Origin: Nitrosopumilales archaeon
GTDB taxonomy: Archaea; Thermoproteota; Nitrososphaeria; Nitrososphaerales; Nitrosopumilaceae
NCBI GenBank assembly: GCA_016838795.1
Contig: JAEHKQ010000073.1
Location: forward strand, 1-26,499
DNA length: 26,499 bases
Direction: 5' to 3'
Of this stretch, positions 1 to 26,499 are shown in pieces. The position numbers and the translations under genes were made by a program. Every line of letters begins with the position of its first letter. Position 1 is the first letter of the stretch. Below the pieces are notes generated by a model that saw only the letters and a program-made list of their open reading frames with translations, ran no database searches and had not been told where the DNA came from.

Positions 1-442
1 GTTTTGTGTTGATTGTTGAGTAACTCATCTCCTTAATCAAGTCTTTTAGTTTTGGATTTTCCATCCACATTCCACGTTGTCTTTGTTTTGAAAATGCTTC
101 AAGTCTTGTTTCGTTATCTACTGCATACACTGATTCTCTACCTGGATGTGTAGTTAGTATCCAACCAGTTACATCGGTACAGTATGTAGTTTTGAAAACT
201 TGCCTTGCTGCTAAAATCATTAATCTTAGAATGTTATCCTGATAGATTTTTTCCCAGAATGGTATCCATGTGATGTTTCTTTCCTGTCCATCTACCATCC
301 GTCTTATTTTTAATGTCCAATCAACAAGATTCATTCCACGATAATCTGGAATCTTTGTAAGTTGTTTTGTACTACGTCTATTTTTAGCAATAATCTTTTT
401 TGCAATTTTTTCATGTTCTTTTGCCGACCTACTAAATGACAT
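1..442 (-). CDS. Putative phage terminase large subunit (GpA-like ATPase), N-terminal 147 codons; runs off the window edge
   Basis: Not in the ORF track; translated by hand from ATG 442, which overlaps the upstream TGA (TGATG): MSFSRSAKEHEKIAKKIIAKNRRSTKQLTKIPDYRGMNLVDWTLKIRRMVDGQERNITWIPFWEKIYQDNILRLMILAARQVFKTTYCTDVTGWILTTHPGRESVYAVDNETRLEAFSKQRQRGMWMENPKLKDLIKEMSYSTINTK. It has a hydrophobic strand + RQxxKT Walker-A-like motif, an upstream 'W..R' and 'PF/Y..I' segment, and a downstream 'Y......AFSK.R......NP.L' segment, all as in GpA-type terminases. Confidence 0.7.
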   Translation of the reverse strand, partial: MSFSRSAKEHEKIAKKIIAKNRRSTKQLTKIPDYRGMNLVDWTLKIRRMVDGQERNITWIPFWEKIYQDNILRLMILAARQVFKTTYCTDVTGWILTTHPGRESVYAVDNETRLEAFSKQRQRGMWMENPKLKDLIKEMSYSTINTK

Positions 443-915
443 CAAGTGTCATCACCCATTTTTTTGTTCAAGTCAACGTAAACATCATAGGTGGGATAAC
501 TCACAGTCTCAAATTTTATGGAAGTCAGCTCAGCCAGACGCTTTGTTTGTTTATCTCTCAACCTAAGATATTTTTCTAAATCCTTAAAATTACCAGATTC
601 ATCAAGTTGCTTAATCTTTTCATCTACTTTGTCGATTTGTTTTTGTTCAGATAATATTAAATGATCAAAAGCAATAATTTTTCTTTCTTTTGCTTCTTTG
701 GATCTTTCTAAAAATTCTTTTGACTCTGATTGTACGATTTCACGGCACCACTGTTTAAACCGTTTCCTGATAGTTTTCACATCCATCCCGGTTTGCACCG
801 AAGCTGATGAAGCTCCTATCCCTAGGGTAAAGTAGGGTCGTAGTTTTCTATCAATGTCAATTTGTTCTTGTATTGTTGGTCTACCACGATTGTGTTTGTT
901 ATCGTTGCTGTGCAA
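442..915 (-). CDS. HTH + coiled-coil protein, putative terminase small subunit
   Basis: 157 aa, TTG start. N-terminal GRP + helix-turn-helix-like segment (ASSASVQTGMDVKTIRKRFKQW) followed by a charged coiled coil. Translationally coupled to the terminase-large-like ORF. The terS call rests on architecture and position. Confidence 0.5.
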   Translation of the reverse strand: MHSNDNKHNRGRPTIQEQIDIDRKLRPYFTLGIGASSASVQTGMDVKTIRKRFKQWCREIVQSESKEFLERSKEAKERKIIAFDHLILSEQKQIDKVDEKIKQLDESGNFKDLEKYLRLRDKQTKRLAELTSIKFETVSYPTYDVYVDLNKKMGDDT

Positions 916-1164
916 TTTCCACCAGAAATAACGGAGAAGTTGCTTAAACGTATTGAAAGTTACTAAATTAAAAAAATTGTTAAAAATTTAATAAAAAACT
1001 AAATACTCATATAGAAGTGGTTTTTGCAAATGTCCAAAAAAGATCACCTTATGTAATTTCATTTTTTTATTTTCAGACCATTTACGACCATTTTTTTGAA
1101 TTCACAGAATATTATTGCCTAAAACAAATACCCTAAATTACAACCAAAATTAATCTGGCATACC

Positions 1165-1983
1165 TTGAAAAAAATAGCATTACTTGGTTGCGGTGCAATA
1201 GGAACACAAATAGCATTAGCAATCGATTCCGGTAAAATTCCAGCCAAACTGACTCATGTTTATGACCAATCAAAAGAGGCATCTCAATCACTCGTTTCCA
1301 AATTACAAAATAAACCAGATATCGTTGAAAACTCGCACCTCTTATCATCTCAACCAATTGATTTGGTGGTAGAAGCAGCATCTCAAGACGCTGTTATGGA
1401 TGTTGCTCTCAGTGTTCTTCAGAATAGGAAAGATCTAATGATAATGAGTGTTGGTGCATTACTCGACGAATCAGTTTTTGAGGTTTTATCTGACGCCTGT
1501 AAAGAATTCAAAAAAACAATTTACCTTCCTTCAGGTGCAATAGCAGGTCTTGACGCATTAAAATCTGTTCAAAGTGAGCTTGAATCAGTTACACTAACAA
1601 CTACAAAAAATCCAAAATCACTCAAAGGAGCAAAGTTTTTTGAAACTTCTGATATTGATGTAGAAAAAATAAATGAAAAAACAACAATTTTTGAAGGAAC
1701 CTCAAAGGATGCAGTAAAATTATTTCCAGCAAACATCAACGTAGCAGCATTACTTAGTTTGGCAGGCTTGGGAAGTGAAAAAACCAAGGTGCGAATTGTT
1801 GCAGATCCTAACACAAACAAAAACACCCACGAAATTCATGCTGAAGGAAAGTTTGGAAAAATGTCTTTCAAAATAGAAAATATTCCAGATGAGAATAATC
1901 CAAAAACAAGTAGGCTAGCTATGTTGTCTGCGATACAAAGACTACGACAAATCTGCTCAGATGACATACAGATTGGTACTTGA
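1165..1983 (+). CDS. nadX: L-aspartate dehydrogenase (NAD biosynthesis)
   Basis: Rossmann GCGAIG, VVEAAS, SVGAL, PSGAIAGLDAL, FPANINVAA and NPKTS motifs; adjacent to nadA. Confidence 0.95.
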   Translation: MKKIALLGCGAIGTQIALAIDSGKIPAKLTHVYDQSKEASQSLVSKLQNKPDIVENSHLLSSQPIDLVVEAASQDAVMDVALSVLQNRKDLMIMSVGALLDESVFEVLSDACKEFKKTIYLPSGAIAGLDALKSVQSELESVTLTTTKNPKSLKGAKFFETSDIDVEKINEKTTIFEGTSKDAVKLFPANINVAALLSLAGLGSEKTKVRIVADPNTNKNTHEIHAEGKFGKMSFKIENIPDENNPKTSRLAMLSAIQRLRQICSDDIQIGT

Positions 1984-1985
1984 TT

Positions 1986-2000
1986 TGGCAAAATTTGCCA
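1986..2000. promoter_or_regulatory. Perfect 15-bp palindrome TGGCAAA-A-TTTGCCA between nadX and nadA; possible operator
   Basis: 7-bp inverted repeat read directly from the sequence; function inferred. Confidence 0.3.
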
Positions 2001-2074
2001 TAGATGCGCAAGTTACAGAAATTATGTGCATGATCCTCTTTCTTTAAATCCAGATTAAATCAAATTTGTAATGT

Positions 2075-3013
2075 TTGAGTCTACACAACGAAATTTTGAG
2101 ACTGAAGAAGGAAAAGGACGTAGTGATTCTTGCGCACAACTATCAAGTGCCCGAAGTACAAGATGTGGCCGATTTTATTGGTGATTCGTTAGGATTGGCA
2201 AGACAAGCAGCTAAAACACCTCACAAAACAATTCTGTTTTGTGGTGTACACTTTATGGCAGAAACTGCTGTAATTATCAGTCCAAAGAAAAAAGTTTTGA
2301 TTCCTGATTTAGAAGCTGGATGTTCACTATCTGACTCAATTACAGTTGATGATCTAAGAGAGTGGAAAAAACAACATCCAAGCGCAATAGCAGTAGGATA
2401 TGTTAACACAACTGCTGACATCAAAGCAGAGCTTGATTATTGTTGTACCTCATCTAATGCGGTTAATATAGTAAAAGCAATTCCTGAAGACAAGGAGATT
2501 TTGTTTTTACCTGATATGTTTTTGGGTGCTTATATTTCTAAAATGACTGGACGAAAGAACATGTTAATTTGGGCCGGTGAATGTCATGTTCACGCTGGCA
2601 TTAAACCGGAGGACGTTCAGCAAAAACTTGATTCAATGACAAACGCTGAATTTATTGTACATCCTGAATGCAGCTGTACCACGCCATATCTCTATGATGT
2701 CGCAACAGGTGGCTATAATGGAAGACAGGTTCAAATTTTATCGACAGAAGGCATGATGAAGTATGTTAACCAATCAAATGCAACCCAGTTTGTTATTGCG
2801 ACTGAAACCGGCATCTTATACCGAATGAGAAAACAAAATCCTGATAAGACATTTATTCCAGCTTCTGAAAAAGCTGAATGCCAATATATGAAGATGATTA
2901 CACTGCAAAAAGTACATGATTCTCTTATGGAAGACAAGTATGAAGTTAAAGTTCCAAAAGAAACTGCTGACAAAGCTCGTCTCGCCATAGAAAGAATGCT
3001 CGCAATTAGTTAA
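2075..3013 (+). CDS. nadA: Quinolinate synthase A
   Basis: ILAHNYQ, GDSL, FCGVHFMAE, AGCSL, YVNT, CCTSSNA, CHVH, HPEC and CQYMK motifs. Confidence 0.97.
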   Translation: MSLHNEILRLKKEKDVVILAHNYQVPEVQDVADFIGDSLGLARQAAKTPHKTILFCGVHFMAETAVIISPKKKVLIPDLEAGCSLSDSITVDDLREWKKQHPSAIAVGYVNTTADIKAELDYCCTSSNAVNIVKAIPEDKEILFLPDMFLGAYISKMTGRKNMLIWAGECHVHAGIKPEDVQQKLDSMTNAEFIVHPECSCTTPYLYDVATGGYNGRQVQILSTEGMMKYVNQSNATQFVIATETGILYRMRKQNPDKTFIPASEKAECQYMKMITLQKVHDSLMEDKYEVKVPKETADKARLAIERMLAIS

Positions 3014-3083
3014 ACTGAACTTAATTCCTCACAAATTCTTTAAGTACAATTACGACTTGCTGTTGTGTGTTGATTTTTAATTA

Positions 3084-4052
3084 ATGGAAATAATGGGCCG
3101 TGGATTCAAGCAAATCATGCACGAGTCTCCAATGTATTTTCATATGGGACTAAAGTACGCAGGATACAAGCTGTTTAACAAAAAAAGTCCATTTTTTGGC
3201 TCAGCTGACATCATCAATGTCTGTAATTTGCACTGCAAACACTGCTATTGGTGGCTAAACCGAAAAGAGAATGAAGACCTAACAGTTGAACAATGGAAAA
3301 AAGTAATTGATGAGAAATTCAAAAAACAACACGTTTTCATCGTGTTTCTTGTTGGTGGTGAACCTATGATGAGGCCTGAAGTTGTTGAGCTTTTTGTAAA
3401 CGAGTTTCCAAAACGAGTTTGTGTGGTAACAAATGGAACTTATCCACTACCCAAATTCAAGAATCTCTATTTTTATTGGGTTTCAATTGATGGAACACAA
3501 AAAATACACGATGATATCAGAGGGAAAGGTACTTGGGAGCAAATCAGAAAAAATGTAATCAATTATGTTGAGACTAATGGGAAAAAGGCGTCCAAAGATA
3601 TCTGGATATCCATGACAATCAACTCACTAAACTACAAAACAGTCAAAGATGTAATGGAAGAATGGCGAGACTATACGCACAAGTTTGGCATTCAATTCCA
3701 CACTCCTTTCATGAAAGGTGATCCATTGTGGCTTCCATTTGGTAAGGAACGAAACAGATTGGTTGATGAATTAATTGAGATGCGGCAAAACGGATACAAA
3801 GACTATCTCAGCAATCCCCAAAACCAGCTTGAATTAATGAAAGGAGGTTGGGGTGGTAAAGGAACGACCCCAATTGATTGTCCAACCTGGGCAATTGTTT
3901 CTGTTGATCATATGGGAAGAGAAAAGATGCCTTGTTGCATTGGTAGTGCAGATAAAGATTCTATGAAACCAAGATGTGGAGAGTGTGGTCTTGGTTGTTA
4001 TTCATTTCTAATGAGCTATGGAATCAAAGGATCTGGAATGATCTCAAACTAG
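3084..4052 (+). CDS. Radical SAM protein with Cys-rich C-terminal (SPASM/twitch-like) extension; substrate unknown
   Basis: CNLHCKHC (CxxxCxxC), GGEP, VTNG, VSIDG....HD.IRG; C-terminal CP...CC...CGECGLGC. Confidence 0.9.
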   Translation: MEIMGRGFKQIMHESPMYFHMGLKYAGYKLFNKKSPFFGSADIINVCNLHCKHCYWWLNRKENEDLTVEQWKKVIDEKFKKQHVFIVFLVGGEPMMRPEVVELFVNEFPKRVCVVTNGTYPLPKFKNLYFYWVSIDGTQKIHDDIRGKGTWEQIRKNVINYVETNGKKASKDIWISMTINSLNYKTVKDVMEEWRDYTHKFGIQFHTPFMKGDPLWLPFGKERNRLVDELIEMRQNGYKDYLSNPQNQLELMKGGWGGKGTTPIDCPTWAIVSVDHMGREKMPCCIGSADKDSMKPRCGECGLGCYSFLMSYGIKGSGMISN

Positions 4053-4135
4053 ATTATCTTTTAAATTTATTTTATAAAGAATGTAAGTATGAAACATTCG
4101 AATAGGTTAAATACCAAAATTGCAAGTGAACAGCA

Positions 4136-6025
4136 TTGAAAGATCATCTAATTAACAAAATTATCTTACTGGTAGGTATTATTGCTGTTTTAGGCGTTGC
4201 TAGCTCTTCAGTAGTTTTATCTTCACCCGCATCCGCTCAAAAGGGACCCGAGTTTATTCCAGGAAGATTCATCATTGTTTTGCAAGATGGGGTATCACCT
4301 CAAGATGTGATACGGGGTTATGGAGTTGTGCCAGACTTTGTTTATAGTCATGCGTTAAATGGATTTTCTGCTCCAATTTCCGCCACACTTCTAAAAGACC
4401 TAACACAGGATTCTAGAATAAAGTTTATCGAACAAGACCAGAGGGTATACGCTTTTGACCAAACCATTCCGACTGGAATAAACCGTATTGATGCCGACAT
4501 AGGCGCTGCTAAATCGGGCGATGGTTCTGGAACAGTTATTGTAGATATTGCAATAATTGATACTGGAATAGATCTTAATCATCCAGACCTGAATGTTGTT
4601 AATGATGTAAGCTTTGTTGGTACATCCTCAGGTGATGATGACAACGGTCATGGAAGTCATGTTGCAGGTACGGCAGCAGCTCTGGATGATGCTGTTGGTG
4701 TAGTTGGTGTTGCCCCTGGTGCAAGACTATGGGCAGTTAAGGTGCTCGACAGTGGGGGTGGTGGAACTCTTTCAGGTGTAATAAAAGGAATAGATTATGT
4801 CACTTCACATGCAGGTGAAATCGAAGTTGCAAACCTTAGCCTTGGATGTAAATGCAAGACTAGAGCTGGGGATATTGCAATTAATAACTCAGTTTCAGCT
4901 GGAGTTACTTATTCTGTAGCAGCTGGAAATAGTGCAAGTAATGCAAAGGCATTTTGGCCAGCAAGTAACAACAAGGTCATTACAGTATCAGCCATTGTAG
5001 ACACTGATGGAAAATGTGGCGGACTTGGTTCATCAACATCATATGGTGCAGATGACTCTTTTGCAACTTTTAGTAATTTTGGTAATTCTGTGAACCTAGC
5101 AGCACCAGGTGTTGATATTCTCTCAACTGACAAGAATGGTGGCTATACCACTAAAAGTGGTACAAGTATGGCAAGTCCCCATGTCGCTGGAGCAGCAGCT
5201 ATATACAAGTTTAACAATCCAAGTGCATCGCCATCTGATGTTCAAAATGCATTAATTAGTTTTGGAGTGGAACAATCTGCTCAATGTAATGTTTTACTAA
5301 ATGATGGTAATGGTGGATATACAGACGAAGATGGTTCATCATCTGAACCGCTTGTTTATCTTGCTCAAGGAACCCCACCTGTTACTACACCCGACTTCTC
5401 CCTCTCTGTGGACCCTACTTCCCTAACACTCAAGGTAGACGAGACAGGCACATCAACCATTACAGTAAGTAGCCTAAATGGGTATGAAGACACAGTATCC
5501 CTAAGTGCTACAGCACCTGATACATCAGGCCTCATACTAACGGTGAATCCAACTTCTGTCACACTTACATCAACAACCATATCAGCGGCATCCACATTAA
5601 GCGTAATAGCCGGCAGCGCTACAGGCACCTTCGACGTTACAGTGACTGGCACAGGCAGCGGGATCACACACTCAACAACAGTGACCGTCAAGGTCACGTC
5701 AACCTCCGAGGCGAACACCGTCAGTGTTAGCTCCATTACTTACGCTACTGAAGGCGGCAAGAACAAGGATAAGCACCTGCTCATTACTGTTGCCCTCGAA
5801 GATGATCTAAGCAACCCGGTAAGCGGCGCATCAGTATCTATAGACCTTTCCCGCGATGGTAGTTTTGTGGGCTCTGGAACGGGAACTACAGGCACTGACG
5901 GAACAGTAACATTCAGTTTAAAGAATGCAAAGTCCGGTTGCTACACTACTACTGTAACTGATGTAACCGCAAGTGGTCTGACATGGGATGGTACAACTCC
6001 ACTTACTGATCCTTTCTGCAAATAA
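4136..6025 (+). CDS. Secreted subtilisin-like S8 serine peptidase with I9-type propeptide and C-terminal Thr/Ser-rich Ig-like domains
   Basis: Signal/TM N-terminus; catalytic IIDTGID, HGSHVAG, AAGN and GTSMASPHVAG; beta-rich C-terminal extension. Confidence 0.95.
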   Translation: MKDHLINKIILLVGIIAVLGVASSSVVLSSPASAQKGPEFIPGRFIIVLQDGVSPQDVIRGYGVVPDFVYSHALNGFSAPISATLLKDLTQDSRIKFIEQDQRVYAFDQTIPTGINRIDADIGAAKSGDGSGTVIVDIAIIDTGIDLNHPDLNVVNDVSFVGTSSGDDDNGHGSHVAGTAAALDDAVGVVGVAPGARLWAVKVLDSGGGGTLSGVIKGIDYVTSHAGEIEVANLSLGCKCKTRAGDIAINNSVSAGVTYSVAAGNSASNAKAFWPASNNKVITVSAIVDTDGKCGGLGSSTSYGADDSFATFSNFGNSVNLAAPGVDILSTDKNGGYTTKSGTSMASPHVAGAAAIYKFNNPSASPSDVQNALISFGVEQSAQCNVLLNDGNGGYTDEDGSSSEPLVYLAQGTPPVTTPDFSLSVDPTSLTLKVDETGTSTITVSSLNGYEDTVSLSATAPDTSGLILTVNPTSVTLTSTTISAASTLSVIAGSATGTFDVTVTGTGSGITHSTTVTVKVTSTSEANTVSVSSITYATEGGKNKDKHLLITVALEDDLSNPVSGASVSIDLSRDGSFVGSGTGTTGTDGTVTFSLKNAKSGCYTTTVTDVTASGLTWDGTTPLTDPFCK

Positions 6026-6068
6026 TAAAGAAATTTTTTCTCTCAATTTCAATTCTGAATTAACATTT

Positions 6069-6085
6069 GATACGAACTGTTAACA
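6069..6085 (+). repeat. 17-bp direct repeat GATACGAACTGTTAACA, copy 1
   Basis: Exact match to 9180-9196; both copies are intergenic. Confidence 0.9.
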
Positions 6086-6126
6086 GATGTTATGAAATAT
6101 TTATGATGACTTATTATGATTAATTT

Positions 6127-7317
6127 TCATTCAATTTTTTGTTCTAATATTTTACTATGAGATATTATGTAACGACCTAATACGACTCCTAATATTCCAG
6201 CTGCAATTAATGGACCTACCAACAACGAATATGAGGAAATCATTATCTCTGAATATACAGGCGCAATTAAGCTGGGGAAGACAGTTGTATGTGTTACCAC
6301 ACCATTATAGACGTAGGTAATGAACGGATAATAGACCATAAATGAACAACTACCAAGGACTCCACCTGCTACATATTGTAAGGATTTTGTTTTAGAATAT
6401 GAAAGAATTGTATCAGCAACAACAAATGGGATTATGCTAAGAAAATAAAATGAAATCGTTGGAACAAGAAATTCATTTGGTATCATAGTTGTTAATATGC
6501 TAATTAAGAGGAAAGCGGCTCCCGTGATAGACAAGATACCAAATCTGTAATTCAGCCCATAAGAAAGATAAAGAATTGTAGATAACAACAATGGAAAACC
6601 TATAGTTGCAAAAATAGCAGCAAAAGTTGGATCAGGATTAAAGTCAAAACTTTGAGTATCAGAAAATGGCAGACTAAACATGTATAGTACTCCAGTTGCA
6701 GTAAGCCATAGAGACAATATTCCTATTATACTTAACAGATTATCCATACCAAGCAAGACGACGCTTTGTTTTGGTTTTCCCTCTTGTTCAATTTGGTTTC
6801 CTCCCTTTTGTGATGTTAGCAAAGGTGAATAATTTCTAGCAGAAACAAGTCCAGATAATGCACCTATACTTGCTAGAAAAAGTCCAAATGTCAGAGTAAT
6901 ATGAGATGGGCTTAGCAAACCATCTAAACCAAAAGCTACATGCCAAGTATAGTCAAAAGGACCAGCTATGACCACCATTGAAATTCCAATAATGACTAAC
7001 CTCATGGGAAGTTTGAATTTCCCCTGATTAGCAAAGGATCGTTTACCAACAAACATAATCACTGAGCCTAGAGCGGCAACACCAACTCCGGTGTATAACA
7101 TCAAGTGAGGAGTAGAAAAAAAAGTTTCAGGTTTATTGATAAGATGGTTTGTTATATCCCAGCTTTCACCACTTAAAGTCAGCAAAACGCCAAGACTTAT
7201 CAAAATACATCCAATCTTAAATTTTAATTTAGAACGCCGATACTTTTCTTCATCTAACGTAGTTTGAGTGCTTTCTTCAGCAGAACCGCTACTGGTGTCT
7301 GACGTGCGAGAGCTCAT
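6127..7317 (-). CDS. Polytopic membrane protein (~10 TM) with two AmoC/PmoC-like D-x3-H-x12-H motifs and an AmoA/PmoA-like C-terminal half
   Basis: D54-H58-H71 (WDITNHLINKPETFFSTPH) and D122-H126-H139 (FDYTWHVAFGLDGLLSPSH); C-terminal PFVVADTILSYSKTKSLQYVAGGVLG...YYP. The CDS itself is solid; the family call is inferred. Confidence 0.6.
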   Translation of the reverse strand: MSSRTSDTSSGSAEESTQTTLDEEKYRRSKLKFKIGCILISLGVLLTLSGESWDITNHLINKPETFFSTPHLMLYTGVGVAALGSVIMFVGKRSFANQGKFKLPMRLVIIGISMVVIAGPFDYTWHVAFGLDGLLSPSHITLTFGLFLASIGALSGLVSARNYSPLLTSQKGGNQIEQEGKPKQSVVLLGMDNLLSIIGILSLWLTATGVLYMFSLPFSDTQSFDFNPDPTFAAIFATIGFPLLLSTILYLSYGLNYRFGILSITGAAFLLISILTTMIPNEFLVPTISFYFLSIIPFVVADTILSYSKTKSLQYVAGGVLGSCSFMVYYPFITYVYNGVVTHTTVFPSLIAPVYSEIMISSYSLLVGPLIAAGILGVVLGRYIISHSKILEQKIE

Positions 7318-7353
7318 CTTGTTGTTTTATCACCTCTTTAGCACCTTTAACAA

Positions 7354-7956
7354 TTAGGGTTCGGTCACATTTACAGAATATGCTTTCACAAATTCCCTTT
7401 GATAATCTATTAACCCATCAGATGGGAAATGCGATAAATCATCTGTGTGTGGAAGACCTACTGATTTTACAAAAAACACAAACCTGCCTGGTTCTTCTGG
7501 AGTTACTTTTAGTCCAAGATGATAAGTTGCATTTGATTCCCACGGTCTGCCATAAGCTTCGATGGCTGGGTACTGAGCAGTTATTGTATCGTCAGAACTC
7601 GCATAATCATAATGAATTTCATCACCGACTTGAATTAAAAAAGGTGACTGGGGAAAATCATATTTTGTTATTTGAACAAAACCTTCCGTCTGAGTTAGAT
7701 TTAGAAACGCTACCGATACTGTCTGGTGGTCAGCAGAATCTCCAGTATTTGTTGCAGTAATTTCGATATCAAAAGAGTTTCCAAAGTGGATCATTGATTC
7801 TGAAATCTTTACTTCCGAAAGAAAAGGGATTGGTCTTGGTATTTTCAATGATTGGTAGAAATCTGGCAGATAGAAAACTGACAAAGCAAAATAAAATGTT
7901 AAAGAGGCAACGATGGCAACGGCAATTATAATAGTTTTATTGCTGGCAGTTATCAT
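7354..7956 (-). CDS. Membrane-anchored exported beta-sandwich (Ig/CARDB-like) protein
   Basis: N-terminal TM/signal (IIIAVAIVASLTFYFALSVF); alternating beta-strand patterns (FDIEITATNTG, YHLGLKVTPEEPGRFVFFVKS). Ends 36 bp upstream of the 396-aa gene on the same strand. Confidence 0.7.
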   Translation of the reverse strand: MITASNKTIIIAVAIVASLTFYFALSVFYLPDFYQSLKIPRPIPFLSEVKISESMIHFGNSFDIEITATNTGDSADHQTVSVAFLNLTQTEGFVQITKYDFPQSPFLIQVGDEIHYDYASSDDTITAQYPAIEAYGRPWESNATYHLGLKVTPEEPGRFVFFVKSVGLPHTDDLSHFPSDGLIDYQREFVKAYSVNVTEP

Positions 7957-7991
7957 TTCACGATAAAAGAATCAAGGCAAACAACTATTAT

Positions 7992-8009
7992 TTGTAATTT
8001 TTATTACAA
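7992..8009. promoter_or_regulatory. Perfect inverted repeat TTGTAAT-TTTT-ATTACAA upstream of 7956(-); possible operator
   Basis: 7-bp arms, 4-nt spacer, 36-53 nt upstream of the start codon. Confidence 0.35.
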
Positions 8010-8129
8010 TTTATCAAGGTGGCATCGTAGCCACAGGATCTGGGTCCAGCAAGGTTCCGATTAAGAATCTATTTAAACTTTGAGCAATGTTATCAGAAAA
8101 TGTAGGAAATTATAATCAACTTTAGAATC

Positions 8130-9149
8130 ATGAGTATGGTTGACTTGATTTTCTTTACAAGTCCTATAGGTCTTGGTCATGCTACAAGAGATGTTGCTAT
8201 TTCACAAAATCTTGATGACGTTTCTAAAAAATTTGTGAGTGGTAAAGGAGCTTCTGAACTTCTTTCAGCGTATGGATTTGATACAAAGGACGTTTACGAT
8301 CCACCCCTTTTTGACGTTGAAAAGGGATCACTTCAAAGGCCGTTAAAATGGTTGCTCAAATACTATCAATATTATAAAGAATGTAAAAGGATTTCAAAGC
8401 AAATACTAGAGAACGAAAGGCCACGCATGGTCGTAAGTGATGAGGATTTTGCATCATTGAGTGTAGCTCAAGGAAAAAAACTAAAAACAATTCTAATTAC
8501 AGATGTCTTACAAACAAAATTCACGACTGGACTTGCTTCTCTAGTCGAAAAAAAGATGAATCGTTCTATGAAGGATATAATGAAAAGATGTGATTATGTA
8601 ATACTTCCAGAAAGAGGGCCGAACGAGGACAACATAATTAGAGCTGGTCCTATTGTCAGACCGACTAACCATTCAAGAAATGAGCTTCGAAGATTGTTTT
8701 CATTTGATAAAAAAACCATAGTTGTAAGCATTGGCGGAACTGATGCAGGCAAATTTTTAATTGAAAAAACAATTGAAGCTTTTAAGAAATTGAAAACTGA
8801 CGTAGATTTAGTTGTAGTCGCAGGTCCATCGTTTCAAATTCGGAGCGACAATGTTCGAAATCTTGGGTTTGTGAACAATTTGCATGAGGTAATCTATGCT
8901 TCAGACCTTATAATTTCACTTGCGGGAAAATCTACGATAGACGAATCAAAAGCATATGGAACACCTGGCATTTTTATTCCCATAAAAGGTCATTTTGAAC
9001 AAGAGGATAACGCAAAAGAAGAAGGTTTTTCGTACAACGACATCTTTCGTTTAGATTCTTTAATATCAAACAAGTTAAACGAAAGTAGAAGAGCGGTAAC
9101 TTCGGATGGTGCAAAAAGAGCAGCTGAAATCATAAAAAACAATCTTTAA
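8130..9149 (+). CDS. GT-B fold glycosyltransferase, family 28 / MurG-like C-terminal domain
   Basis: GLGHATRD, SIGGTDAG, AGKSTIDE and GHFEQEDNA motifs. Confidence 0.85.
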   Translation: MSMVDLIFFTSPIGLGHATRDVAISQNLDDVSKKFVSGKGASELLSAYGFDTKDVYDPPLFDVEKGSLQRPLKWLLKYYQYYKECKRISKQILENERPRMVVSDEDFASLSVAQGKKLKTILITDVLQTKFTTGLASLVEKKMNRSMKDIMKRCDYVILPERGPNEDNIIRAGPIVRPTNHSRNELRRLFSFDKKTIVVSIGGTDAGKFLIEKTIEAFKKLKTDVDLVVVAGPSFQIRSDNVRNLGFVNNLHEVIYASDLIISLAGKSTIDESKAYGTPGIFIPIKGHFEQEDNAKEEGFSYNDIFRLDSLISNKLNESRRAVTSDGAKRAAEIIKNNL

Positions 9150-9179
9150 CCTTTGCCTTTTTTATTAAAAATTACGTTC

Positions 9180-9196
9180 GATACGAACTGTTAACA
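9180..9196 (+). repeat. 17-bp direct repeat GATACGAACTGTTAACA, copy 2; includes part of the dyad GTTCG-ATA-CGAAC (9176-9188)
   Basis: Exact match to 6069-6085. Confidence 0.9.
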
Positions 9197-9218
9197 TGTC
9201 AAAATTAATTGTGAACAT

Positions 9219-9226
9219 TTTATAAA
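9219..9226 (+). promoter_or_regulatory. Archaeal TATA box (TTTATAAA) for a leaderless transcript starting near ATG 9250
   Basis: Consensus TATA about 24 nt upstream of the ATG. Confidence 0.6.
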
Positions 9227-9249
9227 GTCCAAAAAAAGATCAAAACCAC

Positions 9250-9412
9250 ATGACCGATTCTGATGAGGTCGCACAAGGCCAAATGGTTAAAGAATATGTT
9301 GGCAATGCCAAGAAATTCTACGATCATTTAGAAAATTGTGAGTCCTAAATGTCACAAAAATACTCAATCTAATGGAGAATGTGAATGCTCTATCTGTGGC
9401 AATGGTTACTAA
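9250..9412 (+). pseudogene. Small Cys-rich (zinc-finger-like) gene interrupted by a frameshift at 9343-9348
   Basis: MTDSDEVAQGQMVKEYVGNAKKFYDHLENCES* (9250-9348) continues in the +1 frame as PKCHKNTQSNGECECSICGNGY* (9344-9412). The stop overlaps the convergent nadC stop. Confidence 0.6.
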
Positions 9413-10227
9413 ACCTCTAAACTAAGATCAATTCCGCGAACAGAATTTGTAATTTGACCTACTGAAATCATATCAACTCCAGCCCTAGCAAAACTTTGAA
9501 TGTTCTTTTCAGTTATTCCACCAGACGCTTCAAGCTTTACTTTATTTCTCAAACCTAATTTCTTTAACGCAATAATGGTTTTTGAGATATCTTTTGGTGT
9601 AAAGTTGTCAAGCATAATTATTGTCGCTCCAGCTTTAGTAGCAAAAATTGCATCTTTCTGATTTTCAACTTCAACCTCTACTTTCTTGTGTTTTCGTTTT
9701 GCTTTTTTCACTAATTCTTCAAGAGAACCTCCTACAGAAAGATGATTGTCCTTTAGCATGACCATTTGGTCAAGAGCCATTCTATGCTTTTCACCACCAC
9801 CAATCTTTACAGCTTCCTTATCAAAAAATCGTAATCCAGGTGCAGTTTTCCTCGTAGCAAAAAGCTTTGCTCTGAGATTAGGAATTTTTTTTACAAGATC
9901 ATTTGTTTGAGTCGCAATGCCACTCATTCTTGCAAGTAAATTTAGTGCAGTTCTTTCACATGAAAGAATTGCTTGTGGCGTCCCAACTATCTCAAGAATT
10001 GTTTGGTTTGGTTTAATTTTGGTTCCATCTTTTTTTAAAATACGAACTCTGCATCTTTTTAATACAAAAATCTCCTTGGCGTATTTAACGCCTGCAAGAA
10101 CAGCACTTTGTCGTGAAATTATTCTGGCCTTTATCTTCGTTCTTGGTAAGAGTGCACTGGAAATGTCTCCCTTTCCTAAATCTTCAGCTAAAAATCGTAA
10201 AAGCTCTTTTTTTGGACTAAAGTCCAA
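9409..10227 (-). CDS. nadC: Nicotinate-nucleotide pyrophosphorylase (quinolinate phosphoribosyltransferase)
   Basis: EDLGKGD, ERTALN, TRKTAPG, HR..L...VMLKDNH, EVEV, IMLDN, EASGGI and ISVG motifs. Confidence 0.97.
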   Translation of the reverse strand: MDFSPKKELLRFLAEDLGKGDISSALLPRTKIKARIISRQSAVLAGVKYAKEIFVLKRCRVRILKKDGTKIKPNQTILEIVGTPQAILSCERTALNLLARMSGIATQTNDLVKKIPNLRAKLFATRKTAPGLRFFDKEAVKIGGGEKHRMALDQMVMLKDNHLSVGGSLEELVKKAKRKHKKVEVEVENQKDAIFATKAGATIIMLDNFTPKDISKTIIALKKLGLRNKVKLEASGGITEKNIQSFARAGVDMISVGQITNSVRGIDLSLEV

Positions 10228-10228
10228 C

Positions 10229-10417
10229 TTATGTTACCCTTAGTGCGTATTTCCCTTTCTCAGTTATTCCCAAAGTTCTAGCGATTTGAGAATTTGATGG
10301 ATCAACTACAATTGCTATTCCACTCCAATCGGGTGTAAGATCTGATGATTTACAATTTGCACATACTTTTCCAACATTGACACGTTTGCATTTCCTACAT
10401 GCCATCTCTCGAACCAT
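10229..10417 (-). CDS. spt4: Transcription elongation factor Spt4 (RpoE'')
   Basis: ACRKCK...CANC, W.G, KYALRV; immediately downstream of rpoE'. Confidence 0.95.
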   Translation of the reverse strand: MVREMACRKCKRVNVGKVCANCKSSDLTPDWSGIAIVVDPSNSQIARTLGITEKGKYALRVT

Positions 10418-10418
10418 A

Positions 10419-11042
10419 TTACTTCTCCTTTACTTGTACAACCTTTTCTTGTTTTTTTGTTTTTTTGTCTGACTTTGGTTGTTTTTCTGAATCTTCAGAC
10501 TTTTTGATTTCTTCTGCAATCCATTCATCCGCACCCAAATATGGTTGCCTACACGTGATTCCAATTTTTCCCATAGTTGCTGCCTTTCCTAGTGATACAG
10601 CAGTTATTCTAGAACGAATAGTAGAACCGACTCGAAGTGTTTTACCACTTTCATTGGCAATTATCATCCCAGACTTGACGTCACTTTTCAGATATTCATC
10701 CATTACTTGAGATAAGTGTAACAATGCATCGGTTGGTCCAATTCTAACGAAAGCACCAAAGTCAGTAATGTCAACAATTTCTCCTTGAATGATTTCTTGA
10801 AGTTTTGGATAGAATGTAAGTGCGTCAAATTCAACTTTGTGGAATGTGCCACCATTTCCTGGTATCATTTTTCCCATTTCCTCTACTTTGGCATCCAAGA
10901 TCATAATGATATAGCCTAAATCTGTATTGATCATGCTTTCGTATTTTTCCTTGAGAATGTTAACAGCGGCTTTTTTTAGCGCGGTGCCAAATAAGGTAGG
11001 TGGTATCCTAACCACATCAACAAGAGTAGATATAGAAAACAA
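10419..11042 (-). CDS. rpoE1: DNA-directed RNA polymerase subunit E' (Rpo7)
   Basis: VRIPP, S1 domain (GEIVDITDFGAFVRIGPTDALLHLSQV), KIGITCRQPYLG. Start moved to TTG 11042 because the ORF-track extension to 11108 is not Rpo7-like. Confidence 0.95.
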   Translation of the reverse strand: MFSISTLVDVVRIPPTLFGTALKKAAVNILKEKYESMINTDLGYIIMILDAKVEEMGKMIPGNGGTFHKVEFDALTFYPKLQEIIQGEIVDITDFGAFVRIGPTDALLHLSQVMDEYLKSDVKSGMIIANESGKTLRVGSTIRSRITAVSLGKAATMGKIGITCRQPYLGADEWIAEEIKKSEDSEKQPKSDKKTKKQEKVVQVKEK

Positions 11043-11162
11043 CTTTGTACTCAAAATGACGGATTTGAATTTATGAATCTTTGGATAATTTTTGATAAAT
11101 TTTATCATTGAATCTGATTATTCTTCAATTATTCTCAAATTTTTGAAATTGAGCGACCTATC

Positions 11163-11170
11163 TTTAAATA
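11163..11170 (+). promoter_or_regulatory. TATA box (TTTAAATA) of the mrp gene
   Basis: 23 nt upstream of ATG 11194. Confidence 0.55.
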
Positions 11171-11193
11171 TTGTATGTCGACCTTTTTCTAGC

Positions 11194-12294
11194 ATGGTTG
11201 GTGTTGATCAAGTTCTTGAGAAACTGAGTACTGTAATTGATCCTGATTTGAAAAAGGACATCGTATCCATGGGGATGATCAAGGATTTAGAATTAAACAG
11301 TGGTGATCTTAAATTTACACTCGAACTTACTACACCAGCATGTCCATTCAATGCTGAGATTGAAGAGGATGTTAGGAAGGTAATTGGCGAAATATCAGAC
11401 ATCAAAAACTTTGACATGAGTATTACCGCCAAGGTCATGGAAGGTCGTTCACTAGACGCTGACACTGGTATGGCCACGGTAAAAAATATTATCGGTGTCG
11501 CAAGTGGCAAAGGCGGAGTTGGAAAATCAACTGTTTCACTTAATTTAGCACTCGCATTATCTACTACTGGCGCTAAGGTCGGTCTTTTGGATGCTGACAT
11601 CTATGGGCCCACCATCCCTTTGATGCTGGGAATGAAAGATGGTTCCATGGAAGTCGTGGACAACAAACTACAACCAGCCGACTCACATGGGATCAAGGTT
11701 GTCTCTTTTGGCTTTTTTGCGCAGGAGAATCAACAAGCAGCAATTTATCGAGGACCAATAATTTCCGGAATACTAAAACAATTTTTGGTCGATACAAATT
11801 GGTCTAATTTAGATTATCTAATAGTAGATCTTCCACCAGGAACTGGAGATATTCCATTGACTCTAGCTCAAACAATTCCAATTACTGGAATACTAGTTGT
11901 AACCACTCCGCAAGAGGTTGCAAGTAATGTTGCAGTAAAAGCGGTTGGCATGTTTAACAAACTGAATGTTCCAATCATTGGTGTTGTAGAAAATATGAGT
12001 CACTTTATCTGTTCAAAGTGTGATGAAAAACATTACATCTTTGGAGAAGGTGGCGCAAAAAAGATTAGTGAACAATTCAACATACCATTCATTGGAGAAA
12101 TCCCATTACATTCTAGTATAATGTCCGGTTCCGATACTGGAAAACCAATCATTCTTACTGATCCTAATTCCGTAAGTTCCGAAGCATTTAGAAGCTCTGC
12201 AAAAAATCTTGCCGCCCAGTGTAGTATAATTGCAGCCAAATTACAAGAAGAGATTGTGGCAGAGGCACCTAGTTCATCTACTCCTGCCAACTAA
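11194..12294 (+). CDS. mrp: Mrp/NBP35 (ApbC) Fe-S cluster carrier ATPase with N-terminal DUF59-like domain
   Basis: DPDL..DIVSMG, TTPACP, SGKGGVGKST, LDADIYGP, DLPPGTGD, VTTPQ, ENMS.F.C..C. Start placed at ATG 11194 (MVGVDQ), downstream of a TATA box. Confidence 0.95.
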   Translation: MVGVDQVLEKLSTVIDPDLKKDIVSMGMIKDLELNSGDLKFTLELTTPACPFNAEIEEDVRKVIGEISDIKNFDMSITAKVMEGRSLDADTGMATVKNIIGVASGKGGVGKSTVSLNLALALSTTGAKVGLLDADIYGPTIPLMLGMKDGSMEVVDNKLQPADSHGIKVVSFGFFAQENQQAAIYRGPIISGILKQFLVDTNWSNLDYLIVDLPPGTGDIPLTLAQTIPITGILVVTTPQEVASNVAVKAVGMFNKLNVPIIGVVENMSHFICSKCDEKHYIFGEGGAKKISEQFNIPFIGEIPLHSSIMSGSDTGKPIILTDPNSVSSEAFRSSAKNLAAQCSIIAAKLQEEIVAEAPSSSTPAN

Positions 12295-12303
12295 AGATTT
12301 CTC

Positions 12304-12801
12304 GTGCGACTACCAGAAAATCTTCGCGGTCAATTAAAAATTCCATTTGGAACTTTAATTCCTGATGAAAACATCACAAAAGAAATAATTCTCAAACAAA
12401 TTCCAGATGATTCCTATCTCATAACAGTAGGTGATGCCACAACAGAAAAGATGTTAAAACTTGGAATTGTTCCTTCACTCCAAATTATTGATGCACAAGA
12501 AAAAAGAGCGAAAAGAGAAGCTCCTGAAACAAAAGAAAACACTGTCAACCTTTCTTGTACAAATCCAGCTGGAGAAATCACAGATCAAAGCATTGATACC
12601 ATTAAACAGGCCTTGAATGAGAGGCCTCCTGTTCGCATTACAGTGAACGGTGAGGAAGATCTTCTAGTGATCCCAGTTTGTATTCATGGTCCAGATAATG
12701 CGATAATCATGTATGGCCAACCAGATGAGGGCCTCGTCATTGTACGTCTTACAGAGGATCTAAGAAAGAAAACTAAATCAATCCTTGATTCCATGGTATA
12801 G
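12304..12801 (+). CDS. DUF359 family protein (archaeal GTP-dependent dephospho-CoA kinase)
   Basis: ITVGD.TT, IID...KR, NPAG.I, GEEDLL, YGQP.EG motifs. Confidence 0.85.
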   Translation: MRLPENLRGQLKIPFGTLIPDENITKEIILKQIPDDSYLITVGDATTEKMLKLGIVPSLQIIDAQEKRAKREAPETKENTVNLSCTNPAGEITDQSIDTIKQALNERPPVRITVNGEEDLLVIPVCIHGPDNAIIMYGQPDEGLVIVRLTEDLRKKTKSILDSMV

Positions 12802-12803
12802 TA

Positions 12804-12861
12804 GGGTATGATGAGACGGTGGCTGTATGATTTATGATTACCACTACTAACCTCTGACCCC
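12804..12861 (+). ncRNA. Box C/D guide sRNA
   Basis: GGG-T-[C ATGATGA 12808-14]-12-nt guide GACGGTGGCTGT-[D' ATGA 12827-30]-TTT-[C' ATGATTA 12834-40]-13-nt guide CCACTACTAACCT-[D CTGA 12854-57]-CCCC, then a T-tract. Terminal GGG/CCC stem; canonical archaeal size and spacing; intergenic. Confidence 0.8.
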
Positions 12862-12947
12862 TTTTCATCAAAAAAGAATCAAAATAAACAAAATTTGAAG
12901 TAACAATTGACATTTTAGAATAAACCCATCTTCTGGAAAAAAATAAT

Positions 12948-13310
12948 GTGAAGTTAGTTCCTGATTTAAGATTAGAAATTCTTGAAAAAGTAGGGATTTA
13001 TTCAAACCGGTTTTCAATCGCTGAACCGAAAGTTCTATTCACACCAAAGGAAGTTTTACAAGAACCAAAAGAATTGACTGAGGGAAGGAGAACAACTACC
13101 TACAAATATTTTGGAATTTCATACATGCAGAGCAATCTAATCTTCATCAATGTAAAAAAAATTCTAGATGAAAAAACTTTAGACAACACAATTGTTCATG
13201 AATTGATCCATATGCGTTTTCCATATCTAAGTCACGGGAAAAGATTCAACAAACTTGTGCGCCAAGGATTAAGAGGAAAAACTTTTTCACCATATCAAAA
13301 AAGAAAATAA
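12948..13310 (+). CDS. Small HExxH zinc metallopeptidase-like protein (SprT/WLM/YgjP-like)
   Basis: TIVHELIHMRFPYLSHGKRF (HExxH...HG..F); GTG start. Confidence 0.7.
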   Translation: MKLVPDLRLEILEKVGIYSNRFSIAEPKVLFTPKEVLQEPKELTEGRRTTTYKYFGISYMQSNLIFINVKKILDEKTLDNTIVHELIHMRFPYLSHGKRFNKLVRQGLRGKTFSPYQKRK

Positions 13311-13335
13311 AAAAGTCTCAATTTTTTGTACATGA

Positions 13336-13366
13336 TTTATATTTCCCACGAATAGGCATGCAGGTG
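13336..13366 (+). promoter_or_regulatory. TATA box (TTTATAT 13336-42) and SD-like AGGTG (13362-66) for hppA
   Basis: Consensus sequences at the expected distances from ATG 13371. Confidence 0.5.
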
Positions 13367-13370
13367 TAAA

Positions 13371-15404
13371 ATGGAGGTCCAACAATTTCTGCCTATAGGT
13401 GCAGGCATCGCTTCTTTTATCTTGGCTGGCGGATTTGCGGCATGGGTTGTAAAACAAAAAGCCGGCACAAAAGAAATGTTGGAAATCTCTAATGCAGTAA
13501 GAGACGGCGCTGCCGCTTTTCTGAAAAGAGAAATGAAAATTATTATTCCCATAGCAATTGGACTTTCAGTTGTTATTGGTTATTTTATTGGGTTTTCAAA
13601 CGGAATTGCATTTGCAGTTGGTGCAGCACTTTCAGCAATTTCAGGATTAATTTCACTAAAAATCACTGTCAAAGCAGCTGTTAGAACAGCAAATTCTACA
13701 AGCGGCGGACTGGGTAAAACATTTGCATTAGCATTTAGAGGCGGCGCTACGGTCGGTCTTGCAGTACCAGCTATGGCTTTGCTTGCAATTACAGGACTTT
13801 ACTTTGTATTTCCTGATCCTATCACAATTGCTGGTGTTGGAATTGGAGCAAGTCTGATTGCTCTATTCATCAGAATTGGTGGTGGCATTTACACCAAGGC
13901 TGCAGATATGGCTGCAGATTTAGTTGGAAAGATTGAGGCAAACATTCCTGAAGACGATCCTAGAAATCCTGCAACAATTGCTGATAATGTTGGGGATAAT
14001 GTAGGAGATGCAGCAGGAATGGGTTCGGATATTTACGAATCTTACATTGTTACAATACTTGCCTCAATACTAATTGCAGCCCTAATTGGAGCGCCAGAAC
14101 ACCTTCTTTACCCAATTTTAGTCGGTGCTGCGGGGATGATTGCTTCAATGATTGGAGTTATGACTGTTGGTTCTAAGAACATTACAGACGTGATGAAGCC
14201 TCTTACTAGATCCTTTTTTATCGCAGCTGGAATTGCAATTACACTAAACTTTGTTTTTATGTATTATTTCCTTGGACAGGATACAATTGCATATGCATTA
14301 TTTGGCTCAACGGTAATTGGTGTTTTGCTAGTTCCAGTAATTCAAAAAATTACAGACAGGTATACTAATTACAAATACAGGCCAGTTCAAGAAATAGCCG
14401 AATCTGCAAAGTGGGGATATGCTTCACTAACTCTGGCAGGAATTACCAAAGGAATGCAATCAACAGGTCCATTTATGATTGTACTAGTAATTGCCATCAT
14501 TGTTTCATTTGCAATCTCATCATCAGCAGCTCCTGACCCATCGCAAGCTTTAATCTATGGAATTTTTGGAACATCACTTACTGCTATGGCAATGCTTAGT
14601 CTTGCGGGAATTGTTCTAAGTATTGATGCATTTGGACCAATTGCAGATAACGCTGGTGGAATTGTTGAGATGACCCACATGGGAGAAGAAAATCGTAAAA
14701 TTACCGATAAGATTGATGCTGCTGGTAACACTACAAAAGCAATTACTAAAGGCTTTGCAATTGCGAGTGCAGGACTTGCTGCACTAGCGATGATTCAAGC
14801 GTTTCAGTTTGAGGCAGCTGAATATTTCAACCAAGTCTTTGACTATAGTCTTACAAATCCAACAGTAATTGTAGGCCTTCTAGTTGGAGGTCTTATTCCA
14901 TTCTATATTACTGGTCAGCTAATCGCTGCGGTATCCAGAACTGCCTCTATACTGGTTGATGAAATACGGAGACAATTCAAGAGTGACCCAGGAATTCTCA
15001 CTGGTAAATCAAAACCTGATTATGCAAAATGTGTTGATATCGCTACTGTGGCTTCTATCAAAGAGCTCTGGAAACCCGCTAGTATTGCAATTGCCGCACC
15101 TATCATTCTTGGAGTATTGTTAGGACCTACAGCCGTTGCCGGTCTTTTAATGGGAGCAGTGGTTACCGGAATATTCCTCGCGTTCCATCTTGTTAATACT
15201 GGCGGTGCATGGGATAATGCAAAGAAACTGATTGAAATGAAAGGTGAGAAAGGAACCGAAGAACACAAAGTAGCTGTGGTTGGAGACATTATCGGTGATC
15301 CATACAAAGACACTGCTGGACCTGCATTGAATACTGTAATTAAATTACTAAATACGGTTGCAATAGTTTTCGTTTCTGCCTTTGTCACAATAATTGTTAT
15401 CTAA
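13371..15404 (+). CDS. hppA: Membrane-bound H+-translocating pyrophosphatase, K+-independent type
   Basis: GGGIYTKAAD, EDDPRNPATIADNVGDNVGD, DAFGPIADNAGG, GNTTKA (Lys at the K+-dependence position), GGAWDNAKK and GDPYKDTAGP motifs. Confidence 0.97.
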   Translation: MEVQQFLPIGAGIASFILAGGFAAWVVKQKAGTKEMLEISNAVRDGAAAFLKREMKIIIPIAIGLSVVIGYFIGFSNGIAFAVGAALSAISGLISLKITVKAAVRTANSTSGGLGKTFALAFRGGATVGLAVPAMALLAITGLYFVFPDPITIAGVGIGASLIALFIRIGGGIYTKAADMAADLVGKIEANIPEDDPRNPATIADNVGDNVGDAAGMGSDIYESYIVTILASILIAALIGAPEHLLYPILVGAAGMIASMIGVMTVGSKNITDVMKPLTRSFFIAAGIAITLNFVFMYYFLGQDTIAYALFGSTVIGVLLVPVIQKITDRYTNYKYRPVQEIAESAKWGYASLTLAGITKGMQSTGPFMIVLVIAIIVSFAISSSAAPDPSQALIYGIFGTSLTAMAMLSLAGIVLSIDAFGPIADNAGGIVEMTHMGEENRKITDKIDAAGNTTKAITKGFAIASAGLAALAMIQAFQFEAAEYFNQVFDYSLTNPTVIVGLLVGGLIPFYITGQLIAAVSRTASILVDEIRRQFKSDPGILTGKSKPDYAKCVDIATVASIKELWKPASIAIAAPIILGVLLGPTAVAGLLMGAVVTGIFLAFHLVNTGGAWDNAKKLIEMKGEKGTEEHKVAVVGDIIGDPYKDTAGPALNTVIKLLNTVAIVFVSAFVTIIVI

Positions 15405-15405
15405 A

Positions 15406-15588
15406 TTATTCTTCAATAACTAGTGTCATATCAAGTTCATCTATCTGTGCTTTGATTGCTCTTTTCAAGGTATCATTGTGTTCATCACAAAATTTGAAAT
15501 AGTTGTCAACTGTTTGAAAACAACCACAAATCCATTTTGTTTCTTTATCTCCTTCTACTGTATGTTTTGCGTATGGGTGTTCTTCCAT
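15406..15588 (-). CDS. Small hypothetical protein with CxC...C..H
   Basis: 60-aa ORF, ATG start, stop 1 bp from the convergent hppA stop. Confidence 0.6.
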   Translation of the reverse strand: MEEHPYAKHTVEGDKETKWICGCFQTVDNYFKFCDEHNDTLKRAIKAQIDELDMTLVIEE

Positions 15589-15650
15589 AGTTATGAAAAA
15601 CGGAGACAGCTAAAAAACTTTGATAGAAAAAACGAAAAATTGAAAGGTGT

Positions 15651-15908
15651 TTATGAACAGCCTTCCATTTTTTGAATGAAAAATCCGTCTTGTTCTATTG
15701 CTTGCTCAACAGGTTCAGGTGCACCCTGCGAGTGACAGAATTGACATTCTTCTGTGGTAACACTTGCTTCTCCTTCACCAATTGAGGATAACCACTTTTT
15801 AGCATAGTCGATTGCTTTATCGTGATCCTTTTTTGAGGTAATTACATCAAAATGCATTGTGTGGCCATCTTTGGCTTTGACGTAAGTGTCGTATACATGA
15901 ATTTCCAT
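15651..15908 (-). CDS. DUF2024 family protein
   Basis: VYDTYVKAKDGHTMHFDV ... ECQFCHS ... GFFIQKMEGC. Start moved to ATG 15908 (MEIHV); family recognised from memory. Confidence 0.7.
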   Translation of the reverse strand: MEIHVYDTYVKAKDGHTMHFDVITSKKDHDKAIDYAKKWLSSIGEGEASVTTEECQFCHSQGAPEPVEQAIEQDGFFIQKMEGCS

Positions 15909-15957
15909 AGAATAAATGAAAGACAAGGGATATTTAATTCAAATAACTACTGCACAC

Positions 15958-16350
15958 ATGAAACACAAGATTGAGATTGTTATTCCACAGTTAAAAAATA
16001 TAGAAATAGAACTAGATGATTCAAACTCTCCAAACACGGTCAAAAAATTTGTTGAAAATTTACCGTTCACAGTTAGTCTGAACTTATGGGGCGACGAAAT
16101 TTATACTGAAGAATCACCAATCCAAGAAAAAGAAGAAAATGCAAAACCTCTAGTTGAATTAAATGATGTAGCATATTGGCCTACAGGAAAAGCCATCTGC
16201 TTGTTTTATGGCCCAACTCCAATTGGCAAAAAAGGAGAAATCAAACCATACTCACCAGTAAACATTGTTGGAAAAATTCTCAAACCTGACAAATCCATTT
16301 TAAGAAAGATTTCTGATGGTTCTGAAGCTACCTTTCAGCTCAAGAAATAA
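15958..16350 (+). CDS. Cyclophilin-like fold protein (DUF369/TM1367-like)
   Basis: LPF......WGDEIY, GDVAYWP-like 'NDVAYWPTGKAICLFYGPTP', SPVNIVG. Likely start is ATG 15958. Confidence 0.85.
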   Translation: MKHKIEIVIPQLKNIEIELDDSNSPNTVKKFVENLPFTVSLNLWGDEIYTEESPIQEKEENAKPLVELNDVAYWPTGKAICLFYGPTPIGKKGEIKPYSPVNIVGKILKPDKSILRKISDGSEATFQLKK

Positions 16351-16747
16351 CAATTGGTATTTCGATTATTTCCGGTTCTAACTCAAACGCTTTAAGCTCA
16401 TTTGATTCTCCCGAAGAAATTATCCAAATAACTGGATTAGAATACATGAATTTTTTGTCTGTACTTGACGGATAAGCATTTGAGCCAGGATGGGAGTGAA
16501 AAATTCCAACAACATCTAGATTTTTTTCTTCTGCCATTTTGTATGCTTTGAGAAGTTCCTCATTTGAAATAGTAAAATTAATGGGAGAATCATCAATATT
16601 CTCTGTCAAAAACACATCTTTCACCATGCTTTTTTCGTTCTCTATTTTTCCAAATAATATGGCACAGGATTCATTTGGATTCGATTTTGAGGCGTGGTTT
16701 AACAAAAGCTCTTTTTGGGCTTGTGAAATAACGATTGATTTTTCCAA
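16340..16747 (-). CDS. JAB/MPN (JAMM) domain metalloprotease
   Basis: PNESC..LFG and FHSHP....PS.TD JAMM motif. Likely TTG start at 16747, 2 nt after the upstream stop. Confidence 0.9.
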   Translation of the reverse strand: MEKSIVISQAQKELLLNHASKSNPNESCAILFGKIENEKSMVKDVFLTENIDDSPINFTISNEELLKAYKMAEEKNLDVVGIFHSHPGSNAYPSSTDKKFMYSNPVIWIISSGESNELKAFELEPEIIEIPIVIS

Positions 16748-16749
16748 AA

Positions 16750-17550
16750 CTATTCTTCTACAATAAGAGTAGATACCATCCATGGATGAACAATGCACAT
16801 GTACTCATATGCTCCCAAAGAAAGGTCCTTCGTGCTAATTAGAAACTTTTCACCAGAATTTAGCAAACCAGAATCAAAGGTTTCACCAAAGTCAATCGAA
16901 CTGGTAACTGTATGAACCACGTTATCATTATTTGTCCACTCTACAACATGACCTTTGGGGACATTGGCAACATCAGGCTCGTAATCAGGCATTTCTTGCT
17001 CAGCTGATCCCTCCAAAATAGAAATCGTAAATACTGGAGTACCAGTAGGTATTACTTTAACTATTTCTTCAACTGTTTCTTCGGCAACTTCCTGTAAAAG
17101 ATATGGTGAAGGACCATACACTCCAAATCCAACGTATGCTGTAATTATTGCTACTACAGAAAGAATCATGATTCCAGCAATAGGCTTTAGATACTTTGGC
17201 ATTTTCATTGCAACATAAGCAATTACAATGGATGGTATTGTAATCATCATCATTAGTCCAGCAAATGTTGGAAGAATACTACTTTCACTCATTGTGAGTG
17301 CAAGAACTCCAAAAGATGATGCAATAGCCAAAATCACTAAAGTAGTTACTTTTGCTTTATTGCTTGTTGAAACCCCTCCTTCCAAAATACCGGCGGAGAG
17401 AAAAATAAGACCAAAAAACATAGTAAGTCCTGCAAGTGCGTGCATTCCATCGCTGAAAGTATGTGCAATGCCTGCATACGAAATAACGACTCCCGCTAAC
17501 CCTATGGAAGTTAGACCCATCCCTGGCATCATTAGGTCCCAATTGCTCAT
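16750..17550 (-). CDS. Membrane-anchored blue (type-1) copper cupredoxin protein
   Basis: About 5 N-terminal TM helices; C-terminal W.N.D...HTVTS...FDSG...Y.Y.CIVHPWM (His, Cys, His, Met ligands). Confidence 0.9.
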   Translation of the reverse strand: MSNWDLMMPGMGLTSIGLAGVVISYAGIAHTFSDGMHALAGLTMFFGLIFLSAGILEGGVSTSNKAKVTTLVILAIASSFGVLALTMSESSILPTFAGLMMMITIPSIVIAYVAMKMPKYLKPIAGIMILSVVAIITAYVGFGVYGPSPYLLQEVAEETVEEIVKVIPTGTPVFTISILEGSAEQEMPDYEPDVANVPKGHVVEWTNNDNVVHTVTSSIDFGETFDSGLLNSGEKFLISTKDLSLGAYEYMCIVHPWMVSTLIVEE

Positions 17551-17650
17551 TCGTAGTAGCTCGTTTCTGTGAGATACTTAATTCTTTTGAAACAATTTGG
17601 ATCAAAAAAGTCGAAGAAATTAAATTCCGATAGGAAAACCAAGAAGAGGA

Positions 17651-18523
17651 TTGGGTGCTAAAGAACTATTTGAGATATCAAAACCGCGCATTATCATACT
17701 TCTTGTGATAACTGCAGTGACATCAATGTATGCTGCAAGCAAACTTGTTGGACCAGAGCTAGACAATCTTGGTTTAATTCACATCATCATTGCTGGCACA
17801 CTCGCTTCTGCAGGTTCAAGTGCACTGAATCACTATTATGACAGAGACATTGATCTAAAAATGAAAAGGACAAGTGTACGTCCAATTCCATCAGGAAGAT
17901 TAAAAGCAAATCACGCACTTGTTTATGGTTTAGCGGTTAGCTGTGCAGCTGTCATCTATTCTTACTTTATGTTAAATCCTCTTACAACCTTCTTTATCGC
18001 ACTTGGAATCTTTTTCTACGTTATAGTTTACACACTGTGGCTTAAGCGCCTTAACCCATCAAACATTGTTATAGGTGGATTTGCTGGCAGTGCCGCATCG
18101 ATGGCAGGCTGGTCTGCTGCCACTGGCTCAATGGACATTTTGGGATTTTTGATAGGACTTCTTGTCTTTGCTTGGACCCCATCACACTTTTGGTGCCTTG
18201 CCATGAAGATCAAGGACGACTATGAACAAGCCGGAGTTCCAATGTTGCCTGTTGTAATTGGGATGCAAAAAACTTCAAAATACATTTTAGCAAATACAAT
18301 CATCTTACTGCCATTCTCTTTGATGCTGTATGCATTTGGTATGGGAATAGTTTACATAGTTATTGCAGCAATTTCTGGGGGAATGATGTTGGTATATCAT
18401 TACAAACTTACAAAGAATCCAACATCTGACTTTGCATGGAAAGCGTACAAAGTAACAGCTCCATATCTTACAATAATATTTGTGGGAATTGCATTAGACG
18501 CTGCTTTTCACTTTAGATTTTAA
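17651..18523 (+). CDS. ctaB: Protoheme IX farnesyltransferase (heme o synthase)
   Basis: KPRII.LL, N.YYDRDID..MKRT..RPIPSG, VYT.WLKR, NIVIGG.AG, WTPSHFW.LA, DY..AGVPMLPV. Confidence 0.96.
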   Translation: MGAKELFEISKPRIIILLVITAVTSMYAASKLVGPELDNLGLIHIIIAGTLASAGSSALNHYYDRDIDLKMKRTSVRPIPSGRLKANHALVYGLAVSCAAVIYSYFMLNPLTTFFIALGIFFYVIVYTLWLKRLNPSNIVIGGFAGSAASMAGWSAATGSMDILGFLIGLLVFAWTPSHFWCLAMKIKDDYEQAGVPMLPVVIGMQKTSKYILANTIILLPFSLMLYAFGMGIVYIVIAAISGGMMLVYHYKLTKNPTSDFAWKAYKVTAPYLTIIFVGIALDAAFHFRF

Positions 18524-18526
18524 AAT

Positions 18527-18826
18527 TTACTCGTTTTCTGCACCTGGAAAACTAGCTTCATAATCCTTTTCAATCATAGCTTTGTTTTGTGCTTCGATCT
18601 CATCTACTTCAACTTTTTCTGTTATTACCTCTATGCGACGAGTATCTTTTGTAAGCCATGTGACATTGATTCTGCCTATGATCTCCAGATCGAGTAGTAA
18701 CTTGTTGAATCTGTCTTCAGCAATAACAAAGCCATCCTTAATTAACGCCTTTGAAAGCTCGGAATCAGTAAGTGAACCATGTTCCTTAATCTTATCAAAT
18801 ACTGAATTTTTTAATGGGAGCGTCAT
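18527..18826 (-). CDS. Conserved hypothetical protein, winged-helix-like with acidic tail
   Basis: 99 aa, ATG start 2 nt after the cdc48 stop; 'FNKLLLDLEI.G.I.V' wHTH-like pattern. Confidence 0.75.
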   Translation of the reverse strand: MTLPLKNSVFDKIKEHGSLTDSELSKALIKDGFVIAEDRFNKLLLDLEIIGRINVTWLTKDTRRIEVITEKVEVDEIEAQNKAMIEKDYEASFPGAENE

Positions 18827-18828
18827 GT

Positions 18829-20997
18829 TTATCCGTAAAATGTTTTATCAATTGCTTTTGGTACCACGTTAGATATACTTTCTTTTACATTATTGTACCA
18901 CTGATCGACATCCTTAGTGATTGAAGGTCTGACCTTTTTCAACCCTGCTGCAAAGTCAGAACTAGAAATTTTATTCGAGTTGTTTTGCATTGCGCTCACA
19001 ACTGCTTCTCTACACAATGACGCCAAGTCAGCTCCAGTATAATTTTGAGTGGAAACCGCAATCTCTTGCAATTTTACATCACTGTCTAGCGGCATCTTTG
19101 TGGTCAAAATCTTAATGATCTCCAGCCTTCCTTTTTCATCGGGAGGATTAACAAAGAGCACAAGATCTAGTCTACCTGCTCTTAGTAAAGAGTTATCAAG
19201 TAAATCTGGTCTATTTGTAATTCCAATAACTACCACTCTTGAAGATACTCCCTCTTCCATCTCAGTTAGAAGCTGACTAAGAATAGTTTCTCCTGCTCCC
19301 TCTTCATTTGATTTGTATCTTGCAAGGGAGTCCAATTCATCAAAAATTACAACACATGGCGATGAAGCTTTAGCCTTTCTAAAAATTTCCCTTATAGCCT
19401 TTTCTGACTCTCCAACCCATTTTGAAAGAATTTCAGGACCTTTAACAAGTATCATATTTGCTCCACTTTCAGTTGCAAGAGCTCTTGCTAGTAATGTCTT
19501 TCCACAACCAGGAGGGCCATAGATCAATGCTCCTTTTGGCGGTTTAATTCCCATTTTGTTGAACTTTGCAGGGTCGTGCATTGCAAGAATTAGATTATCA
19601 TTCAGTGTTTTCTTTATCTCATCTAAACCTCCAACATCTTGCCACCATACCTTCGGCCTTTCAACATAAAATGCCCTCATCGCAGTTGGGACGACTTCAT
19701 GCATTGCGTCGTAAAAGTCAATTAATTTAATCTCCATCGTTAGTAAAACCTCAGATGGAATTCTTTCACTTTCTAAATCGATTTTGGGAAGATATCGCCT
19801 TATGGCTTTCATAGCTGTTTCTCTACACAGCGATTTAATGTCGGCGCCAGTGTAACCGTGCAATTCGGACGCTAGATCCTTTAGGTCAATTCCTTTAGCA
19901 AGTGGCATTCCGCGTGTGTGAATTTGAAGAATTTCCAACCTTCCATCATCATTTGGAACCGAAATTTCTACCTCTCTATCAAACCTACCGGGTCTTCTAA
20001 GTGCAGGATCTACACTATCAGGTCTATTTGTTGCACCTAAAACTATGACATTGCCCCGTTCTGTCAGTCCATCCATTAATGCAAGTAACTGGGCGACAAC
20101 TCTTTTTTCAACATCTCCATAGGCCTCTTCTCTCTTTGGAGCAATCGCATCAATTTCATCGATAAAAATTAAACTTGGAGAATTATCTTTTGCCTCTTTG
20201 AAAATATCTCTAAGACGAGCTTCTGTCTCTCCATAGTACTTGTTCATAATTTCTGGCCCATTAATTAAATACATGTTTGCTTCAGATTCATTTGCAAGAA
20301 CTTTTGCAATCAACGTCTTTCCACATCCTGGCGGTCCATAAAGTAAAATTCCACTGTGTGGTTCTACTCCCAATCTAGTGAAAAGCTCAGGATGCTGTAA
20401 TGGAAGCTCAACAATTTCTCTCATTGCCTTAATCTTAGTTCCTAGCCCACCAACTTCTTCGTATGTCAATCGAGGTTTCTTATCTCCTGTAGTCTCAGTC
20501 AGAATGGTAAGACTTGTAGAACGATCTATCTTCACAATACTTTTTGGAGAAATTTTGTTAATCTTAAAATCCATAGAATTACCAAGAATCATTACAGAAA
20601 TTTCATCACTTTGTGCAAGGGGCAATCCTTTCAATCTGTTTTTGACAAAATCTGTAAATTCTTTGTCTATTGTTACCGTGTCATTTACCGGCATCAAAAC
20701 AACTGTTTTTGCAACTTTACTGGAAATTTTTTTAACTTTAACAATATCATTTAATGACGCACCAACATTTTTTCTTGTTTGACCATCAATTCGCATTACG
20801 TCAGGATGTTTTTCATCTTCATCCGATGGCCAAACAACAGCACAGCTTGATTTAGAACCAGAAATTTCGATTACATCGCCAGGAGTAACTGTGAGAAAAT
20901 CCATCGCATCCGGTCCAATTCTTGCACGTTTTTTTCCAACATCCCTTTGTTTTGCCTCTCCTATTCGCATTTGTAAGGGCTCGTCTTTACGTACCAA
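18829..20997 (-). CDS. cdc48: CDC48/p97 family AAA+ ATPase
   Basis: N-domain plus two AAA modules (GPPGCGKT twice, [29 protein letters not shown]). Confidence 0.97.
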
Positions 20998-21005
20998 ACC
21001 GTCAC

Positions 21006-21287
21006 CTACTTTACATCAACCGACATTCTGCTCATGTTAAGAACTTCAAATTCACTTACACCTTCAACGGATCTAACTGAACCTTCTAACGAATCCATCT
21101 GTCCTTCCTTATCCTCCAAAATGAATTCTCCTTTGATAAAGTATAGGCCAAAAGCTAATGGCTCTTTAATGTAATTTCTCAACATGATTCCATCTTTGAG
21201 TGTCTGCTTGATCTTAACTGCTACTTGATCTAAATCAACTTCTGTGCCAGTTGGAAGGATTTTGATTATGAGTAAAAGTTGAGCCAT
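21006..21287 (-). CDS. ef1b: Archaeal elongation factor 1-beta
   Basis: KILP...DL, EPLAFGL, D.LE...R.VEGV; downstream of the Zn-ribbon gene as in many archaea. Confidence 0.93.
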
Positions 21288-21291
21288 TTTT

Positions 21292-21468
21292 CTAAGGCCC
21301 CGAAAAGTTACATGAACTGCATGTATAATTTCTGGCTGCCTGTCTGCAACTTTGGCATCTCCAAATCAACACAGAACCACAGTTAGGACAGTCAAATTTT
21401 ACGCACTTATCATTAGGCATAATATTTCTGTGACAACAACTACATACTGGAAGTGATATAGTAGACAT
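21292..21468 (-). CDS. Zn-ribbon RNA-binding protein (COG2888/DUF1610-like)
   Basis: Not in the ORF track; hand translation [58 protein letters not shown], with four CxxC pairs and a C-terminal GP; upstream of aEF-1beta. Confidence 0.9.
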
Positions 21469-21524
21469 TATCCCAGATTCTCTACAGACCGGATTTATAC
21501 CTTCCTTGGAAAAATCCAGTCAGA

Positions 21525-22661
21525 TTACGATAGGAGTTTTTTGATTTCACTACCGATTAGCGTTTGAGCTGTTTTTATAGATCTCTTTATTCCAAGAAGT
21601 TTTATTATTGAACCAGTATGAAAATCAAAATCATCATTTTCTGAAATCTCTTTAGTTATTTCTGGAGTAATTGATTCGAACAACTTGTTAATTGTTTGAT
21701 TATCTAATCTCTCGAGTAATTTTCTTGCAAACAATTGTTTTTCAAACTCTTTTTCAAATTTTTCTTTCCATTTTTTTTGATATTCCTTGAGTTCAGATTT
21801 TTTTCCAGTCTCTAGATATTTTGCTATAGCTTGTCCAGCTAGAATTCCAGCAAATCCACAAGAAAAAATTCCTCCAGCTGTTGTCGGTTTTGATTGCCCA
21901 GCGGCATCACCAATTATTACCAATCTATCAGATACAAAATTGTCAATTGGACCTTTAATCCAAATTGGAGCAAAAATTTTTCTTATTATGGAAAACTTTC
22001 CTTTCTTTGAAAGAAATTCTTCTAGAACTTGTGCAGCTCTTATCCCTCTTCCTGCCACCCCTACCTTTCCCATCCCATCATTAGAAGGAATAATCCATGC
22101 AAAAAAGCCAGGATATTTTTCTTGATCAAAATAAACTTCTACTTTGTCTTTCTTGATCCAATCTGAATAAATCTCATATTGAGCAGACAAAAGAATACCA
22201 TCTCTATCTTTGTTAATGAGGGATGATACTCCCCTTGCATCAACAACAATTTTACATTTAATATCACCATCACTTGTCCTTACCCCCTCTTCTGTAAGTT
22301 CCTGAAAACTTGTTTTTACTTTGATATCTGCACCATTTTTTTGGGCTTGATGTGCTATTTGCTTGTCTAGCTCTCTTCTATTTACTTCTGCAACCTTTTG
22401 CTTTTTCGAGTCTATGATAAAACTATCACCATTTGGGGCAAAAACTTGAGCGGAATTTATCAAGTGTTCAAAAGTTTTACTGTGTGGAATTATTCCTAAT
22501 TCTTCTAATGCTGACAGGCTAACTAATCCGCCACAATGTTCGGGGGTGCCTATTTCATAATCCTCTTCCAAAACAAGTACACTATGTCCATTTCTAGCAA
22601 TTTCTCTAGCACAAAATAATCCTGCAACACTTCCTCCAGCAATTACAACATCGTAGTTCAT
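21525..22661 (-). CDS. Geranylgeranyl reductase family FAD-dependent oxidoreductase
   Basis: DVVIAGGSVAG, PEHCGG, VDARG, FFAWIIP, GDAAGQ.KP.T.GGI. Confidence 0.9.
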   Translation of the reverse strand: MNYDVVIAGGSVAGLFCAREIARNGHSVLVLEEDYEIGTPEHCGGLVSLSALEELGIIPHSKTFEHLINSAQVFAPNGDSFIIDSKKQKVAEVNRRELDKQIAHQAQKNGADIKVKTSFQELTEEGVRTSDGDIKCKIVVDARGVSSLINKDRDGILLSAQYEIYSDWIKKDKVEVYFDQEKYPGFFAWIIPSNDGMGKVGVAGRGIRAAQVLEEFLSKKGKFSIIRKIFAPIWIKGPIDNFVSDRLVIIGDAAGQSKPTTAGGIFSCGFAGILAGQAIAKYLETGKKSELKEYQKKWKEKFEKEFEKQLFARKLLERLDNQTINKLFESITPEITKEISENDDFDFHTGSIIKLLGIKRSIKTAQTLIGSEIKKLLS

Positions 22662-22827
22662 AGTTTGTATTTTTTGTACAATTATTTAATTTAAAAGATT
22701 GAATCCAAACACAAATTACCAAAATGGAACAGTCTAAATCGATCAATTTCCATATTCAATATGTCAAAATTAACTGATTCTATTGAGATGAAAAGTTTTT
22801 CATTACACTTGTTAATTGATATTGAAT

Positions 22828-23181
22828 ATGTCTAGTGTGAAACAAGTCATTGCTGTAAGAACTGATCTAGACATGGCGAAAGGAAAAATTGCTGCCCAAG
22901 TGGGCCATGCATGTGTTTTAGGTGCAGAACATGTCAGAAAATCCCATCCAGAGTGGTTTAACGAATGGTGGAATGGACAAGAAAAAGTTGTTGTTAAAGT
23001 GAATAGTATGAAAGAATTAGAAGAAGTAAGAGAACATGCAATTTCTCTAAACATCCCTTGGTCCGAAGTAACGGATGCAGGACATACGCAAATCGCTCCA
23101 GGAACCACGACTTGTATTTCGTTGGGGCCAGCTCCAGAAGATCTTATCAATAAAGTTACTGGAGATTTGAAATTATTATAA
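22828..23181 (+). CDS. pth2: Peptidyl-tRNA hydrolase Pth2
   Basis: KQVIAVRTDLDM.KGK.AAQV.HA, QEKVVVKV, DAGHTQIAPG..T...GP, VTG.LKLL. Likely start is ATG 22828. Confidence 0.96.
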   Translation: MSSVKQVIAVRTDLDMAKGKIAAQVGHACVLGAEHVRKSHPEWFNEWWNGQEKVVVKVNSMKELEEVREHAISLNIPWSEVTDAGHTQIAPGTTTCISLGPAPEDLINKVTGDLKLL

Positions 23182-23237
23182 TCCACATTTTGTTGTTGTT
23201 GGAATGAGATATAACATGGCTACTTAAGTTTTCAGTT

Positions 23238-24827
23238 GTGAAGAAACAGACCAAAGGAATAATCTTTTTAGTAGCAATAGGCAGTTTGTTATTTTTTTGG
23301 GGAGCAGCAGCATCAATGAAAGGCTTTTCCCCACCTGATTCAGAATTAGAGATGACTGTTACTGGCACTCCGGCTGACAACTTTCCTGATGAACAAAGAG
23401 CTCAATTTTGTGGAACCGGTGTAGCAAAATCAAATGCATATGTCAAAGAGTATAAAATTCCAACAGACTGTACTCAACCTTTAGCCATTACGACTGACCC
23501 ACAAGGAAACGTGTGGTTTGCGGAAACAAACACTGGTAATATTGCAAAATTCAATCCAATAACTGAAACCTTCACCGAGTATGAAAATCCAACTTGGCCA
23601 AAGAATGCAAGATCAATGATGTGGGGAATGGATTATTCTTCTGATGGTACTATTTGGTATACCGATGAAGCATTTGATTCTATTTGGAAATTTTCAATCC
23701 AAGATGAGAATTATCAGAGATTAAACTATCCTACTGAAGGTGAATCTCTACCGCAACGACTACAGGTAGATGGTTCTCAAGTTATTGTAAACGACTTTTC
23801 TGGAAATAAAATTACATTCTTTGATGCGGCTCAATCAGGTGGAGAGTTTGCTTACCTGAGTCTGCCTTCCCCAATTCCGAACTCTGTTACTGGCGGGTTT
23901 GCAGTTGACTCGAATGATAATTTGTGGTATACGAATTGGGTTTTCCAACAAGGTGGATTTTTGGTTAGGTTTGCTCAAGGCGACTATTTTGCCTCTCTAT
24001 CTAATTCTGAGGAGGCTTTACCACTATTTGATTTTCTTCAAGTATTCAAACTTCCTCTTGGTTTAAACACACCAAATGGAGCTGCTGTGGATTCGGATGG
24101 AAAAATTTGGTTAGCAGAGACATCAAGTAGCTATTTCTTTAGATTTGATCCTGAAACAGAGTCCTTTACAAAATATGTTACATCTGACCCAACCATTTCT
24201 ACATATGGTAATGCTTCTGGGCTAATCAAAAACCCAGTCACTAGACCATATTGGATTAATCTTGATGAGAATGACAGATTGGTTTTCAATGAACAAACCG
24301 CAAACAGAATAGCCATATTTGATCCAAAAACAGAAACTCTAACTGAGTATATGGTCCCATCTAAGAATCCTGGTTGGGCCGATTGTGAACAAATCAAAGA
24401 TTGTGGCTTGGCTCAGATTTTTGATTTTACAATTGATGGAAGCAAGATTTGGTTTACCGAATGGGTTGAAAACAATATTGGCGTTCTCGATACTTCAGTA
24501 CAACTTCCTTTCAAAGTAGAACTAGATAATACACAAATAAGTTTGAAAAAAGGCGAAACTATTACACTTACTTTACAAGTAATACCGCTCACTAACAGCG
24601 ATATCCCAATTGTCCAAGTGATTAATGCTGATACTGCAGAATTTTCTGATATTATGATAGTAACTGATGTCACTCAATTTCAACTTGATTTTGATGGGCC
24701 ACGTATGATACAAACTTCGATCACTATTGATGAAAATGCTTTAGCTATTTCTCATAAAATCCTTATTGGTGCACAAACTGATGAGGTTACGATTTCAAAA
24801 TATATCACTCTTACAATTGAATCGTGA
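23238..24827 (+). CDS. Exported Vgb (streptogramin lyase)-like beta-propeller protein with C-terminal Ig-like domain
   Basis: N-terminal TM; repeated 'P..I..D..G.VWF.E....N.I..F.P......EY' blades. Confidence 0.85.
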   Translation: MKKQTKGIIFLVAIGSLLFFWGAAASMKGFSPPDSELEMTVTGTPADNFPDEQRAQFCGTGVAKSNAYVKEYKIPTDCTQPLAITTDPQGNVWFAETNTGNIAKFNPITETFTEYENPTWPKNARSMMWGMDYSSDGTIWYTDEAFDSIWKFSIQDENYQRLNYPTEGESLPQRLQVDGSQVIVNDFSGNKITFFDAAQSGGEFAYLSLPSPIPNSVTGGFAVDSNDNLWYTNWVFQQGGFLVRFAQGDYFASLSNSEEALPLFDFLQVFKLPLGLNTPNGAAVDSDGKIWLAETSSSYFFRFDPETESFTKYVTSDPTISTYGNASGLIKNPVTRPYWINLDENDRLVFNEQTANRIAIFDPKTETLTEYMVPSKNPGWADCEQIKDCGLAQIFDFTIDGSKIWFTEWVENNIGVLDTSVQLPFKVELDNTQISLKKGETITLTLQVIPLTNSDIPIVQVINADTAEFSDIMIVTDVTQFQLDFDGPRMIQTSITIDENALAISHKILIGAQTDEVTISKYITLTIES

Positions 24828-26017
24828 TCCCAAAAATAGATACTGATATAGGAATTTCAATTTATTCTACATCAACAGATGGGTGTGGCGGAAAAATTCG
24901 TCAAAATGCAGAAGATTTTTTGGTTTCTGAAATTCTTTCTGACAAGACTATGTCTTTAATAAAACAAAATGATGGTTATGCAGTTTACAAACTAAAAAAA
25001 CAAAACATCGACACGAATCATGCTTTAAAAGATATTTTCAACAAAACAGGAATACGATTAAAATCTCTTGGATTAAAGGACGCATCTGCAATTACAGAAC
25101 AATATGTGTGTTCTATGAAGAAATCAAAAATAATTCAAAATTTTTCAACAAAAAAATTTTCCATTGAAAAAGTTGGATTTGTAAAAAAACCATTGACAAA
25201 AAAGGATATGATTGGAAACCATTTTACAATCAAAATTTCAGAGCCAACATCTAGTCCTTCCCAGTTTAATGATTATGATAAAATTTTGAATTTTCATGGT
25301 TACCAACGATTTGGTTCATCAAGACCTGTAACTCATTTAGTAGGCAAGTCCATTTTACAGCGTAATTTCCCAGAGGCAGTCAGATTGCTTCTCTCGTTTA
25401 CCAGCGAACATGACTCTAGAAATACAGATTTACGGAAAAGACTGGCTGATGAATCTAGTTTTAAGAAACTTGTTTCAGAAATTCCTCCACAAATGGATCT
25501 TGAAAAAATTGTAGTTTCTGAAATGATTAATCACAATGACCATTTCAAAGCAATTAGGGCGTTACCGCTTTCAATTCGACGTTTTTTTGTGCAATCATAT
25601 CAATCTTTTATATTCAACAGAACCCTTTGCCTGGCATTTGAGAATGATGAAGAACTATTTACTCCACAAGATGGTGATGTTTGCTTTGACAAAAACGGAA
25701 TTCTTGGAAAATATGAAAATGGATTAGATCAAAATCTTTCAATCCCTCTTGTAGGTTATTCTTATTACAAAAAAACACGATTTCATTATTATATTTCACA
25801 AATTCTTCAAGATGAAGAAATTACCACAAAGGACTTTTACTTCAAAGAAATACAAGAGGTAAGTAATGAAGGAGGATACAGAAACAGTTCTATTCATTGT
25901 ACAAATTATTCAGTTAAGGATAACATCATATCGTTTTCACTTTCTAGAGGTTCATTTGCAACTATACTTTTACGTGAGATAATGAAACCAACCGATCCAA
26001 TTGGATCAGGGTTTTGA
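24824..26017 (+). CDS. truD: tRNA pseudouridine(13) synthase
   Basis: EDF.V.E, GLKD..A.T.Q, GN.F.I, NF.GYQRFG, SYQS.IFN..L, F.L.RGSFAT..LRE. Confidence 0.95.
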   Translation: MIPKIDTDIGISIYSTSTDGCGGKIRQNAEDFLVSEILSDKTMSLIKQNDGYAVYKLKKQNIDTNHALKDIFNKTGIRLKSLGLKDASAITEQYVCSMKKSKIIQNFSTKKFSIEKVGFVKKPLTKKDMIGNHFTIKISEPTSSPSQFNDYDKILNFHGYQRFGSSRPVTHLVGKSILQRNFPEAVRLLLSFTSEHDSRNTDLRKRLADESSFKKLVSEIPPQMDLEKIVVSEMINHNDHFKAIRALPLSIRRFFVQSYQSFIFNRTLCLAFENDEELFTPQDGDVCFDKNGILGKYENGLDQNLSIPLVGYSYYKKTRFHYYISQILQDEEITTKDFYFKEIQEVSNEGGYRNSSIHCTNYSVKDNIISFSLSRGSFATILLREIMKPTDPIGSGF

Positions 26018-26074
26018 CAGATTGTTGCTTCGCAATGATTAATTAGAAGTGAGAAGCCATCAACTTTTGTTAGT

Positions 26075-26305
26075 ATGGAACAAGCATACATCTTGATTGT
26101 ATGTGAAATTGGAACTGAGCATGATCTTTCTTCCAAACTTATGGATATTGATGAAATAAAAAATGTGATGATTACTTATGGTGACTATGACATCGTTATT
26201 GAAGCCGAAACAGATGATGGAACAAAAATGGATGATCTAATAACAACTAAGATTAGAAAGTTAGAAAAAATTCGAACTACCATCACCTTACGTGTAACCA
26301 ATTAG
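26075..26305 (+). CDS. Stand-alone Lrp/AsnC ligand-binding (RAM) domain protein
   Basis: AYILI.C..G, V..TYGDYDIV, I...IR.L..I..T.TL; no HTH. Confidence 0.88.
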   Translation: MEQAYILIVCEIGTEHDLSSKLMDIDEIKNVMITYGDYDIVIEAETDDGTKMDDLITTKIRKLEKIRTTITLRVTN

Positions 26306-26499
26306 CCTTTTTTTGAAACAGTTATGCCTATCCCAATTGCTAGAATCACAATTCCTGCAACAACTATTTGTTGCCCATATGTTATCCAGTCTGGGTTAGA
26401 ATACATGAAGGATGATTCTGGACCCACTAAACCCTGACCTTGAAAATGAAAAACAATTCCTGAAACAAGAATTATGATGCCCAAAATTATGATTGGATA
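26302..26499 (-). CDS. Small membrane protein, 5'-truncated at the window edge
   Basis: The frame stays open to the edge (YPIIILGIIILVSGIVFHFQGQG...); two hydrophobic segments. Confidence 0.7.
   Translation of the reverse strand, partial: YPIIILGIIILVSGIVFHFQGQGLVGPESSFMYSNPDWITYGQQIVVAGIVILAIGIGITVSKKG

What the first reader, a model, noticed from the sequence alone, without database searches (positions are those of the whole stretch)
1..915. Terminase small/large-like gene pair directly abutting core NAD genes, with no integrase or att site between
Seen: an ORF missed by the track (442 to <1) with GpA-terminase-like motifs is coupled by TGATG to an HTH/coiled-coil gene, and only about 250 bp separate them from nadX. 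Bases 1-60 have 18/60 G+C, no higher than the host background. Established: head-tail proviruses occur in Thaumarchaeota but few are known, and integrated proviruses are usually bounded by an integrase/att site rather than by the packaging genes. Inference: this may be a truncated provirus, a domesticated GTA-like packaging module, or an unusually organised element.
Basis: partly seen in the sequence, partly recalled or inferred. Interest (0 to 1): 0.65.

Follow-up and report, generated by a model that had tools for sequence, protein, structure and literature searches.

The report
Orphan terminase gene pair beside nadX
The left end of this ammonia-oxidising archaeon's contig carries a virus-type DNA-packaging enzyme pair (small and large terminase). 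In related genomes the same pair stands alone, intact and under selection, often at this same chromosomal spot, with no other virus genes. It therefore looks like a retained working module, not a cut-off provirus.

Summary
Bases 1-442 (-) encode the first 147 residues of a large terminase (TerL). Its ATG overlaps the TGA stop of a 157-aa HTH/coiled-coil gene (445-915, -). nadX starts 249 bp further on. The truncation is only a contig end: base 1 is the first base of contig C73 of a 297-contig MAG.

Full-length TerL (628-629 aa) exists in other samples, and one copy matches the fragment 147/147.

In 13 of 201 Nitrosopumilaceae genomes sampled, the same two genes occur as a stand-alone cassette with a conserved upstream control region. 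No portal, capsid or nearby integrase was found. In at least five other genomes, including Ca. Nitrosopumilus salarius BD31, the cassette sits exactly here, between nadX and NurA-HerA-Mre11-Rad50. Four of six same-genus genomes examined have that empty site.

TerL keeps every ATPase and nuclease residue and has dN/dS of about 0.1. Related TerLs in IMG/VR viruses do sit beside portal and capsid genes.

Only one such case is published (NitKor-E1, called enigmatic). First readers of this scan noted the pair twice on other DNA.

Function is inferred, not shown: probably a packaging enzyme that acts on capsids of infecting viruses. What follows TerL in this genome could not be seen.

The parts
1..442 (-). 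5' part of the large terminase gene (TerL). It covers the first 147 codons, including Walker A (AARQVFKTT), and runs off the contig end.
   Evidence: ORF. phrog_38 E 4e-7 and phrog_675 E 1.8e-6. 147/147 identical to full-length P0003, 628 aa. The AF2 model of P0003 matches T4 gp17, Sf6 gp2, D6E and HK97 TerL at probability 1.00.
442..915 (-). TerS-like gene: 157 aa, an N-terminal GRP-x-K-x-EQ motif plus HTH, then a long helical hairpin. TTG start at 915-913; the TGA stop at 444-442 overlaps the TerL ATG by one base.
   Evidence: Homologues lie directly upstream of TerL, often overlapping it, in 15 further loci. The same family precedes TerL plus portal in two viral contigs, L082 and L093. AF2 pLDDT 84. 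No significant fold match.
950..958 (-). Upstream box C (TTTCAATAC), 43 nt before the TerS-like start.
   Evidence: Found in 7 of 27 upstream regions against 0.007 expected per 300 nt.
1000..1007 (-). Upstream box B (AGTATTTA; TGTATTTA in relatives), 92 nt before the start.
   Evidence: Found in 10 of 27 upstream regions against 0.02 expected per 300 nt.
1078..1092 (-). Upstream box A, a direct repeat AATGG-N5-AATGG one helical turn apart. Candidate operator or recognition site of the HTH protein.
   Evidence: The strict form occurs 73-240 nt upstream, on the same strand, in 12 of 28 loci, against 6 other copies in 382 kb. The relaxed form occurs in 16 of 27 loci against 0.012 expected per 300 nt. 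It is not enriched before terminase genes of 80 viral contigs.
1093..1164 (+). nadX promoter-proximal region. It is of the type seen in cassette-bearing G049 (CTAAATTACAA), not the ACTAGAATTAATTACAAGAAAT box of the four same-genus genomes aligned here, which lack the cassette at this site.
   Evidence: 95% DNA identity to the closest relative G072 begins exactly at base 1164.
1165..1983 (+). nadX (aspartate dehydrogenase), the host gene flanking the cassette.
   Evidence: Pfam Asp_DH_C E 1.9e-35 and NAD_binding_3 E 5.9e-18. Present in all 7 genomes of the genus.

Best explanation
SHOWN: The window starts inside a two-gene terminase cassette, a TerS-like HTH protein followed by TerL, that is cut only by the contig end. 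It belongs to a family of stand-alone cassettes resident in Nitrosopumilaceae chromosomes. Each cassette has the same two translationally coupled genes and a conserved upstream region of about 200 bp (boxes A, B and C). No portal, capsid or adjacent integrase was found, and the flanks are housekeeping genes. One recurrent site is exactly this one, between nadX and the NurA-HerA-Mre11-Rad50 operon. TerL keeps its Walker A Lys, its Walker B Asp-Glu and three nuclease aspartates. It folds as a complete large terminase and evolves under purifying selection, so it is a working enzyme rather than a decaying provirus. INFERRED for this genome: the rest of TerL and then NurA follow beyond base 1. INFERRED mechanism, about 0.35 on its own: the cassette is a virus-derived packaging motor kept by the host, or by a minimal hitch-hiking element, that acts in trans when a related head-tailed virus infects. 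The HTH subunit would bind its own sites, with the AATGG repeats as candidates. TerL would cut DNA and feed it into the invader's procapsids. The result would be either sabotage of virus packaging (defence) or export of the adjacent chromosomal DNA (satellite-like or lateral-transduction-like spread).
For: The contig end is at base 1. Full-length intact TerL occurs in at least 11 variants at 93-97% identity, one of them identical to the fragment. Only TerS-like and TerL are shared between 6 and then 20 chromosomal loci. The nadX | TerS-TerL | NurA-HerA-Mre11-Rad50 arrangement occurs in G049, G169, G085, Ca. N. salarius BD31 and a CG_4_9 MAG. The same-genus genomes G090, G106 and G053 have nadX directly beside NurA, and G072 differs only by an inserted TPR gene. 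G000's NurA and HerA lie on C188, and NurA is cut at a contig end. The catalytic residues are invariant across 11 and then 35 sequences. The TerL model has pLDDT 85, and its top 43 PDB matches are all large terminases. dN/dS is 0.09-0.14 for TerL and 0.17-0.42 for TerS, against 0.04-0.18 for the flanking genes, and TerL identity tracks that of the flanks. The viral portal profile A2 was found in 1 of 201 genomes, which is not a cassette genome. The capsid profile A3 was found in 0 of 201. PF05065 and PF04860 were found in 0 of 5 cassette genomes, four of them 99% complete, with positive controls. Integrases are not near the cassettes. Flanks are housekeeping genes, sometimes with defence-type genes such as HEPN, GmrSD and Fic. 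Relatives in 45 of 80 IMG/VR contigs are followed by a portal, and some also by an MCP. Chromosomal TerLs fall in one clade with SH-aLRT 99, apart from 60 viral TerLs. The upstream boxes are specific to the chromosomal cassettes. G+C equals that of the host.
Against: The window's TerL is a very long branch, about 40% identical to all others, so it may have a separate history. Five 'viral' contigs, one of them a complete 77.9-kb genome with terminal repeats, nest inside the chromosomal clade, and monophyly of the chromosomal copies is merely not rejected (p-AU 0.22). Capsid and portal proteins diverge fast, so failure to find them is weak evidence. One copy (G169) carries a TGA at the invariant Trp, and fragments exist in other genomes, so loss is ongoing. 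No expression data exist, no defence-system profile matches (PADLOC), and nothing here tests the proposed action on helper capsids. The TerS assignment rests on position and architecture only.
Confidence: 0.55

Rival explanations
1. Ordinary head-tailed provirus. In this lineage the terminase genes open a full structural module that lies beyond the contig end, and nadX simply marks one edge of the integrated virus.
For: TerL relatives in IMG/VR are followed by portal and capsid genes. The window's TerL is a long, separate branch. The MAG is only 85% complete, and viral regions often fail to assemble or bin.
Against: The same site holds the bare pair in five other genomes. The window's TerS, TerL and upstream boxes A-C belong to the chromosomal type, not the viral type. 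No portal or MCP profile matches anywhere in G000. G+C equals that of the host.
Confidence: 0.12
2. Host DNA-repair accessory. The terminase ATPase-nuclease has been recruited to work with the NurA-HerA-Mre11-Rad50 end-resection machinery encoded directly downstream on the same strand.
For: The order TerS-TerL-NurA-HerA-Mre11-Rad50 on one strand occurs in G049 and G169, and TerS-TerL-NurA where the contig ends in Ca. N. salarius, G085 and the CG_4_9 MAG. The gaps are about 170-180 bp in three of them. TerL divergence tracks that of these genes.
Against: Most cassettes lie at other loci next to unrelated housekeeping genes. Three same-genus genomes have the G000-type repair operon beside nadX with no cassette. 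The NurA promoter-like sequence is kept between TerL and NurA. Distribution is patchy (13 of 201), unlike a repair function.
Confidence: 0.12
3. Inert relic of past provirus integration, as proposed for NitKor-E1. The two genes are simply the last to decay.
For: This is the published reading of the only described case (PMC6563490). One copy has a nonsense codon, and C-terminal or N-terminal fragments exist in several genomes.
Against: dN/dS is about 0.1 at dS of 0.8-1.4. All catalytic residues are invariant at 34-42% overall identity. The same two genes are retained at several independent loci with a conserved non-coding control region. The clade is distinct from viral TerLs.
Confidence: 0.07
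4. Packaging module of a dispersed gene-transfer agent whose head and tail genes lie elsewhere in the chromosome.
For: Intact, selected terminase without replication or integration genes. GTA-like domestication has been suggested for other thaumarchaeal head-tail elements (PMC6563490).
Against: Portal and MCP profiles from the related viruses, together with Pfam Phage_capsid and Phage_portal, find nothing in cassette genomes, four of which are 99% complete.
Confidence: 0.07
5. Assembly or binning chimera. A viral fragment was wrongly joined to the host contig at 916-1164.
For: The MAG is highly fragmented, and contigs break inside TerL and inside NurA.
Against: The same nadX-TerS junction occurs in independent assemblies, including Ca. 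N. salarius BD31. The window's exact TerS protein is on record from other contigs. No contig-end overlaps suggest a repeat-mediated join. The contig breaks fit strain heterogeneity at a variable locus.
Confidence: 0.02

Closest known systems
NitKor-E1 of Ca. Nitrosopumilus koreensis AR1 (Krupovic et al. 2019, Environ Microbiol 21:2056, PMC6563490)
   Same: A Nitrosopumilus chromosome carrying TerS directly upstream of TerL with no other head-tail virus gene. The authors called its function enigmatic and noted that terminase had not been seen in non-viral elements.
   Different: NitKor-E1 is a single case, described inside an integrase-bearing cryptic element with VapBC and a restriction endonuclease, and read as a probable relic. 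Here the pair is a recurrent two-gene cassette in 13 of 201 genomes (11 genera). There is no nearby integrase, the flanks are housekeeping genes, insertion sites recur, the upstream region is conserved and selection is purifying. I could not test whether the AR1 TerL belongs to the same clade.
Terminases of uncultured marine and soil head-tailed viruses of ammonia-oxidising archaea (IMG/VR contigs; 126 relatives found)
   Same: The same TerL family (33-39% identity), the same motifs and the same two-domain fold. Two viral contigs also carry the same TerS-like family upstream.
   Different: In the viruses, TerL is followed by portal, scaffold-like and Mu GpT-type capsid genes. Most use other small-subunit families and lack upstream boxes A-C. 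The chromosomal copies form a separate clade.
Phage satellites that bring their own packaging specificity (SaPI/PICI TerS, PICMI, cf-PICI, PLE)
   Same: Chromosomal elements that lack a full virion gene set and redirect a helper virus's packaging machinery by encoding terminase subunits.
   Different: These satellites are bacterial. They carry integrase, replication and regulatory genes, and they usually encode TerS only, or TerS and TerL together with capsid genes (cf-PICI). Here there are only two genes, and neither excision nor replication functions were seen. No satellite of an archaeal head-tailed virus is known; only pSSVx and pSSVi, plus the proposed SRCEs, exist for spindle-shaped viruses (bioRxiv 10.1101/2025.02.15.638363).
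Gene transfer agents and lateral transduction by in situ pac-site packaging
   Same: A chromosomally resident terminase that could start headful packaging from a fixed chromosomal site and so mobilise neighbouring genes.
   Different: GTAs and lateral-transducing prophages encode their own capsids. None was found here.

Membership tests
Large terminase subunit (TerL) of head-tailed viruses | N-terminal ASCE ATPase with a Walker A Lys and a Walker B Asp-Glu | tested here: met
   GGRQIFKST (AARQVFKTT in the window's protein; K85/K84) and LDEAQY (D176 E177) are invariant in 11 and in 35 sequences. The Walker A lies inside the window, within bases 1-442.
Large terminase subunit (TerL) of head-tailed viruses | C-terminal RNase H-fold nuclease with three acidic catalytic residues | tested here: met
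   D399 (MGVDFGSG), D458 (GDLGYG) and D604 (NHPxDS) are invariant. These lie in the part of the gene beyond the contig end and are seen in P0001 and P0003.
Large terminase subunit (TerL) of head-tailed viruses | Two-domain terminase fold and profile match | tested here: met
   phrog_675 E 1.9e-21. AF2 pLDDT 85.4 and pTM 0.78. Foldseek finds T4 gp17 at 5e-13, then Sf6 gp2, D6E, HK97 and P74-26 TerL and the HCMV nuclease, all at probability 1.00. Pfam GpA_ATPase scores only 17 bits, below its cut-off.
Small terminase subunit (TerS) | Gene directly upstream of TerL and coupled to it, in real viruses as well | tested here: met
   Stop and start overlap in the window and in G049, G085, G008, G169 and G054. 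The same family precedes TerL plus portal in viral contigs L082 and L093.
Small terminase subunit (TerS) | N-terminal DNA-binding HTH plus an oligomerisation domain resembling solved TerS structures | tested here: inconclusive
   The model has an HTH and a long helical hairpin, but there is no Foldseek match at E <= 0.001 in PDB or BFVD and no Pfam or PHROG match. The family also occurs without TerL in four loci.
Integrated head-tailed provirus | Portal and major capsid genes next to the terminase | tested here: not met
   Not found in any chromosomal locus read or in cassette genomes. For the window itself the downstream DNA is missing, so this is inferred from relatives.
Integrated head-tailed provirus | Integrase and att repeats or a tRNA target at the border | tested here: not met
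   The window has no tRNA. No integrase lies near the cassettes in 5 genomes; the only candidate is a sub-threshold match 12 kb away in G054. Comparing filled and empty sites gave no alignable border at this level of divergence.
Gene transfer agent | Host-resident head-tail structural gene cluster under host control | tested here: not met
   No capsid or portal was detected. Tail genes were not searched.
Phage satellite (PICI-like) | Integrase, replication module and helper-responsive regulator around the packaging gene | tested here: not met
   The flanks are housekeeping genes. No integrase is adjacent. Helper dependence cannot be tested here.
Known anti-virus defence systems (PADLOC-DB v2) | Profile match to a catalogued defence protein | tested here: not met
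   No PADLOC hit for TerS, TerL or five neighbouring unknown ORFs.

The most novel reading that the evidence does not exclude
A complete terminase holoenzyme has been domesticated, or reduced to a minimal two-gene hitch-hiker, in ammonia-oxidising archaea. It works without a virus of its own by loading DNA into the procapsids of infecting head-tailed viruses. It would start at its own AATGG-repeat site, blocking virus maturation and/or exporting the neighbouring chromosomal island, here nadX and NurA-HerA-Mre11-Rad50. That would be the first satellite-like or defence-like use of a full TerS-TerL pair, and the first such element for archaeal tailed viruses.
Probability: 0.3. Interest if true: 0.85.

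Novelty: new variant of a known kind. Interest (0 to 1): 0.62.

Why it matters
Terminase is treated as a hallmark of tailed viruses. Provirus finders and IMG/VR-type pipelines call a region viral when they see it. This analysis points to a lineage of terminase pairs living as ordinary-looking chromosomal genes in one of the ocean's most abundant archaeal families. They are intact, under selection, carry their own conserved control region, and return to the same chromosomal sites in different genera. This has three consequences.

- It warns against scoring these loci as proviruses.
- It turns a single published oddity (NitKor-E1) into a family that can be studied in cultures that already exist: Ca. 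N. salarius BD31, Nitrosopumilus sp. Nsub and Ca. N. limneticus.
- It raises a testable question about virus-host conflict or virus-assisted gene transfer in ammonia oxidisers, where neither satellites of tailed viruses nor transduction is known.

Tried and rejected
The contigs that hold full-length copies (P0003 18.7 kb, P0002 21.9 kb, P0013 38.9 kb) therefore could not be read. This was the decisive look leftwards.
- Scans with P0001 alone found nothing in viral contigs or metagenome contigs. The rest of TerL is not in the MAG.
- The end of C188 and the start of C73 share no overlap.
- PHROGs recognised none of the viral neighbour families. A profile search against PDB for portal and MCP was empty. 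Their identity rests on ESM Atlas look-alikes scoring 0.96-0.98 and on gene order.
- Foldseek gave nothing significant for the TerS model.
- PADLOC gave no hit.
- blastn between filled sites and the empty G072 site aligned only nadX and NurA, so no att sites or target duplications could be defined.
- A tRNA target was ruled out.
- An apparent 24-nt repeat in G072 that first looked like an att site turned out to be the conserved nadX promoter box, duplicated around a TPR-gene insertion.
- The weak Pfam HEPN_Toprim_N and coiled-coil hits of the TerS-like protein are below cut-off, and I treat them as coiled-coil noise.
- Monophyly of the chromosomal TerLs could be neither shown nor rejected.
- Counts (28/201 and 30/201) include the unpublished genomes G093, G092 and G077. 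No sequence-level claim here rests on them.
Full report
**What is in the window**

The window is contig C73 of a 297-contig, 1.2-Mb, 85%-complete MAG, and base 1 is the contig's first base.

On the minus strand an ORF starts at the ATG at 442-440 and runs off that end. Its 147 residues match large-terminase profiles: phrog_38 at E 4e-7 and phrog_675 at E 1.8e-6. Pfam GpA_ATPase matches only below its cut-off.

A 629-aa protein from another sample (P0001) is 97% identical and scores phrog_675 at E 1.9e-21. Its 90%-identity cluster has 16 members, 11 of them full length at 93-97% identity. One of these, P0003, is identical to the window's fragment over 147/147 residues. The gene is therefore intact in nature, and the truncation here is an assembly end.

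The gene upstream (915-445, 157 aa) ends in a TGA that shares its A with the TerL ATG. It has no Pfam or PHROG match. nadX begins 249 bp further on, at 1165. There is no tRNA and no ORF in between. G+C of the two genes (0.34-0.355) equals that of the genome (0.349).

**Is TerL a real terminase?**

I aligned eleven full-length relatives that are 34-42% identical to P0001. They keep these residues invariant:
- Walker A, GGRQIFKST (Lys85)
- Walker B, LDEAQY (Asp176, Glu177)
- three nuclease aspartates, in MGVDFGSG, GDLGYG and NHPxDS

The same residues hold in a 35-sequence alignment that includes viral copies.

The AF2 model of P0003 has pLDDT 85.4 and pTM 0.78. All of its top 43 PDB matches are large terminases covering both domains: T4 gp17 at 5e-13, then Sf6 gp2, D6E, HK97, P74-26 and the HCMV nuclease. 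Among deposited phages the only matches are annotated terminase large subunits at about 22% identity.

**The small gene**

Homologues of the 157-aa protein lie directly upstream of TerL homologues, often overlapping them, in 15 other loci. The same family also precedes TerL plus portal in two viral contigs.

The alignment shows a GRP-x-K-x-EQ motif, an HTH and a long helical region. The AF2 model (pLDDT 84) is an HTH plus a helical hairpin. Foldseek finds nothing significant.

I call it TerS-like on position and architecture only. The family also occurs without TerL in four loci.

**The neighbourhood in relatives**

In four same-genus genomes the gene divergent from nadX is NurA, followed by HerA, Mre11 and Rad50. 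There is no terminase there.

In this MAG, NurA and HerA lie on the 3.1-kb contig C188, with NurA cut at residue 30 by a contig end. So the host synteny nadX | NurA is interrupted in this genome by the terminase pair, and the assembly broke on both sides.

DNA identity to the closest relative (G072, 95%) begins exactly at base 1164.

The 70 bp before nadX are of the type found in G049, a cassette-bearing genome of another genus. They are not of the type found in the four same-genus genomes aligned, which lack the cassette at this site. This fits the pair having arrived, or been kept, together with its flank.

**The pair stands alone**

TerL relatives occur in 28 of 201 sampled genomes of the family. 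Thirteen of these genomes, from 11 genera, hold the full-length type.

I compared 35-kb neighbourhoods in six genomes and then in twenty. Only the two terminase genes are shared.

The order nadX | TerS-TerL | NurA-HerA-Mre11-Rad50 recurs in the following genomes:
- G049 (LejiaB_36_11)
- G169
- G085 (B6T1L6)
- Ca. Nitrosopumilus salarius BD31
- a CG_4_9 Nitrosopumilales MAG, on the NurA side

A second recurrent site, next to an SDR gene and an FeS-assembly/PqqD gene, is shared by three genomes.

Elsewhere the flanks are housekeeping genes: argininosuccinate lyase, IF-2B, PGI, PRPP synthase, CdvC/Vps4, ThyX, NicO and PurP. Occasional defence-type genes also appear: HEPN_Swt1, GmrSD-EVE-Schlafen, NOV_C and Fic.

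Integrases lie on other contigs or far away.

**Relatives in viruses**

IMG/VR holds 126 contigs with TerL at 33-39% identity. In 45 of the 80 fetched, TerL is followed by a protein of about 554 aa. In some it is also followed by a protein of about 400 aa. The ESM Atlas places these among portal proteins (0.98) and Mu GpT/Phage_capsid_4 capsids (0.97-0.98) respectively. PHROGs does not recognise them.

Results of searching for virion genes in the host genomes:

| Query | Result |
|---|---|
| Viral portal profile (A2) | 1 of 201 family genomes, not a cassette genome |
| Viral capsid profile (A3) | 0 of 201 |
| A2 and A3 against this MAG and every chromosomal locus held | no match in this MAG; the only match among the loci is the same G155 portal hit (L178) |
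| Pfam Phage_capsid and Phage_portal | 0 of 5 cassette genomes (four of them 99% complete), positive controls rang |

**Phylogeny and selection**

In a quick IQ-TREE of 77 TerLs, the 12 chromosomal copies fall with five 'viral' contigs in a clade with SH-aLRT 99, apart from 60 viral TerLs.

One of those five contigs belongs to a complete 77.9-kb genome with terminal repeats and no portal of the common type. Real viruses therefore exist inside the clade. A single origin of the chromosomal copies is not rejected (p-AU 0.22) but is not shown either. The window's TerL is a very long branch (1.9).

Within the nadX-site group:

| Gene | dN/dS |
|---|---|
| TerL | 0.09-0.14 (at dS 0.8-1.4) |
| TerS | 0.17-0.42 |
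| Flanking genes | 0.04-0.18 |

TerL identity follows the same order as nadX and NurA. For example, G049 against the others gives TerL 65-67%, NurA 66-74% and nadX 72%. This fits long co-residence with the flanks.

One copy (G169) has a TGA at the invariant Trp. Short fragments occur in other genomes. Loss is therefore ongoing.

**A conserved control region**

Upstream of the TerS-like gene lie three ordered boxes:
- Box A is the direct repeat AATGG-N5-AATGG, at window 1078-1092.
- Box B is (T/A)GTATTTA, at 1000-1007.
- Box C is TTTCAA(T/G)AC, at 950-958.

| Box | Upstream regions with it (of 27) | Expected per 300 nt |
|---|---|---|
| A (relaxed form) | 16 | 0.012 |
| B | 10 | 0.02 |
| C | 7 | 0.007 |

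Box A also precedes TerS-like genes that lack TerL. It is not enriched before terminase genes in the 80 viral contigs.

**Reading**

Shown:
- This is a stand-alone, intact terminase cassette under selection.
- It has its own control region and recurs at this site.

Inferred for this genome:
- TerL continues beyond base 1 and NurA follows it.

Inferred mechanism:
- A terminase without a capsid can only do its known job on someone else's procapsids.
- It is distantly related to the TerLs of viruses that infect these hosts.
- It is patchily distributed and sits in variable spots, some beside defence genes.
- I therefore favour action in trans during infection, either as packaging sabotage or as helper-dependent export of neighbouring DNA.
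- A role with the adjacent repair operon, a dispersed GTA, a plain relic and, for this genome only, a full provirus beyond the contig end remain as rivals.

**What is known**

Krupovic et al. 2019 (PMC6563490) reported one such pair, NitKor-E1 in Ca. N. koreensis AR1. It lies inside an integrase-bearing cryptic element. They called it enigmatic and a likely relic.

No other paper in the library names it, and phrase searches for orphan or domesticated terminases found nothing.

No satellite of an archaeal tailed virus is described.

First readers of this scan had already noted an 'orphan terS-terL pair' (e1-2523712) and a TerL disabled by one TGA (e1-2594276) on other DNA. Both agree with what I found.

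**Limits**

- Absence of capsid genes rests on sequence profiles.
- No expression or biochemical data exist.
- The tallies include the unpublished genomes G093, G092 and G077, but no sequence-level claim depends on them.

Noticed in passing
L040 (G072:C84) 3858-10205 versus L041 (G090:C74) 1-4991, and G000:C188: Within one genus, the NurA-HerA-Mre11-Rad50 operon next to nadX exists in two deeply divergent versions; HerA is only about 25% identical between them. The G072 type is shared with other genera at about 70%. The G090 type is the one in this MAG (95-98%). The locus behaves like a swapped island.
   Followed up: partly
L040 (G072:C84) 10669-11936: A 362-aa TPR-repeat gene is inserted between NurA and nadX. 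A 10-bp duplication (TATACTGATC) flanks it, and the 24-nt nadX promoter box ACTAGAATTAATTACAAGAAAT is present twice (10606-10628 and 11953-11975).
   Followed up: partly
L070 (G160:C43) 1247-3281; L071 (G109:C14) 9810-11745; also G139, G193, G014, G120 and G063: A second, shorter TerL type (about 515-526 aa, 20-28% identical) occurs, in G160 and G139 preceded by the same TerS-like family. G109 has several copies. I did not examine whether these are proviruses or another orphan cassette type.
   Followed up: no
L063 (G090:C75) 3626-10822: A same-genus genome has a 604-aa TerL (25% identical) followed by ORFs of 474 and 498 aa. It may be a genuine provirus of this genus.
   Followed up: no
L065 (G008:C51) 1567-2055; L066 (G108:C62) 6603-7031; L067 (G072:C32) 5039-5488; L068 (G199:C151) 10866-11357: TerS-like genes occur without any TerL downstream. 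Three of the four have the same AATGG-N5-AATGG repeat upstream. The HTH protein and its box may therefore form a wider regulatory pair of mobile or variable loci.
   Followed up: partly
L086 (IMGVR_UViG_3300009103_000015, 77.9 kb, direct terminal repeats): A complete viral genome whose TerL groups with the chromosomal cassettes. It has no portal of the type common in the other viral contigs and may be close to the source of the cassettes.
   Followed up: partly
L157, L159, L167, L169, L171 and window base 1: MAG and SAG contigs often end inside TerL or within a few hundred bases after it. This suggests strain-level variability or repeats just downstream of the cassette.
   Followed up: no
L162 8331-9320; L048 9270-10241; L160 (ORF upstream of TerS): An unannotated ORF of 323-330 aa with no Pfam or PADLOC match (tested for two of the three copies) sits between nadX and the TerS-like gene in three nadX-site genomes, but not in the window.
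   Followed up: partly
L117 (IMGVR_UViG_3300022690_001248): TerL, a small ORF and the portal are repeated in inverted orientation at the contig end. This is probably a fold-back assembly artefact.
   Followed up: no
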